A stretch of DNA of 64,000 bases from Nitrospirales bacterium (GTDB taxonomy: Bacteria; Nitrospirota; Nitrospiria; Nitrospirales; UBA8639). Shown piece by piece: positions 1 through 64,000 of this stretch (within the stretch, counting starts at the first letter, position 1; each line of letters starts with the position of its first letter). The notes beneath the pieces are model-generated. The model did not search any database. It had not been told where the DNA came from and was given only the letters and a program-made list of their open reading frames with translations. The position numbers were made by a program, and so were the translations under genes. Location of the stretch: NCBI GenBank assembly GCA_965223295.1, contig CBDCWC010000002.1, forward strand, positions 128,001 through 192,000. The letters run 5' to 3'.

Positions 1-706
1 CGGGTTGGATGTATTGTGAATGAAAACATCGGCCATCAAACATCATCAAGCGATTGGGTTTCATCTCGATAAGTTGAAGTAACTCCCAATAAGGGTTCCC
101 ATCATTGATGTAGCGATTGTCCCGGCAGGCAAAGAGCGGATTGAAAATCATACTATTTTGAAAGTTTTCATAACCTTCTGGGCTTGCCAGAAATTCATCA
201 CTTAATTCCAGCCGATCCGCTAACTGCCTAATTGATCCATCCGGCATGATCGGGACTCTTTCGAGTTCGGTCGGCCGATGACGATAGAGCCCCGTTCCAC
301 CTTTACAGAATCCTTCAGGGTTGAGATACACCATCGCGGTTACATCTTGGTCAATATGGGGTTGGCGTTGACCGACGTTTAAACGGAAATCCTGCATCTT
401 GATGCCTTGAAAGACTACCGGCTGCGGCGAAAAAAATGGGAAAAGGTTTCCGCCCCACATCTGACTTAAATGGTCAATCAAGGGTTGGGTGTTCATGTTG
501 AGTGTGGCCCGGACACCTGGAAAGTTCCCCACAATTTCAAATCGATCTGTATAGGGTAACTCCAGCGCAGTTTGGAGGATATCGTCAGGGTAAAGATAAA
601 AGTGATCCGCAAGGATGGTCTTGTGCTGTCCTAACCCAACTTGAAGAACCGAAATCTTAGGATTCGGATTAACAGCAAATAAATCTGGACGAACAGGCTT
701 GGGCAT
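1..706 (-). CDS. DUF6445-like 2OG-Fe(II) dioxygenase-fold protein (partial, runs off left edge)
   Basis: Manual translation from ATG at 706: MPKPVRPDLF...QRQPHIDQDVTAMVYLNP...GGTGLYRHR...NRLMMFDGRCFHS; HxD...H facial triad; no stop before base 1. Confidence 0.7.
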   Translation of the reverse strand, partial: MPKPVRPDLFAVNPNPKISVLQVGLGQHKTILADHFYLYPDDILQTALELPYTDRFEIVGNFPGVRATLNMNTQPLIDHLSQMWGGNLFPFFSPQPVVFQGIKMQDFRLNVGQRQPHIDQDVTAMVYLNPEGFCKGGTGLYRHRPTELERVPIMPDGSIRQLADRLELSDEFLASPEGYENFQNSMIFNPLFACRDNRYINDGNPYWELLQLIEMKPNRLMMFDGRCFHSQYIQP

Positions 707-1061
707 CGAGTCCCTTTAAAGAAAATTATGGAGTAAAATAGAGAAAGAAATCCGAAACATGGTGCGCTGGATAAGCCAAGAGAGTCAAGTCTCCTGAATG
801 CTCTTGCCCCTCTGGGGAAAGGGCAGGGTGAGGGGAACACAGTAAATGGTGCGCGAGCGTGAAATAGAGGAAGAAAAATTTTCGTTAATAAAGGAAAGTC
901 TTTGGACATGCTCAGTATGCTCTCAATGCTAAAGTTGTCCTTTTCCACGTTGTTTGTCAGGAATCCATCCTAACTTTTTTGTGGTTGATAGAGGTGAAAA
1001 CAGTTGATGGATTTATTTGCAGGGATCTACCAAAAAACAATAGTTGAGCAAATTTTGATGA

Positions 1062-1243
1062 TGCCGGGACTCGCCCCGGCGGGCGAGGTCCTTTTGTTTC
1101 GGTAAAAGGGCCCAAAACCATTGACGCTCAGTTCGGGAGATGAAGAGGGGACAGACGCCAGATGGAGAGCGAACCAACTCGCAGGGCTCAAACAAGGTTC
1201 GTAAGAAGAGAGCGTCCGTCCCGAGACCGAACAGCAGGCGTCG
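1062..1243 (+). repeat. Structured repeat family S, copy 1
   Basis: Aligns by eye with 13084-13272 and 42158-42372; nested stems, TTCG-capped hairpin, CTCGC-N4-GCTCARACAA loop. Confidence 0.75.
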
Positions 1244-1345
1244 AGAGGAGAGGCGGATGTAGAAGGTTGTGTTGAAGAGTCTTTTGCCCCGAGGTTGTTC
1301 GCCATGAATGAATCTAACTGAGGATCTGATTTTTTCTTAAAGGAG

Positions 1346-2998
1346 GTGAGTCTGATGACTGCTCCCTATCGAAAAATTTTGGAGACCGTTCGGACGGCTT
1401 TTCCTAAGCCAATTTCTGATCGTGTGCATGATTCCTATTTTGTCCATAGTGTCATGCGGGCAATTGATGCGGTCGATACGATGAAAAGTGAGCGGCCTAT
1501 TTTGGGTGAACGCAAGCCTCTGGATTATGGGGCGGCGAAGCAGAGTCGTCTGGCCGAAGAGGGGAAGACAGTGGAAGAGGTGACTCAGGAACTGGTGGAG
1601 TATTGTGAAGGCCTGACCCTATGGGGCCATCCTCGCACGCAACAGAATGTTGTGCCGCCAGTGACGATTTCTTCTCTCATCGGAGTGTTGTTGTCGTCGC
1701 TGTATAATCCCAATTTGGCATGGGATGAATATAGTCATCGCGTAGCGTTGGCGGAGGTGGAAGTGGTGACCATGTTGGCAACACTTCTAGGCTATGATCC
1801 TGAACAAGCGGGTGGTGTGTTTACCTTTGGTGGAACTGGTACCACGTTGTACGGGATGAAAATCGGTTTAGAAAAGGCACTGCCAGGGTCTTTAGAGCAT
1901 GGCATTCGTGAAGATGCCGTGATGTTTGCCAGTGATGGGAGTCACTATTGCCGGTACAACATCGCGGGGTGGTTGGGTTTAGGAGCTAAGAATCTGGTGA
2001 CAATTCCTACTACAGGCCATAATTCAATGGATGTGGCTGCGCTTCGCACGCAAGGTACGCAGGCACTCAAGGCTGGTCGAAAAATTTCCGGTATCATTGT
2101 TACGCTCGGAACAACGGATGCCTTTGGTCTGGATGATCTTCGAGCTATTATGGCGCTGCGGGATGAATGGGTCAAAGAATTTGATTTACCGTACATGCCG
2201 CACATTCATGCCGATGCAGTGATTGGATGGGCCTGGTCGGTGTTCACAGACTATTCTTTTGAAGACAATCCGCTGGGGTTTCGTCCCCGTACCCTACGTG
2301 CGTTAGCAGGAGCTTGTCACCATATCCGAGATCTGGCTTCTGCCGATTCCATTGGCATTGATTTTCACAAATCTGGCTTTGCACCGTACATTTCCAGTTT
2401 GCTGTTGGTGAAGAATGAAGAGGATCTTATGCGGTTGCAACGACCGCAAGAGCAAATGCCCTATCTGTACCAATTTGGCGAACATCGTCCAGGAATGTAT
2501 ACCTTGGAAACCTCCCGGGCAGGGACGGGTACGTTGGCTGCTCTCGCTAACTTACGGCTCTTTGGGAAGAAAGGTCTACGTGCCATCATTGGACATATTG
2601 TGGAGATGGCGCAGCTCTTGAGTGAACATTTAGAAAGTCATGCCTATACGAGTGTGCTGAACCGCGATAATTTCGGCCCTGTCACGCTGTTTCGCGCCTA
2701 TCCCGACGGAGTGAATACATTTGAGATCAAAGAAAAGGAAATTCATGATGCGGCCTTTCGAGATGCGCTTCTGAAGCATAACGAGTACAACCGGAAAATT
2801 TATGACTTTGTCCATGCAGAAGGAATGGCGGGGCGTGGAGTGGTGTTGTCGCTCACGGATTGCTATCGAAAGACGGACTATGGCGAACCGATTGTCGCGT
2901 TAAAGTCATTTATTCTTTCACCCTTTGTGGATAAAGAGAATGTAGAAATGGTGGTGAAGAAAGTGCTGGAAGCCCGAAATCTTTTAGCATCGAAATAA
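1346..2998 (+). CDS. Group II PLP-dependent amino-acid decarboxylase
   Basis: GVFTFGGT, HADAVIG, DSIGIDFHK (PLP lysine), TLETSR motifs; AAGGAG RBS before GTG. Confidence 0.85.
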   Translation: MSLMTAPYRKILETVRTAFPKPISDRVHDSYFVHSVMRAIDAVDTMKSERPILGERKPLDYGAAKQSRLAEEGKTVEEVTQELVEYCEGLTLWGHPRTQQNVVPPVTISSLIGVLLSSLYNPNLAWDEYSHRVALAEVEVVTMLATLLGYDPEQAGGVFTFGGTGTTLYGMKIGLEKALPGSLEHGIREDAVMFASDGSHYCRYNIAGWLGLGAKNLVTIPTTGHNSMDVAALRTQGTQALKAGRKISGIIVTLGTTDAFGLDDLRAIMALRDEWVKEFDLPYMPHIHADAVIGWAWSVFTDYSFEDNPLGFRPRTLRALAGACHHIRDLASADSIGIDFHKSGFAPYISSLLLVKNEEDLMRLQRPQEQMPYLYQFGEHRPGMYTLETSRAGTGTLAALANLRLFGKKGLRAIIGHIVEMAQLLSEHLESHAYTSVLNRDNFGPVTLFRAYPDGVNTFEIKEKEIHDAAFRDALLKHNEYNRKIYDFVHAEGMAGRGVVLSLTDCYRKTDYGEPIVALKSFILSPFVDKENVEMVVKKVLEARNLLASK

Positions 2999-3018
2999 AC
3001 AATCTCTAGAAGAAACGT

Positions 3019-3192
3019 TTGTTTGTGGGAAACTTAACGGGTGGGGTGTTTGACGATGGATCGCCAGGAGGGATTCCTGGAGGCCAAGTGAACCTCTATA
3101 CGTTTACAGGGGAACCACCCTCCGGGGTGCCTGAGCCAGCCACACTTGTGCTCATGGGCTCTGGTCTCGGTATTCTCTTCTATCACTGGTAG
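3019..3192 (+). pseudogene. Remnant encoding a PEP-CTERM sorting signal
   Basis: Frame reads ...GEPPSGVPEPATLVLMGSGLGILFYHW*; in-frame stop at 3007-3009 upstream; no basic tail; abuts a MITE. Confidence 0.6.
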
Positions 3193-3319
3193 TACGCTCC
3201 GCGCGCAAAAATGGCTGCGGCCTGGCTGGACGGACTTTTTTGAACAGACCCGACGCTGTTGATCGCCAAGGTCTTCCTGGCGAAGTATGGCCTTTGGCAT
3301 CTTCATTATTCACGACTCC
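3191..3319 (+). mobile_element. MITE family M, 5'-truncated copy
   Basis: Matches the 3' part of 5740-5931 and 40712-40902. Confidence 0.75.
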
Positions 3320-3431
3320 TTTACTGGAGTGTCCAGTTAGAGCGTGTTGCACCTGATAAAACACGGCAACGTGAATGTTTGCTGAAAAATGATTCGGAGA
3401 GTTGAGAATTTAGTCAGGCAGCTGGTGCGTC

Positions 3432-4010
3432 TCAATAAGAATGGTCACTATGCATGTCGAGAAATTTTGGTGCTAACACGCGGCTTTCCACGGTGAGAAA
3501 GCCCCGTTCCCGGAAGCTGTGGTAGGACAGAGAGATTTCCGTCTCTGAGCCTCGCCAGGTATACTGTTGATTCAGTCCTCGCATAATTCTTCCAGGTGAC
3601 CTAGGCCTTCTGCCGAACTGGTCTTCTAAGTATTCCAGTAATGATTGATGGGCGACCTCACCTTTGTAATAGAAGAGGGCTCGTGCATATTGATCGTCCA
3701 CACTATAAAGTTTAACGGACTCCATAAGGATTCCCTCTATCTGAGGAGCTCCTTTTTTGATGGTATAAATCCTGATTGCTTCGGATGTATCAATTTCCCG
3801 AAGGTCCGGTCGGTTGGCTAGAGGCGTACCCCACGTGATTCCATAGAACCCGTTTGGATCTTGTTTAATAGGGATTCCGCCAATTGCTGGTGCCGATAAA
3901 GCAAGAATGGCGAAAAAAATTATCGAGGCCCCGGACCAGCGGTGCCTCATGGAAAGTTTTTGGGTAACTCGGAGAAGAAGGCGAAGCATGAGAGGGCGAA
4001 AAGGTACCAT
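3432..4010 (-). CDS. Secreted hypothetical protein
   Basis: Hydrophobic signal-like segment, GFYGITWG motif similar to the ORF at 24401-24967; start uncertain. Confidence 0.65.
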   Translation of the reverse strand: MVPFRPLMLRLLLRVTQKLSMRHRWSGASIIFFAILALSAPAIGGIPIKQDPNGFYGITWGTPLANRPDLREIDTSEAIRIYTIKKGAPQIEGILMESVKLYSVDDQYARALFYYKGEVAHQSLLEYLEDQFGRRPRSPGRIMRGLNQQYTWRGSETEISLSYHSFRERGFLTVESRVLAPKFLDMHSDHSY

Positions 4011-4105
4011 GGTTATGTCTAGAGGGCAATTTTGAAGGATAATCGTGTGCGTCTTTCCAGTTTGCCAGTTCTAGCAATGCCACCTAACAAAATAGGAAGT
4101 GGTTG

Positions 4106-5062
4106 TTAGGCAGAAAGAAAGGCCGGTTGGAGATCCGGCAGGGAGGTTGAGTGGGAACTTAAAGCTATTCGATTGAGCATTTCAGGTTTAGTGGTGGTTC
4201 CAGCATTCATCGTAATCCATTTATCAGGGTTGTCGAGAATCGCTTGCACGAGTTGAGTGTGCAGAAGGTGCCCCGCTCGTTTAGCTTCAAAGCGTCCGAT
4301 AATGGGGAAACCGATAAGAGAAAGATCTCCAATAAGGTCGAGCACTTTGTGGCGAACACATTCATCCTGAAACCGTAAGGGATCCTCATTCACTAGGCCC
4401 GATTCGGAAAAGACAATTGTATTATTGAGAGAGCCTCCCAAGCCTAGGCCACGTGACCAAAGAAACTCCACTTCCTGCCGAAATGCAAATGTTCGAGCTG
4501 CAGCGATATTTTTGATGAATTCTTGAGGAGTGCAAGAATGTCGATAAGTTTGCTGTTCAATCATGGGATGTGGAAAGTCGATGAAATAACTTATATCCGG
4601 AAGCGCTGAAGGCAATACAGCAATAGACCGTTGTCCATCCTCTACATGGATGGGCAGAATTATTTTGATAAAGTTTCGTGGTTCTTCTTGAGAGGTGCGA
4701 CCTGTCTTTTGCACAGCTTCCACAAAAGGGGCTGCGCTTCCATCGAGCGCAGGGATTTCATTTCCCTGTACTTCAATATAGGCATTATCAATTTCTAGTC
4801 CAGCTAATGCAGCGAGAACATGTTCAACTGTTTGTACCTGAAAATCGCCAGATTGTAATGTCGTGCAGTGATCAGTTTGTTCTAGGGTTTGAATACTTGC
4901 CGGACAAGAAGACAGATGGTTGCCAACCTGCTTAACGAAGATGACTCCCGTGTTGCTGGGGGCAGGATGAATGGCGATTGAAGTGAGATTTCCTGAATGG
5001 AGCCCGATTCCAGATAAGAAAACAGACTTTGAGACCGTATGTTGCTGAGTCATAAAAGACAT
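4106..5062 (-). CDS. lpxC: UDP-3-O-acyl-N-acetylglucosamine deacetylase
   Basis: GIGLHSG, TVEHVLAAL, DGSA, ARTF, RHKVLDLIGDL, AGH motifs. Confidence 0.95.
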   Translation of the reverse strand: MSFMTQQHTVSKSVFLSGIGLHSGNLTSIAIHPAPSNTGVIFVKQVGNHLSSCPASIQTLEQTDHCTTLQSGDFQVQTVEHVLAALAGLEIDNAYIEVQGNEIPALDGSAAPFVEAVQKTGRTSQEEPRNFIKIILPIHVEDGQRSIAVLPSALPDISYFIDFPHPMIEQQTYRHSCTPQEFIKNIAAARTFAFRQEVEFLWSRGLGLGGSLNNTIVFSESGLVNEDPLRFQDECVRHKVLDLIGDLSLIGFPIIGRFEAKRAGHLLHTQLVQAILDNPDKWITMNAGTTTKPEMLNRIALSSHSTSLPDLQPAFLSA

Positions 5063-5316
5063 ATTAAACAAGCAAATACGAAAAAAATGAAGCCATACTG
5101 TGAATAACAGGACGAAAATGACTGCAAAAGTTATACTAAATGTTTTAGTGAAAAAACCAGTGTTTTTTTAACCACACGGATAAATTAAAATTTTGTATGT
5201 TGTAGGAATACAACAAATGTCTCTTTTTTTCTTAGTATCGATAGAAGAGAATCAAATAATTTTTTCGGATTGGCGTGGGAGAAAAAAGGAATGGTTTCCG
5301 GTTCGTGTGGCCTTGG

Positions 5317-5658
5317 CTAACAGGAGCGTGTATTAGTAAAAGTTCGTAGAAAGCGGAGTGATTCTTTTGTCTCAGCGAAAGATGCTGGAGAGGTTCGTGC
5401 TAATTGCGTAATGATTCCTCGGTGTTTCAGTGACAATCCGGATGCTTCAAAAATCTTTTCGAAGAGGGACCATTTTTCTTCGGGGTTTTTTAGCAGGGTT
5501 TGGGGGAAAAGTTCTGGTTTTGTGCGAAGGGTATTAGACAAATGTTGAAGAGCTTTTTCAATACTATGATACGGTGGAGCCAAGTTGAGGTGGGTATAAA
5601 ATGATTCTAGTTGGACACGAAAATCTTGTCGAAGTTGTTGAATAGGGTCGGAAGACAT
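5317..5658 (-). CDS. Hypothetical protein
   Basis: 113 aa ORF co-oriented between the sigma factor and lpxC. Confidence 0.6.
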   Translation of the reverse strand: MSSDPIQQLRQDFRVQLESFYTHLNLAPPYHSIEKALQHLSNTLRTKPELFPQTLLKNPEEKWSLFEKIFEASGLSLKHRGIITQLARTSPASFAETKESLRFLRTFTNTRSC

Positions 5659-5739
5659 GACAGTTCTTCTTTTGTGTAGCTGCAGAGTTGGTGTCTAGGC
5701 ATATGCTAAGGAGGTGCCACCTGTTTTGACAAGTCTGAC

Positions 5740-5931
5740 CGGTCTGTTGAAAAAAGCCGCCAGCGGCGTTCTCGCCCTTTTTCCGTGCTCACGTAGTGCC
5801 AGTACGTTCCGCGCGCAAAAAAGGGCTGCGGCCTTGCTGGACGGACTTTTTTGAACTGACCCGACGCTGCTGAGCACCAAGGGCTTCCTGGCGAAAGATG
5901 GCCTTTGCTATTGTCATTATTCAACAGTCCC
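5740..5931 (+). mobile_element. MITE family M, full copy (192 bp)
   Basis: Ends CGGTCTGTTGAA / TTCAACAGTCCC; flanked by direct repeat CTGAC (5735-5739, 5932-5936). Confidence 0.85.
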
Positions 5932-6020
5932 CTGACCGTTTTGGTCAGAGGGGATCTTCTTTGGGAAGGATTAAGAGTGTTTCTGTCTGAGAGTAGAGTG
6001 AGGGCCTTAGTGTGCACAAA

Positions 6021-7166
6021 CTATTTGATGGCTGCGAGCATATCTTTCATCCGGGGTTCTTTTAATTTCTGCAAGGCCTTGGCTTCAATTTGCCTGACAC
6101 GTTCGCGGGTAACGGACATGCTTTGTCCCACTTCCTCAAGCGTCCAGGGTTCGTCTTGGCCAATTCCAAATCGAAGCCGAATGACCATCTGCTCCCTCGG
6201 AGTTAACGAGTCTAAAATGTGTGCAACCTGTTGATTGGTTTCTTGACGAGAAACTGGTCCATCGGGGGTGATGGTTGTTTGGTCAGGAATGAAGTCAGTG
6301 AGAAAGGTGTCGCCTTCTCCTATAGGGGTCTCCAAGGAGATCGGGTCCTGAAACGCTTGAATGGTTTCATGAACTTTCTCCCGGCTCAGGTCTAGCGCAT
6401 CACCAATATCCTCCATCTGTGCCGGACGAGCTAGACGTTGCGTTAAACGCTTGGAGGTTCTGGCAATTTTGTTGGAGATTTCGTTGAGATGGACGGGAAC
6501 CCGGATGGTCCGGGACTGATCTGCCAGCGCTCTGGTAATTCCTTGCCGTATCCACCACGTAGCGTAGGTGCTAAATTTAAACCCTTTTTTATATTGAAAG
6601 CGCTCTGCGGCTTTCATCAGCCCAATATTCCCCTCTTGTACGAGATCAAGAAACGCGAGTCCGTGACCTGTATACCGTTTGGCAATATCCACAACTAAGC
6701 GTAAATTTCGTTGAACCAGTTCGGATTTGGCTTTCTCTAATTGAAATTTAGCCTGATGCAATTGTTGGCAAAGTGACTGCGTGGTGTTGTGGTGCTCAGG
6801 AATGAACGTTCCCAGATCCATCAGCATGGCGCGTAATTTTTCAAGAGCTGGAGAAGAAAGTCCGGTTAAGGCGGCCGTTTCTTTAAGTACCTGGATGGCG
6901 TTCTCTTTCTCAGAACTCTTCTTCAGGCTGTGCGTGAGTTGAAGGCCTTGTTTAATGATGGCTCGAATAGCACGGGAGGCATCGTCAATTTCTTTCGCGA
7001 GCCCAAATTCTGAATCTTTATTCAAAAGCGGACGGCTGCCGAATGACCGGAAGTACAAGGATTCCAGAGCCGGACTATATCCCTTAACTTGAGATTTCGT
7101 TTCATGTGTTTTGGTCTCACCCCTCTCTGTGTCACTGGGATGTTCCAAGAGGCTTTGATGTTTCAT
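6021..7166 (-). CDS. RpoD/RpoS-family sigma70 factor lacking region 1.1 (group 2-like)
   Basis: NLRLVVDIAKRY, DLVQEGNIGLMKA, FSTYATWWIRQ, TLEEVG...TRERVRQIE. Confidence 0.92.
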   Translation of the reverse strand: MKHQSLLEHPSDTERGETKTHETKSQVKGYSPALESLYFRSFGSRPLLNKDSEFGLAKEIDDASRAIRAIIKQGLQLTHSLKKSSEKENAIQVLKETAALTGLSSPALEKLRAMLMDLGTFIPEHHNTTQSLCQQLHQAKFQLEKAKSELVQRNLRLVVDIAKRYTGHGLAFLDLVQEGNIGLMKAAERFQYKKGFKFSTYATWWIRQGITRALADQSRTIRVPVHLNEISNKIARTSKRLTQRLARPAQMEDIGDALDLSREKVHETIQAFQDPISLETPIGEGDTFLTDFIPDQTTITPDGPVSRQETNQQVAHILDSLTPREQMVIRLRFGIGQDEPWTLEEVGQSMSVTRERVRQIEAKALQKLKEPRMKDMLAAIK

Positions 7167-7267
7167 AATAGGTTTCTGAGGAATCCCTTTCGTTTCAAAA
7201 TGTGGATGTTGTCAATCTGTGTCTTCTCTTTTTCTCTATGCGTTCAATGTTGAGATAAAAACTATTC

Positions 7268-7284
7268 AGCAAAAATCAAGCCAG
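7268..7284 (-). promoter_or_regulatory. Sigma54 -24/-12 promoter upstream of the sigma70 gene
   Basis: Minus strand CTGGCTTGATTTTTGCT, GG-N10-GC. Confidence 0.65.
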
Positions 7285-7588
7285 CCGTATCAAAGTCGCT
7301 TCAATGAACCCTCGACGCGTAAGTTTTTCCTTCAATTTTTTCTTAGTCGTGGTTCTTTGTTCTTCTACTATTTTAGTGACGTATTTTTTAAATTTTCTTT
7401 GAAAACATTAAAGAAAATCCTGATATTCCCACAGCGCAATCAAGGCGGGGACACTGCTCGCTCATTCAAGATCGGCAATTCTTTCAATTCACTGGATGGG
7501 TCAACAGGGGAAAAGCTTGCATTGAGCACAAAAATGTGCCTAAAAGCGGTAGAAATTGTGGAGGTATTTGACAGGTGCGTTAAATTTC

Positions 7589-8278
7589 TTACACATCGTT
7601 GCAGAAACGGTCCAAATCTTCTTCTTGTCCAATCATGACCAAGACATCACCTTTTTCGACGACATCATCCGGCTTGGGTGTAAAATTAAAGGTTTCTTCT
7701 GTTGCGATTTGTCCTTTCACCATACGACTGATTTGTTTTTTGATGCCAATAATATTGAGGTTGTGTTGCCCGCGTAATTTAATTTCTTCTAAGCTCATCC
7801 CAGATAATGTATCAGAGACCGACACTTCTTCGACGCTATACCCAGGAGAGAGTTCCAAGTATTCGATGACACCTGGAGAGACCAGCCGATGAGCAAGGCG
7901 AATAGCTGCATCTCGTTCAGGATAAATGACTTCGTCGACTCCCAGGTTCATCAGGATCTTTCCTTGAATGGGGGCCACGGCCTTTGCCACGATGGACTTC
8001 ACGCCCATTTCTTTGAGTGTTTGCACAATGAGAATGCTGGCTTCAATATTTTCTCCAATACTCACAACAGCCACGTCAACATTTTGGGCGCTGACGGCTT
8101 TTAATGCGCGTTCATCAGTGGCATCACATTGGACCGCAAACGTCGCAATGTCACTAATGGCCTGAATGCGTTCCTCGTCTTTGTCGATAGCCAAGACTTC
8201 ACAGCCTTTAGAAACCATGGTTTGGGCCACACTATATCCAAATCGCCCAAGGCCAATAACGGTGAAGAGTCGTTTCAT
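7589..8278 (-). CDS. ktrA: TrkA/KtrA-family K+ uptake regulatory subunit (RCK_N + RCK_C)
   Basis: VIGLGRFG Rossmann motif, VIYPERDAA, C-terminal TrkA-C domain. Confidence 0.85.
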   Translation of the reverse strand: MKRLFTVIGLGRFGYSVAQTMVSKGCEVLAIDKDEERIQAISDIATFAVQCDATDERALKAVSAQNVDVAVVSIGENIEASILIVQTLKEMGVKSIVAKAVAPIQGKILMNLGVDEVIYPERDAAIRLAHRLVSPGVIEYLELSPGYSVEEVSVSDTLSGMSLEEIKLRGQHNLNIIGIKKQISRMVKGQIATEETFNFTPKPDDVVEKGDVLVMIGQEEDLDRFCNDV

Positions 8279-8527
8279 GAGTTAACGTGTACAAAGATTA
8301 ACAGCACCGACACGCGACTGAGGTGAGAACAAATCAAAGACAATGTTGGGATAGGTCCACAATTGTGGGAACGGAATGGATATGACATGAATCATACGGT
8401 TGATGGTTAAGGCTGTCAAGAAAGGATTGAGGGCTTGAGATACGTCCCACCACTTTATGTTACTCAAGATCGTCCATTATTTCGATGGGTATCTCCATAA
8501 GGAAATCAACTGGTAGAATTCGAGCCA

Positions 8528-9427
8528 ATGAAATATTTCCAATCAGGGGAACGGATTCATCTCGTTGACAAGAAGGAGCGGCATTATGCCCTTACGTTAA
8601 AAGCCGGAGAAGTCTTTCAGCATAGTGGAGACCGTATTGCTCATGATGCCATTATCGGTCAACCTGATGGCACGGCTGTCGAGTTTTCTTCAAGCAAAGT
8701 CATGATCGCCATCTATCCAACCCTGGCCGAATATGCGGTAAAAATGCCAAGAGGGGCGCAGGTCATTTATCCAAAAGACCTCGCGATGATTCCGATGTGG
8801 GCCGATATTTATCCTGGTGCTAGAGTATTCGAATCGGGGGTAGGGTCGGGGGCACTTACTATGGCCCTGTTGCGAGCCGTGGGTGATCGAGGGTGTGTCG
8901 TCAGTTACGAAATACGAGAAGATTTTGCTGCCACAGCTACTAAAAATATTGAACGATTTATGGGAAAAACGCCTAATCATTTTTTGAAAGTTCGCGACGC
9001 CTATGAAGGCATTGAAATTGGCGAAGGCACGTCGGCTTGGTTTTTTGATCGAGTCGTTTTAGATATTCCTGAGCCATGGCAGGTTGTGCCTCATGCTGCC
9101 CGGGCTTTGCGGGCCGGCGGGATTTATCTGAGCTATGTGCCCACGATTCCACAAGTCATGCAAACTGTCCAAGCCATCGAAGAAAGCAGAGTGTTTACGT
9201 TCGTCAAGAATTTTGAGACTCTTCTCAGAACCTGGAATGTCAAAGGCCGTAGTGTGCGTCCCGATCATCGGATGGTGGCGCATTCAGGATTTATTACAGT
9301 CGCACGGAAAGTTGATACCCGTAAGTGGCAAGCTGGCGGGGTGGCTGAACAACATTCTCGAGAGAATTTCGATCATCAGTTCATCAAGGAGGATGAATGT
9401 CAAGAGCATGAATTAGAAACCCCCTGA
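8528..9427 (+). CDS. trmI: tRNA (adenine-58-N1)-methyltransferase
   Basis: MPRGAQVIYPKD, ESGVGSGALT, LDIPEPW, RPDHRMVAHSGF. Confidence 0.93.
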   Translation: MKYFQSGERIHLVDKKERHYALTLKAGEVFQHSGDRIAHDAIIGQPDGTAVEFSSSKVMIAIYPTLAEYAVKMPRGAQVIYPKDLAMIPMWADIYPGARVFESGVGSGALTMALLRAVGDRGCVVSYEIREDFAATATKNIERFMGKTPNHFLKVRDAYEGIEIGEGTSAWFFDRVVLDIPEPWQVVPHAARALRAGGIYLSYVPTIPQVMQTVQAIEESRVFTFVKNFETLLRTWNVKGRSVRPDHRMVAHSGFITVARKVDTRKWQAGGVAEQHSRENFDHQFIKEDECQEHELETP

Positions 9428-9463
9428 GCCCAATGTGGGTCAACTAGCAAAACTGGGATAAGT

Positions 9464-9841
9464 ATGAGTTCGTCCATTAAAACCATTCTGATTGCAGATG
9501 ATGATGAAGATCTCAGGCTGCTGGTACAGGTCACACTTGAACAGCCAACCTACCGCATTCTTACCGCCGCAGATGGTCCCCAAGCCTTAGATGCCGCGCA
9601 GCAACACCATCCCGATTTACTTGTTATTGATTGGATGATGCCTGGTCTGAACGGACGTGAAGTGATTACTCAACTTCGTCAACAGTCTGCAACGGCTACT
9701 ATTCCCATTATCATGCTCACAGCCAAAAGTGATCAAGAAGCTCGTGAGCAGATGGTCGTGTTCGCGTTAGTGGGGTACTTAGTCAAACCCTTTAGTCCGC
9801 TTGAACTAATTAAAAGAGTCAAAGAAGTGTTGGGTTCATGA
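9464..9841 (+). CDS. Single-domain response regulator
   Basis: ADDD, DWMMP, MLTA, KPF. Confidence 0.9.
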   Translation: MSSSIKTILIADDDEDLRLLVQVTLEQPTYRILTAADGPQALDAAQQHHPDLLVIDWMMPGLNGREVITQLRQQSATATIPIIMLTAKSDQEAREQMVVFALVGYLVKPFSPLELIKRVKEVLGS

Positions 9842-10725
9842 ATCTTAATATTTCTCAACCCCATGGAAAAGGCGGCCCGCGTCGTATAAAGAAAAAGTCT
9901 CTGCAATCCAGCGTCTCGCCACTAGAGGACAGCTCTTTGCAAGCAGCTCGTTCTCAATTGATGGTGTATGCCCAAGATTTCAAACAGTTGTTGGAAAAAG
10001 AGGAGAAAAAAACCCAAAAGCTTCAACAAGCGCATGGACAACTACTCTCCTATGCCAAGGATCTAAAAGTTGCTCTAGAGGCAGAACAGCAAAAAAATAG
10101 CGAGTTAGAGCAGGCCTATACGGATACCATAATGCGGTTGGCCAGGGCTTCACGCTATAAAGACGAAGAAACGGGTGCGCATATTGTACGGCTGAGTCAT
10201 TATTCTCAATCGATCGCCTTGTTTGTGGGGTGGGATCAGCAGAGGGCACAAGGGTTGTTTGCTATTGCCCCAATGCATGATGTGGGAAAAATTGGTGTGC
10301 CGGATGCTGTATTGGGAAAGCAAGGGCCTTTGACAGAAGAGGAATGGGAAGCCATAAAATTGCATCCGTTGTTGGGGGCCAGTTTGTTGAGTGGCTCGGC
10401 GTCACCGCTATTGGAAATGGCTCGAGAGGTGGCTTTAACTCATCATGAGCGATGGGATGGGACCGGCTACCCGTGTGGATTGCGAGGGAAACAAATTCCC
10501 ATTACCGGGAGAATTGTGATGCTCTGTGATCTGTATGATGCCCTACGCAGCCAGCGCCCCTATAAACCTGCTTTTTCGCATAAAAAAGCTGTGGATATTA
10601 TGCTCAATGGAAATGACCGCACAAAGCCGACGCATTTCGATCCAAAATTATTAGAAGCCTTTAGAGAAATGCACCACCAATTTGACGAAATATTTTTGAC
10701 AGTCACAGATTCCACAGAACTTTAA
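9838..10725 (+). CDS. HD-GYP c-di-GMP phosphodiesterase with N-terminal coiled coil
   Basis: ETGAH, MHDVGK, HHERWDGTGYP, RPYK; 4-nt overlap with the upstream RR. Confidence 0.9.
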   Translation: MNLNISQPHGKGGPRRIKKKSLQSSVSPLEDSSLQAARSQLMVYAQDFKQLLEKEEKKTQKLQQAHGQLLSYAKDLKVALEAEQQKNSELEQAYTDTIMRLARASRYKDEETGAHIVRLSHYSQSIALFVGWDQQRAQGLFAIAPMHDVGKIGVPDAVLGKQGPLTEEEWEAIKLHPLLGASLLSGSASPLLEMAREVALTHHERWDGTGYPCGLRGKQIPITGRIVMLCDLYDALRSQRPYKPAFSHKKAVDIMLNGNDRTKPTHFDPKLLEAFREMHHQFDEIFLTVTDSTEL

Positions 10726-10744
10726 CGCCCTATCCGCAGAAGGT

Positions 10745-11164
10745 TTATCGAGGGTTTTCAATGGGATATCGGGCTTCTGCCCACGCGTTCATACTGCCTT
10801 CAACATTGTAGACATTTTTATACCCCAAACTCATCAGCGTTTCTGCGGCAATATTGCTGCGATGCCCTGATTGGCAGTACACCACTACGTGGCTGTCTAG
10901 TTCAGCACCTAACTCCTGATGCCGGTTTTGAATGTCCCGAAAATCAATATTGAAATCAGTGCCAGGGATGAATCCACCTTGATGTTCATCTGGTGAACGA
11001 ACATCGATGAGCACAAACCCTTTTTGACTCGGTTGCGCGGCCTTGTCCATACTGGCCTTCAATTGTTGAACCGTTAACAGGTACGGCTCGGCATACGTTG
11101 GGTGAGGTGTCGAAACGACAAAGGCCAAAAGAAGAAAGAATGTGGAAAAGGCTATGCGTGCCAT
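10745..11164 (-). CDS. Exported rhodanese-domain protein
   Basis: Signal peptide, IDVR, YCQSGHRS. Confidence 0.88.
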   Translation of the reverse strand: MARIAFSTFFLLLAFVVSTPHPTYAEPYLLTVQQLKASMDKAAQPSQKGFVLIDVRSPDEHQGGFIPGTDFNIDFRDIQNRHQELGAELDSHVVVYCQSGHRSNIAAETLMSLGYKNVYNVEGSMNAWAEARYPIENPR

Positions 11165-11309
11165 GATTTCACTCCTTCATGCAAGGGAGATTGACTCAAT
11201 ATTAGTGTAGAAACACAGGCATTGTCTGTATAAAATTGTATGTCTCATTGAAAGACATGGTCAAGCTTGAGCTGGTGTGAAGATTTAGGTAAGGGAGGTG
11301 TTCGAGAAT

Positions 11310-11885
11310 TTACGGTGAGGAAGGAACTGTCCGTTTTAAATCATCAAGGCTGAGCAGGGAGAAAAGCGTCAGGTCTTGTTGTGTAAGGTTTTGGTGTTGG
11401 TTTGTTTCTGAGCGATCGACGATTACGAACGCATGATTGACCTGTAGGCCTTGATTGCGGGCCGCATCTGTAGCTTTGAGGAGTGAGCCTCCGGTCGTGA
11501 GGACATCATCTACCACGACAGCCTCTTCGCCTGGATCAAATGTGCCTTCTATTAGTTTGCCTAAACCATGATCTTTGGGTTGCTTGCGGACAACGAATGT
11601 GCGCCATTCTTGTTTCGGGTTAGCCGAAAATGCACAGTCTGAAATACTCGTAGCAAGAGGGATCGCGCCAATTTCCAACCCGCCAATCAATTGAAAATCC
11701 TGGTCTTTGAGCAGTTCAAATGCTAGTTGGGCGACGAGGTGACGAGAGTAGGGGTGAGCCAATATAATACGGCAGTCCACATAGTACGGGCTGATTTTTC
11801 CTGATGCCAAACGGAAGCCGTCTTGGCTGTTCCATTTAAAGGCTTCAAGATCATGAAAGGCTTGGAGCAGCGCGTCTTTGGACAT
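11310..11885 (-). CDS. pyrE: Orotate phosphoribosyltransferase
   Basis: FRLASG..SPYYVDCR, RKQPKDHG, VVDDVLTTGGS. Confidence 0.93.
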   Translation of the reverse strand: MSKDALLQAFHDLEAFKWNSQDGFRLASGKISPYYVDCRIILAHPYSRHLVAQLAFELLKDQDFQLIGGLEIGAIPLATSISDCAFSANPKQEWRTFVVRKQPKDHGLGKLIEGTFDPGEEAVVVDDVLTTGGSLLKATDAARNQGLQVNHAFVIVDRSETNQHQNLTQQDLTLFSLLSLDDLKRTVPSSP

Positions 11886-12060
11886 TAGTCAATAGTCAGA
11901 TAGAAATAGCAAGATTTGTTTAAACCGTTAGCGGTGAGGTTCTACCATTACGACTTTCGAAACTGCAAGGCAACATCGTGGAATATTTAGATAGTTCGAA
12001 AATAATTTATGTACACAGTATCGATTGATCTAAGCTTACGAGTAAAAAGGAGTCAGGGCC

Positions 12061-12918
12061 ATGTACAAAGTCAAGAAGCGGCCGATAAAAAAAGAGAAAG
12101 CCCCGGTTCTCTATAACATTCTCGAGAACTATACGGACCACGATCCTCCCGGGAATGTCATGGTCTGTGCCATGACCGGTGCAGTTAATCTCGCCATGCG
12201 CACGAAGGTGCTTTCTGAGAGTTATGATATCCCTCAAGACACGGTGGAACGCCTACTGGCCGAGGGTGGCGTCTTTCTCTATCCACAAGATGGTCTCCTG
12301 GTCACAAAAGGCGCGTTTGTGTCCAAGGTCGATGCAACTGGGAAAGAACCCACGCAAACTTGGGTCATGGATGTTGAGCAATATGCGGCGGCCGAACGGT
12401 TGCGACAAAGTTATGGAGTATCACTCGAAGAGGCCATGGAGCGTGTGTTTTATCGTGGGTTGCCGCAAGAATTGCAAGATCGCCTTAAGAAGCCAAATTT
12501 AGACTTAGACTATGCTACGCTGGAATCAGCGGCCGCTGCTGGCGGCGATATCCGGTATATCGATTTTAGAAAAGATTGGTCCCCGCATTTTAAGCGTAAA
12601 TGCGTCATGCCAGATGGACGTCTCATTGAAACCAGCGGCTTGGAAGATTTTGCTGAATTGCATGGCACCACAGTGGAGGATGCCCGTACGCTCCTGGATC
12701 ATGGAGGAACGTTAGAGTTAAAAGATCTAGGAGTGTTGGCCTGTCAAATTATCAATGGACAACCTTCCGTCGCTCGTTTCAATGTACGGCAGTACAAGAA
12801 AGCCAAAGCCTTAGTCAAAGAAAAAGAGCTTCATCTATTAGATGCCCTCAGTGAAGTGGCCTATCAAGATCCCATCCTTATGCGCGCCCTCAGCAAAGCC
12901 GACACCTCTTCCTCCTGA
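12061..12918 (+). CDS. Hypothetical protein with internal duplication
   Basis: 285 aa ORF with AAGGAG RBS; two similar halves. Confidence 0.75.
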   Translation: MYKVKKRPIKKEKAPVLYNILENYTDHDPPGNVMVCAMTGAVNLAMRTKVLSESYDIPQDTVERLLAEGGVFLYPQDGLLVTKGAFVSKVDATGKEPTQTWVMDVEQYAAAERLRQSYGVSLEEAMERVFYRGLPQELQDRLKKPNLDLDYATLESAAAAGGDIRYIDFRKDWSPHFKRKCVMPDGRLIETSGLEDFAELHGTTVEDARTLLDHGGTLELKDLGVLACQIINGQPSVARFNVRQYKKAKALVKEKELHLLDALSEVAYQDPILMRALSKADTSSS

Positions 12919-13083
12919 GGCCCATGTTTGAAATCGTCAATTTTGTTTTTGACTTACTGTCGAGCTTCTGTTCCTCCTATTTGTAAGAGGAGGATTAAAG
13001 TGGGTAGAGTCATGCTCATGTCCAGTGGTTGGTCTGGCTATCGTCAATGACATAAGTGGCGAAGTATTTTTGTCTTTGTGAGT

Positions 13084-13272
13084 TACCGAGTTCCGGCCTG
13101 ACAGTCGAGCCACTTTTGTTTCGGCAAAAGTGGCCAAAACTATTGACGCCCAGTCCGTCTACATTTGATTGGATGGACGCAAGGCATGGAAAGGTGGACC
13201 ATCTCGCTTTGCTCAGACAAGGTCCACCGATTGCTAGGAGCACCCATCCATGGGGACGGACTGCAGGCGTCG
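13084..13272 (+). repeat. Structured repeat family S, copy 2
   Basis: GCCACTTTTGT-TTCG-GCAAAAGTGGC hairpin, GGTGGACC/GGTCCACC and CAGTCCGTC/GACGGACTG stems. Confidence 0.75.
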
Positions 13273-13305
13273 GATGCTGGAAGGTTTAAATCTTTTGAGG
13301 CCATA

Positions 13306-13330
13306 TTCCCCGCTGCTTGCGGCGGGGATC
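13306..13330. repeat. REP-like palindrome
   Basis: TCCCCGCTGC-TT-GCGGCGGGGA hairpin; a related GCGGGGATG/CATCCCCGC hairpin lies at about 42073-42096. Confidence 0.45.
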
Positions 13331-13346
13331 ATTTATTGGCGTAACT

Positions 13347-13781
13347 CTAGGTTTTAATATTAACGTTTGCTGATTTTGCCAGAACGATAATCTCTGATCC
13401 AGATTGAAATAAGAATGAGCATTTCCAATTTACATCAGGTGTTTTATCAGTCCAAACCTGATTGACACACCAATCTTTATCTAAAAGTTACTCAAAACTG
13501 ATAAGACAATCATCTTCTGAAAACGGCATTGTAGGATTTCTTGGTTTTACTTCAAGATGATAGGCATCTGATATTCTTAACGAAATAAAGTGCGACAGAA
13601 AAAGGTTTACCCAATCTCCAGTTCCTCTTTGCCATTCGAGTGTAATTAACTTTTCCCTGATAGCGTAACTAAATTTATGGAAATCGTAATCATTGTGAAG
13701 ATCATATTCCTGTGAATCTTTTTTCAAATAAATGCTGTCAGGCCAAGAAAAGTTATTCGTAACCATCGTGGACTCCTTCAA
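13347..13781 (-). pseudogene. AT-rich hypothetical gene with internal stop
   Basis: TAA at 13488-13490; same frame stays open 46 more codons (LLDKDWC...FLFQSGSEIIVLAKSANVNIKT*) to TAG at 13347. Confidence 0.6.
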
Positions 13782-13976
13782 GAGTAGGCGATTAGGTGCA
13801 TGTTTTCTCTAGAATAAAGCGCTGTGGTTCAGCTCTATCCGTAATTTTCATTCGGCTTTTTGGGAAAGTTGTCCTCTGAAATGCTGAATTAGATCAATAG
13901 TCTATGATTTATGCTATTTGATTTTCGAAGTTAATAGCACGTCAAGACTCTTGATTTAACAACAGCCTCTTTCTTT

Positions 13977-14774
13977 CTATTTCATATTTCTGACTAATGG
14001 TGGTTTTACGGCTTTGGCGGCTAGGGCCATGGCGAGGGGGTGGGGGATGATCTTGCTGAACCAGTGGGCGAGGCGACCTTGCCAGCCTATGGTTACGACG
14101 GTGCGTTTGGATTGGAGAGCCTGCAGCGAGGTTTGGACAACTTGTTGCGGGGATTGTGCCGATAGGGCGTGATTGGGTTTGTGTCCGGCAGTTTGATGGA
14201 AATCCGTGTCGGTATAGCCAGGACAACAGACTTGTATGGTGATGCCTTGGTCCTGTGTTTCCCTTGCCAGCCCTTCTGAAAAAGTAATAAGAAAGGCTTT
14301 GGTGGCGGCGTATTCCGTCATATAGGGAATAGGGAAAAATCCGGCCACAGATGCGACGGTAATGATGGCGCCTTGTTTGCGATCCTGCATGGCCGGCAAA
14401 AATAGTCGAATGCTTTCTACGATCGTGTTGATATGCAATAGAAGCATATTTTGAATGCTTGCCATTGGCATATCGGCAAATTCCCCATAGCGTCCAAACC
14501 CCGCATTATTGATCAAAAGTGAAACCTCTGATCCATAAGACTGGGCCAGTGCATGCAATCTTTCTGCGGCTTGAGGTTGGCTCAGATCTAGTGATTCCAC
14601 CCAGATCGTACCGTGGGATAGAGCCTGCAGTTCCGTCTGCAATGTCTTGAGACGTACCTTATCTCGTCCAATAAGGAGGAGATCATAGTCTTGACTTGCG
14701 AGAGTTCTGGCATATTCCGCTCCAATCCCTCGAGAGGCGCCGGTAATGACTGCAAATGGTTGCATCTGATTCAT
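13977..14774 (-). CDS. Short-chain dehydrogenase/reductase (DltE-like)
   Basis: TGASRGIG, NNAGFG, YAATK. Confidence 0.92.
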   Translation of the reverse strand: MNQMQPFAVITGASRGIGAEYARTLASQDYDLLLIGRDKVRLKTLQTELQALSHGTIWVESLDLSQPQAAERLHALAQSYGSEVSLLINNAGFGRYGEFADMPMASIQNMLLLHINTIVESIRLFLPAMQDRKQGAIITVASVAGFFPIPYMTEYAATKAFLITFSEGLARETQDQGITIQVCCPGYTDTDFHQTAGHKPNHALSAQSPQQVVQTSLQALQSKRTVVTIGWQGRLAHWFSKIIPHPLAMALAAKAVKPPLVRNMK

Positions 14775-15040
14775 CTCCTTTCTTTCTCTCTCATGTCTCG
14801 CAGTATATCTGGTGAGCTTCTCTCAAGGTAGTTGTCGAGAACAAGGAGCACAAATTTTCCAAAAACAGCATGTATTTTTTGCACGGCCATGATGCAAATG
14901 GGCTGAAAATATTAAGAATTTATTAGTTTCTTCCGAATACTTCTCTCAGGTGCCAATCAGATGGATTCCCACTCAGGGGTGGGATCACGTGTGTGCGAGG
15001 AGAGTCTTCCCAAAAATGATGACAAAGGAATGTGAGTGCC

Positions 15041-15910
15041 ATGTCTGATTCATACGAGGTTGAATCGGCTACCAGTCTATTGGATTGTGCTGATCCCCAG
15101 ACTTCTCCGCCAGTTCCGTCCCAAACGGGAAGCCTGGAACAGGCCTTAGCCGATATTGAAGAACAAGCGGCCGAATTAGTGAAAACGACCAAGCAAGTGA
15201 TGGCGTCGTTTAAAAAAATAAAAGATGCGGCCAAAGTGGGCGATTTGGTGAAGCTTCGTAAACTACTGGAGGAAGGCAAGACGGCAACGTTGAATTTGGG
15301 CTGTGATTTCGTCAAAACGCAAGAACGTCTGAACTTTGATGAAGCCAGTTATTTGGCTGGAAAAGCCTTTCGTCAAGAACTCCTTTCTACCGCCCAACAA
15401 ATGGGGGTAAACCTTTATGAACATGATGAATTTTTGTTTTCGTATCCAGTTCTTTTGAAAATCCTGCATGAGGAGAGAGCTGTCTCCATTGATCGTATGC
15501 GCGAAAGCCGGTTGCGCCCATCCGTACTCGTGAAACGCCTCAAAGAAGTTCAAAATAAGCCGTTGCGCTTTAAGCCCAAGACGTTTTTAGAAATGCTCTA
15601 TACGGCCTATGCGATTGTCGTTGCGGGTCGTGGGAAACACTTAATTGGAAAGGGGACGGTGATTCCGCTCCTTGAACTCTATCAATTGTTAACGCTTTTG
15701 CCTTGGCAGGCCAGTGAATATACACGACAGGAGTTTGGACGTGATGTGTATTTACTCGATAAAAGTGGAACTATCGCGACGAAAAATCACTATCGGGCAA
15801 ACTTCCATGCCAGTACTGGGGTTCGGGATGTTTCAAAAACCTTAACGGTGATTGCGCAAGGTGGACGAGAAAAAACCTATTATGGGATTTCATTTGTGAA
15901 AGCAAGCTAA
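15041..15910 (+). CDS. Hypothetical protein; first gene of the double-BrxD locus
   Basis: About 289 aa; N-terminal coiled-coil-like stretch; co-oriented 82 bp before the ATPase genes. Confidence 0.8.
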   Translation: MSDSYEVESATSLLDCADPQTSPPVPSQTGSLEQALADIEEQAAELVKTTKQVMASFKKIKDAAKVGDLVKLRKLLEEGKTATLNLGCDFVKTQERLNFDEASYLAGKAFRQELLSTAQQMGVNLYEHDEFLFSYPVLLKILHEERAVSIDRMRESRLRPSVLVKRLKEVQNKPLRFKPKTFLEMLYTAYAIVVAGRGKHLIGKGTVIPLLELYQLLTLLPWQASEYTRQEFGRDVYLLDKSGTIATKNHYRANFHASTGVRDVSKTLTVIAQGGREKTYYGISFVKAS

Positions 15911-15992
15911 CGACGGTGAGCATGTTATTTAAGTTTCCCTAGGGAGAACCGACAAGAGGAAACAGCATAAAAGGATTATTGAGGAAAAATTT

Positions 15993-18269
15993 ATGGCACC
16001 ACAGGAATGGCTCAACGTTCTGAAAGTTGCATACCTTCAAGGGTTTATCCGTCGTGGGGGTTCGGCGGTGAAGTTTGCAGTTGTCGAGGAAGCTTCCGAC
16101 ACGAAGTCGGTAGTTTCTGGCATTGAGGAAATCGCCCGAGAGGAAGGCTTTCTCACACTGGCTGCCGATTCCCGTAAGACCAAGGTGCAGCTGATAGATC
16201 TCTTGTTTCAAGAAATGGCGAGACGGATTGATTGGGAGGGGCTGGCCTTCGAATTCATGAAAAAGCTGTTTCATGATCATGAATGTCAGATTCCTGAACA
16301 GCGGGAAGAATGTAGCTGGCAAAGTGTGGCGTCGCTCAATAATTCTGATGAGTCTACTTTGAAACGCGATGTGAACTCCTGGCTTGAACGTGCGTTGTTT
16401 CAAGATTTTCAGATGAGCCGGGAATTTCGTTTAGCGATGATCCAGTTTTGCCTGGCGCAGATTGATGAGGTTACACGACAATCAAAAGAAGCCAATGCCA
16501 TTCGATCATGGCTTTGTGGCGAGTTGAAACAAATGTCTGTTCTCAGGAAATTATTGATCTTCCAGAAAGTCAATCGCAGCACGGCTCGTGATTTGATTGC
16601 CTCGTTTACGCATTGGGTGCGTCTTATCGGCAAGCCAGGTGTGGTCTTAACTATTGATATTTCGGCTTTTATGGACTCAAAAAAGAAAGACACGAATTCG
16701 CTGAATTATACGCCGTCTGCCGTCATGGATGCTTATGAAATGTTACGGCAATTTATCGATGGCAGTGATGATATGGAAGGGCTGTTGCTCGTTGTCGTGA
16801 CCCCGAAGAAATTTTTAACTGACCAGCGGTTAGGCCTCAATCGTTATGAAGCGTTGAAGCTTCGGATATGGGACGATGTACGAGATAGGTTTCGGGCAAA
16901 CCCGTTTGCGCCAATGGTTCGGCTCTTTGAGCAGGCTGAACAGTTTGGAGACAGCTCCGCGTTAGGGCGTGTGGGTAGCCGACAGGATGATGTTCAGCAT
17001 CAACAGGTGATTGAGTCGCTGCGGGCTGGAGTGCCCAGTCCAGGGGCAGTGAAAGCCCTGGGCTGTTCTCAACCAACCGTCAAATCCAAATTTCAGCAAA
17101 TGCTGCAGGATGCGGAAGCCAGTATTCATAAGGGCTGGACGACGCAGGGTCTGCTCATTGAAGGGGGATTCGGGACAGGCAAGTCACATTTATTAGAATC
17201 GCTTCGGCATATGGCTCTCGACTCAAATTTCGTGTGCAGCAAAGTGGTGATTAGTAAAGAAACCCCGCTCTATAGCCCGGCGTTGATGTTTCGTGCGGCG
17301 ATGGGCGCAGCCAATATTCCCCAGAAACGAGGCGATGCTCTAGCCGAAGTAGCAGGTGATTTGAATTTCAAGAGCCCTCAATATGCGGAATTTTACGAAT
17401 GGGTCCATCGTCAAGGTGGAGAAATTGATGGGCGGTTTGCCGCCACGTTGTTTCTGTACGAACGAATGGTCAATGATCCTGAATTGAGTCATCGAATCCT
17501 TCGCTATTGGGCAGGTGACCCAATGACTGATGCCGAAATTAAACGGTATCTGAAATCCTGTGATCCCAATGTGTCGTATCGGTTTGAACGGGTCTCACCG
17601 ATGGAAATGGCCTTGCAGCGGTTTAAATTTGTCTCACGGTTGATGATAGCTGCGGGGTATTCCGGGTGGATTTTACTCATTGACGAAGCAGAAATCGTTG
17701 GCCGGTATTCCTTTAGGCAGCGGGCTCAATCCTACGCGGAGTTAGCACGATGGCTAGGACGTTTAGAAGCATCGAGTTTTGCTGATCTGGGTTATAAGTC
17801 GGGGTTAGCTGCTGTGATGGCGTTAACCGATGATTTCCAAAGCGCTATTTTGGATGAAAAAGGAGACCGCGAAAAAGTTCCGGAGAAGTTACGCGAAACC
17901 GGATCGGAAACGGATTTGGTGCTGGGTCGTCAAGCTGAACAAGGTATGCGATTGATCGAGTGCGAAAGGATTCCTTTGGTTGGTCCCTATGATCAGTTGG
18001 TAGAAGATATCTATCACAAAATTCGTGCAATTCATGGTGCGGCATATGGTTGGGAACCTCCACAAGTGCCAACAATTGAGCGGCTATCCAGCACACGAAT
18101 GCGTGAGTATGTGAAAGGGTGGATTACTGAGTGGGATTTGAAACGACTCGATCCGAATCAGAAAGTTGATATTGAATTGACGGAGATTAAACAGGATTAT
18201 TCAGAGGATATTGAATTAGAAGGTTTGCAGGAAGAAGTTCGGCAACCTGCTCTGACGGAGTTTCCGTAA
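15993..18269 (+). CDS. Tandem BrxD/DUF2791-like P-loop ATPase fusion, paralogue 1
   Basis: N module YLQGFIRRGGSAVKF without GxxGxGK; C module SLRAGVP, IEGGFGTGKSH, ISKETPL, LLIDEAE. Confidence 0.8.
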   Translation: MAPQEWLNVLKVAYLQGFIRRGGSAVKFAVVEEASDTKSVVSGIEEIAREEGFLTLAADSRKTKVQLIDLLFQEMARRIDWEGLAFEFMKKLFHDHECQIPEQREECSWQSVASLNNSDESTLKRDVNSWLERALFQDFQMSREFRLAMIQFCLAQIDEVTRQSKEANAIRSWLCGELKQMSVLRKLLIFQKVNRSTARDLIASFTHWVRLIGKPGVVLTIDISAFMDSKKKDTNSLNYTPSAVMDAYEMLRQFIDGSDDMEGLLLVVVTPKKFLTDQRLGLNRYEALKLRIWDDVRDRFRANPFAPMVRLFEQAEQFGDSSALGRVGSRQDDVQHQQVIESLRAGVPSPGAVKALGCSQPTVKSKFQQMLQDAEASIHKGWTTQGLLIEGGFGTGKSHLLESLRHMALDSNFVCSKVVISKETPLYSPALMFRAAMGAANIPQKRGDALAEVAGDLNFKSPQYAEFYEWVHRQGGEIDGRFAATLFLYERMVNDPELSHRILRYWAGDPMTDAEIKRYLKSCDPNVSYRFERVSPMEMALQRFKFVSRLMIAAGYSGWILLIDEAEIVGRYSFRQRAQSYAELARWLGRLEASSFADLGYKSGLAAVMALTDDFQSAILDEKGDREKVPEKLRETGSETDLVLGRQAEQGMRLIECERIPLVGPYDQLVEDIYHKIRAIHGAAYGWEPPQVPTIERLSSTRMREYVKGWITEWDLKRLDPNQKVDIELTEIKQDYSEDIELEGLQEEVRQPALTEFP

Positions 18270-18371
18270 TGGCTTCTTCGCGTAGGCTTGACTAGGCTTT
18301 ATGCCGATGGAAGCAGGTTCCAAACAGGCGTCAAATAGGCATTCCCCAACAACATGTAAAGGATAGGTGTT

Positions 18372-20696
18372 ATGGAGTTACAGCCTCAGGAATGGTTGCA
18401 GACGATTCGAGAAGAATATCTCCAACGATTTGTTGGACAGGGTGGTTCGTCCGTCAAATTTGTCGTCACGCCTTCTGATTCTGATCGAACTCAGGTTCAA
18501 GAACGCTTGGTCTCCCTGGCTGAAAGGGAACATTATGCCAGTGTGAGTGTTGATGCCAAGGAGACAAAAATTCATATGATGGATAAGTTCTTCCATCAAG
18601 TGGCGCGCCGGGTTCCGTGGGATGAGTTAGCGGCACAATTTGTCCGGCGGTTGCTTCAAGAAAATGGTTACCAGATTCCAGAAGGCAAAGAAGATTTCTG
18701 TATGGCCGGAGTGGCTCGGATGAATGAACGTGCCGAACCCCTGTTGCGGCGCGATTTGAATAGCTGGTTAGAACGAGCGATTTATCGTGATACTCATATG
18801 TGTCAAGAATTTCGGATGGCCATGATTCGCCTTTGCTTGGGACAATTAGATTCTGGGTCTGATAGTTCCTTTATGATTGAACCGATCAAAGCCTGGTTAT
18901 ATGGTGAGTTACGTCAAATTTCCGCAGTGAAAGAAGCCTTGATTTTTCAAAAAATTGTCAGAACCAATGCCCGGTACATGTTTGCATCCTTGTCCCGCTG
19001 GCTGCGTGTCGTTGGAAAAACTGGTCTCGTGGTGTCACTGGATTTAAGCCGATGCTTAGAAAGTAAAAAGCCCGAATCTCCAGAAGGCTTCTACTACGGA
19101 GTCTCCGCGACACTTGATGCCTACGAAATGTTGCGGCAGTTTATCGATGGGACAGATGATTTAGAGAGTCTCATGTTGGTGGTCTTTGTTCCTCCGTCAT
19201 TTTTAACAGATGCACGCCGTGGCCTGAATCGTTATGAGGCATTGAAGCTGAGGATCTGGGATGAAGTTCGTGACCGGCAATACCAAAATCCCTTAGGGGC
19301 ACTGATTCACTTGGGTGGTTTTGCCGATGATCAAGAAAACGTGACGGCCCATGAACTATACGAAGAACAGGCTGCCATGGCCAATGGGAATGTGAGCTAT
19401 CAACGCGCAATGGAAGCGTTACGTGCAGGAGTGCCCAATCGGGATGTTGTCAATATCTTGGGCAGTCACCAACCCGATCTAGAGGGGAAATTTCGGCGGT
19501 TGCTCCAAGAAATGGAAACCCAGGCTCCTCAAGGGATTCCTACCAAAGGATTGGTAATTGAAGGGGGGTTTGGAAGCGGAAAATCCCATCTGCTAAAAGC
19601 GTTACAGCATGTAGCGCTTGAGCAAAACTTTGTCTGTAGCCCAATTGTGATTAGTAAGGAAACACCCTTCTATAATGTCGCCACGCTGTTTCGCGCGGCT
19701 ATTACCGATGCGCTTGTTCCTGGTAAACAGGGAGATGCCTTAACCGAAATAGCGGGAGAGTTGAATTTTCAAAGTCCGCAGTATATCGACTTATTTGATT
19801 GGGCGCATCGAAAACAATCTGGCTGTGATTCCCGATTTGCCGCCACGCTCTATTTGTATGAACGGATGATGAATGATCCAGAGCTCAGCCACCGCATGAT
19901 CCGATTTTGGTCAGGAGATCCTTTGAGCAATGGGCAGCTCAAAAAGTATCTCCAGGGTTGTGCTCCTGAAGAAGAATATGTGTTTGAGAGAGTGTCGGCA
20001 CAGGAGTTGGCTTGGCATCGCTTCCAATTTGTCTCACGCCTGATGATCGCTGCGGGTTACAAGGGTTGGGTCTTGCTTATTGACGAAGCAGAAATTATTG
20101 GCCGTTATTCATTTAAACAACGCACCAAATCCTATGCAGAGGTGGCCCGTTGGATGGGGGTAATGGAAGAAACGGTGTGTCCTGGCATCATGAGTGTGGT
20201 GGCGTTAACCGATGATTTCCAAAGTGTGGTGATGGACGAAAAACAAGACACCAGGAAGATTGAGCAATTATGTCAGGATGGAGAGGCCGTCGGCGGTACC
20301 TATCTGGCGCATTCTGCCCTTCAAGGGATTCGTCTGATTGAGCAAGAGAGTGAGCCGCTTATTCGGCCTTATGAACCGATGGTCGATGCCTTATATGAGC
20401 AACTTCGAGGGCTCCATGGCTCTGCCTATAGCTGGAATCCTCCACCGGTTTCGGCTGTGGAAAAATTGTCCAGTACGCGAATGCGTGAATATGTCAGAGG
20501 CTGGATTACAGAATGGGATTTGCGTCGATTGTATCCCGAAGCTCAGCTCGATATTGAAATTTTAGATGTTTCCCAAACCTATGATGAGGATCAAGAGCTA
20601 GAATCCGCTATCACCGATGACGCAGATAATGTGCAGACCACTGAAGCACAAGAGGCTATGCTTGCCGTTGCCATGGAAAATCAAGCTCCTGTGTGA
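18372..20696 (+). CDS. Tandem BrxD/DUF2791-like P-loop ATPase fusion, paralogue 2
   Basis: Colinear with paralogue 1; GGSSVKF, ALRAGVP, IEGGFGSGKSH, LLIDEAE, acidic tail. Confidence 0.8.
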   Translation: MELQPQEWLQTIREEYLQRFVGQGGSSVKFVVTPSDSDRTQVQERLVSLAEREHYASVSVDAKETKIHMMDKFFHQVARRVPWDELAAQFVRRLLQENGYQIPEGKEDFCMAGVARMNERAEPLLRRDLNSWLERAIYRDTHMCQEFRMAMIRLCLGQLDSGSDSSFMIEPIKAWLYGELRQISAVKEALIFQKIVRTNARYMFASLSRWLRVVGKTGLVVSLDLSRCLESKKPESPEGFYYGVSATLDAYEMLRQFIDGTDDLESLMLVVFVPPSFLTDARRGLNRYEALKLRIWDEVRDRQYQNPLGALIHLGGFADDQENVTAHELYEEQAAMANGNVSYQRAMEALRAGVPNRDVVNILGSHQPDLEGKFRRLLQEMETQAPQGIPTKGLVIEGGFGSGKSHLLKALQHVALEQNFVCSPIVISKETPFYNVATLFRAAITDALVPGKQGDALTEIAGELNFQSPQYIDLFDWAHRKQSGCDSRFAATLYLYERMMNDPELSHRMIRFWSGDPLSNGQLKKYLQGCAPEEEYVFERVSAQELAWHRFQFVSRLMIAAGYKGWVLLIDEAEIIGRYSFKQRTKSYAEVARWMGVMEETVCPGIMSVVALTDDFQSVVMDEKQDTRKIEQLCQDGEAVGGTYLAHSALQGIRLIEQESEPLIRPYEPMVDALYEQLRGLHGSAYSWNPPPVSAVEKLSSTRMREYVRGWITEWDLRRLYPEAQLDIEILDVSQTYDEDQELESAITDDADNVQTTEAQEAMLAVAMENQAPV

Positions 20697-20818
20697 AAGT
20701 CTTGTGTTCGGGCAGTGGTACAGCACGACGTAGATTTTGGGCGTGCGACTCATTCAAACGGTTTTGCCCAACTTCTTCCTGATAACTCTGTCGATAGAGT
20801 AAAAAAGAATGAAAAGCG

Positions 20819-21118
20819 TTATGGCATCGTACTGCCAGGTGGGGGGCCTGATCTGAATGGCCGTTTCTCTTCCAGTGGTCGCGCTTCATTCACCACGAGA
20901 ATTCTCCCTCCTAGATCTGTTCCATTCAGAGCATTGATGGCTTCAGAGGCTTCTTCTTGACTGGACATTTCCACAAACCCAAATCCTCGTGACCGTCCTG
21001 TAAATCGATCGGCTATGACCTTGGCCGAGATCACGGTGCCTTGTGATGCGAAGTGATCGTGCAATTCCTGATCAGTGGTTGAAAAGGGGAGGTTTCCTAC
21101 ATAAAGTTTAGCGCCCAT
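20819..21118 (-). CDS. RRM (RNP-1) RNA-binding protein
   Basis: KLYVGNL (RNP2), RGFGFVEM (RNP1); GGAGG RBS. Confidence 0.95.
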   Translation of the reverse strand: MGAKLYVGNLPFSTTDQELHDHFASQGTVISAKVIADRFTGRSRGFGFVEMSSQEEASEAINALNGTDLGGRILVVNEARPLEEKRPFRSGPPPGSTMP

Positions 21119-21426
21119 CGGTTTCCTCCTAAGGCTATTTCTCGCTCATCCTGTTTGTGTGTTAGCGAAGGGAAACAGGAATGAGAGAGGCTAGATGTAT
21201 GTGGTTCTGAATGATTCGCAGACAGTCGACCCTAGCACTGGATTTCTTACAAATCAACTTCTTGGGCGGGAGAGATTTATGGATATTGCCAGAAGTTCTT
21301 GGCGGTATTGAAGCGTTCTGTCACGAAAATCAGATGCTAAATTTCTGTCAGTATTTATCCGATACTGTTTTCAGAGGAATGCCCTGTTTGAGGGAATGGC
21401 AATTATTCTCAGGTTAGGAAACACTC

Positions 21427-23157
21427 GTGTCGGATGGGACGCTAAACAAAGAAGCACCCTTGCAGGCATATGGCATATGGAGCAAATTTGTAGAGAGCGT
21501 TTTAAGGGGATTGGAATTTCTTTATCAACAGACTATCCCGATATTAACCCTTCTTTTTGGTCTCTGTTTACTGGTGATCTATATTCATATTTCGCAGTTG
21601 AAAACACAAATGGTCGCAACTATTGCCCTCCGGGGTGCTGATACTCATTCCAGGGAATCAAGTGACATGCGTGAGTGGTATTCAATCGAAGCCGTTCAAC
21701 GGCTGCATGTCTTAGGCATTAAAGATTCAGAAGCGTACCGAGAAAAAGAAGGCGCTATTCCTTTGCCTGCGTTGTTAATCCGGAACTTGGGTGGCCAGAT
21801 GTTTTCTGGGAGGCCCGGGGAACGCGTCCGTTTAGTGAGCAAGCATCCGTTCCATCAAGTAGGAGATTCCGAGCAGGTGATGGATTCCTTTCAAGATAAG
21901 GCCTGGACATTTTTAAACCAACATCCTGAGCGGTCTTTTTATCGTGTCGAGCAAGTAGATGGACTTCAATCCCTGCGTTTTGCTACAGCCGCACGTATGC
22001 AGCAAGAGTGCGTCAATTGTCATAATGAGAACGCTGATAGTTTAAAACGTGATTGGCAAGTGGGACAGGTGGGGGGAATAGTAGAAGTCGTCTACCCATT
22101 AGATTCGTTAGAGAAAATCACGAGGATGGACTGGGTCGACTCTTATGGGATGATGGGAGTCTTGGTTCTGCTATGGCTAGGAGGGTTTGGATTAGTTGTG
22201 CTAAAGCTTCGTCGAGTATCCGAAGAGTTAGAAAATCAAGTACGGAATCGGACGTCCGACTTGAATGCCACAAATCGCCAGTTGGAATTGGAAATTTCTG
22301 AACGGCACATAGCGGAAGAGACGCTACGCCAGGCCAGAGATAACCTGGAAAAACGTGTGCAAGAACGAACGGCAAAATTAGCTGCCTCGAATGCCGAAAT
22401 GATCCGAGAAGTGGCCGAGCGGAAAAGGGCCGAAGAAGATATCCGTAAGCTGAATGCGACGCTTCTACAACGTTCTGCGCAATTGGAAGCCAGTAATAAG
22501 GAACTAGAGGCCTTTAGTTACTCCGTCTCTCATGATCTCCGAGCTCCGTTGCGGGGAATTGACGGATTCAGTCAAGCCGTCCTAGAAGACTATGAGGAAA
22601 AATTAGATGAGTCAGGGCGAAATTACTTGAAGCGGGTGCGTGCGGCGAGTCAGCGGATGTCGCAACTCATTGATGCCATGCTGAATTTAGCCCGTTTGAC
22701 TCGAGCGGAAATTCATACGAAAGCCTTTGATATGAGTGTGATCGTAGAGGGAATTTTAGATGATCTACAAAAGCAGGAGCCTGAACGAGAAGTGAAATGT
22801 GTTGTGGCCCGTCATGTATTCGCCACTGCAGATCCGCAACTCATTCGAGCGGTTTTGGAAAATCTCTTAGGTAATGCCTGGAAATTTACTCGACAGCAGC
22901 CCAAGCCTCGGATTGAATTCGGGCATGGTCAGTATAAGGGGCAGGCGGCGTATTTCGTGAAAGACAACGGTGCAGGCTTTGATATGACCTATGCCCACAA
23001 ACTGTTTGGCGCCTTTCAGCGACTGCATGCTTATACAGAGTATCCGGGGGTTGGCGTAGGGTTGGCCACGGTACATCGCATTGTCCAGCGCCATGGAGGA
23101 CAAATTTGGGCAGAGGGCGCAGTCGACAAGGGTGCCAGTTTTCATTTTACATTGTAA
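21427..23157 (+). CDS. Membrane histidine kinase with a periplasmic heme-c (Tll0287/DUF3365-like) domain
   Basis: Two TM segments, CVNCH, SHDLRAPL H-box, NAWKF, DNGAG, GVGVGL. Confidence 0.88.
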   Translation: MSDGTLNKEAPLQAYGIWSKFVESVLRGLEFLYQQTIPILTLLFGLCLLVIYIHISQLKTQMVATIALRGADTHSRESSDMREWYSIEAVQRLHVLGIKDSEAYREKEGAIPLPALLIRNLGGQMFSGRPGERVRLVSKHPFHQVGDSEQVMDSFQDKAWTFLNQHPERSFYRVEQVDGLQSLRFATAARMQQECVNCHNENADSLKRDWQVGQVGGIVEVVYPLDSLEKITRMDWVDSYGMMGVLVLLWLGGFGLVVLKLRRVSEELENQVRNRTSDLNATNRQLELEISERHIAEETLRQARDNLEKRVQERTAKLAASNAEMIREVAERKRAEEDIRKLNATLLQRSAQLEASNKELEAFSYSVSHDLRAPLRGIDGFSQAVLEDYEEKLDESGRNYLKRVRAASQRMSQLIDAMLNLARLTRAEIHTKAFDMSVIVEGILDDLQKQEPEREVKCVVARHVFATADPQLIRAVLENLLGNAWKFTRQQPKPRIEFGHGQYKGQAAYFVKDNGAGFDMTYAHKLFGAFQRLHAYTEYPGVGVGLATVHRIVQRHGGQIWAEGAVDKGASFHFTL

Positions 23158-23185
23158 GTGACAAATACTAACCAGGGAGGCAATC

Positions 23186-23635
23186 ATGACAAACAAACAC
23201 ATTCTTCTAGTTGAAGATCATCCCGATGATGAAGAGCTGACCATGCGTGCGTTAAAGAAAAACAATATTATGAATGAAGTGGTTGTTGCTCGTGACGGAG
23301 TAGAAGCTTTGGAGTATCTATTCGGGACCGGGGCTCATGCTGGAAGAGATATGAATATTATGCCACAGATCATCTTGTTGGACTTGAAATTGCCTAAAAT
23401 TGATGGCTTGGAGGTCTTGCGACGGTTGCGCGCGGATGATCGCACAAAATTTTTGCCAGTCGTTGTGCTCACGTCCTCCAAAGAGGAACAAGATATTGTG
23501 AAAAGCTATCAATTAGGTGCCAATAGCTATGTGCGCAAGCCGGTAGATTTCCAAGAATTTTCTCAAGCGGTTCAGAACTTAGGACTGTATTGGCTTATAT
23601 TGAATGAGTCAGCGCCCGAGCGAGTTCCGGTTTAA
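23186..23635 (+). CDS. Rcp1-like single-domain response regulator
   Basis: [23 protein letters not shown]. Confidence 0.92.
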
Positions 23636-23884
23636 TAAATAAGAATCGAGGGAAATTCTGTTTCGAGCTTGTCCTTCCAGATTAGTTGGTTGAAATAGAT
23701 AGCAGTCGGGTGTTTTGCGTCAATAGCTCCGACAAGCCGTCAAATTTTTGGGTCTGTTAGATCGCTGCCAGAATATCCGGTCCCTGTCTCATTGTTGTCT
23801 GCTCCCAGACGACTCTTCCTGTACTTCCGTGGTTTTTTACGTCTCTTTTTTCCGTTGCGGTAGGTTGAAGGGTTCCCTCTTTAT

Positions 23885-23901
23885 CAGGCATATCCCTTGC
23901 T
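23885..23901 (+). promoter_or_regulatory. Sigma54 -24/-12 promoter
   Basis: CAGGCATATCCCTTGCT, GG-N10-GC, about 46 nt before the ATG at 23947. Confidence 0.6.
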
Positions 23902-23946
23902 CCTTCCAAGAAAAAAGTCAATGTTTTTCGATGACGGAGGGATGCC

Positions 23947-24339
23947 ATGAGACGACTTCAGGAAATGGAAAATTCGGAACTTCTTTATTCAGACAAACCG
24001 CGACTACATTCGAGGCGAAAAAAGCATATTGATGGGCTACGGTCGGGATCCTCGAAGAGTGGCAAACATCATAGTGGTGGAGTCGGGCAATGTGCGGAAT
24101 GTGGGGGGGAAGTAAAAGTGCTCGTCTCGCCACGGCGTAACCCACATTCCAGTAAACTGGGTCGGGCCGTTTCCATGAAAGATCATGATTTATGCCGCCG
24201 ATGCTGGCGAAAACTCATGTATCAACAACGGCGTGAAGGAGTCATCATGTTGCCGCGTTCTATGTTTATTGGAGGAAAAAAGTTGCGTACTCGCCTTCTC
24301 ATTCCGACGCCTCCGTCATTACCTAGAGAGGCTTCCTGA
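23947..24339 (+). CDS. Small basic CxxC...CxxC zinc-finger-like protein
   Basis: CAEC and CRRC pairs; GGAGG RBS. Confidence 0.65.
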   Translation: MRRLQEMENSELLYSDKPRLHSRRKKHIDGLRSGSSKSGKHHSGGVGQCAECGGEVKVLVSPRRNPHSSKLGRAVSMKDHDLCRRCWRKLMYQQRREGVIMLPRSMFIGGKKLRTRLLIPTPPSLPREAS

Positions 24340-24400
24340 AAGATATCTCTGGAGCCGCATGGTCTTATAAAGGGATATGTTTGGGAGATAAATTTGATCT

Positions 24401-24967
24401 TTAAGGTGCAGGAACAGGCATCTCTGTCTCTTGAATGAACGCCGATGCGAATGTGCTGTTCTGATACACGACCTTGAGTATCATATTCCCGAATGGACGG
24501 CGGACCACCTTTAACACGACCTGACCATTTTCATACCCTGCTTGGAGTTCTTGCACGTTCTTGTTCAGAAATGCTTGCATCGTCTCATCCGTAAAATCAT
24601 GGGTGAGTTGATAACTATTCCCTAAAATCATTTGAAGTTGCTGGTACCATTCATCATTGTAGCGTCCCATCTCGATGGTAATTTGTGCCAGCTTGGAAGC
24701 GTGGCCAGGAGGTGAGTCAGGCAAGGCCCCCTCGCTAGCGTAGGTGAGGTATAGATAGCGATTTTTATTGGAAAGTTCATAAAGACATTCATGGGCTGTT
24801 GAGCAAGCGGGAAGAGCTTGGATTTCCTGTGGGCTCATGCCAAACTTCAGATCTCGAAATCCATCGATTGGTTCGGCAGCATTGATTGGAGTGCTGTATG
24901 CTAACAGGATGATGGATAGAGTCCCCCAATAGGAAACAAAAGGATTGCTGAAAAGGGTATGATGCAT
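24401..24967 (-). CDS. Secreted hypothetical protein
   Basis: Signal peptide, DGFRDLKFGMS motif. Confidence 0.7.
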   Translation of the reverse strand: MHHTLFSNPFVSYWGTLSIILLAYSTPINAAEPIDGFRDLKFGMSPQEIQALPACSTAHECLYELSNKNRYLYLTYASEGALPDSPPGHASKLAQITIEMGRYNDEWYQQLQMILGNSYQLTHDFTDETMQAFLNKNVQELQAGYENGQVVLKVVRRPFGNMILKVVYQNSTFASAFIQETEMPVPAP

Positions 24968-25164
24968 AGATTCAATTCCTTCTCTAAGAGTAAACCCTCA
25001 CTGAAGAATGTTGCAGGCTGCAACATCGTGTTTATCCAAAAATTCCAACATATCAGACCTAGTCAGGAAAAGGCGATCTTTGGAGAGAAAAATAGGGGCT
25101 TAGAATGCAAGAAAACGTGAGTGTGTAGGGAGCGGAGAGTCGAGTGCTGGCGGAAAAGAAGAAG

Positions 25165-25446
25165 TTAATACGCAGGTTCTTTAATATGCCAATGCAAATC
25201 ATTCATCAGCCACCATGGACGACGATGATAGCCCTTGTCCAACATGCATTGTTCAATGCGTTGTTGGAGTAATTCCTGTTCGATCACTTCTCCCTTAGTC
25301 GCGCGGTTGATTTGCTGGACACATGCGACTTGTTCGTCGGGGGGGGCTTCATGCCCATCTGATTTCATCCAGGTTGAGCGAGAACAACCAAATGACGCAA
25401 CGCATAGTAAGAGTCCAATGGCGATGACAGGTAAAAATGACTTCAT
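25165..25446 (-). CDS. Small lipoprotein
   Basis: Lipobox-like SFGC; C...CMLDKGY. Confidence 0.7.
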   Translation of the reverse strand: MKSFLPVIAIGLLLCVASFGCSRSTWMKSDGHEAPPDEQVACVQQINRATKGEVIEQELLQQRIEQCMLDKGYHRRPWWLMNDLHWHIKEPAY

Positions 25447-25725
25447 AGGGAACTGGGGAATCTAATGAAACGGAGCAGATCCCAAGACTATTTTTAAAAA
25501 TTAAAAACTCTAACGCATTACTCTAACAACCATTATACAGAATATTCCCGTTAATGCCACATCAAAATATAATGGAGATGAATTGCACCCCATACCTTTG
25601 CATATGTTTGTCGACAACGTTTGAAATCAGGCAGACACTGTTGAATAATTCAATGGCTGAGCTGTACCATTTAATAAATGTTCGAAGCAAACTGAGTATT
25701 TACGAAATTCAAATGAAGACCATAT

Positions 25726-25866
25726 GGGCACCTCTAAAAACTGATGATTTTTTCTGAGGGCAAGGAAGCGGCGCGCGGAAAACCGGAGTGTATGGGCCAA
25801 TACATAAGGATTTGAGCACGACGCTGACGCCACCATCGGGGAAAAGGACAGTTTTCAGAGGTTCCC
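25726..25866. mobile_element. MITE (141 bp) with 18-bp imperfect terminal inverted repeats
   Basis: GGGCACCTCTAAAAACTG vs reverse complement GGGAACCTCTGAAAACTG (16/18); flanked by ATAT on both sides. Confidence 0.75.
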
Positions 25867-25947
25867 ATATTAACCTTATGGCTTTTTTGATATATTCTTA
25901 GTGGCGTTCTCCAAGATTGCTCAACCTGATCTAGAGGGGTAGATTCA

Positions 25948-27018
25948 ATGAAGAAAAAGTTTCAAGCCATGACAGTACTGATCTTTTGTGGAATGGTAGG
26001 ATTTCCATCTCCCGTTTCCAGCGTATTGGCCCATGAACTTGACCATAATATGGCGATCGACATGATTCTGGCACATGGAAAGATTGTTCCTAATATCGGG
26101 CCATTGCCGACCGCGATACCACAGCCAGCGGCCAATCTCAACTATGCGGCGAAAATCTCGCTCGGCAAACAGCTGTATTTTGATGGGCGTTTGTCAAAGA
26201 ACAATGCGATTTCTTGTGCATTTTGCCACAATCCTGCAACAGGTTTTGCTGACCCCAAACAGACATCAGTGGGTGTGACGGGGGAGCGGGGAGGACGTCA
26301 GGCACCGACAGTGTATAATACGGCGTTCAATCCTTTTCAATTTTGGGACGGGCGGGCAGGATCCTTAGAAGAGCAAGCTATTGGTCCCATTCATAATCCG
26401 ATTGAAATGGCTGAGACTCATGAAAATGTGGTCAAGAAGTTGAACGAGATTCAAGGGTATCGTGACCAGTTTCAAGCCGTGTTTGGATCCGGTGTGAGTA
26501 TTCAGGGGATTGGAGACGCGATTGCGGCTTACGAGCGAACGGTAATCTCAACGAATTCAGCCTTTGATCAATATGTCTTAGGCGATGAAAAAGCCATGGA
26601 TGAATCCGCCCAACGGGGTTTGTCTGTGTTTAAAGGCAAAGGACGATGTATCCTCTGTCATAATGGTTCGAATTTTACCGACAATCGTTTTCACAACACG
26701 GGCGTACCTCAAGTCGGTCCTCAGAAAGAAGATCTGGGCCGATATTACGTGACTCGACATGATCATGATAAGGGTGCATTTAAAACACCGACTTTGCGAA
26801 GTATTACCGAAACCGCTCCTTATATGCATGACGGAGCTTTTCAGACGTTAGAAGAAGTGGTTGATTTTTACAATGCAGGAGGAAAGGCAAATTCTCAATT
26901 AAGCGCCTTGATAAAACCCCTGGGGCTTTCTTCTCAGGAAAAAACAGATTTGATCGAATTTCTCAAGGCCCTAACCGGGGAACCTCTTCCTTTCGAGTTT
27001 CCAGCGTTGCCTGAATAA
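25948..27018 (+). CDS. Diheme cytochrome c peroxidase/MauG superfamily protein
   Basis: Signal peptide, CAFCH and CILCH, QFWDGR, FKTPTLR, PYMHDG. Confidence 0.92.
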   Translation: MKKKFQAMTVLIFCGMVGFPSPVSSVLAHELDHNMAIDMILAHGKIVPNIGPLPTAIPQPAANLNYAAKISLGKQLYFDGRLSKNNAISCAFCHNPATGFADPKQTSVGVTGERGGRQAPTVYNTAFNPFQFWDGRAGSLEEQAIGPIHNPIEMAETHENVVKKLNEIQGYRDQFQAVFGSGVSIQGIGDAIAAYERTVISTNSAFDQYVLGDEKAMDESAQRGLSVFKGKGRCILCHNGSNFTDNRFHNTGVPQVGPQKEDLGRYYVTRHDHDKGAFKTPTLRSITETAPYMHDGAFQTLEEVVDFYNAGGKANSQLSALIKPLGLSSQEKTDLIEFLKALTGEPLPFEFPALPE

Positions 27019-27087
27019 GAGTTTTAAAGTGTGGAACCTATCGAACGAATCTCATTGCCGAAAAATTAGAAAGACGTGAAGAAGGCG

Positions 27088-27957
27088 TTAGAGACTATGC
27101 ACAAAGGCGGGACTGATTTCTCCTCGAGCCACTTCGGTTACTGGTCCCTTCATCGTGACATGATATTGAGGGTCTACGGTAATCAGGAGCGTCCCGCCAG
27201 GGGCTTTAACTGTCACAGGGCTTTTGACAAGGCCTAATCGCACCCCTGCACAGGCGGCGGCGCATGCTGACGAACCTGAGGCCTGGGTTTCTCCGGCGCC
27301 ACGTTCCCAAATCAGGATGGAGATGGCTTTTGGGCCAATGGGAACGGCCAGTTGGACGTTCGTCCGTTTGGGGAAAATGGTGTGATTTTCAAGTTCAGGC
27401 CCGATTTCCAGCAAATCTTTCCGAGACCAACGTTGTTCCTCATGTTTCTTGTAGACTACACAATGAGGATTGCCGATACTGACACCCGTAAATCGAAGAG
27501 ATTGTTCGGCCGCTTTGACGGGTTGCTGAATAAGTTCGGGTACGCGGAGAGTACAGGGTAGGGCAATGGGCTGAAAGATGGCTTGCCCCATATCCACGGT
27601 CGCGCCTCCGATAAAGCCATGGCCATTGAGTTCTAAGTGGACCTCAACCAATCCACCTTTCGTTTCTACCGTAAAGTGTTTTTTCCTGGTGTACTTCATG
27701 TGGAAGAGGTAACAGCCAAAAATCCGCAACCCATTCCCTGACTTTTCCGCTTCACTGCCGTCAGGATTATAAATCCGAAGACCAAAATCCGCTTTTTTGG
27801 AAGGAACAAGTGCCAAAATTCCGTCACTGCCAATGCCCCAATTCCGATCACACAAGGCCCGAATCGTGCGGGGAGTCAATTTGAACGATAATTTGCCTGG
27901 ATTGAGGGCAATATAGTCGTTGCCCAAGCCATGCCCCTTAAAAAAATGATTTTTCAT
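27088..27957 (-). CDS. dapF: Diaminopimelate epimerase (catalytic Cys positions read as Ser)
   Basis: KGHGLGNDY, NPDGSEAEKSGNGLR, GNPHCV, WERGAGETQASGS. Confidence 0.85.
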   Translation of the reverse strand: MKNHFFKGHGLGNDYIALNPGKLSFKLTPRTIRALCDRNWGIGSDGILALVPSKKADFGLRIYNPDGSEAEKSGNGLRIFGCYLFHMKYTRKKHFTVETKGGLVEVHLELNGHGFIGGATVDMGQAIFQPIALPCTLRVPELIQQPVKAAEQSLRFTGVSIGNPHCVVYKKHEEQRWSRKDLLEIGPELENHTIFPKRTNVQLAVPIGPKAISILIWERGAGETQASGSSACAAACAGVRLGLVKSPVTVKAPGGTLLITVDPQYHVTMKGPVTEVARGEISPAFVHSL

Positions 27958-28121
27958 GCCTACTCCGCCGTGGAATGAGTATTTGCCAGGAGAGGACCTT
28001 CCTGAGATCAGTCCTGGCTTTTCGGTAGGACCTGAATTATACGTAAAAAAGACAAAAGAGGAAAGTCCTAATTCCTTGCAGCGGAAGAATTGCGCTAGGA
28101 GAGGGGGTAGAAGATCGTGCT

Positions 28122-29957
28122 TTAGGCCCGTTTGGCTTGGTTGCGGGCCGCGCGGCGTTCGTTGTCGGTGAGGAAACGTTTGCGTAGCCGGATATTTTTG
28201 GGTGTCACTTCGACCAGTTCATCATCTTCGATAAATTCTAACGCAAATTCCAACGTCATTTCCCGTGGAGGAATGAGGTTGATCGCATCATCCGATCCGG
28301 CTGCGCGAATATTGGTGAGTTTCTTTTCGCGGATCGCATTGACCACAAGGTCGTTCCCTTTATTATTAATGCCGACCAACATCCCTTCATAAATATCGGC
28401 TCCCGGATGAAGGAAGATTTCTCCTCGATCTTGCAACCCCCACAATCCATAGGCCACGGCTTGTCCTGGACCATGAGAAATGAGGACGCCGGCAGAACGA
28501 TGAGGAATATCACCCTTGTAGGGTTGGTATTCATAGAAGATTTGCGACATGATCCCGGTCCCTCTGGTCATCCTCAATAATTCACTCCGAAATCCTAAAA
28601 GAGCCCGTGAGGCAATGTGGAATTCCATACGGACGGTGCCTACCGAGCTAATTTGGAGGTCTTTCATGTCAGCTTTTCGGCTCCCAAGCGCTTCAATTAC
28701 GGCGCCCTGATATCCGGGATCGACTTCCACTACCACCAGTTCAACGGGTTCCAGAACTTCTTTATCGATTTCTTTGAAAATAACTTTAGGCGGAGACACT
28801 TCCAATTCAAAGCCCTCGCGCCGCATGGTTTCAATTAAGATGGATAAATGGAGTTCGCCTCGTCCAGAGACTTTAAAGCGTTCTCCTCCATCGGCTTCTT
28901 CCACTTTGATGCCGACATTCATCATGGCTTCGTGCGCGAGGCGTTCTCGAATATGACGAGATGTGAGAAATCGCCCGCCGTCTTTTCCAGCTAACGGACT
29001 GGTGTTGTGTGAGAAGTTCATAGAAATGGTGGGTTCATCCACATTGACAGTCGGCAGAGCTGTTGGATTTTTAGGAGAGGCCAGGGTTTCGCCAACGCGA
29101 ACATCTTCAATCCCAGCCAAAGAAATAATGTCTCCAGCTTGGGCAGATTCGCTCTCGATACGAGTGAGTCCTTGGTAGGTCAAGAGTTTCGTGACCTTTC
29201 CCTTCGCGACGTTCCCATCTCTTTTGACGGCGACAATTTGATTGCCAACTTCAATTTTTCCATGGACAATCCGGCCAACGGCCACTCGACCGATATAGGA
29301 GTCATATTCCAACATTGTTACAAGCATTTGAAAGGGTTGTTCAGGGTCGGCCACCGGTGGCAAGACTCGATGGATAATGGTGTCTAGTAAGGGTTTCATA
29401 TCTTCGACGGGATCGTGGAGATCTAACGTGGCTTTCCCATCTTTGCCGGAAGCATAGACAATGGGGAAGTCCAATTGTTCGTCAGTGGCGTTGAGTTCAC
29501 AAAACAAGTCGAAGGTCTGATTCACGATTTCTTCGGGCCGCGCATTTGGGCGGTCAATTTTGTTAATGACCACAATGGGTTTCAAATGGAGTTCCAAGGA
29601 CTTTTTGAGGACGAACTTAGTTTGGGGCATCGGGCCTTCAAAGGCATCCACCAAAAGTAGTACGCCGTCTACCATTCGGAGAATTCGTTCAACCTCACTG
29701 CCAAAATCGGCATGGCCTGGGGTATCGACTAAATTGATTCGAATATCTTTATAGTCCAGTGAGGCATTCTTAGAAAAAATTGTGATTCCGCGTTCTTTTT
29801 CCAGGGGATTTGAATCCATGATGACGGCTTCACCTTCTTTGAACACATGGGCGCCGGTCTGTTTGAGCAACGCGTCAACCAAGGTGGTCTTACCATGATC
29901 CACATGCGCGATGATGGCGACATTGCGAAGGTCCTTGCGTCGTTTTTGATTAGGCAT
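28122..29957 (-). CDS. typA: Translational GTPase TypA/BipA
   Basis: [38 protein letters not shown]. Confidence 0.97.
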
Positions 29958-30181
29958 GACAAAAATTCCTTTGTACAGGATGGACACATCGCACCAGGCA
30001 CTTAAACGTGATCGTTTAAGGCTCGCGGGTCTTTATCGAGGCCGGTCTGCGGAGATTTGAGCAACGACACCGACCAGAACGGCCGGAGAATGGCTTGGTC
30101 TTACCAGACGGTCGATTCATCTTACACGGTACCGGAACAACGGAGTTAACGCAACCGGAAAGCTTCTGGGGTTACCCCGAA

Positions 30182-31492
30182 TTAGTAGGAGATGTCGAGA
30201 AACTTGACGGGGAGTTCTAAGGTAAAGGTGGCGCCTAGACCTGGGCCTTCGCTCAAAGCCGTAAGGCTTCCTCCTAAATTTTTGGCGGCGATGGCATTGC
30301 GATGGAGGCTATCTCCCTGGTCGCTTCCTGATGTTGAACAAGATTGGGCAAAAATTCTTTGGAGATTTTCGTTCGGGATTCCAATGCCTGTATCGCGTAC
30401 CTGGACGATGACTCGATTCTTGTCTGCTGAATGCAAATGAACCCGAATGGTAATGTGGTGCAGATCTGAGTCTTGTTGCTGAATGGCAACTTGAGCATTA
30501 CGAATTAAGTTGTTCGCAATTTGGACAATGGATTGCTTGTCCGTAATCACTTGGGGAAGGTCGGCATAGTCTCTGGTTATGGTAATGTGCTGGCGCTCAA
30601 GTTCCTGAGCATTCATGTCTAAGGCGCTTTCGATCAGGTCTTTCAAGATCATGGGTTCATGAATGGCGTTGGTTTGCGTCAGATCCTGCTGAGCAGTGAT
30701 GATGTCATTGACATGATCAATTTGCCCAATTAAGGAATCCAGGTCCTGACATGTCTGAGCATGCTGATCGCGTAAATGGTCTCCGAGTTGCCGGAGAAAG
30801 GCCGGGATTTTTTGGCCTTTGGCATCTTGAGTCAGGAACGATCCTAAGTCTTCCTTATGGTGTTCCAACAGGCTAGAAATGCGCTTCACATCCTGAATGG
30901 GCATGTCACGAACATGTTGTGCAATGAGGCCCGCGGAGACATTCAAGCTGTTTAACACATTGCCAACATTGTGGAGAACGTCAGTGGCGACTTCTGCCAT
31001 GCCCAGCCGGCGAGAACTTTCCAAAAGCTCATGGGTCAACCGTTCTCGTTCAATAGCGGCTTTGCGACGTTCTTGCGCATGTCGTATGACCCGTTCCAAA
31101 AGGCCGGGGTTGGTTTCCCCCTTGACCACATAATCGGCGGCTCCCAGTTTAATGGCTTGCATGTCAATTTCCGGATCAGTCGTTCCTGTCAGCATGATAA
31201 TGGGTACACGGCAGCCGAATCGCAGCGCTTCCCCTAGAACATCCAGTCCGGTTTCTTTGCCGAGGCAATAATCCAATAGGCAAATATCGTGAGTATCTTC
31301 TTTGAGCCTTTCCAAGCCTTGGCGAAAGGTTGACACCCATTGGACATCAAAGGTGCGGCCTCGAACCCTGGTCAACATGGCTTCTGCGATCAGAGCATCA
31401 TCTTCGTTGTCATCAACAAGAAGGACACGCATAGGGACAGTGTTCATGTTGGAGCTGGCAGTCTCTATTGGAGGTTGAGTCGTTTCAAGCAT
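30182..31492 (-). CDS. REC-histidine kinase hybrid with degenerate ATP lid
   Basis: N-terminal REC, VLHNVGNVL H-box, DTGIG; F/G2 box reads QSCSTSGSDQGDSL. Confidence 0.8.
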   Translation of the reverse strand: MLETTQPPIETASSNMNTVPMRVLLVDDNEDDALIAEAMLTRVRGRTFDVQWVSTFRQGLERLKEDTHDICLLDYCLGKETGLDVLGEALRFGCRVPIIMLTGTTDPEIDMQAIKLGAADYVVKGETNPGLLERVIRHAQERRKAAIERERLTHELLESSRRLGMAEVATDVLHNVGNVLNSLNVSAGLIAQHVRDMPIQDVKRISSLLEHHKEDLGSFLTQDAKGQKIPAFLRQLGDHLRDQHAQTCQDLDSLIGQIDHVNDIITAQQDLTQTNAIHEPMILKDLIESALDMNAQELERQHITITRDYADLPQVITDKQSIVQIANNLIRNAQVAIQQQDSDLHHITIRVHLHSADKNRVIVQVRDTGIGIPNENLQRIFAQSCSTSGSDQGDSLHRNAIAAKNLGGSLTALSEGPGLGATFTLELPVKFLDISY

Positions 31493-31526
31493 CTGTATTC
31501 TATTCCAGGAAGGTTTGGTTAGTGGA

Positions 31527-31925
31527 TCACAATGCTAGGCAGACGTTGGGATGTTCGATAGCAGCTCGCAAGGCTGCTAACAGATAATTGAAATCGTAAG
31601 GTTTTTCAAAAAACGCCGTTTCTCCAATGGCCATGGCTTTTTGGCGTAATTCGGGTTGTTTGCTAGCCGTCAAAAAGATGATGGGAGCGTTTTGGCTTTT
31701 GGTCGACGTTTTCAAGCGTTCTGCCAGCGTCAGTCCGTTGCCGCCGAGCATCGTAATATCAAGCAAGATCGCATCAGGACTGGTATCCATGGCTTTTTGC
31801 ATGCCCATGACGGCATCAAAGGCTAGTGCGGTCTGATATCCACGTGCGTTTAAGCGGACCTCTAAGGCTTTGGAAATATTTTCATCATCTTCAATAATCA
31901 ACACTTTGTGGTTCATCTCAAGCAC
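31527..31925 (-). CDS. Single-domain response regulator
   Basis: IEDD, LLDITM, FLTA, EKPY. Confidence 0.88.
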   Translation of the reverse strand: MLEMNHKVLIIEDDENISKALEVRLNARGYQTALAFDAVMGMQKAMDTSPDAILLDITMLGGNGLTLAERLKTSTKSQNAPIIFLTASKQPELRQKAMAIGETAFFEKPYDFNYLLAALRAAIEHPNVCLAL

Positions 31926-33099
31926 TCCTTTGCTTTGGCCTTGAACCTCGTATAGTGAAACTAAATGTACTGCCCTGTCCCACTGTGCTGGAAACCGACA
32001 TGGTGCCTTCGTGCAGCTTGATCAGTTCTCGACAGATGAACAAGCCAAGTCCCAGACCAGGAGAGGAAGCTGAAGGATCTTTTTCCACTTGATAAAGGCG
32101 TTCGAAAATCCCCGCGAGTTTGGCCTGAGGGATTCCCATACCCGTATCCTGAATTGATATCCGTACTCGGCCTGAGCAGAGTGGATCTTGAGAGGCGAGC
32201 ACGAGCACACTTCCAGATTGTTCGGTGAATTTCAGGGCATTATCCACTAGATTGAGGAGAACTTGGCGGATACGTTGAACATCCATTATGACATGTGGGA
32301 GATCAGTATCGAGAGACGATTGTAATGTGATGTGTTTAGCCTGAGCTTTTGGTGCCAGATAATCGAGAACCTCGCCGACCAGGGGAACGAGATCTGCTGG
32401 TTCTTGTTGTAGGCTCAATTTGCCTGTTTCCAATCGAGTAATGTCATAGAGGTCGTTAATGTTTCGATCTAAATGCCCGCAGCACCCTTGGATGCGCTCA
32501 AGAAAATGTGTCTGTTCAGTATCAAGTGGGCCCGAAATACCCTCTAACAGTATATTGGCGAACTCCGAGGCTGCCGTGAGAGGTGTTTTGAGTTCGTGAG
32601 CTAATAAGTGATAGAAACGCTGAACCTCTTCTGTTCGTTGTTGGAGTTCTCTATTGGTTTTCTCTAATTGCTGCTGATGGGCAGCTAGTTCGGCTTGTAG
32701 TCGAATCTTTTCTATCCCATGAGAAATGGTTCGCTGGAGATTTTCGGAAGAAATATGTTGTTTGGAAAGGTAGTCGCTCGTGCCTGCTTGAAGAGCTTGA
32801 GGGACCAATTCTTCGTTGCCATGGCCGGTCAACATGATCATTGGAATATTTGGACACATTGGATGGGTCTCATGTAAGAACTCGATCCCGGTCCGAGACC
32901 CCAAGTTATGGTCAAGCAACCCAACATCATATTGCTTCTCTTGAATCCAAGTTAAGCCCGCATCATAGGAACGCGCCCAATCCAGTTCAAAGTGGGGACC
33001 TGGAATTTGTCCGAGAAGCGCTTGAGTAATAATGGCGTCTTCCTCATCATCGTCTACGCGCAACACCTTAATGGCTGTCTTGGTGGTAGGAGTTGCCAT
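31918..33099 (-). CDS. REC-histidine kinase hybrid
   Basis: REC, AHELKTPL, NALKF, DTGMG, GLGLGL. Confidence 0.9.
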   Translation of the reverse strand: MATPTTKTAIKVLRVDDDEEDAIITQALLGQIPGPHFELDWARSYDAGLTWIQEKQYDVGLLDHNLGSRTGIEFLHETHPMCPNIPMIMLTGHGNEELVPQALQAGTSDYLSKQHISSENLQRTISHGIEKIRLQAELAAHQQQLEKTNRELQQRTEEVQRFYHLLAHELKTPLTAASEFANILLEGISGPLDTEQTHFLERIQGCCGHLDRNINDLYDITRLETGKLSLQQEPADLVPLVGEVLDYLAPKAQAKHITLQSSLDTDLPHVIMDVQRIRQVLLNLVDNALKFTEQSGSVLVLASQDPLCSGRVRISIQDTGMGIPQAKLAGIFERLYQVEKDPSASSPGLGLGLFICRELIKLHEGTMSVSSTVGQGSTFSFTIRGSRPKQRSA

Positions 33100-33103
33100 T
33101 GGC

Positions 33104-33550
33104 TTAGGCGGCTCCTCGTAGTTCCAGGGCCATCTGGCCCAATTCTTTGATAATGTGTTGATAGTCTTCAAAGTTTTCGGGTTTTGTGATGTAGTCAACC
33201 GCTCCCAAGGTTACAGAATGTTGGATATCCTGGGGGTTGCTGGAATCGGACAACACGACGGTGGGGATGTGCCGCCATTCGTGATGAGAACTAAGTTCTA
33301 GTAATACCTTGCGGCCATCTTTTCGAGGCATATTGAGATCCAGAAGAATGAGCCATGGCCAGGGTAGGTTCTTCATGCCTCGATATCGACGACGCCGAAA
33401 AAGATAGTCCAAGAGTTCTCTCCCGTCATGGACAAATCGCACATCAAATCCTAAATGAGTCTCCTCCCATGCTCGCATCGCGATGAGGCAATCATCCGGG
33501 TTGTCTTCTGCAATTAAGACCATTGGAGTTGTAGCCTGTTCTAACATCAT
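33104..33550 (-). CDS. Rcp1-like response regulator
   Basis: AEDN, LLDLNMPRKDG, YITKP. Confidence 0.88.
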   Translation of the reverse strand: MMLEQATTPMVLIAEDNPDDCLIAMRAWEETHLGFDVRFVHDGRELLDYLFRRRRYRGMKNLPWPWLILLDLNMPRKDGRKVLLELSSHHEWRHIPTVVLSDSSNPQDIQHSVTLGAVDYITKPENFEDYQHIIKELGQMALELRGAA

Positions 33551-33674
33551 GGTTCAGGGTCTCCTCCGTTTAGTCGGCACACGTGAAATATTCAGGATTG
33601 AGTTGTATTGAAATTCCTCAATTCTCTCTTCTGTTTCATCACTATTCTATGAATGTGGCAGGCAAATGACGGGC

Positions 33675-33707
33675 AAAAAAAAAGCCCATTCTCATTGGAG
33701 AATGGGC
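33675..33707 (-). terminator. Intrinsic terminator (riboswitch expression platform)
   Basis: Minus strand GCCCATTCTC-CAAT-GAGAATGGGC followed by T9. Confidence 0.85.
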
Positions 33708-33735
33708 GCAACTGGATTAAGCGAACTGCGGTCCA

Positions 33736-33828
33736 GTGGTAGCTAGGCTAACCGAAATTCGTTACTGCTCGTGACCGGTCCCTTGGCTTTGCGTCCCATC
33801 CTCGCGAATGGTTTGCCTTTTTCACCGT
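33736..33828 (-). ncRNA. Cyclic di-GMP-I (GEMM) riboswitch aptamer
   Basis: Minus strand GGCAAACCATTCGCGAGGATGGGACGCAAAGCC...GGTTAGCCTAGCTACC matches the GEMM-I consensus; G at the Vc2 G20-equivalent position. Confidence 0.9.
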
Positions 33829-34038
33829 ATAGCATGTTTATCGGTGTATTCTGACAAAGCTTAATGGAAAGGCTATGGTGAGGAAAACTAACCCAGAATG
33901 AATGAGGGAGAAAGAAGCGTATCTGAGAGGATTCTTGAAAAAAAGCTATGAAGATTAAGTACTTTTTCAAACAAGCCGATAATTTGTAGAAAGTGAAATT
34001 TTCTAGAAGATTGCAAAATTGACCGTGGTCTGATTGAG

Positions 34039-35970
34039 ATGAAGACATTCCCACCCTCCCTATACACGGTGCCAATCCTTATAACACCCTTTGTGCTGTT
34101 AGGAATTGATATGGTGGCTCCTTTAGGGGTTGCGTTAGGTGTACTCCAGGTCGCAACAGTGTTGTTCACGCTCCCTCTGAAACATCGTCGCTTCACCTTG
34201 TTTGTGGGGGGGCAAACGAGTCTCTGTATTGCACTCGGATATTGGGCCTCGCCAATTGGGGGAGAATCGCTATGGATGGCTCAAATAAATCGGGTGCTTT
34301 CTCTAGGAGTGGTGTGGTCGACGACATGGGTTGTGCTTGGCGTGATAGGCAATGCTTCGCTATTAGAAGGTTTACTCCAAGACGTTAAGGCCGCACGAAA
34401 AGAACTCGGTGAGACAGAGAAGCAATTGCGACAGATTATTGAAGCAGCTCCTAGTGGTATTGTCATGGTTGATCAACAGGGACAGATTACCCTTGCCAAT
34501 GAATTGATTATCCAGCAATTTGGCTATGCGAAAGAGGAAGTCATTGGGCAACCTATTGAGGCCCTTCTCCCTGACCGATTCAGAGAGCAGCATGTGGGGT
34601 TTCGTAAAGAATTTTTTGGTTCTCCTGAGTCTCGAAAAATGGGAAAGAATCGTGAGCTGTGCGGGCAACGTAAGGATGGCGCTGAGTTTCCTGTGGAAGT
34701 GACGTTGGCGCCTATTACGATGGAGGAAGGTTCGTTTGTTTTGGCCGCAGTGGTTGATATCACCGAACGGATCCAGGCGAGAAAAGCATTAATGGAAAGT
34801 GAAGCGCGAAATCGACATATTTTGGAATCAGCCGGTGAAGGTATTTTTGGTCTTGATATGAATGGCCACACCATCTTTGTGAATCCTGCAGCAGGAAGCA
34901 TGTTGGGCTATTCCCCTGAAGAGTTAATTGGTGCTTCAATGCATGACTTGCTCCACCACACGAAATCGGATGGATCGGCATACCCAAGGGAAGAATGCCC
35001 TATATGTGCGACTTTTGTGGATGGCTCCCCTCATCATGTGGAAGACGAGATATTCTGGCGAAAAGATGGGGCCAGTTTTCCTGTGGCCTATTCGAGTAGT
35101 CCCAAACGAGACGAACTCGGTCAGGTGTCTGGCGCAGTCGTGACATTTGCAGATATCACGGCTAAAAAGGAGGTTGAACAGGCTCTCTTGAAACGGAATC
35201 ATGCTCTAAAAGCCAGCAACCAAGAACTTGATGATTTTGCCTATATTGTCTCTCATGATTTGAAGGAGCCTTTGCGAGGCATCCATAACTATTCATCAAT
35301 TATTTTAGAGGATCATAGGGATGGGCTCCCTAATGATGTGCGGACCAGGTGTGAGACGTTGCTTCGATTATCCCAGCATATGGAAACATTGCTTGATTCG
35401 CTTTTGTACTACTCGAGGGATGGCCGATCGGAGCTCGCGATGAAGCCGACGGATCTCGGTTCTGTTGTCCAGAATATTCTGGAGTCACTTGATGTGAGTT
35501 TAAAAGAATGTGGAACTCTCGTAAAAATCTCACAGGATTTTCCCACGCTTTTATGTGACCGTGTCCGAGTGGGTGAGATTTTCAGGAATTTGATTACCAA
35601 TGCCATAAAGTACAACGATAAGTCTGAGAAATGGATTGAAATTGGCTACCGTGAGGATCAATCAGATGTACTTGAGGTTCTATCGCCTCTGGTTTTTTAT
35701 GTTCGTGATAATGGCATTGGTATTCGAAAAAAGCATCTGGATTCCGTTTTTCGGATGTTTAAACGTTTGAATGGGCGGGATAAATTTGGTGGTGGGACAG
35801 GAGCGGGTTTAACCCTGACCAAAAAGATGGTGGAACGTCATGGCGGACGAATCTGGGTAGAATCCACGTTTGGTGAGGGAACCACCTTCTACTTTACGCT
35901 ACAAGGAAGCTACGAAGCTCAAGAGGAACGGTCTCAAGCTATGGAGCCTCTAGAAATTGTTGCCAGGTGA
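34039..35970 (+). CDS. Membrane PAS-PAS histidine kinase (Cph1-type kinase core)
   Basis: N-terminal TMs, two PAS/PAC, SHDLKEPL, NAIKY, DNGIG, GTGAGL. Confidence 0.92.
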   Translation: MKTFPPSLYTVPILITPFVLLGIDMVAPLGVALGVLQVATVLFTLPLKHRRFTLFVGGQTSLCIALGYWASPIGGESLWMAQINRVLSLGVVWSTTWVVLGVIGNASLLEGLLQDVKAARKELGETEKQLRQIIEAAPSGIVMVDQQGQITLANELIIQQFGYAKEEVIGQPIEALLPDRFREQHVGFRKEFFGSPESRKMGKNRELCGQRKDGAEFPVEVTLAPITMEEGSFVLAAVVDITERIQARKALMESEARNRHILESAGEGIFGLDMNGHTIFVNPAAGSMLGYSPEELIGASMHDLLHHTKSDGSAYPREECPICATFVDGSPHHVEDEIFWRKDGASFPVAYSSSPKRDELGQVSGAVVTFADITAKKEVEQALLKRNHALKASNQELDDFAYIVSHDLKEPLRGIHNYSSIILEDHRDGLPNDVRTRCETLLRLSQHMETLLDSLLYYSRDGRSELAMKPTDLGSVVQNILESLDVSLKECGTLVKISQDFPTLLCDRVRVGEIFRNLITNAIKYNDKSEKWIEIGYREDQSDVLEVLSPLVFYVRDNGIGIRKKHLDSVFRMFKRLNGRDKFGGGTGAGLTLTKKMVERHGGRIWVESTFGEGTTFYFTLQGSYEAQEERSQAMEPLEIVAR

Positions 35971-36193
35971 TGTTTAGACCGTATGAGATCTGACGGTTGA
36001 TGAAGGAATGCTCTTTATGGCATCTCAATTTTTCTTTACAAAATACTCTGACTTCTTCTCCCTGTCGCGGTATGGCCTCGAAGAGAGGACAAGGCTGTGG
36101 TGAAGGTGAAGACGTTTGGAGGTTTGTGATGGCCAAGAAAGGTGGCATCACTTTTTTGTTTAATTCCTATTGCAAAACCAGAGAGAATGTACA

Positions 36194-36652
36194 ATGCCAA
36201 TGACTCCCAATCAACCAATTTTACTCGTCGAGGACAATGCAGAAGATTTTGAAACCGCTGTTCGAAGTCTGAAAAAGGCGGGGTTAAAAAATTCTATCTA
36301 TCGATGTCTGGATGGTGAAGATGCTTTGGACTATCTCTACAAACGGGGTGCGTATGGTGAGCCCGGCTCAGCGCCTCGTCCGGGAATTGTGCTGCTGGAT
36401 CTCAACTTGCCTGGGACGGATGGGCGTGAAGTGTTAGAGGAAGTGAAACAAGACCCCGCTCTCAAAACAATTCCTATCGTAGTGCTGACTACGTCAACTG
36501 ACGAGCTGGATATCGAGCGATGTTATCAGGCAGGGGCCAATAGCTATATGCATAAACCCGTCGACTTGGATGGGTTTGTGAGATCCATGGCACGCATGAA
36601 GGACTATTGGTTTGAAGTGGTTATTATGCCGAAGGGAGAGGAGACGACATGA
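36194..36652 (+). CDS. Rcp1-like response regulator
   Basis: VEDN, LLDLNLP, LTTS, GANSYMHKP, YWF. Confidence 0.92.
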   Translation: MPMTPNQPILLVEDNAEDFETAVRSLKKAGLKNSIYRCLDGEDALDYLYKRGAYGEPGSAPRPGIVLLDLNLPGTDGREVLEEVKQDPALKTIPIVVLTTSTDELDIERCYQAGANSYMHKPVDLDGFVRSMARMKDYWFEVVIMPKGEETT

Positions 36653-37812
36653 ATCCAGTCCCCCTCTCAATCCTGATCATTGATGATTGTCCAGAAGACC
36701 GTGCGGTATTTGTGCGGTATTTCGAAAAAATGACTGAACGAAATTTTCAGGTCATTCAGACTGATTCAGGCGAAGAGGGGTTAAAATTATGCCGGCAAGA
36801 AAATCCTGACTGTGTACTTATTGATTATCAAATACCCGATCTGGATGGGCTGGAGTTCCTTCAGGCTTTAGCAAAAGATGACAAGTATTGCTTTCTTCCT
36901 GTCTTAATGTTGACGGGGCAAGGGGATGAGAATATCGCGATTGAAGCGATGAAGGCTGGAGCCAGCGATTATTTGGTGAAAGGGAAGCTAACGGCAGAAG
37001 GTTTGTTTCGGGCGGTCACCCGGGCCATTGAAAAATCCCATTTGTTGCGGACCAACGACCAACAGCGTCGGGAAATTGAGCGGTCCTATCATGAGCTGGA
37101 ACAGTTTGCACATACGGCCTCTCATGATCTGCAGGCTCCGATACGTCGAATCACGAAATTTCTTGAACTCCTAAAAATGGATCAGGGAGATGCTCTGAAT
37201 GATCGATCAAAAGACTATTTGGTGCGTGCACTCAAGTGCGCATCTCATATGCAAGGACTGATTCAAGACTTATTAGATTATTCGTTGGTTGGTGGTGCCG
37301 ACAAGGCGTTTCAGCCGGTGAATTTGGAAGAGGTGATGAATGAGGTGTTGTCTCAACTCGACGGGATGATTGCGAAAGCGCATGCCACCATTAACGTCGA
37401 CACTCTGCCCGTCGTGGTAGGCAATCATACATTCTTGTATCAACTATTCCAAAATTTACTAGTGAACGCCATGAAGTTTCGAAGTGAGGACCCACCTCGA
37501 GTCGAGATTTCTGCGCGCGACAGTGGGGACAAATGGGTTCTGACTGTGAAGGATAATGGGGTAGGGATTCCCACGTACGCGTATGACAAAATTTTTGGTA
37601 TTTTTCAACGTCTTGATAATGGGAATCAGGTGGAGGGAACAGGAATCGGGCTTGCCCTGTGCAAAAAAATTGTGGATCTTCATGATGGACGAATTTGGAT
37701 TGAATCTACCGTTCATGAAGGAACCTCGTTTCACTTTACTCTGCCAGCCTGCCTTGAGCATGTTGAAGCGATAATGCATGAAGCCGCCGGCACTGCTAAA
37801 CAGTACGCGTAG
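36649..37812 (+). CDS. REC-histidine kinase hybrid
   Basis: REC, SHDLQAP, NAMKF, DNGVG, GTGIGL. Confidence 0.92.
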   Translation: MNPVPLSILIIDDCPEDRAVFVRYFEKMTERNFQVIQTDSGEEGLKLCRQENPDCVLIDYQIPDLDGLEFLQALAKDDKYCFLPVLMLTGQGDENIAIEAMKAGASDYLVKGKLTAEGLFRAVTRAIEKSHLLRTNDQQRREIERSYHELEQFAHTASHDLQAPIRRITKFLELLKMDQGDALNDRSKDYLVRALKCASHMQGLIQDLLDYSLVGGADKAFQPVNLEEVMNEVLSQLDGMIAKAHATINVDTLPVVVGNHTFLYQLFQNLLVNAMKFRSEDPPRVEISARDSGDKWVLTVKDNGVGIPTYAYDKIFGIFQRLDNGNQVEGTGIGLALCKKIVDLHDGRIWIESTVHEGTSFHFTLPACLEHVEAIMHEAAGTAKQYA

Positions 37813-37888
37813 TGCTCCCAACCCTCAGAAAAAGTTCTTGCGTAAACGAACGCGAGGGCTGGTGTCTTTTAACTCTACTGGGCAGGAA

Positions 37889-38596
37889 TCAAGACATAGA
37901 TTTTTGCGAGATTGAAAATTTATCATCGTTGCTAAAGATGTGTTCACCACCAGCAATCCTTGAAGCTGATGTTTGGGAGTCAGCAGGGAGAGTCTGCAAT
38001 TGAGCTTGTACAACATAGCGCAGCGGCCCGCCTGGGACTAGTGCATCGAATGGATAACAGGTGATGAGTTGTAAGATGGTTTTGTGTTGATCTAACGAAA
38101 GCTTTTTGATTCGACTATCGATGACCTCTATTTTTTCAACCACAAAAGTATGCCATTCTCCTTGAGTCGTCTGGACCTTTATTCTATCCCCTAGCTGCAA
38201 GTCTTGGACAAATGAAAAATGCGTATCACGGTGTCCGCTTAAAATTAAACTCTCCGGATCGGTTCGAAAAAGTTTTCTAGTCCTCACCATCCCAGGCCCA
38301 AAGGCTAAGGATTGTCCGCTCGCATCTGCCAGAATGATTTGATTGATCGCTAATCTTGGAACGACTAGGTGACCGACTGGCGATGTGTCAGCCCATGGCC
38401 ACGGTTTAACTGGCTGGTGCGTCCTCAGTGTCTCCTGCCAAGCATGCTGTAATAGCCACTGTGCCGCGAGAGCTTTGGCCTGAATCCAGAGCCCTTGTCC
38501 AATCAGCCAGCCGCCTAAGACGAATAGCAGACTTGCAACAATCCACACCATGCGATGGGTGGTCAGCGCGTGAGTTGTCGTTTGGTCCAGATCCAT
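37889..38596 (-). CDS. Class GN (marine proteobacterial-type) sortase
   Basis: KPWPWADT, LAFGPG, GHRDTHF, ITCYPF...GGPLRY. Confidence 0.92.
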   Translation of the reverse strand: MDLDQTTTHALTTHRMVWIVASLLFVLGGWLIGQGLWIQAKALAAQWLLQHAWQETLRTHQPVKPWPWADTSPVGHLVVPRLAINQIILADASGQSLAFGPGMVRTRKLFRTDPESLILSGHRDTHFSFVQDLQLGDRIKVQTTQGEWHTFVVEKIEVIDSRIKKLSLDQHKTILQLITCYPFDALVPGGPLRYVVQAQLQTLPADSQTSASRIAGGEHIFSNDDKFSISQKSMS

Positions 38597-40656
38597 GCGA
38601 CCCCTATCATGATGCTTCCTATGAATAGGTAAAGGATTGAGGGTGTCGCGGTTTGCGGCCAGCCGAATATCGCTTCGTGTTTCATGCCATCCGGCAAATT
38701 GGTTTTAAGGGCATGGATGTGGAGCCCTTGTGTCTTGGGTCTGGCCGGAGTGACGTCCACGGCCACAAGACTCGTGTAGCGACTCACCAAATGATGTTTG
38801 AGAGCAAGATTGACGATTGATTGTCGGAGGAGAGTGTTGTTGTGTTCTTGAATCCCTTGATCCATGAGTTGTGAGATTTTTTGTTGTCCCCAATGAATAG
38901 CGATGCCACTTCGAGGTTTGGCCGCGTCTATCGACTGGGTGGATTCCCAAGGCCTGCCGGCTTGTTTTCCTGTAATTGTGATCGAAGCAGGAAGGGTTCT
39001 GGTTCGAAAGGCGATGGTTAGCGGTTCTCCGAGATAGAGATCCGGCAATGGGTTTGGAAGGATTTCTTCGAATTCCAAACCTGCAGATTGAATGGTAATG
39101 TCAGTGAGAGCCAGATGCTCTAACTTAAGAAAAAGGCGGTCCATCTTGTCTTGCACTTCAGTGGTTGTGCCAACGTGCGTGAAGGTGCCTTTCCCGAATT
39201 GTGCGGCTTTGTTCATGAAGTAACTGTTGGGTGCAGAGCCGATCCCAACTGTAAAGAGTCGAGCCTCTTGTAAATCTCGTCGTAGCAGAGAAAACAACGC
39301 GTCTTCATTCCCAACCAGACCGTCAGTGATGAAGATGATTTGACAGAGGCGCTGAGGGATGTCTTTGGCGGGCCTATGGGCCAGCGCTTGTTGGAGAGGA
39401 GGAAGCATTTCTGTTCCACCTGAAGCCTGCAGTCCGTTAACATAACGTTGAGCTTCGTGAACGCGCGATTCGGAAACCTGACGAGCCGTGGAGTAGAGTT
39501 GATGGGTGACGGAATTAAATTGAATAATATTGAATGAATCCTGGGGAGACAATCTGGAAAGCGCCAAGGAAAGTGCAGCTTTGGCTTCTTTTAGGGATTT
39601 TCCGGCCATTGAGCCTGAGGTGTCGATGACAAAGACGACTTCTCGTGGAATCCTTGTAAGATCTGAACTTGGAGTCGTAGGTGGCATGAGGTGCATGAAG
39701 AGAAACGTCTCTCCATCGTGTTGCTCCGTAAATAGACTAGCTTGCGGGGTTTCATTGGAAAGAGGTGTCCAGGTCAGTTCAAAGTCTCGATTGGCATGGG
39801 TTATCCCGTTTTTAAGCGAGATTTGGTAAGAGTTGCGGTCTTGTTGAGCAATGGTGATTGGATGGGTAGGGGATTCAATCTTTTGCAGAAGTACGCCTGG
39901 AGCCAAATCGATTCGTAAGTTAATGGGATTGATAAGTCCGTCCGAAGGATGCTGGACAGGTGGAGTGATACGGGAGGCATCTGGAATCTGATCGGTATCG
40001 TACGCCCCTCCGAGATCAGGTTGTGATGAAGAAGAGTCTTGAATCTCCTCAGGCTGTCCGGGGATATAACGCGGGCCAACGACCATGGGAAATCGAAGTG
40101 AAAATCGGCCTTGGTCATATCGCACGTTCTCTTGGTATTCGATGTCGATGGTGATCATGGCGTGAGGGGCAATGTTGGCGACGGATGCCGTAAAGATATT
40201 CGGGCGCTCCTGTTCTACGAGGCTGGTCCGTTGTCCCTTGGCTTTGACCTTAGCATAGGTCTTTTTGGCTTCTGCCCGTTCTCGTATTTGGCCCTCAATA
40301 ATCCGCTCGCCAATTTTCATGCGTAAATGATCCACCGCAGCTTGAGCAGGCAAGGGAAAGACATACACGCCTTCCGCCCATTCATCATCAGGATTGCTGA
40401 ATTGTTGCGACACGATGGTGCGGGCGATGAGTCCGCTAATGGTCTGTGTGACGGTCGTGTGTAACAACGGAGCGGGAATGGGTGGATTACCTGCTCTGGT
40501 TTGGAGGGAAATTCCGCCTTCAAATCTTGTGGGAACTGATTCTTGAATGGGTTTCCGGGTTGATTGCGCGGCAATGGAGGGAAGCGACCATCCTCCAATC
40601 CAGCTGATAAAGAAATAAATTATGAAGAGAAACAGGTGAAACCTTCGGATTGTCAT
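38563..40656 (-). CDS. Sortase target protein, VIT-vWA (inter-alpha-trypsin inhibitor-like)
   Basis: VIT region, MIDAS DTSGSM, FITDG, C-terminal WPQTATP + TM + basic tail. Confidence 0.9.
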   Translation of the reverse strand: MTIRRFHLFLFIIYFFISWIGGWSLPSIAAQSTRKPIQESVPTRFEGGISLQTRAGNPPIPAPLLHTTVTQTISGLIARTIVSQQFSNPDDEWAEGVYVFPLPAQAAVDHLRMKIGERIIEGQIRERAEAKKTYAKVKAKGQRTSLVEQERPNIFTASVANIAPHAMITIDIEYQENVRYDQGRFSLRFPMVVGPRYIPGQPEEIQDSSSSQPDLGGAYDTDQIPDASRITPPVQHPSDGLINPINLRIDLAPGVLLQKIESPTHPITIAQQDRNSYQISLKNGITHANRDFELTWTPLSNETPQASLFTEQHDGETFLFMHLMPPTTPSSDLTRIPREVVFVIDTSGSMAGKSLKEAKAALSLALSRLSPQDSFNIIQFNSVTHQLYSTARQVSESRVHEAQRYVNGLQASGGTEMLPPLQQALAHRPAKDIPQRLCQIIFITDGLVGNEDALFSLLRRDLQEARLFTVGIGSAPNSYFMNKAAQFGKGTFTHVGTTTEVQDKMDRLFLKLEHLALTDITIQSAGLEFEEILPNPLPDLYLGEPLTIAFRTRTLPASITITGKQAGRPWESTQSIDAAKPRSGIAIHWGQQKISQLMDQGIQEHNNTLLRQSIVNLALKHHLVSRYTSLVAVDVTPARPKTQGLHIHALKTNLPDGMKHEAIFGWPQTATPSILYLFIGSIMIGVAWIWTKRQLTR

Positions 40657-40711
40657 GGCAACTCCTCTATGACGGAAGCATGGATGTTCTTAAAGCATCA
40701 GATCTGATAAA

Positions 40712-40902
40712 GGGTCTGTTGAAAAAAGCCGCCAGCAGCGTTCTCGCCATTTTTCCGTGCTCACGTAGAACCAGTACGCTCCGCGCGGAAAAATGGCTGT
40801 GGCCTTGCTGTACAGGCTTTTTTGAACAGACCCGAGGCTGTTGATCGCCATACGTCTCCTGGCGAAATATGGCCCTTGATATCTTCACTATTCAAGACGC
40901 CC
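40712..40902 (+). mobile_element. MITE family M, full copy (191 bp)
   Basis: Similar to 5740-5931; flanked by direct repeat ATAAA (40707-40711, 40903-40907). Confidence 0.85.
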
Positions 40903-40913
40903 ATAAATGAAGG

Positions 40914-40946
40914 CCAGGCTGATCCTCGAACGCTGGATCAGCCTGG
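40914..40946. terminator. Strong hairpin after the OmpA gene
   Basis: CCAGGCTGATCC-N9-GGATCAGCCTGG perfect 12-bp stem; weak U-tract. Confidence 0.45.
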
Positions 40947-40954
40947 GAACAGAC

Positions 40955-41833
40955 TTATGGGAGGGATTCAGTCGCGACTATTGGATCAGCCGCTATCAGT
41001 TCGCTTGAAATTTCTTCTGGATCATCAGGCACATTCTCGGCAATTTTGATGGCCGGAGAATCTATGCTGGAAGGAGATGCGTCAGAAGAGGGATCTTCTT
41101 GAGCCTCAGGTTTCATAGAAAGGATAGGGCTATCCTGTTGGACCTCAGGTTGCGGAAGAAAGGCAACATGGGCGCGTCGGTTCTGCTCGAAACAGTTAGG
41201 AGTTTGGTTTTGGCAGACAGCTCCACCTTTTCCGAAGGATCGTACTTGAATCTTTTCTTCGGGAATTCCAAGAGAGACGAGGTAGGTCTTGACCGATTTT
41301 GCGCGTCTTAGTCCTAGGGCATGATTGTATGAATCCGTCCCTTGTGCATCCGTATGCCCGTCAATCTGAAGGGTTCCAGTCCATTCTTCTCCTAATGCGT
41401 CAATTTTTGTCTTCATGAGATCCTTGGCCTCATTTGATAGAGCCCAACGATTGAATTTGAAATAGACATCTGAGCTTTCTTTGAGCTGAACGTCTGGGGT
41501 GCCAGAGGCATGACTGCCTAGAGAGAGAGAAGGTTCTGCGTTAATGGGAGAGGAGGGTGCGGAGGGAGAGGAAGAATCCGTAGGAGTGGCGAAGGCCTCA
41601 GCCATTTGGAATGTACTGACCTCTTCTGTCGTCTCTTGCGATGCGGTCATTGGTAAGGGTTCGTCATCCGAATATATGAAAACGCCTCCAAGACCTAAGG
41701 TCAGCGTGATAAGCCCGGCAGCTAAGAAGAAGATTTCTTTGCTGTCAGATGGCTGGACTCCTGTTGGTGCTGTTGGTTTTTGTCCTTTTTTCTGTTGTGA
41801 AAAAGTTGATTGATTAGGTGTGAGATTCATCAT
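40955..41833 (-). CDS. OmpA C-terminal domain protein (PdsO-like by position)
   Basis: TM segment, VYFKFN, GHTD..G...YN..LGLRRA, NRRA. Confidence 0.85.
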   Translation of the reverse strand: MMNLTPNQSTFSQQKKGQKPTAPTGVQPSDSKEIFFLAAGLITLTLGLGGVFIYSDDEPLPMTASQETTEEVSTFQMAEAFATPTDSSSPSAPSSPINAEPSLSLGSHASGTPDVQLKESSDVYFKFNRWALSNEAKDLMKTKIDALGEEWTGTLQIDGHTDAQGTDSYNHALGLRRAKSVKTYLVSLGIPEEKIQVRSFGKGGAVCQNQTPNCFEQNRRAHVAFLPQPEVQQDSPILSMKPEAQEDPSSDASPSSIDSPAIKIAENVPDDPEEISSELIAADPIVATESLP

Positions 41834-41970
41834 GGGCCTTGTCTCCTTTGTGTAGCTTTCTGTGAGTAATCATGTTGGTACATTTCATTTTTTCTGGTTC
41901 GATCTTTCACGACTCACTCGAAATCTGGTCACCTCCTTTCCGTGGGAAATTGTGAATAGAAATGTCCTAT

Positions 41971-41987
41971 CGCAAAGGCCTTGCCAC
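41971..41987 (-). promoter_or_regulatory. Sigma54 -24/-12 promoter of the OmpA-sortase operon
   Basis: Minus strand GTGGCAAGGCCTTTGCG, GG-N10-GC. Confidence 0.7.
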
Positions 41988-42157
41988 CTCATGATTTTGT
42001 GAAATTATTGTAAAAACAATGACTTATGCTGATAGTGTTGTATGAAGGTATGCGGGGATTGCGTGGATGCAAGCGGGGATGCGGGGCCATCCCCGCAAGC
42101 TCAGTTATTCCCGACACATCCTTAATCGGGAATCCATCTGTTCGTAGATGTTCTGTG

Positions 42158-42372
42158 ATGCCAGGGTTCGTCCCGGCAGCCGAGCCTCTTTGGTTCGGTC
42201 AAAGTGCCCAAACCCATGTTGGGCGTACTGTGCCCTTTGGGTTCGCTGTGCGGTTCGCCAACACCGGTGGCGCGCAAGCTCGCGGAGCCTGTCCCGAGAG
42301 TTCCCGAAGGGCTCAAACAATGCCCGTCTTTTCTCCGGTGTTGGCTATACGGCTCAGCCACACTACATGGCC
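42158..42372 (+). repeat. Structured repeat family S, copy 3 (diverged, with loop insertion)
   Basis: Same 5' hairpins; CTCGC...GCTCAAACAA loop interrupted by GGAGCCTGTCCCGAGAGTTCCCGAAGG. Confidence 0.65.
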
Positions 42373-42536
42373 AGAGACGGCTACTCAGACAGACTCGGCA
42401 GAGAGGCGGATTTGGCTAGGGGCTCAGCCGTGCCCAAGGCAGGAATTCTTTAAAGCGTTATTAATGTTAGTGGTAGTTAGCGGAGGTTCCATTTTTTCCT
42501 TGACTTATATTCGATGAAGATTAAGCTATCTTCAGT

Positions 42537-43112
42537 GTGGATCCCACCTACCCCAAAAATATGAGAAAAGTCATGCCGATAATCCAAAGGGTTGTTGTAT
42601 TAATGTTTCTGGGTGCCTGTACGGTCTCATATGCATTTGAACTTGGGGACCCTTTCGATACTCCTCTGGGGAAGAAGCACGAATCTGCCGTAAAAGTCCT
42701 AGTAATACCAACTAAAACTCTGCCGACATCTTGCCGTCTAGCGCAAGAAGTGCAGACCTCGCCTATTTTCCCAGCAACGATGAATCCCTATGTGACGGAT
42801 GATAAAAAGTTAATAGGCCTTGCTTCACAGATTGGGTTTGGTAGAAAACATCTAGATGATATTATTATTGCTCTATCGGCGTTGTACTATTCGGAACCAG
42901 CAAATTCAGAGGTGGGTATATGAGGTTTGCTTTTTAAAAGTGAAAAGGGTGCTATGGCTTACTCTGACCTTCTAAAATACAGGCCGGCATTCATTAAAGG
43001 CCCTCTCGTTCTTACTGTGTAGGTCGATAACGAGTCCGGAAAAAATTGCAAAGAAACTATTGAGGGTAGCTTGATAAGTGAGGGATTCAAAACACTTCCA
43101 GTTAAGTCCTAA
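42537..43112 (+). pseudogene. Secreted hypothetical gene with two in-frame stops
   Basis: TGA at 42921 and TAG at 43020; frame otherwise open to TAA at 43110. Confidence 0.55.
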
Positions 43113-43165
43113 CGCAGTGTGTACAAATACTTGATGACTGCACCTTCAATAGACTTCGATAAAAG

Positions 43166-43693
43166 ATGGGTGAGAAATCGATTTATTATTTCGCCTATGG
43201 CTCGAACCTTCATCCGGTCCGATTGTCCGAACGTACGCCTTCCGCTGAATTGCTCGGCATGACAGATTTGAGCCACCATCGTCTTGCATTTCATAAACAA
43301 GGTCGTGATGGATCGAGCAAATGTAACGTGTTTCGCACGGATAAAGAATCCGACAAGGTGTATGGAGCCATCTATCAAATGGACTCGGCTCATAAACCAG
43401 TTCTGGATTCTTTCGAAGGGAATGGTTATCGCGATGACCAGCTTATGGTTGACCTTCATGGAAAGAAAGTTTGCTGCTTTAGCTATTTTGCTCAACAACC
43501 CTTTATTGTCAATGACATGAAACCCTATCATTGGTATAAGGATCTCGTGGTTCTGGGTGCGAGATATTTGGGGTTTCCAGAGGCTTATGTTCGTTCTATT
43601 GAACTGACTGAGTCGATTGAAGATCCGGACAAGACAAGAGAAATGCAGTGTCATGGTTTGATTCAGCGAATCCTTCAATCTTCCAGCTCATAA
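43166..43693 (+). CDS. Gamma-glutamylcyclotransferase family protein
   Basis: YFAYGSNL, VYGAIY, LDSFEG.GY. Confidence 0.88.
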   Translation: MGEKSIYYFAYGSNLHPVRLSERTPSAELLGMTDLSHHRLAFHKQGRDGSSKCNVFRTDKESDKVYGAIYQMDSAHKPVLDSFEGNGYRDDQLMVDLHGKKVCCFSYFAQQPFIVNDMKPYHWYKDLVVLGARYLGFPEAYVRSIELTESIEDPDKTREMQCHGLIQRILQSSSS

Positions 43694-43706
43694 CCTGGGA
43701 CTTTTT

Positions 43707-44045
43707 ATGAGCGAGTATGTTGAATATTTAAAAGAAGTCTTCAGTGAATTTGGACCGGTCCAGCCGCGACGGATGTTTGGAGGCTATGGAGTGTTTTACA
43801 AGGGGTTAATGTTTGCATTGGTAGCGGACGATGTGCTGTATCTCAAATCGGATGAAAAAATTGCCCTTTATTTTACCGAACGGGAGCTGGAACAATTCAC
43901 CTACGAGAAACAGGGCAAGGCGTTTAAGATGTCCTATTACATGGCCCCAGAAGATATTTTTGACGATCCTGACGAAGCCAAGGTTTGGGCTGATCGTTCA
44001 TATGCGGCGGCCGTGCGTTCAAAGAAACCCAAGAAAAAGAAGTAA
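43707..44045 (+). CDS. TfoX N-terminal domain protein
   Basis: RRMFGGYG, MFALV, LYLK, MSYY. Confidence 0.9.
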   Translation: MSEYVEYLKEVFSEFGPVQPRRMFGGYGVFYKGLMFALVADDVLYLKSDEKIALYFTERELEQFTYEKQGKAFKMSYYMAPEDIFDDPDEAKVWADRSYAAAVRSKKPKKKK

Positions 44046-44208
44046 GTAGCCTGGCCTCACTCCCCTTTACTTGCCCGCAACTTTTTCGTCTTTTTTTCGG
44101 AATCCGTTCTTCATACTCTGTTTTGCAGTTCTAGATGACTTATCGAAAATTTTCTATTAAGGTAGGCAATCAACTTTTGGTTTTTTGCCGTTTTAGGATG
44201 AAATTAAT

Positions 44209-45410
44209 ATGAAAGTGTTGATGCTGACTAATGAGTTCCCTCCATACACCTACGGTGGGGCGGGAGCGCATGTGGAGTATTTGAGCCGCGAGCTTTCCCG
44301 CATGCTTCCGGTTGAAGTGCGATGCTTTGGGGACCAGGAGGTTGAGCAGGGCAATCTCAAGGTTCGCGGGTTTGCCCTTGGCGAAGTACCATTTGGCGCA
44401 CCCAAACCTCTTCATTCAGTCTTTGGAGCGGTACAACGGTGCTGGCAAATGAATGCGGAGGGATTAGACGCAGATGTCGTGCATTGCCACACTTGGTACA
44501 GTCATTTAGGAGGCATTCTGGCCAAGTTGAATTATGGCATTCCCATGGTGGTGACGACCCATTCGTTGGAGCCGTTGCGCCCCTGGAAACGGGAACAACT
44601 CGCGGGAGGGTATGATTTTTCGTCGTGGGTTGAAAAACCGCATTGGAGATGGCTGATGCGATTATTGCCGTATCACAAGGGACCAAAGAAGATATTCTTA
44701 AATGGTTCGATGTGCAGGAGGATCGGGTCCATGTCATTTACAATGGTATTGATCTGCATGAATTTACGAAAGTGGAAAGTCATGAAGTCTTGACGCGTTA
44801 TGGGATTCCCCGGTCACAGCCATATCTGCTTTTTGTAGGACGAATCACTCGACAGAAAGGAATCATCTATTTAGTCAATGCGCTTTCCTACTTGGACCCT
44901 GGATTTCCGGTCGTCCTGTGTGCGGGGTCTCCGGATACTCCGGCGATTGCCCTTGAAATGAAAGAGGCCGTTGAACGTGCTTCAGCCCATCGTGAACAAA
45001 TTTACTGGATTCAAGATATCTTGGATAAGCCCAGTCTGATTGAATTATATTCCCACGCCGGCGTGTTCTGTTGTCCGTCAATTTATGAACCCTTTGGTAT
45101 TATCAATTTAGAAGCCATGGCTTGCGAAAAGCCAGTGGTGGCGTCAGCGGTGGGAGGTATTCCAGAAGTTGTGGTTGACGATGAAACAGGTTTACTCGTA
45201 CCGGTTGATCAATATGACGAAGCGCCGTTTACGCCTAAAGATCCTGAGAAATATGCGCAAGATTTAGCTGAACGAATTAATCAATTGATGCGGGATCCAG
45301 CTCTGCGCCAACCGATGGGGGAAGCTGGACGTCGCCGGGCGGAAGAACTCTTTAGTTGGACGGCCATTGCTCAACGGACCAAAGCCTTATATGAAGCCGT
45401 TGTGAAGTGA
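44209..45410 (+). pseudogene. glgA: GT4 glycogen synthase/maltose-1-phosphate synthase (GlgA/GlgM type), frameshifted
   Basis: EFPPYTYGGAG, HTWY, HSLEPLRPWKREQL, then -1 shift at A5 run 44633-44637; GRITRQKG, YEPFGIINLEAM. Confidence 0.85.
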
Positions 45411-45486
45411 ATCGAAGGTCTTTAAAGACGAGGTCTTATCGGAGGTGTAGGGCTCATCATAGGCAAGATTTGCATGGAGTACACGG

Positions 45487-45720
45487 TTATTCGGGATCCT
45501 GCCCGGTTTGAAACATGGTTTCCAGTCGACGAATTTCTTCCTTGCGTCGATGCCGTTCTTCCACGAGTAACGAGATAAGCGAGTTCCAAAAGGCCACTTC
45601 GGAGGGAGAGCCATCGGTCACACGTTGGTCGCGCCATTCTGTCGCAAAACGAGTATACACTCGAATTTCACAATCATTAAAACTTTTGAGCGCATCAATC
45701 AATTCGTCTTCAGCATGCAT
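45487..45720 (-). CDS. Small hypothetical protein, paralogue of 46120-46383
   Basis: Shared FA.E.RDQR...E..FWN...ER.RR...IRRLE.M..TG.DP. Confidence 0.8.
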   Translation of the reverse strand: MHAEDELIDALKSFNDCEIRVYTRFATEWRDQRVTDGSPSEVAFWNSLISLLVEERHRRKEEIRRLETMFQTGQDPE

Positions 45721-45836
45721 AAGTCACTGAACCTTCCTGAAATGAAAAATTACTATAAGGAAGCCATCTACATACAGACGTTATCGGCGGTTCGGAAATC
45801 GTTCCTTAGTGTGGGAGGCGTTTTCATGCGTAAAAA

Positions 45837-46091
45837 ATGCTGATTAAAAAGGCGGTATCACGTTGTGCACTTTTCAGTCGAGAGATTGGTCTGGTTGCTT
45901 TGCTAGGGGCTCTCATGGCATGTGGTGAAGATCCTCAACAATTATTCGAAACTGCGCAATTTGAAGAACAACAACACAATCAAGCGCATGCCAGAGAATT
46001 ATATGAACGTATTCTTCGTGATCATCCGAAGAGCACGATTGCTGGAAAGGCGCAACAACGATTGAATGAATTGAAAAAGGAGAATCCCTAA
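45837..46091 (+). CDS. Small TPR-like lipoprotein
   Basis: Lipobox LMAC; A..LYERIL..HP.S..A..A..RL. Confidence 0.75.
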   Translation: MLIKKAVSRCALFSREIGLVALLGALMACGEDPQQLFETAQFEEQQHNQAHARELYERILRDHPKSTIAGKAQQRLNELKKENP

Positions 46092-46119
46092 GGAGGAGAA
46101 GTGTTGCCCTGATGAACTT

Positions 46120-46383
46120 TCAGGCGTAGTCGTCCGGGTCCACGCCGGTCCGGTACATGTATTCTAACCGTCGAATGTCTTGATCCCGCCGCATGCGCTC
46201 ATCAATACAGAGGTTGACGACTGTATTCCAAAACCCAGCTTCAGCCATGGAGCCGGATTCCAACCGTTGGTCCCGGAATTCACTCGCAAAGCAGGTGTAG
46301 CGCTGCAAGTCGCTGTCTTCGAAATCTTGAAGAAAACTAGTAAGATTTTCGGTCTGGGTAAGGGGTTCGTTATTCTGACTCAT
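46120..46383 (-). CDS. Small hypothetical protein, paralogue of 45487-45720
   Basis: See paralogue; AGGAGAG RBS. Confidence 0.8.
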   Translation of the reverse strand: MSQNNEPLTQTENLTSFLQDFEDSDLQRYTCFASEFRDQRLESGSMAEAGFWNTVVNLCIDERMRRDQDIRRLEYMYRTGVDPDDYA

Positions 46384-46853
46384 GTTCTCTCCTGTGATGA
46401 TGGTATCGGTTGGCACCACAGAGGATCTTGAGTATTTGTCAGAAAAAACTTACTGCAACAGACGGAAAGAGGGTGGAGCTGACAGCCTGAGAGGTACGGG
46501 TTACATAGGTTGTGTGAAGTTTGAGCATATTGTGGAAAGCTGGTCGTTCTTATTGAAAGAACATCAAGACACTTTGAAAAACTGTAACAAGAATTGTAGA
46601 TAGGACTTTCTGGAATCTCAGATTGTGGTTGTTAATCCATCGCAACGGTGCGGGGATAAAAACGGAAGATGGTGGTGGAGTCTAGGTGAAGATTAGCGAT
46701 GACTTTTTCCTGTCCAGGATAGGTCAGGGTTAACATAGTGACATAGGACATACCCTCAGGTTAGGTGTGGACTTTACTATTGCCTTTGCTGGTCATTTAT
46801 AGGGGATAGGAGGTATGTGTGTTGTTCTTCACGGGGTTAATCTTATTTGGAAA

Positions 46854-47192
46854 TTAAAGCCGAACGGTATTGGAAAAGGTGTGGATCACTGTGACTCCCG
46901 CGATAATTAATCCCATGCCAATGATAGCTGGCGTATCAGGGATTTCTCGAAAAGCCACAACTCCAACAAGTGCGACAAGGACGATTCCGACCCCTGACCA
47001 AATGGCATACGTGATGCCAACCGTCAGCTCACGCAACACTAAGCTTAACAAATAAAAGGCGGCTCCATACCCGAAGACCACTAGCAAGCTGGGTCCCAAC
47101 TTCGTGAACCCTTCAGCACTTTTGAGGGCACTGGTGGCAATGACTTCTGCCAGAATGGCCATAAACAAATAGAGATAGGTCATGGAGTGCAT
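46854..47192 (-). CDS. SMR family efflux transporter (EmrE/Qac subtype)
   Basis: AEVIAT..LK.AEGFT, YAIWSGVG. Confidence 0.92.
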   Translation of the reverse strand: MHSMTYLYLFMAILAEVIATSALKSAEGFTKLGPSLLVVFGYGAAFYLLSLVLRELTVGITYAIWSGVGIVLVALVGVVAFREIPDTPAIIGMGLIIAGVTVIHTFSNTVRL

Positions 47193-47283
47193 CCCTTCCG
47201 TTCAGTTTCTCGCATTCTTTGTTACCAGGCGGAGTCTGAGCTTGTTTGTTATTTTTGTTCCTAACTGAAAAACCATTTTAGAG

Positions 47284-48084
47284 CTAGCTTGCATTGAGCA
47301 TGCGAATTTCCCGTTGAGGGAAAGGAATCTGAATACGATCGCTTCCGAATGCTTCCACAATAGCTTTGTACAGTTCTGCTTGAGCCGGAACATAATCTGA
47401 CACAGCTACCCAAGGTTTCACGGAAATGTTAATCGAAGAATTTCCCAGCTCTCCGATACCAATGACGGGTACCGGATCTTGTACCACTCGTGGATTGGCA
47501 TTGACCACTCGGGTGACCGTTGCCAAAGCGTGTGTGAGATCGGTGGCATAAGCCACGCTAACGGTCAAATGTAATTGGCGAATTTTTCCATAATTGTGCA
47601 AAATTTCGCCAATGATTTTTCGATTTGGAATGACCACGACAGACTGGTCGATATGTCGGAGCTTCGTTGTAAAAATGTCGATGGCTTGGACTTCTCCATG
47701 TTCTCCTAAAATATCGATGAATTCTCCTACGCGGAATGGTTTGGTAATAATAATGCTCAACCCGGCGAAAAGATTAAGGAAGACTCCTTGGAGCGCTAAG
47801 CCTATTCCCACACCGGCCACACCGAGACCGGCAAGCAAGGGGAAAATTTGAATGCCAAATTGTTGCAACATCACTAACAGGGTAAAAACGAAGATGATGC
47901 CTTTCACAATACGAACAAGTAAAAGGCGGACGGGTGGTTCCATCTCAAGTTTCCCTAACGACTTGTGGGCATACTGCCCGGCTGATTTGGCCAGAAAGGC
48001 TCCAATTCCCAAGATCAACAGTCCGCTGGCGGCCTGTAGTCCATACTGAATGACTAAATCCATGCTGATGTTCGTTCCAAACAT
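47284..48084 (-). CDS. mscS: Small-conductance mechanosensitive channel
   Basis: AGLGVAGVGIGLALQ, KPFRVGEFI, IPN, IPFPQR. Confidence 0.9.
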   Translation of the reverse strand: MFGTNISMDLVIQYGLQAASGLLILGIGAFLAKSAGQYAHKSLGKLEMEPPVRLLLVRIVKGIIFVFTLLVMLQQFGIQIFPLLAGLGVAGVGIGLALQGVFLNLFAGLSIIITKPFRVGEFIDILGEHGEVQAIDIFTTKLRHIDQSVVVIPNRKIIGEILHNYGKIRQLHLTVSVAYATDLTHALATVTRVVNANPRVVQDPVPVIGIGELGNSSINISVKPWVAVSDYVPAQAELYKAIVEAFGSDRIQIPFPQREIRMLNAS

Positions 48085-48316
48085 GTTTCTTCCTCCAAGT
48101 AAATGTAAAATGTTTTTACAAGAACGTGTGTGGTTGCTCATTAGCATAGCGATTATAAAAATTCCTGGTCTAGTGAGAGCGGCGAATAATTATGTTGGTG
48201 GCGTTGGTGGCTCATGTGACTTGCGAAACAAGTGAAATTTCGATATGACAAATGAGGCATCGGGGGTATGTTGACGATTGTCATTCGAAACGATGATTGA
48301 GGATAGGAGAAACGAG

Positions 48317-49978
48317 ATGGAAAGCCGTGGAAGAGTTTGCTTATTAGGACTCGTAGCCTTATTGAGCATTGGGGGAGTAAGCGTCCCTGAAATTTCATCT
48401 GCGAAGGAGGAGCCGGTTCGTCTTTATGAGGCGTTGGGGCGGCATCATTTTCGGATCTCTACCAGTATTCCGATGGCTCAGCGCTATTTCGATCAGGGCA
48501 TGATTCTTATGTATGGGTTCAATCATGCAGAAGCGGCTCGATCATTCCAGTATGCTCAACAGTTAGATCCCACCTGTGCGATGTGTTTTTGGGGTGAGGC
48601 GCTGGTGCTTGGCCCTAATATCAATGCACCCATGGCGGATTCGGCAGTTCCACAAGCCTATGCTGCGAGCCAACAAGCCATGACCTTGCGAGGGAAGGCT
48701 TCTGGAAAAGAGCGTGCGCTCATTCAAGCTGTGGCGAAACGGTATTCAAAAGACGTTTTACCCGACCGCTCTGTTCTGGATGTGACTTATGCCGAGGTCA
48801 TGCGGCAGGTGTTTGCGCAGTTTCCAGATGATTCTGTGGTTGGAGCTTTGTTAGCAGAAGCATTAATGGATGTACACCCATGGGATTTTTGGAAAAAAGA
48901 TGGCAAGCCCCAACCATGGACGCCAGAAATTGTTTCAACTTTGGAACGGGTGCTTGATCTGAATCCCAATCTTCCCTTGGGACATCATCTGTATATTCAC
49001 GCTCTGGAAGCCTCGCCGCATCCAGAAAAGGCCCTATCCAGTGCGGCCAGACTGCCGGCGCTGGTTTCGGGGTCTGGTCATTTGGTGCATATGCCGGCGC
49101 ATATTTATATTCGAATCGGTTGGTATCGTGATGCGTTAGTGGCCAATCAGCGTGCGGTGAAAGTGGATGAAGAGTATTTGCATGGTTCGCATGTTGAAAG
49201 TCTTTATACTGCCGCCTATGTACCGCACAATTTTCATTTTCTCTGGGCGGCAGCGATCAAAACAGGCCAACGTGATATCGCGATGCAAGCGGCGAATGAT
49301 ACGGCAGCAAACGTAACACTTGAAGCCATGCGGGATCCTGCCGTCGCTGGCACCCTTCAACATTTCTGGTTAATGCCGCTTTTCACCAACGCGTTGTTTG
49401 GACAATGGGACGAGGTTCTTCAAGAACCTGCGCCTCCGTCAGAATTGGTCTATCCGGCAGGTATCCGGCATTATGCCAGGGGTTTAGCATTTTTACGGCA
49501 AAAGCAGGTGGAGAAGGCTGAAAGGGAACGGGATACCCTGACGCGCATTGTGAAAGATCCAGCTCTTGCTGCTATGGCTATTTTCGACATCAATGCCGTT
49601 TCTGATATTTTGAAAATTGCCCAGGCAGTATTGTCGGGCGAAATCGCTGCACAACAGGGAGACTTTGCGGAAGCCGTGACTCACTTGCAGGAAGCTATCG
49701 AAATCGAGGATGGCTTGCATTATACCGAACCCAAAGATTGGTATCTTCCTCCGCGCCAGGTGTTGGGAGCGATTTTGCTGGACGCGGGAAACCCGGTTGA
49801 AGCTGAACAGATCTATCGGGAAGATCTTCTCGTGCATCCACAGAATGGGTGGTCTCTTTTTGGCCTTGTGCAAAGTCTTAAGGGCCAAGGGAAAGTTGAG
49901 AAGGCTCAGGGTGTGCAACAGGAATTTGCTAAATCCTGGGCCGATTCTGATGTGACATTAACCAGTTCGCGCTTTTGA
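48317..49978 (+). CDS. Secreted TPR-repeat protein
   Basis: Signal peptide, AQRYFDQG..YGFNH.EA, HHLYIH, HLVHMPAHIY. Confidence 0.8.
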   Translation: MESRGRVCLLGLVALLSIGGVSVPEISSAKEEPVRLYEALGRHHFRISTSIPMAQRYFDQGMILMYGFNHAEAARSFQYAQQLDPTCAMCFWGEALVLGPNINAPMADSAVPQAYAASQQAMTLRGKASGKERALIQAVAKRYSKDVLPDRSVLDVTYAEVMRQVFAQFPDDSVVGALLAEALMDVHPWDFWKKDGKPQPWTPEIVSTLERVLDLNPNLPLGHHLYIHALEASPHPEKALSSAARLPALVSGSGHLVHMPAHIYIRIGWYRDALVANQRAVKVDEEYLHGSHVESLYTAAYVPHNFHFLWAAAIKTGQRDIAMQAANDTAANVTLEAMRDPAVAGTLQHFWLMPLFTNALFGQWDEVLQEPAPPSELVYPAGIRHYARGLAFLRQKQVEKAERERDTLTRIVKDPALAAMAIFDINAVSDILKIAQAVLSGEIAAQQGDFAEAVTHLQEAIEIEDGLHYTEPKDWYLPPRQVLGAILLDAGNPVEAEQIYREDLLVHPQNGWSLFGLVQSLKGQGKVEKAQGVQQEFAKSWADSDVTLTSSRF

Positions 49979-50226
49979 ATCGTCATTTTGAGGCCTTGCA
50001 GAAATGCCGGTCCGACCCGAGTAGGGTTCTGTGTCTAAACTGCCTTTTGTTTGGTAGTTGTGCTTCCTCCTGTTTGCGGTCTTTTTCTCCTCTGTTCATT
50101 TAAGTTCTTCTTGGAACTGTCCGACATAACTTCTCAATGGTCCTCTCTTTAGGAAGAGGTGTTGAGAGATGGTTCACTATTGTTGGTGGTTTCTATGACT
50201 GTTCAATTTGCTAATCGGAGGCCACT

Positions 50227-50868
50227 TTGAGCCGGCGCTCAGAAGGCATTCCCTGCTCCTCCTCGCCCAGTGGGGGTAATGGTGCCGGAATGACTCGTCT
50301 AGAAGCGATTGCCGAGCGGCGTGCTGTTCCCGGTGTGATGTTATTTGGGGGAACAGGCGATGTGCTGTTTATGAATGCCGAGGCCGAAGTGCTCAGCAGA
50401 CAAATTATTGGCGCACGGTATGGGTCCGGCGCTCAGGAAGTGTTGCCAACGGAAGTGCTGGATTTGTGTGTCTCTTTACGACGCTTACTAGAAAACGAGA
50501 ACCTCGAGGATTCTGATGGACGAAACGAATTGCGGCGTGTGACCGGGGATGTTAATGCGCCGGTGTTGCTGCGCGGTTTCCCCTTAGCTCCGCATTCCCC
50601 GACTGATGATGCCTGTATGTTAATTTTGATGGAAAAGCTTGGCCGTGAGCGGCATGTTGTTCCTGATCAAGCCAAAGACCAATTCCGGTTGACTGATCGG
50701 GAAGTGGAAATTGTGAAATATATTAGCGAAGGATGGACAAATAAGGAAATTGCTAATCATCTGACGATTAGTGAGCATACGGTAAAGGAGCATGTCCGGC
50801 ATTTGTTAAAGAAAACTAAAAGTACCACTCGCACAGGAATTCTTGCGCAAATTTTCCAAGATACGTAA
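50227..50868 (+). CDS. LuxR-family transcriptional regulator
   Basis: LTDREVEIV...G.TNKEIA..L.ISEHTVK.H; start uncertain. Confidence 0.85.
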   Translation: MSRRSEGIPCSSSPSGGNGAGMTRLEAIAERRAVPGVMLFGGTGDVLFMNAEAEVLSRQIIGARYGSGAQEVLPTEVLDLCVSLRRLLENENLEDSDGRNELRRVTGDVNAPVLLRGFPLAPHSPTDDACMLILMEKLGRERHVVPDQAKDQFRLTDREVEIVKYISEGWTNKEIANHLTISEHTVKEHVRHLLKKTKSTTRTGILAQIFQDT

Positions 50869-51023
50869 AATCTGCATTCTGTCCAAGGCATCGATTTCCG
50901 CTCTGAAAAACTTTATTATTCTTGCTTCTGGCTCCTATCCCATAGATAATCTGGGCCATGTCTTTTTTGGGGTGGCAATGGCCTTCAGCTTTGCTGTTTG
51001 CCCTGGCTGTGCCAGCAGAGGAA

Positions 51024-51668
51024 ATGTCTCAGCTCGATGAGGCTGATTTAGTCCAGGCCTTACAACGGGGTGATGAAACAGTGTTTTCTGCCATGATGGA
51101 CAGCTATTCAGGTTCTTTGCTGCGGTTGGCAATGGCCTATGTTCCGAGCCGGGCGGTTGCAGAGGAAGTTGTTCAGGAAACCTGGATGGGAGTCTTAGAA
51201 GGCATTGGACGATTTGAAGGGCGCTCATCCTTTAAAACGTGGTTATTTCGCATCTTAACCAATCGCGCAAAAACTCGGGGGATTCGTGAGCGGCGGTATG
51301 AGCCTGTTGGCTTGGCCAGGTCAGATACTGAATCAGATGAAGGCCCTTCGTTTGAAGAGGCCCTGTTTGTCGCGGAGGGTTCGGGAAAGGGACATTGGAT
51401 TGAGCCTCCGCAAGGTTGGCGGGCGGATACACCAGAGCGAGCTTTGTTGTCAAAGGAATGTCGATTGGCGATTGAAGAGGCCATTACAGTCTTGCCCGAT
51501 ATGCAGCGGCAGGTGATCACTCTGCGGGATGTTGAAGGCGTGAGCGCTGAAGACGTCTGTAATATTCTATCGATTAGTGAGACCAACCAGCGGGTGCTCT
51601 TGCATCGGGCGCGCTTGAAAGTGCGCCACATCTTAGATCCCTATGTGCAGGGAGGCCGAACGTCGTAA
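51024..51668 (+). CDS. ECF sigma factor
   Basis: AEEVVQETW, SSFKTWLFRI, RVLLHRAR. Confidence 0.92.
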   Translation: MSQLDEADLVQALQRGDETVFSAMMDSYSGSLLRLAMAYVPSRAVAEEVVQETWMGVLEGIGRFEGRSSFKTWLFRILTNRAKTRGIRERRYEPVGLARSDTESDEGPSFEEALFVAEGSGKGHWIEPPQGWRADTPERALLSKECRLAIEEAITVLPDMQRQVITLRDVEGVSAEDVCNILSISETNQRVLLHRARLKVRHILDPYVQGGRTS

Positions 51669-51670
51669 CA

Positions 51671-51982
51671 ATGGACAGAAGTTTTAAACAGCAACTCATG
51701 GGATATATGGTGGGGAATTTTACCTGCCAAGAGATTGCTGAACTTATTACTGATTATTTAGAAGGTTCTTTAACTCTTACGCAACGTCTTCGTTTTCAGA
51801 TGCATATTGGGTTATGTGTGGCCTGTCGAAATTTTTTGCGCCAAATGAAATATACGGTCGCGACTTTGCGCCAATTACCGTCTGAACCTGTCCCTCCCCA
51901 TATCAAAGAAGAGCTTCTTCGGCGTTTTCGCACCTGGAAGCAAGATGGCAGCTCATCGTTACATCAACCAGATTCGCTCTAA
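51671..51982 (+). CDS. zf-HC2 (ZAS) anti-sigma factor
   Basis: C..I.E...DYLEG.L, HxxxCxxC (HIGLCVAC). Confidence 0.88.
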   Translation: MDRSFKQQLMGYMVGNFTCQEIAELITDYLEGSLTLTQRLRFQMHIGLCVACRNFLRQMKYTVATLRQLPSEPVPPHIKEELLRRFRTWKQDGSSSLHQPDSL

Positions 51983-52103
51983 CTCTGGTCTTTCCCACAA
52001 AGTCGGACTGTTCCACGGCATGGTTTTCTTCTTCGTATCTAGAGATGGTAGGCTTTGCACCATGGTTCCCGTTTGGTATTGATCAATTAACAAGGAGTTT
52101 CTG

Positions 52104-52682
52104 ATGGCCCTAAAAGAGTCAACGATGCTGGCATTAGGTACAGCTCTGCCGAACTTTGCTCTACCCGACGTTCGCTCTCAAGAAATTATTCGACCTAAAA
52201 ATTTTGAACATCGATCAGCGCTCCTAGTAATGTTCATCTGTCGGCATTGCCCCTATGTTGTGCATGTGCAGGAGGAACTTACGAGACTGGCAAAAGATTA
52301 TGAAGGAAAGAACCTTGGAGTGGTGGGTATCAGCAGCAACGATGTCGCGGGTTATCCTGCTGATGCTCCTCCACGGTTAAAAGAGATGACAGAGGAACTG
52401 GGGTGGAAATTTCCCTACTGTTATGACGAGTCCCAGGCCGTGGCCAAAGTCTTCACGGCTGCCTGCACGCCAGACTTTTTTGTGTTCGATGGTCAACGGC
52501 GTCTAGTCTATCGGGGACAATTGGATGCAAGTCGGCCGGGGAATGGAAAGCCAGTGACGGGTCAGGATCTACGGGCAGCTCTAGATGCCGCATTAGCGGG
52601 TCGACCTGTTACCATTCAGCAATGCCCCAGTGCAGGTTGTAATATCAAATGGAAACCTGGAAACGAACCTGAGTATGCCTAA
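52104..52682 (+). CDS. Thioredoxin-fold (AhpC/PRX-like) protein
   Basis: FICRHCPYV, ISSND, ACTPDFF, GCNIKW. Confidence 0.9.
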   Translation: MALKESTMLALGTALPNFALPDVRSQEIIRPKNFEHRSALLVMFICRHCPYVVHVQEELTRLAKDYEGKNLGVVGISSNDVAGYPADAPPRLKEMTEELGWKFPYCYDESQAVAKVFTAACTPDFFVFDGQRRLVYRGQLDASRPGNGKPVTGQDLRAALDAALAGRPVTIQQCPSAGCNIKWKPGNEPEYA

Positions 52683-52886
52683 AATGACTTAGAACGACGT
52701 ATCATGGCGAGAATCTTTACCCATCGATTTTTTCAGCTTGTTCTCCCTTATCTTCACGGCTCAAGTATTCAGAAAACTCTTATTCAGCTTGAAGTGGAGT
52801 CGACAACCCAAGACTGCTACTTCAGCTAGACTGTTGTTGTGACATACAGAGTAAACTGAGCCACTTGTTGAATATACAACGTCTTT

Positions 52887-53988
52887 TTATAGATTGACTA
52901 TTAAGTCTGGAAATTCTTTTTTGAGGGCGGAAAGAATTGAATTAAGAGAAAGTATTTGAAAGCTGTGAAAAACGCCTGGTGCGTGGGCCTTTGATAGGAT
53001 TTGAGACGCTGCTTCAACCGTAATAATTGCTGTCATCAAACCCTCCTTGCGACCAATGATGCTAAGGGTTTGTGTTTTTGTTGGGCTCATTGTTGAGTCT
53101 TGGGCCCGTGCTGCAACAATACAAGTATCTGATCCGATACGCACATGCATGACTAGCCATACGGCAATTGATCTTATCATATTGTATCGCAAAAGTGTGC
53201 TAAGCCCGGTACGAGAGAGTACGGTAAAAAAGCCATGTCATGACGCGAGTGTCAAAGCGAAGCCAAGTGGAAACGCTTGGAATCCTGTATATGCGTCTAA
53301 CCGTGTGCTGATCTGGAAAGTTAAACCGAAATGCTGGGCGAGCAAGGTCGTTAGCCCATAAAGAGATGTTGAGACACTCTCCAAAGCTTTTCACTGCTTT
53401 GGGCTGGCCGTGTTCTTGTACTGAATAGGTCGCGTTGAAGTTATCGAATATCCATTCACAAGCTGCTTTTCCATGTTGATCTCCCAGGCCAAATTCGAGA
53501 ACAATGTCGAGTCGGGCAATATGCTTCATTTGTTTCAGTAACTGTACGGCTAACATGTTTGACAATCCTGGCGCTACTCCTACGCTTAACATCACGATTG
53601 CGTTGTGACGTTTTGCACAGTCATCAAGTTGTTCTAGCTGAGCTAGAAATTTGTCATTAGCACTGATGTCGATGTAGTGGATGCTCTCGAAGAGACATTG
53701 CTCCACGAATTTTGAGTTGGTCTGATCCAAGCACGAAATAACCAAGGCTACTTCGTTAAGCACATTCCCCAAATCTGTAGAGAGAATGTCAACGGAGCGG
53801 GGTTTTATTCCGAATCCGATGCTTGCTGCAATCGAGCTCGCCTTCTGCCAGTTACGTCCTGCAATGATCACACGGTTGGGAAAAAGTTTTGCGAGCCGTT
53901 CCGCAATCAAACGACCGACTTGCCCATATCCGCCAATAATTAGGATTTTATGGCGGGTTTTTAATGTACATTCGGTTTTCTGAATCAT
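52887..53988 (-). pseudogene. Saccharopine dehydrogenase-like oxidoreductase, frameshifted
   Basis: IGGYGQVG, SVGVAPGLSN; one extra base in the A6 run at 53226-53231 separates it from the C-terminal ORF ending PGVFH... Confidence 0.75.
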
Positions 53989-54021
53989 CTTTAAACTATA
54001 CTTTCATCTGTGCCGGGCGAA

Positions 54022-54868
54022 TCAGACTGTATTGAGGAATTGAATGATCGACTTGTTGACTTGTTCTGGGGCGTCGATTTGTACCCAATGACTGGCTTGC
54101 GGAATTCTTGCAATCCGAAGGTGAGGAACCCATTGGTGGAGCCCATCTATGAGACGAAGACCTAAATAGCGATCCTGCTCTCCCCAAATGACCAACGTTG
54201 GTGGTGTGATGAGTTCGGTGAACCAACGAGGATGACTCCAAAAATTCCGAAAATTGGCACGATAATAATTAATACCCGCCGTGAGTGCGCCGGGTTCTGA
54301 GAGTGCGGCTTTGTACATAGCAATATCCTGGGCGGTGAATGCATCTTTTCGCGCAGAGTCTCGGCGAAGGGCTCGATCCATTAACGCAAAATTGCCTGCT
54401 TTGAATACAATTTCTGGAATGTATGGCAGTTGAAAGAAGAAGATATACCATGACTTGAGCAGTTGGGTGAGCGTTTTCATTTCTCGCAGAAAAGTCGCAG
54501 GATGGGGAGCATTGAGAATGATGACACCTCCTACAAGATCAGGGTAGGCACTGGCTACCTTCCATGCGACTCCACCGCCCCAATCATGTCCGACGACAGT
54601 TGCCCGTGGTTGGCCAGTCTTATGAATGAGCTCTTCGACATCTTTAGCAAGAAGCTCTATTCGGTATTGATTCTTTCCGGTAGGCTTGTCGGATTTGTTG
54701 TAACCTCGTAAGTCTGGAGCGATTACATGAAAGCCGGCCTCTGCCAGTGCGGAAATTTGGAACCGCCAGGAATACCAGAATTCTGGGAACCCGTGTAACA
54801 ATACCTGCCTCTACATAATGTAGTCGCAAACCATTCACAATCGTCTCTCGATGTACAAAATTAGTCAT
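54022..54868 (-). pseudogene. Epoxide hydrolase-like alpha/beta hydrolase with frameshifting 5' deletion
   Basis: MTNF...LHYVEAG in one frame, VLLHGFPEFW, GHDWGG, SHWVQ in another; usual GPLV linker missing. Confidence 0.8.
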
Positions 54869-54950
54869 TGCTATTATTTCAATTTAGAAATACCGCTCGT
54901 CACTATTTGATAAGATTGATGGATATTCTTGGTAAGAGCCTGGTTTATTC

Positions 54951-55115
54951 ATGAAAATTTTGGTTGTGACAATGGGTAGTTTTGGAGAGGTGCTTCCACT
55001 GCTTGGATTTGCGAAGAAGATCCAGGAACGAGGCCATGATGTCACATTCTTTACCAATAGTTATTTTTCTGAACTGATTCAGCAAGCTGGGAGTCTCTTT
55101 GGTTTCAACTTGTGA
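54951..55115 (+). pseudogene. N-terminal fragment of a GT-B (GT1/GT28-like) glycosyltransferase
   Basis: MKILVVTMGSFGEVLPLLGFAKKIQERGHDVTFF..., stop after 54 codons. Confidence 0.65.
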
Positions 55116-55211
55116 TTCCCCTTGGTCTTGCCACGGGGTTCTTTATATCAGAGGAGTTATTTCATCAAGAGGCGGTGGGGAGCAGTTGGTGATAGCATGC
55201 GTGGCACTTTG

Positions 55212-55676
55212 CTAGTCATTCTCTTGCATGCTCTTGTCTTCAATTGGCAGATGCTCATTGGGTCTTACTTGGGTATGTGGTGAGGCAACGACCTCCGCAA
55301 GTTTGGCTAATGAGATAATTGTGACCCCTTCAACAATCTGATCATAAAGGTGCCCAAAGTCCTTTCTATCGCCCGTAGCCAAGTATTGGCATTGAGAGCG
55401 AATAGCCGTACAGAGAATTGGTTGATCTTTTTCGGAGAGCTCTACTGGAAGATTGAATTGGCTTGATGGGACAACCTGAATCTGATGGAGCAAACGTTGT
55501 AGATGTATCGCCCACATTGGGCGCTTGACTTGGATGTTTCGGCGGGCTTCTTCTGCGGAGAAGTCGCTGGTTATCACTTCGTCAGTCTCAAGGAGTCGGT
55601 AAATTAAGCGAGCGATGTTACTTTCTCGATTACTGGCAGAGAACACGACATTTGCATCAAGAAAGACTCGGATCAT
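55212..55676 (-). CDS. PIN-domain toxin (VapC-like)
   Basis: VFLDANV, EEA.RN, KD.PIL, LATGD.KDF. Confidence 0.88.
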   Translation of the reverse strand: MIRVFLDANVVFSASNRESNIARLIYRLLETDEVITSDFSAEEARRNIQVKRPMWAIHLQRLLHQIQVVPSSQFNLPVELSEKDQPILCTAIRSQCQYLATGDRKDFGHLYDQIVEGVTIISLAKLAEVVASPHTQVRPNEHLPIEDKSMQEND

Positions 55677-55691
55677 GATGCGTTGATGAAG

Positions 55692-55922
55692 CTATGCTTT
55701 AGGTGGGAGTAGATTGCCAATGACTTCATCGTCACTGGCAAATTCTTTAATCCGATCTTCGGTATAGATTTCTATTGGTACATTGAATGCTGGGCGGAGT
55801 AATAAACCTTGTTCTGTATCCTCGATGATTAATTCGTCATTAGCTTTAATCCCAAAACTCTCTCGCATCTTTGCTGGGATCGTGAGAGTTCCTCGTTCGC
55901 TAATAGTCACCTTGCTTTTCAT
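55692..55922 (-). CDS. AbrB/MazE-type antitoxin (VapB-like)
   Basis: ISERGTLTIP..MR..FGI...D; directly upstream of the PIN gene. Confidence 0.88.
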   Translation of the reverse strand: MKSKVTISERGTLTIPAKMRESFGIKANDELIIEDTEQGLLLRPAFNVPIEIYTEDRIKEFASDDEVIGNLLPPKA

Positions 55923-56025
55923 GAATGCAGTATAGCAGTATTCCCGAGTTTCTGGAGAGTTTTAAAGTTCTAGAGTGGGGAATGAATGAGCGAGTGTTGA
56001 CTAATGAGATAATCGAGAGCCTGAG

Positions 56026-56236
56026 TTCGCCAGGAAGACGTTGGAAGTCTCGAGTTCAAAACAGTCTGTTCAGCTAGGCCACAGCCATTATTGTTCGCAG
56101 GGTGTTCTGGCACAACGTGCACACCAACAATTGACGACCTGCCTTCACAAAGCCGCTTTCAGCCTTCGTAGCCACTGCGGCGAAGGAGGCCCGGCGAAGC
56201 CAGGGAACGCCGCTGGCAGATTTTTTAAACAGACCC
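56026..56236 (-). mobile_element. MITE family M, diverged reverse copy with internal insertion
   Basis: Reverse complement starts GGGTCTGTTTAAAAAATCTGCCAGCGGCGTTC and ends ...GTCTTCCTGGCGAA. Confidence 0.65.
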
Positions 56237-56399
56237 GTTCTATGATTTTCTGTTTCTACTCCCCAAGCAGGCCGTTAATTTATCAGATTTTTTGAATTCA
56301 GGTATGTACCAAATTATTCAGTGTTTGGTAAGGGAACTGATCTCTGTTATTGCAGACCGTTTTGTCTTTGCGAAAACAACGTGTGAGGTTCACAATTTG

Positions 56400-57212
56400 T
56401 TAAGTCGAGGCCTTTGTGTTTCGATAACCTCGAATAATCATGATGACGCCGAGGGCGATCATGGGGACGCAGAGAAGTTGGCCCATGGTTACCCATTGAA
56501 AAATAAATCCTAGGTGGCTGTCGGGTTCCCGGAAAAATTCCACAAAAAACCGTGCGACGCCATAGCCAGCAATAAAGGTCCAAAAAATTGTGCCCGGTGG
56601 CGTGGACCAGCGATTGATGATTGTGAGGAGAAGGAAGAGTGCGATTCCTTCCAGTCCGGCTTCATAGAGCTGAGAAGGGTGCCGGCATTGGGGTCCTCCT
56701 TGAGGGAAGACCATACACCAGTCTACATCTGTTGCCCTTCCGAAGAGTTCCCCATTGATAAAGTTTCCCATTCGTCCAAATCCTAATCCAATGGGCGCGG
56801 CTCCTGCAGCCAAGTCGGCAATGGAGCCCATGGCAAAACCTCGTTTTTTGCAGAACAGTACAAGGGCCACGCAGACTCCCAGTAACCCACCATGGAAGGA
56901 CATTCCCCCTTCCCATACGGCAAAAATTTTGAGTGGATTTTCTAGATAAAATGGAAGGTTGTAAAACAGGACATAGCCTAGTCTTCCCCCAATGAAAACT
57001 CCGAATGCTGCAAACACAATTAAATCGGAGAGTTGTTGTGGTGAGAGCGGGATCTCTTTTTGAGCGGCCCTGGCTTTGATGAGCCAGTAGGCGCCACCTA
57101 AGCCCAACAAATACATCAACCCGTACCACCGGAAGGCCAAAGGACCGATTTGAAAAAAGATGGGATCAATCTCAGGATAGGAGAGCTGTGCGAGGCTGTG
57201 GAGGAAGTTCAT
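56400..57212 (-). CDS. lgt: Prolipoprotein diacylglyceryl transferase
   Basis: RWYGLMY, GGRLGY, GGMSFHGG, GRMGNFINGE, HPSQLYE, EFFREPD. Confidence 0.97.
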   Translation of the reverse strand: MNFLHSLAQLSYPEIDPIFFQIGPLAFRWYGLMYLLGLGGAYWLIKARAAQKEIPLSPQQLSDLIVFAAFGVFIGGRLGYVLFYNLPFYLENPLKIFAVWEGGMSFHGGLLGVCVALVLFCKKRGFAMGSIADLAAGAAPIGLGFGRMGNFINGELFGRATDVDWCMVFPQGGPQCRHPSQLYEAGLEGIALFLLLTIINRWSTPPGTIFWTFIAGYGVARFFVEFFREPDSHLGFIFQWVTMGQLLCVPMIALGVIMIIRGYRNTKAST

Positions 57213-57399
57213 GAATGGTTTTGGGGGAAAATGTTCAAAAGGAATACTGCTAGGGAATTGTGGAAGGGCGCACGCCTCGCTTACACTAGCGTGACGATCC
57301 AGAAGATTCGAATTACTCTGTTCTTATGTGTCTCAATGTTCCTATCATAACAATCTGGGAAAGAAAAGGTCGAATGCAAGATTACGAAAACTTTTTTAG

Positions 57400-58797
57400 G
57401 TGCAGAGCGTGAGTCCAATGGAAAAGGCTGAATCAATTTCGCGCTCCAACGGAGCCGAAACGATTTTGGATTGTATTAGTGATGGAGTCATTACGATTGA
57501 CTTGCAGAAACGTGTGACGTTTTTGAATCGTGCTATGCAAGCCATGTTGGGGTATGAGGTGCCGGACACGGGCATGTTATTAGCTTGCGATGTACTGATT
57601 CAAAGCAATATCTGTTCAAGCCAGGATTGTGTCTTGGAGCGTGCGCTTCGGGGAGAGCGAGTGTCCAATTTTGAGGCGCTTGTGCGTCGGCGTGATGGAA
57701 AACAGATACCTGTGAGTATCAATACCGATTTTTTATTAGATCAAGATGGCAAGTTGATAGGGCTGATCGAAGTGATCCGAGATATTTCTTTGGTGCAAGA
57801 GTTAACAGCCAAAACGGCAGAAGTCTCTGAGCTAAAACATCGTTTGGGCGAGCAAAACCATTTCGATAATATCGTGGGGCGCAGCTCCATCATGGAGAAT
57901 ATTTTTTCCAAACTTCCCGCTATTGCGGCGTCAAAGTCCTCAGTGTTGATTACGGGTGAAAGTGGGACGGGGAAAGAACTGATTGCCTATGCCTTGCATG
58001 CGCATAGCCCAAGAAGACAAGCCCCATTTGTGGTCGTCAATGCCTCTAGCTTTTCTGAAGGCGTGTTGGAAAGTGAATTATTTGGACATGTGAAAGGTGC
58101 TTTCACGGATGCGTATGTGGATAAACCTGGACGTTTTGAAATGGCTAATGGAGGCACGATCTTTCTTGACGAGATTGGCGAGATGAGTTTAACGGCCCAA
58201 GTGAAATTATTGGGAGTCCTTGAGCGGGGGCAGTTTGAACGTGTGGGGTCCAATGAGACGGTTCGGGTGGATGTGCGAATTGTGGCGGCCACGAATCGAG
58301 ATTTGGATGAGGCCGTGCGGGAAGGCCGCTTTCGGGAAGATTTGTATTATCGGATTCGGGTCATTCCGATTGCCCTGCCTCCACTTCGCGAGCGATCTGA
58401 GGATATTCCGTTACTCGTCAGTCATTATCGCGAAAAATTTAATCGGGAAATGGGTAAACATATCGTTGGCCTCTCTCCTCAATCATTGATAGCTCTTGAG
58501 CAGTATCCCTTTCCTGGCAATATTCGTGAACTTCAAAATGTTATGGAACATGCGTTTGTGTGTTGTGAGGAAGAGACCATTCAATTTGACCATCTGCCAG
58601 CCGATCTACAGCGACATTATTGGGAACATCAAGAATGGGCCGCCTCAGAATCCTTAGAGGCTGTTGAGCGGCAGGCCATCTGTCGAGCGCTGGATAAATT
58701 CGGCTGGCACTATAAAGAGGCTTCGCAGCACTTAGGCATTGGGCGCTCCACTTTATGGCGAAAAGTGAAACAGTTTGGAATTAAACCAGAGAGCTAG
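57400..58797 (+). CDS. PAS-domain sigma54-dependent activator (AAA+ / Fis HTH)
   Basis: GESGTGKE, ESELFGH..GAFTDA, FLDEIGE, FPGNIRELQN, RSTLWRK. Confidence 0.93.
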   Translation: MQSVSPMEKAESISRSNGAETILDCISDGVITIDLQKRVTFLNRAMQAMLGYEVPDTGMLLACDVLIQSNICSSQDCVLERALRGERVSNFEALVRRRDGKQIPVSINTDFLLDQDGKLIGLIEVIRDISLVQELTAKTAEVSELKHRLGEQNHFDNIVGRSSIMENIFSKLPAIAASKSSVLITGESGTGKELIAYALHAHSPRRQAPFVVVNASSFSEGVLESELFGHVKGAFTDAYVDKPGRFEMANGGTIFLDEIGEMSLTAQVKLLGVLERGQFERVGSNETVRVDVRIVAATNRDLDEAVREGRFREDLYYRIRVIPIALPPLRERSEDIPLLVSHYREKFNREMGKHIVGLSPQSLIALEQYPFPGNIRELQNVMEHAFVCCEEETIQFDHLPADLQRHYWEHQEWAASESLEAVERQAICRALDKFGWHYKEASQHLGIGRSTLWRKVKQFGIKPES

Positions 58798-58930
58798 TCA
58801 AAAGGATCCTCAAGCTAATTTGTATGATGTTTCATTTTGGAATCAATTGCTACTAGTTGGTATCTAATGGTAAAATCTATAAAATAATCAATTATTTATA
58901 ATTTTTTAAGCATTTAATAAACATATCTTA

Positions 58931-59023
58931 CGTTTCACTTTGAAACGGCACTTCTGCTAGTTTTTTAAAATAACTTATAAAATCAATAGGTTAGAAAAAA
59001 TGCTGTTCGGTATCTCCTTTGCA
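58931..59023 (+). promoter_or_regulatory. Sigma54 promoter with UAS-like palindrome and IHF site
   Basis: CGTTTCA-CTT-TGAAACG (58931-58947), AATCAATAGGTTA = WATCAANNNNTTR (58981-58993), CGGTATCTCCTTTGCA GG-N10-GC (59008-59023). Confidence 0.7.
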
Positions 59024-59085
59024 CAATAAGATAGACCTAATGATTTATTTATATTTTCTTACGTTTTTAGGAAGGGGTACAGGAT

Positions 59086-59289
59086 ATGGATTGTCCTCGG
59101 TGCAAGGGAATCATGATTCAAGATAAATTTGGCGACGTGGCTGATGAAGCTGGTGCCATGTATTTCTCGGGTTGGCGTTGTATTACCTGTGGAGAAATTT
59201 TAGATCCAGTCATTGCGGCCAATCGCAGCCATCGTCATGAGCCGCTCATTGGGCGTTCGCGTAAAAAATTTGCCACGCAATTAGGTTAG
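59086..59289 (+). CDS. Small CPRC...CxxC zinc-ribbon protein
   Basis: MDCPRCKG.M...WRCITCGEILDPVI..NR. Confidence 0.85.
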   Translation: MDCPRCKGIMIQDKFGDVADEAGAMYFSGWRCITCGEILDPVIAANRSHRHEPLIGRSRKKFATQLG

Positions 59290-59495
59290 AGATTGTGATT
59301 TCGTAGTTCTCTCCTCACCAATCTTCGAAGTTTCCCATGGTCTATTTGGGTGAGATGTGATGGGTTGGCTCTTGTTGTTGAAAGGAGTCGTTGGCAAGGT
59401 GTGTCCTCCTCTGGAAATCAAAGCTATATGTAGAGGGATGGTTGTTCATGCTAGTATGAATTGAACAAATTGGGAGTCCAAAAGGAGAATGGTTT

Positions 59496-60398
59496 ATGGC
59501 TGACGAACAACAATCTCAGAGTTCCCCTGCTGCTGCTGCGAATCAGCCACAAGAGAATCTGATTCCTGGGGTGAAGCATGTTATCGCGGTAAGTAGCGGA
59601 AAAGGGGGAGTTGGTAAATCGACTGTGACAGTGAATATGGCTGTTGCGTTACGGCAAGACGGGTTTCAGGTCGGTGTCATGGATGCTGATATTTATGGGC
59701 CGAATCTCCCCATGATGATCGGGGTCACTCAGGAACCTGTGAAGGACGGGGAGAAAATTACTCCAGCCGAGGGACAGGGGGTAAAAGTTATCTCTATGGG
59801 GTTTTTTGTGCCAGAGGATACCCCCGTGGTTTGGCGAGGTCCGATGGTTCATGGGGCCATTCAACAGTTCTTCCGTGATGTCGTCTGGGGTGAACTGGAT
59901 TATTTGTTGATTGATCTTCCTCCAGGAACGGGAGATGTCCCCTTAACGCTTTCTCAGCTTGTGCCCTTGACCGGGGCTATTACGGTCACGACTCCACAAG
60001 AAGTGGCCCTGTCTGATGTTCGTAAAGGCATGATGATGTTCAAAAAAGTAAATGTGCCATTGTTGGGTGTGGTGGAAAATATGAGCTATTTTGTGTGTGG
60101 ACATTGTGGGGAACGTAGTGAGATTTTTTCCTATGGCGGTGGAGAGGAGGCGGCGAAAAAATTTGACATCCCGTTTCTTGGCCGGGTTCCTCTTGATCCA
60201 GCCATTCGACAAGGGGGCGACTCGGGCAATCCGATTGTGGTGAACAATCCGGAGTCACCTCAGACGCAAGCCTTTTTCCAGATTGTACGGACACTTGTGA
60301 GCCAAATAGAACAAGGAGAGAAGAGCGAAGCCGGATCAGCTTCGACTCTGTCTAGTATGCTGAAAAAAATAAAAGACCCGATCCAGAAATCATCGTAG
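59496..60398 (+). CDS. apbC: Mrp/ApbC (NBP35) Fe-S cluster carrier ATPase
   Basis: [35 protein letters not shown].CxxC. Confidence 0.93.
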
Positions 60399-60432
60399 AC
60401 TGCAGGGCAGTTGCCTGAAAAAAGGAGAGCGT

Positions 60433-60738
60433 ATGGGAGAGTGGATTCAAATTACTAAAACCGATGACGTGAGTCCTGGAAGTGGAATTGTTGTTGAAGT
60501 CAACGATAAATGTCTCGCGGTCTTTAATGTGGATGGGGCATTTCATGTCACGGATAACCTGTGTCTTCATCGAGGCGGGCCGTTAGGTGAAGGCGACCTG
60601 GAAGGGGAAACGGTGGCTTGTCCGTGGCATGGATGGGAATATAATGTGAAAACAGGTCATTGTCTGAACAATCCTTCCAGCAATATCAAAGCTTACGAGT
60701 CGATTGTAGAGGAGGGAGAAGTCAAAATACAGTTGTAG
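60433..60738 (+). CDS. Rieske-type ferredoxin
   Basis: CLH...CPWH. Confidence 0.93.
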   Translation: MGEWIQITKTDDVSPGSGIVVEVNDKCLAVFNVDGAFHVTDNLCLHRGGPLGEGDLEGETVACPWHGWEYNVKTGHCLNNPSSNIKAYESIVEEGEVKIQL

Positions 60739-60788
60739 GCCACGCCCGGAATCGAATCTTCAATACTTCCTACCTTAATTGTTATGAT

Positions 60789-62723
60789 TCACATGGTGAT
60801 TTGATTGAGCACTTCGCTCAATTCAGTCAGTCGAAAAGGTTTGGCCACCACGCCGTGAAACCCAAAAGTTGAGTAGCGTGAAAGGACTGGATCGTTGCAG
60901 TACCCACTGGCCACAATGGCTTTGACATGCGGATCAAACTGGCGCAGTTGTTGAATTGTATCTTTCCCGCCTAAGCCTCCCTGGACTGTGAGATCCAAGA
61001 TCACCGCATTGAATGGTTGTCGTGCATGAAACGCTTCTTGATACCGTTCAAGGGCTTCTTTCCCTTCGGCAGCGCATTGCACATCATAGCCCAGGTATTG
61101 GAGCATTTCGCGTAATACCAGACGAATTGATTCTTCGTCATCCATGACTAACACCCGTCCTTCTCCTGTCAACGGCGAAGGTTGAGTGTTTGTGGCAGGC
61201 AGGGGTTCTCTGGCCGCCGGCAGGTAAATGACAAATGTTGTACTCTGGCCATGAACCGAAGTGGCGGTAATCGAGCCATGATGGTTTTTAATGATCGAAT
61301 AGGCCGTGCTGAGACCTAGCCCGTTGCCCGTGGTTTTTGTCGAATAGTAGGGGTCAAAAATCTTGTGTAACGCATGGGGTGGTATGCCGGTCCCATTGTC
61401 TTGGACCGTTAATTGTAAATAATCTCCTGGTGAAGGTAAGGCTTCTTTTTTCGCCTGCGCGTCGGTTAACGTCACATTTTCTCCGTGGATGAGCACTTGG
61501 CCACCGTTTGGCATGGCCTGCTGGGCATTGACGGCAAGATTGTGAATCACTTGGCCAATTTGGCCTGCATCAGCTTCTACGAGCCAGATGTCGTCAGGGA
61601 TATCGCATTGGCAACTGGTTGATGAACCGGACAGCGCAAATGCCGCCGCATCCGAAATCACCTGCTGCAATCCCAATGGTTTTTTGAGTGGGGTCCCGCC
61701 TTTGGCGAATGTGAGGAGTTGATGAGTGAGCTTTTTGGCTCGGAGCGAGGCATTCTCGGCTTCGGACAAAAAGTTGTATAAATGATCACGGGAATTTACC
61801 CATGCTTTCGTCATGGAGAGATTGCCTAAGATCGTGGTGAGCAGATTATTGAAGTCATGCGCAATCCCCCCGGCAAGAAGGCCGAGCGATTCCAATTTGC
61901 TCGCTTTCAGACGCTCTTCATCCAGACGAATCCGCTCAGTCATGTCACGTAAGATCAAGACGGCTCCCAAGAGATGCCCCCCTGCTCCTCGCAAAGGTGA
62001 GACACTGTAGGCTACCGGCCGTTCTCCCGTGGCTCGATCGAACAAGGGATAATGATCAAGCGGATTGAGAGAAGAGCCCAACTCCAAGACATGTGTGACG
62101 GGATGATCGTCTTCCTTTTTCAGACCAGCATCCAGAAATCGCACGACTTCTTCAATGGGCCGGCCCATCGCGTCTTGCTGTCGCCATCCGCACAGCTCTT
62201 CTGCCATCTGGTTCATGTAGGTGATACGTCCCTGCAAGTCTGTCGTCAAGACGCCTTCGATAATGGCAGAAAGCGTGATGGTCATACGTTCGCGTTCTTC
62301 GCGTAACATTTCCTCCGTGACCTTGAGGCGTTGCTCCTGCTGGATTTGCTCAAATGTTTGCGTCACAATAGAGGGGAGCAGCTCGATAAGGTTGCTGTCT
62401 TTGATGAAATAATCGCGAGCGCCGCGTTTCATCATTTTGACGGCAAGCCGTTCGTCACCTTGGCCCGTGACGACGATAAATGGAAGGGAACGGCCACGTT
62501 GTTTAAGATGATGAATGAGATCTTCGCCGGACATGTCTGTGAGTTGCAGGTCCAGAAGAAGAAGATCCGCGTGATGGTGTGAGAGCCAAGTCAGCGCGTC
62601 TTCGCCGCTATGGGCGAAGGCAGTCTGAAACCCTTCTCGAGTGAGGCACCGTTGGATGAGAGATATCAGACCTTGATGGTCGTCTACGATTAAGACGGTG
62701 CGTGAATCTGATCTGTCCTCCAT
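60789..62723 (-). CDS. REC-PAS-kinase-REC hybrid histidine kinase (CckA-like core)
   Basis: AHDFNNLL, NAQQAM, DNGTG, STK..G.GLGL, REC at both ends. Confidence 0.93.
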   Translation of the reverse strand: MEDRSDSRTVLIVDDHQGLISLIQRCLTREGFQTAFAHSGEDALTWLSHHHADLLLLDLQLTDMSGEDLIHHLKQRGRSLPFIVVTGQGDERLAVKMMKRGARDYFIKDSNLIELLPSIVTQTFEQIQQEQRLKVTEEMLREERERMTITLSAIIEGVLTTDLQGRITYMNQMAEELCGWRQQDAMGRPIEEVVRFLDAGLKKEDDHPVTHVLELGSSLNPLDHYPLFDRATGERPVAYSVSPLRGAGGHLLGAVLILRDMTERIRLDEERLKASKLESLGLLAGGIAHDFNNLLTTILGNLSMTKAWVNSRDHLYNFLSEAENASLRAKKLTHQLLTFAKGGTPLKKPLGLQQVISDAAAFALSGSSTSCQCDIPDDIWLVEADAGQIGQVIHNLAVNAQQAMPNGGQVLIHGENVTLTDAQAKKEALPSPGDYLQLTVQDNGTGIPPHALHKIFDPYYSTKTTGNGLGLSTAYSIIKNHHGSITATSVHGQSTTFVIYLPAAREPLPATNTQPSPLTGEGRVLVMDDEESIRLVLREMLQYLGYDVQCAAEGKEALERYQEAFHARQPFNAVILDLTVQGGLGGKDTIQQLRQFDPHVKAIVASGYCNDPVLSRYSTFGFHGVVAKPFRLTELSEVLNQITM

Positions 62724-63159
62724 GAAAAACCCTCCTTCAACAGAAAACCCGGGACATGGAACTCTGCGCGTCGAACGTCACCTTGACGAAAAAATAAAGA
62801 CGAATGAGACACCGCACGCATCCAGGATGGCTGAGGAATGGTTGAAGTAGAGATCGGCACAGTAGCCGGGCTGAAATCAAACGCGAAATCTAGCTGGCTT
62901 TTGGCGGGGGACTGAAGCATTCAACTCTTGGCTGAATTCATGATTGGAAAAATAATGTGAAAAAAAAGGAACACAAATTTTAACGAAATTGTAAAAGGAC
63001 TGCAAGAGAAAATACAATGCGACATTGTCAATCTTCTTGAGAAAGTGGATCGGAGGAGCCATTGTTGCCTGTGGATAACGAACGTGAGACATGGCTTCCC
63101 CTGAAGGTTCTTGATACTATTGAAATATTGCCGTTTTCCACAGATAGTTTTCGCCAAAT

Positions 63160-64000
63160 ATGATCGTTAAACGTCTCCTGCTTTTCATCCCTCTCGTCTT
63201 GGTTCTTCTGCTTCTCCAGTCTTATTTTTGGGTACCAACCTACGAAAACCAAGCCGCTGGTAATCCCGATCGTCTGGTCACCTACATTGAAGGGTCCAGT
63301 GGAGATGCCAAACTACTGAATCCTATCCTGAACGCTGATATGTCGAGTGCCAATATTGTGGCGCAGGTGTTTGAAGGGCTGTTGGATATGGACGAGAATC
63401 TTGATCTTCGTGGTCGGCTGGCCACAGATTGGGAAATTTCTGAACGGGCGTACTTGTTAGTGAACCCTCATCATCGTTTTCCTGATGGAACAGAAGTGAC
63501 CGGGACCACTCTCTTGCACCGTATTCAGCAAGCTTGGCTCAAAGGAACTGACGAAGACTTGAAACAATATGTGCAAGCACTTGAACTCTTGCCGTCGACT
63601 CAACGTGAAGAAACCGTCTCGTTATTACTGCCTAATGCGGAGGGAAAACCACAAGTTCAAGAGGTATCGATCACGGTGAATGTTCCGGATCGAGTGGGGT
63701 TCACGCTTTCCCAAGTCGATCAAGATTTATTCGATCGCCTGAAGCCAATTATTGGAGAACAGTACTTTGAGCACTTTCCATTCGATGCGATGATCCGTTA
63801 TCCAAAAGAACTTGCGAAAGAAGCAGAGGAAGCGCTTCGGGCAAAGTTCCCAGAAATTCTTCCAATCGGAGAACATAATCCGACTATTGTGTTTCATCTG
63901 AGAAAAGGCGTGTATTTTCAAGATGGGCATGAATTCGATGCGGGAGACGTGAAGTTTACATATGAAGCGATCATGAATCCCCAAAACCTCTCGCCTCGGA
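63160..64000 (+). CDS. ABC transporter peptide-binding protein, SBP family 5 (partial, runs off right edge)
   Basis: Manual translation MIVKRLLLF...GDAKLLNP...FEGL...LATDWEIS...FHLRKGV.FQDG.EF.A.DVKFTY. Confidence 0.88.
   Translation, partial: MIVKRLLLFIPLVLVLLLLQSYFWVPTYENQAAGNPDRLVTYIEGSSGDAKLLNPILNADMSSANIVAQVFEGLLDMDENLDLRGRLATDWEISERAYLLVNPHHRFPDGTEVTGTTLLHRIQQAWLKGTDEDLKQYVQALELLPSTQREETVSLLLPNAEGKPQVQEVSITVNVPDRVGFTLSQVDQDLFDRLKPIIGEQYFEHFPFDAMIRYPKELAKEAEEALRAKFPEILPIGEHNPTIVFHLRKGVYFQDGHEFDAGDVKFTYEAIMNPQNLSPR

Follow-up and report, generated by a model that had tools for sequence, protein, structure and literature searches.

The three-gene locus at positions 15,041 to 20,696 of the window (the whole 64,000-nucleotide stretch of DNA analysed here, from a marine Nitrospirales bacterium of nitrite-oxidiser type) is, in the reading we hold with moderate confidence, a derivative of an unnamed ATPase–helicase–nuclease cassette that has been widely transferred; the derivative would be kept as a core chromosomal function in the form of a DNA-bound AAA+ hetero-oligomer. 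In other phyla, the ATPase modules are encoded by separate, adjacent genes, usually with an SNF2–Mrr gene downstream, so the window holds a derived form, in which the modules are fused, the fused gene is duplicated and the helicase–nuclease is absent.

The three open reading frames described in an earlier note on this DNA were upheld, with sizes of 289, 758 and 774 aa and intergenic spacings of 82 bp (A–B) and 102 bp (B–C). The SDR and RRM genes said to bound them were both found on the opposite strand. The features of the locus are as follows.

13977-14774, minus strand: SDR gene, flank on the gene A side
15041..15910, plus strand: gene A, 289 aa, unnamed family without a Pfam, NCBIfam or PADLOC model
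15993..18269, plus strand: gene B, 758 aa, inactive BrxD-like N-module (aa 1-~311) fused to a predicted active BrxD-like C-module (aa ~336-745)
16050..16076, plus strand: degenerate site RRGGSAVKF of the B N-module, no GK[ST], roughly at the P-loop position of the BrxD profile (placement inferred from profile coordinates)
17163..17189, plus strand: Walker A GGFGTGKSH of the B C-module, aa 391-399, by motif and alignment
17673..17693, plus strand: Walker B LLIDEAE of the B C-module, aa 561-567, by motif and alignment
18372..20696, plus strand: gene C, 774 aa, paralogue of B with the same inactive and active module layout
18435..18461, plus strand: degenerate site GQGGSSVKF of the C N-module, aa 22-30, no GxxxxGK[ST]
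19563..19589, plus strand: Walker A GGFGSGKSH of the C C-module, aa 398-406, by motif and alignment
20073..20093, plus strand: Walker B LLIDEAE of the C C-module, aa 568-574, by motif and alignment
20819-21118, minus strand: RRM gene, flank on the gene C side
21427..23157, plus strand: histidine kinase (Tll0287-like sensor, HisKA, HATPase_c), conserved downstream neighbour, functional link putative
23186..23635, plus strand: response regulator, stand-alone receiver domain, conserved neighbour, functional link putative

The start codon of gene A is the ATG at 15041; an alternative in-frame GTG at 15032 lacks usable Shine–Dalgarno spacing. Promoter-like and terminator-like sites in the region 14700-21500 showed no excess, their count being at or below the shuffled expectation. 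Nuclease, methylase and mobile-element domains were absent from the 15 flanking ORFs (8.5-30 kb), in agreement with the earlier description of the adjacent genes. A third paralogue of B and C (PF10923, 112 bits) is located 36 kb away, upstream. A receiver-domain gene is also found near this paralogue. Two genes adjoining it were considered as relatives of the locus and rejected: the 246-aa gene is unrelated to gene A, and the 431-aa gene encodes a hydrophobic protein unrelated to the kinase.

B and C align from end to end with 371 of 748 residues identical (50%). Both match Pfam PF10923 (BrxC_BrxD, formerly DUF2791) in three stretches each that cover both halves of the protein, with E values of 3e-32 and 5e-32 and bit scores of 112.4 (B) and 111.8 (C), above the gathering threshold of 22.2 bits. 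Both halves of either protein also match the PADLOC BrxD and SngB profiles, and the assignment of the halves to DUF2791/BrxD was thereby borne out. The SngB model PDLC03959 (E 5.2e-17 for B, 9.9e-14 for C) is outscored by the BrxD model. The scores for the BrxD equivalog NF033438 of NCBIfam, 78.9 bits for B and 99.6 bits for C, are below its curated cut-off of 350.

Four P-loop-type modules had been proposed. All four are BrxD-like by profile, but the P-loop motif is present in the two C-modules only. In an alignment of 22 sequences, the Walker A residues G391, G394, G396 and K397 and the Walker B residues D564 and E567 (numbering of B) are invariant. At the Walker B position, the N-modules read LTIDIS and VSLDLS instead of hhhDE. 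The same division applies to the family as a whole, in which the Walker A motif GxxxxGK[ST] occurs in 112 of 114 C-modules and in none of 116 N-modules. Since the N-modules are without the P-loop motif, ATP hydrolysis seems feasible in just two of the four modules; for the C-modules, it is predicted from the Walker A and Walker B motifs. The direct profile–profile comparison of N- and C-modules gave a weak match (probability 19%, E 0.0013), in which 'LDIS' of the N-module aligns with the Walker B of the C-module, so that the kinship of the two modules rests on each matching the BrxD profile. Profile searches against PDB sequences returned only weak P-loop or coiled-coil matches, none of them significant; the weak matches in the P-loop region include the helicase loaders DnaI and DnaC. 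PMC12839542 classes BrxD as an ORC/Cdc6-type AAA+ protein and proposes it to be a helicase loader. The 'double BrxD' duplication of the earlier note was not confirmed: each chain is a fusion of two long-diverged genes, one Walker-A-less and one active, which are separate genes elsewhere.

Gene A represents a family of considerable size, with 907 cluster representatives at E<=0.001, for which no database model exists. No family match and no TerB domain were found with the Pfam, NCBIfam and PADLOC models. The 158 database homologues, among which the length of 289 aa recurs, are all annotated as 'hypothetical', and the ESM Atlas search yielded only unnamed 'hypothetical protein' clusters. The protein is predicted to contain a disordered N-terminus, a helical (coiled-coil) hairpin at aa 32-96, an alpha/beta part at aa ~98-175 and a winged-helix-like part at aa ~176-289; the structure models have pLDDT values of 86.8 and 91.0. 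In a fold search with aa ~176-289, winged helices made up most of the 50 matches listed, with Z scores of 4.9-6.1 (the tool's caution level is Z 8) and an rmsd of ~3-4 Å. The fold matches of gene A include winged helices of ORC and Cdc6. Foldseek found nothing in the PDB at E<=0.001 with either the whole protein or its C-terminal part, and VIA-align on the whole model returned helical-hairpin look-alikes only. The complex prediction for B (aa 1-735) and A (aa 30-289), run without controls, scored 0.00 and is uninformative either way.

Outside the Nitrospirales-type loci, the relatives of these genes form an unfused cassette in the order gene A, Walker-A-less BrxD-like gene, active BrxD-like gene, usually followed by genes for a ~190-aa protein and for an SNF2 helicase–Mrr nuclease fusion. 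Among the 30 loci of this set (L070-L099), gene A is followed by separate N and C genes in 25, the remaining five being cut by contig ends. An SNF2 gene with an Mrr_cat domain lies downstream in 20 of the 25 unfused loci, and the ~190-aa gene is present in 21 of the 30; the three ~190-aa proteins tested all lacked a Pfam match at E<=0.1. In L070, N and C as individual genes both match PF10923 and PADLOC BrxD. Among the 80 loci, gene A is directly upstream of the ATPase modules in all that are long enough, except for L068, in which no ATPase module was detected. The neighbourhood survey confirmed the conservation of the triad of A and ATPase modules, which is kept in 238 species genomes. The gene A homologues of the parent cassette share 43-52% identity with that of the window, and the N- and C-modules are homologous and arranged in the same order, with Walker A likewise lost from the N-module. 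In contrast to the cassette, N and C are fused in the window, the genome carries three copies of the fused gene, the ~190-aa and SNF2–Mrr genes are absent, and inheritance of the locus is vertical, in housekeeping surroundings. The whole genome (100%-complete) contains no match to Mrr_cat, and the ~190-aa protein was not found genome-wide with one query. The sole related SNF2 protein of the genome is encoded by a 1175-aa gene on another contig in a methionine-biosynthesis context, unlinked to the locus. The locus had been described as stand-alone and devoid of a nuclease gene; this holds for the adjacent genes, but it is a derived state, as 20 of 25 unfused relatives have the downstream SNF2–Mrr gene.

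Nearly all genomes of the Nitrospirales genus carry the fused form, which occupies a syntenic position and evolves under purifying selection. Gene A is present in 46 of 49 other genomes of the genus, and 18 of 24 genus genomes have three fused-gene places. In the Nitrospirales-type loci, the gene order u285-SDR-A-fused-HK-RR is fixed. Gene A and two fused genes with intact reading frames are found in 42 of 46 loci (L020-L065), and a single fused gene in L066, L067 and L069. The dN/dS values of A, B and C are 0.033-0.061 compared to 0.09-0.13 for the SDR neighbour, figures that are rough because dS (1.3-2.9) is near saturation. This conservation suggests that the locus has a function of its own. 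In an unrooted tree, all fused forms are located on one side of a branch with an SH-aLRT of 100, with B and C as sister clades (support 92); the distribution of the unfused relatives over phyla is scattered and does not match taxonomy. The breadth of this distribution and the unrooted tree suggest that the cassette came first and the fused form later. A divergent unfused A-N-C triad without the SNF2–Mrr gene is present in a sister genus; the nuclease-less state may therefore predate the fusion.

In the proposed course of events, the dead and the live ATPase genes would have been fused into one chain in one Nitrospirales lineage, in which the ~190-aa protein and the helicase–nuclease are absent. 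A tandem duplication of the fused gene would then have given rise to B and C, with a third copy 36 kb upstream. The fused chains may assemble into an ORC/Cdc6-type AAA+ hetero-oligomer, in which ATP hydrolysis would take place at every second module, the C-modules, only. The gene A product could dimerize through its helical hairpin, and its winged helix could either anchor the assembly on DNA or make contact with the ATPases. Such a complex would, in the parent cassette, load or license the SNF2–Mrr motor-nuclease on target DNA; the nuclease-less form described here might serve the host as an ATP-dependent, DNA-bound sensor or remodeller and not in restriction. A bolder version of these events, which we regard as rather doubtful, is that a lineage of marine Nitrospirales captured a mobile defence-type cassette, welded its dead and live ATPases together and expanded them to three paralogues. 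With the winged-helix adaptor, these would make up an AAA+ ring of six modules, in which active and inactive sites alternate, with a core non-restriction chromosomal role, possibly feeding the extremely conserved two-component system. If true, this would be a clear bacterial case of immune machinery exapted to housekeeping.

Alternatively, the locus might be a self-contained anti-phage or anti-plasmid defence system with the ATPase complex or an unlinked host factor as effector, for example through abortive ATP-driven DNA clamping. We consider this a tentative option, with an appreciable but clearly smaller chance than the derived cassette. It is in line with the ZorD-like SNF2–Mrr nuclease of the relatives, with their spread across phyla irrespective of taxonomy and with the origin of BrxD and SngB, which are members of experimentally demonstrated defence systems. 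Some unfused loci also adjoin clear defence genes: a DUF499-DUF3780-DUF1156 methylase (E 1e-280) lies alongside L082 and L084, matches to DpdF-like, RmrA, PDC-S05 and mad3 occur near others, and a Pycsar-like cyclase–STAND gene is inserted in L089. However, PADLOC matches at E<=1e-10 were obtained for 20 of 141 flank ORFs of the unfused loci and for 2 of 16 flank ORFs of the window, the latter two being false positives (a sigma-70 factor and a tRNA methyltransferase), so that the flank rate of the unfused cassettes does not exceed that of the window's housekeeping flanks and does not establish a defence-island enrichment. The window itself lacks a nuclease or other recognizable effector. Its fixed housekeeping neighbourhood, near-universal presence in the genus and strong purifying selection (dN/dS 0.03-0.06) speak against a defence-island setting and are unlike the patchy distribution and fast evolution typical of defence genes. 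A core, conserved location is still compatible with an immune role.

It is unlikely, in our estimation, that the neighbouring two-component system (kinase 21427-23157, regulator 23186-23635) uses the ATPase complex as its input or output module. The kinase and regulator genes follow the fused gene or genes in every long-enough Nitrospirales-type locus, and they do so directly in the three loci with a single fusion (L066, L067 and L069). The regulator is unusually conserved (dN/dS 0.002-0.01), its identity being 93-99% where the locus has two fused genes and 81-88% in more distant loci, and the receiver-domain gene near the third paralogue would also fit. However, synteny extends equally to the SDR and 285-aa genes upstream, so the adjacency of kinase and regulator may be mere inherited gene order. 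Furthermore, the opposite-strand RRM gene lies in between in the window, L068 retains A, kinase and regulator although no fused gene was detected, and the pairing is seen in no unfused cassette.

The view that B and C are orphan parts of either canonical BREX (type 2 or 6) or Shango, with the partners encoded elsewhere in the genome, is largely refuted, and we give it very little credence. Their best profile matches are indeed BrxD and SngB, and the genome contains one TerB-domain gene. Yet this single gene is on another contig (C3), apart from the locus, PglZ (PF08665) has no match in the whole 100%-complete genome, and the equivalog scores of 79 and 100 bits are opposed by the cut-off of 350. 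PglX, BrxC and BrxHI were found neither in the 15 flanking ORFs nor in the PADLOC run on 16 window flank ORFs, and the locus flanks contain no helicase. The flanks are thus without PglX, PglZ, BrxHI, SngA and SngC, as the earlier note had it, and the partner conserved across 238 genomes is gene A and not a BREX or Shango gene. The least credible reading, for which the missing effector genes might speak, is that the locus is a functionless, decaying remnant of a lost cassette; it is contradicted by the conservation data, namely the intact frames in 42 of 46 loci, the invariant ATPase motifs, dN/dS values well below 0.1 and the three paralogues kept across the genus.

Returning to the derived cassette, none of the PADLOC 2.0.0 systems fits the locus, and neither a literature search nor PADLOC 2.0.0 provided a published name or description of the parent cassette or the fused form. 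The literature search also found no biochemistry on BrxD-type ATPases and no experiments on fused or unfused family members. The locus constitutes an ATPase core without effector and a natural single-chain pair of a dead and a live ATPase. Being effector-less, single-chain and conserved, it offers a convenient entry to the mechanism of BrxD-type ATPases and to the question of a transition from defence to housekeeping.

Assemblies of the ORC/Cdc6/DnaC type, that is, initiator and loader AAA+ proteins, combine active subunits with inactive ones and make use of winged helices. The locus resembles them in its AAA+ module with an inactive partner and a predicted winged-helix-bearing component. It differs in that a separate polypeptide carries the winged helix, there is no linked replicative helicase and no solved structure gave a significant sequence match. 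In type 2 (Pgl) and type 6 BREX, BrxD serves as accessory ATPase and is paired with the helicase BrxHI. B and C share Pfam PF10923 with BrxD, and the parent cassette likewise pairs its ATPase with an SF2 helicase. However, B and C score far under the equivalog cut-off, a dead and a live module are fused, the locus lacks PglX, PglZ, BrxC and BrxHI (PglZ genome-wide, the others in the flanks), and the parent cassette has a helicase of SNF2 type, outside the BrxHI/SngC clade. Shango consists of the TerB protein SngA, the ATPase SngB and the helicase SngC. Unlike in Shango, gene A has no TerB domain, a helicase is not adjacent and the TerB gene is on another contig, whereas the match of B and C to the SngB model and the arrangement of three genes with a small non-enzymatic one first are common to both. 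BrxD-type ATPases recur beside helicases in type 2 BREX, in Shango and in the unnamed cassette.

The locus consists of three co-directional ORFs, genes A, B and C, with intergenic gaps of 82 bp (A-B) and 102 bp (B-C).

Features of the locus and its flanks (coordinates within the window)
13977-14774, minus strand: SDR gene, upstream flank
15041-15910, plus strand: gene A, ORF of 289 aa
15993-18269, plus strand: gene B, ORF of 758 aa
18372-20696, plus strand: gene C, ORF of 774 aa
20819-21118, minus strand: gene of an RRM protein, downstream flank
21427-23635, plus strand: histidine kinase gene (Tll0287-like sensor domain), then a receiver-only response regulator gene

The ATG at 15041 is preferred as the start of gene A over an in-frame GTG at 15032, because AAGGA lies 11 nt ahead of it and the database homologues also comprise 289 aa. 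B and C are identical at 371 of 748 positions over their full length (50%). The flanking SDR and RRM genes, described in an earlier note on this DNA, were recovered in the ORF and domain survey. Further out, every recognisable gene is of a housekeeping type (tRNA methyltransferase, HD phosphohydrolase, rhodanese, phosphoribosyltransferase, cytochrome c peroxidase, DapF, BipA, sigma-70 factor, LpxC) or serves signalling (histidine kinase, response regulator). No island-like break in base composition was seen in the window. The GC content dips to about 0.41 at 12919-13976, a stretch of roughly 1 kb between a 285-aa gene and the SDR gene, which holds only short ORFs. The sigma-70 factor and a TrmI-type tRNA methyltransferase (6021-7166 and 8528-9427) match the PADLOC models MzaA (E 1e-57) and mad2 (E 2e-22); single PADLOC hits of this kind on housekeeping genes are common.

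The profiles of the DUF2791/BrxD group do match both halves of B and C, as the earlier note had expected. Pfam BrxC_BrxD (PF10923) was hit with an E value of ~1e-32 in three stretches spanning both halves, and the PADLOC models BrxD and SngB matched as well. With 79 bits (B) and 100 bits (C), the NCBIfam BrxD equivalog scores are well under the cut-off of 350, and B and C are therefore superfamily members, not BrxD proper. In the NCBI annotation, the only labels on fused proteins are 'DUF2791 family P-loop domain-containing protein' and 'BREX system ATP-binding domain-containing protein'. The C-terminal modules contain GGFG[TS]GKSH and LLIDEAE, whereas the N-terminal modules have RRGGSAVKF or GQGGSSVKF at one site and LTIDIS or VSLDLS at the other. 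Counted family-wide, GxxxxGK[ST] occurs in 112 of 114 C-modules versus 0 of 116 N-modules. A direct profile comparison of the two modules was weak (E 0.0013) and placed 'LDIS' of the N-module opposite Walker B of the C-module. Because the motifs of the halves differ, each protein is a fusion of a dead module (without Walker A) and a live one, and the "double BrxD" of the earlier note has to be abandoned.

Gene A had no match in Pfam, NCBIfam or PADLOC. Its own profile retrieved 907 representatives of 50%-identity clusters at E<=0.001 (662 at E<=1e-10, 271 at E<=1e-30), and relatives were found in 238 species genomes. Judged by the names on its homologues, the source organism is one of the marine Nitrospirales. 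The AlphaFold2 model, computed from a 43-row alignment, reached a mean pLDDT of 86.8 for the whole protein and of 91.0 for aa 98-289 modelled alone. The predicted layout starts with a disordered N-terminus. In the model, aa 32-96 then form a long hairpin of helices, aa ~98-175 an alpha/beta domain whose matches resemble frataxin or secretion chaperones (Z 5.0-5.8), and aa ~176-289 an extended domain of winged-helix-like type. For this last domain, the top fold matches are winged helices, namely those of Polycomblike, condensin kleisin, ORC/Cdc6, RPC62 and ESCRT-II, with Z scores of 4.9-6.1, under the trust level of the tool; a C-terminal winged helix is a tentative lead.

The best 80 loci among the gene A relatives were examined. 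Of 46 Nitrospirales loci (L020-L065), 42 have A followed by two fused genes, the second being cut by a contig end in two and split into two ORFs in two; in the other four, the contig ends too early. A single fused gene follows A in L066, L067 and L069, and L068 has A only. The remaining 30 loci (L070-L099) belong to Thermodesulfobacteriota, Chloroflexota, Bacillota, Gemmatimonadota, Binatia, Nitrospinota, Thermodesulfovibrionia and one Nitrospirales MAG. Here, A (~265 aa) is followed by separate, tightly packed genes for the N-module (~320-340 aa) and the C-module (~415-455 aa) in 25 of 30 loci, the other five being cut by contig ends. The grouping of A with the ATPases is thus kept in other genomes, and the unfused versions that the earlier note suggested looking for exist. 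A ~190-aa gene, whose product had no Pfam or PADLOC hit, is present in 21 of the 30. Downstream, 20 of the 25 loci with both module genes encode a protein with SNF2-rel_dom, Helicase_C and Mrr_cat domains (top PADLOC matches ZorD and DpdE); three of the other five are cut by contig ends, and L073 and L079 lack the gene. In two Bacillota loci (L082:3-7904, L084:1-7904), a set of DUF499, DUF3780, DUF1156-methylase and SNF2 genes lies directly upstream of the unfused-cassette gene A, which places two helicase-based systems back to back; the set is laid out much like what PMC12839542 names 'type-2 BREX-related'. In a Binatia locus (L089:11055-14468), an 1137-aa gene encoding a zinc-ribbon, a nucleotide cyclase (Pycsar-like in PADLOC), a STAND ATPase and TPR has been inserted and separates the live ATPase gene from the ~190-aa/SNF2 genes.

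A quick IQ-TREE tree was calculated for 37 C-modules, comprising the three paralogues of the window genome and all C-modules of L062-L099, and excluding the near-identical orthologues of L020-L061. All 12 fused forms fall on one side of a branch with an SH-aLRT of 100, and phyla are intermixed among the unfused forms. B and C form sister clades (92), each with orthologues from L063, L064 and L065, and the single-fusion genes form a clade of their own. The tree is unrooted, and the direction from cassette to fusion is taken from the much wider distribution of the unfused form. The third paralogue, on a long branch (0.99) and unresolved at the base, lies 36 kb upstream of gene A:

G000:C2:107160-109739 (L019:7160-9739), outside the window: third dead/live BrxD-like fusion, 859 aa, 46% identical to C

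Around it lie other genes than at the main locus, encoding a 246-aa protein (weak Trans_reg_dom match), a 431-aa hydrophobic protein and a receiver domain; across the genus, the 246-aa gene is kept in 5/5 loci and the 431-aa gene in 4/5. About 4 kb upstream (L019:2700-3377), a 225-aa ORF without a Pfam family matches the PADLOC candidate family PDC-S11 (E 2e-47) over the model's first half. In a sister genus within the family, a divergent unfused A-N-C triad (L108:7557-14742, genome G074; A 32-37% identical) occurs without an SNF2-Mrr gene, so the nuclease-less state may be older than the fusion. This triad adjoins divergently oriented ORFs in which Helicase_C plus DSHCT and DEAD domains, pieces reminiscent of Ski2, come in an unusual order; a DUF4143 AAA gene is also adjacent.

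The parent cassette has five genes, for A, the dead and the live ATPase, the ~190-aa protein and the SNF2-Mrr protein. Its dead/live pair would form a hetero-oligomer, which gene A would bring to DNA, and the complex would then license the motor-nuclease SNF2-Mrr. The window lacks this output enzyme, and its sensor and ATPase core persists in fused and multiplied form, under strong conservation. No Mrr_cat or PglZ domain was found in the genome (100% complete), nor was the ~190-aa protein with one query. A single TerB gene is located on a different contig, and the one related SNF2 gene (1175 aa, without nuclease domain) lies among methionine-biosynthesis genes. Overall, we lean slightly towards a complex that is bound to DNA, driven by ATP and retained for a host function; this reading stands much more firmly on structure and evolution than on function. 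The foremost rival, suggested by the nuclease-bearing relatives, is a defence system that is still active and whose effector would be the ATPase complex itself or an unlinked host factor; it is rather unlikely in these housekeeping surroundings.

With the gene A protein as single query, A was detected in 22 of 24 genomes of the genus, whereas none of 16 genomes representing three other families of the order had a match; by profile, A was found in 46 of 49 other genomes of the genus and, family-wide, in 9 of 13 genera (68 of 115 genomes). The fused gene matches at three places in 18 of the 24 genomes, at four in two, at two in three and at none in one, which are matches and not strict copy numbers. 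The order 285-aa gene, SDR (minus strand), A, fused gene(s), (RRM), kinase, regulator is kept in every sufficiently long Nitrospirales-type locus, including the distant L067-L069. This constancy would suit a role within the neighbouring two-component system, an explanation that we regard as improbable. The regulator, far more conserved than the neighbouring genes, shows 93-99% identity in two-fused-gene loci (88% in L064) and 81% to its L067 counterpart; for the kinase, comparison with L067 gives 57% over 355 aligned residues. Pairwise Nei-Gojobori dN/dS, calculated where dS was unsaturated, was 0.033-0.044 (A), 0.043-0.047 (B) and 0.044-0.061 (C), compared with 0.09-0.13 for the SDR and 0.002-0.010 for the regulator; at a dS of 1.3-2.9, these values are rough. 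Orphan BREX or Shango parts, to which the BrxD and SngB matches could point, are very improbable given the equivalog scores, and a relic without present function, which the missing effector genes could suggest and such dN/dS values contradict, is the least likely.

Shango combines a TerB-domain protein (SngA), a DUF2791-type ATPase (SngB) and a helicase (SngC), and in BREX variants BrxD/DUF2791 ATPases accompany PglX, PglZ and BrxHI. No name for the parent cassette was found in PADLOC 2.0.0 or the literature searched; newer DefenseFinder/PADLOC releases or paper supplements could hold one. According to PMC12839542, BrxD belongs to the ORC/Cdc6-type AAA+ ATPases, has an arginine finger, lacks a DNA-binding domain of its own and is genomically tied to the helicase BrxHI, which the authors propose it loads or activates. 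BrxHI and the Shango helicase SngC fall into one clade in PMC12278908. The pairing of a BrxD-type ATPase with an SF2 helicase is a recurring theme. The ATPases of the locus are members of PF10923, but the locus belongs neither to BrxD proper nor to BREX or Shango; it is a derived member of the unnamed cassette.
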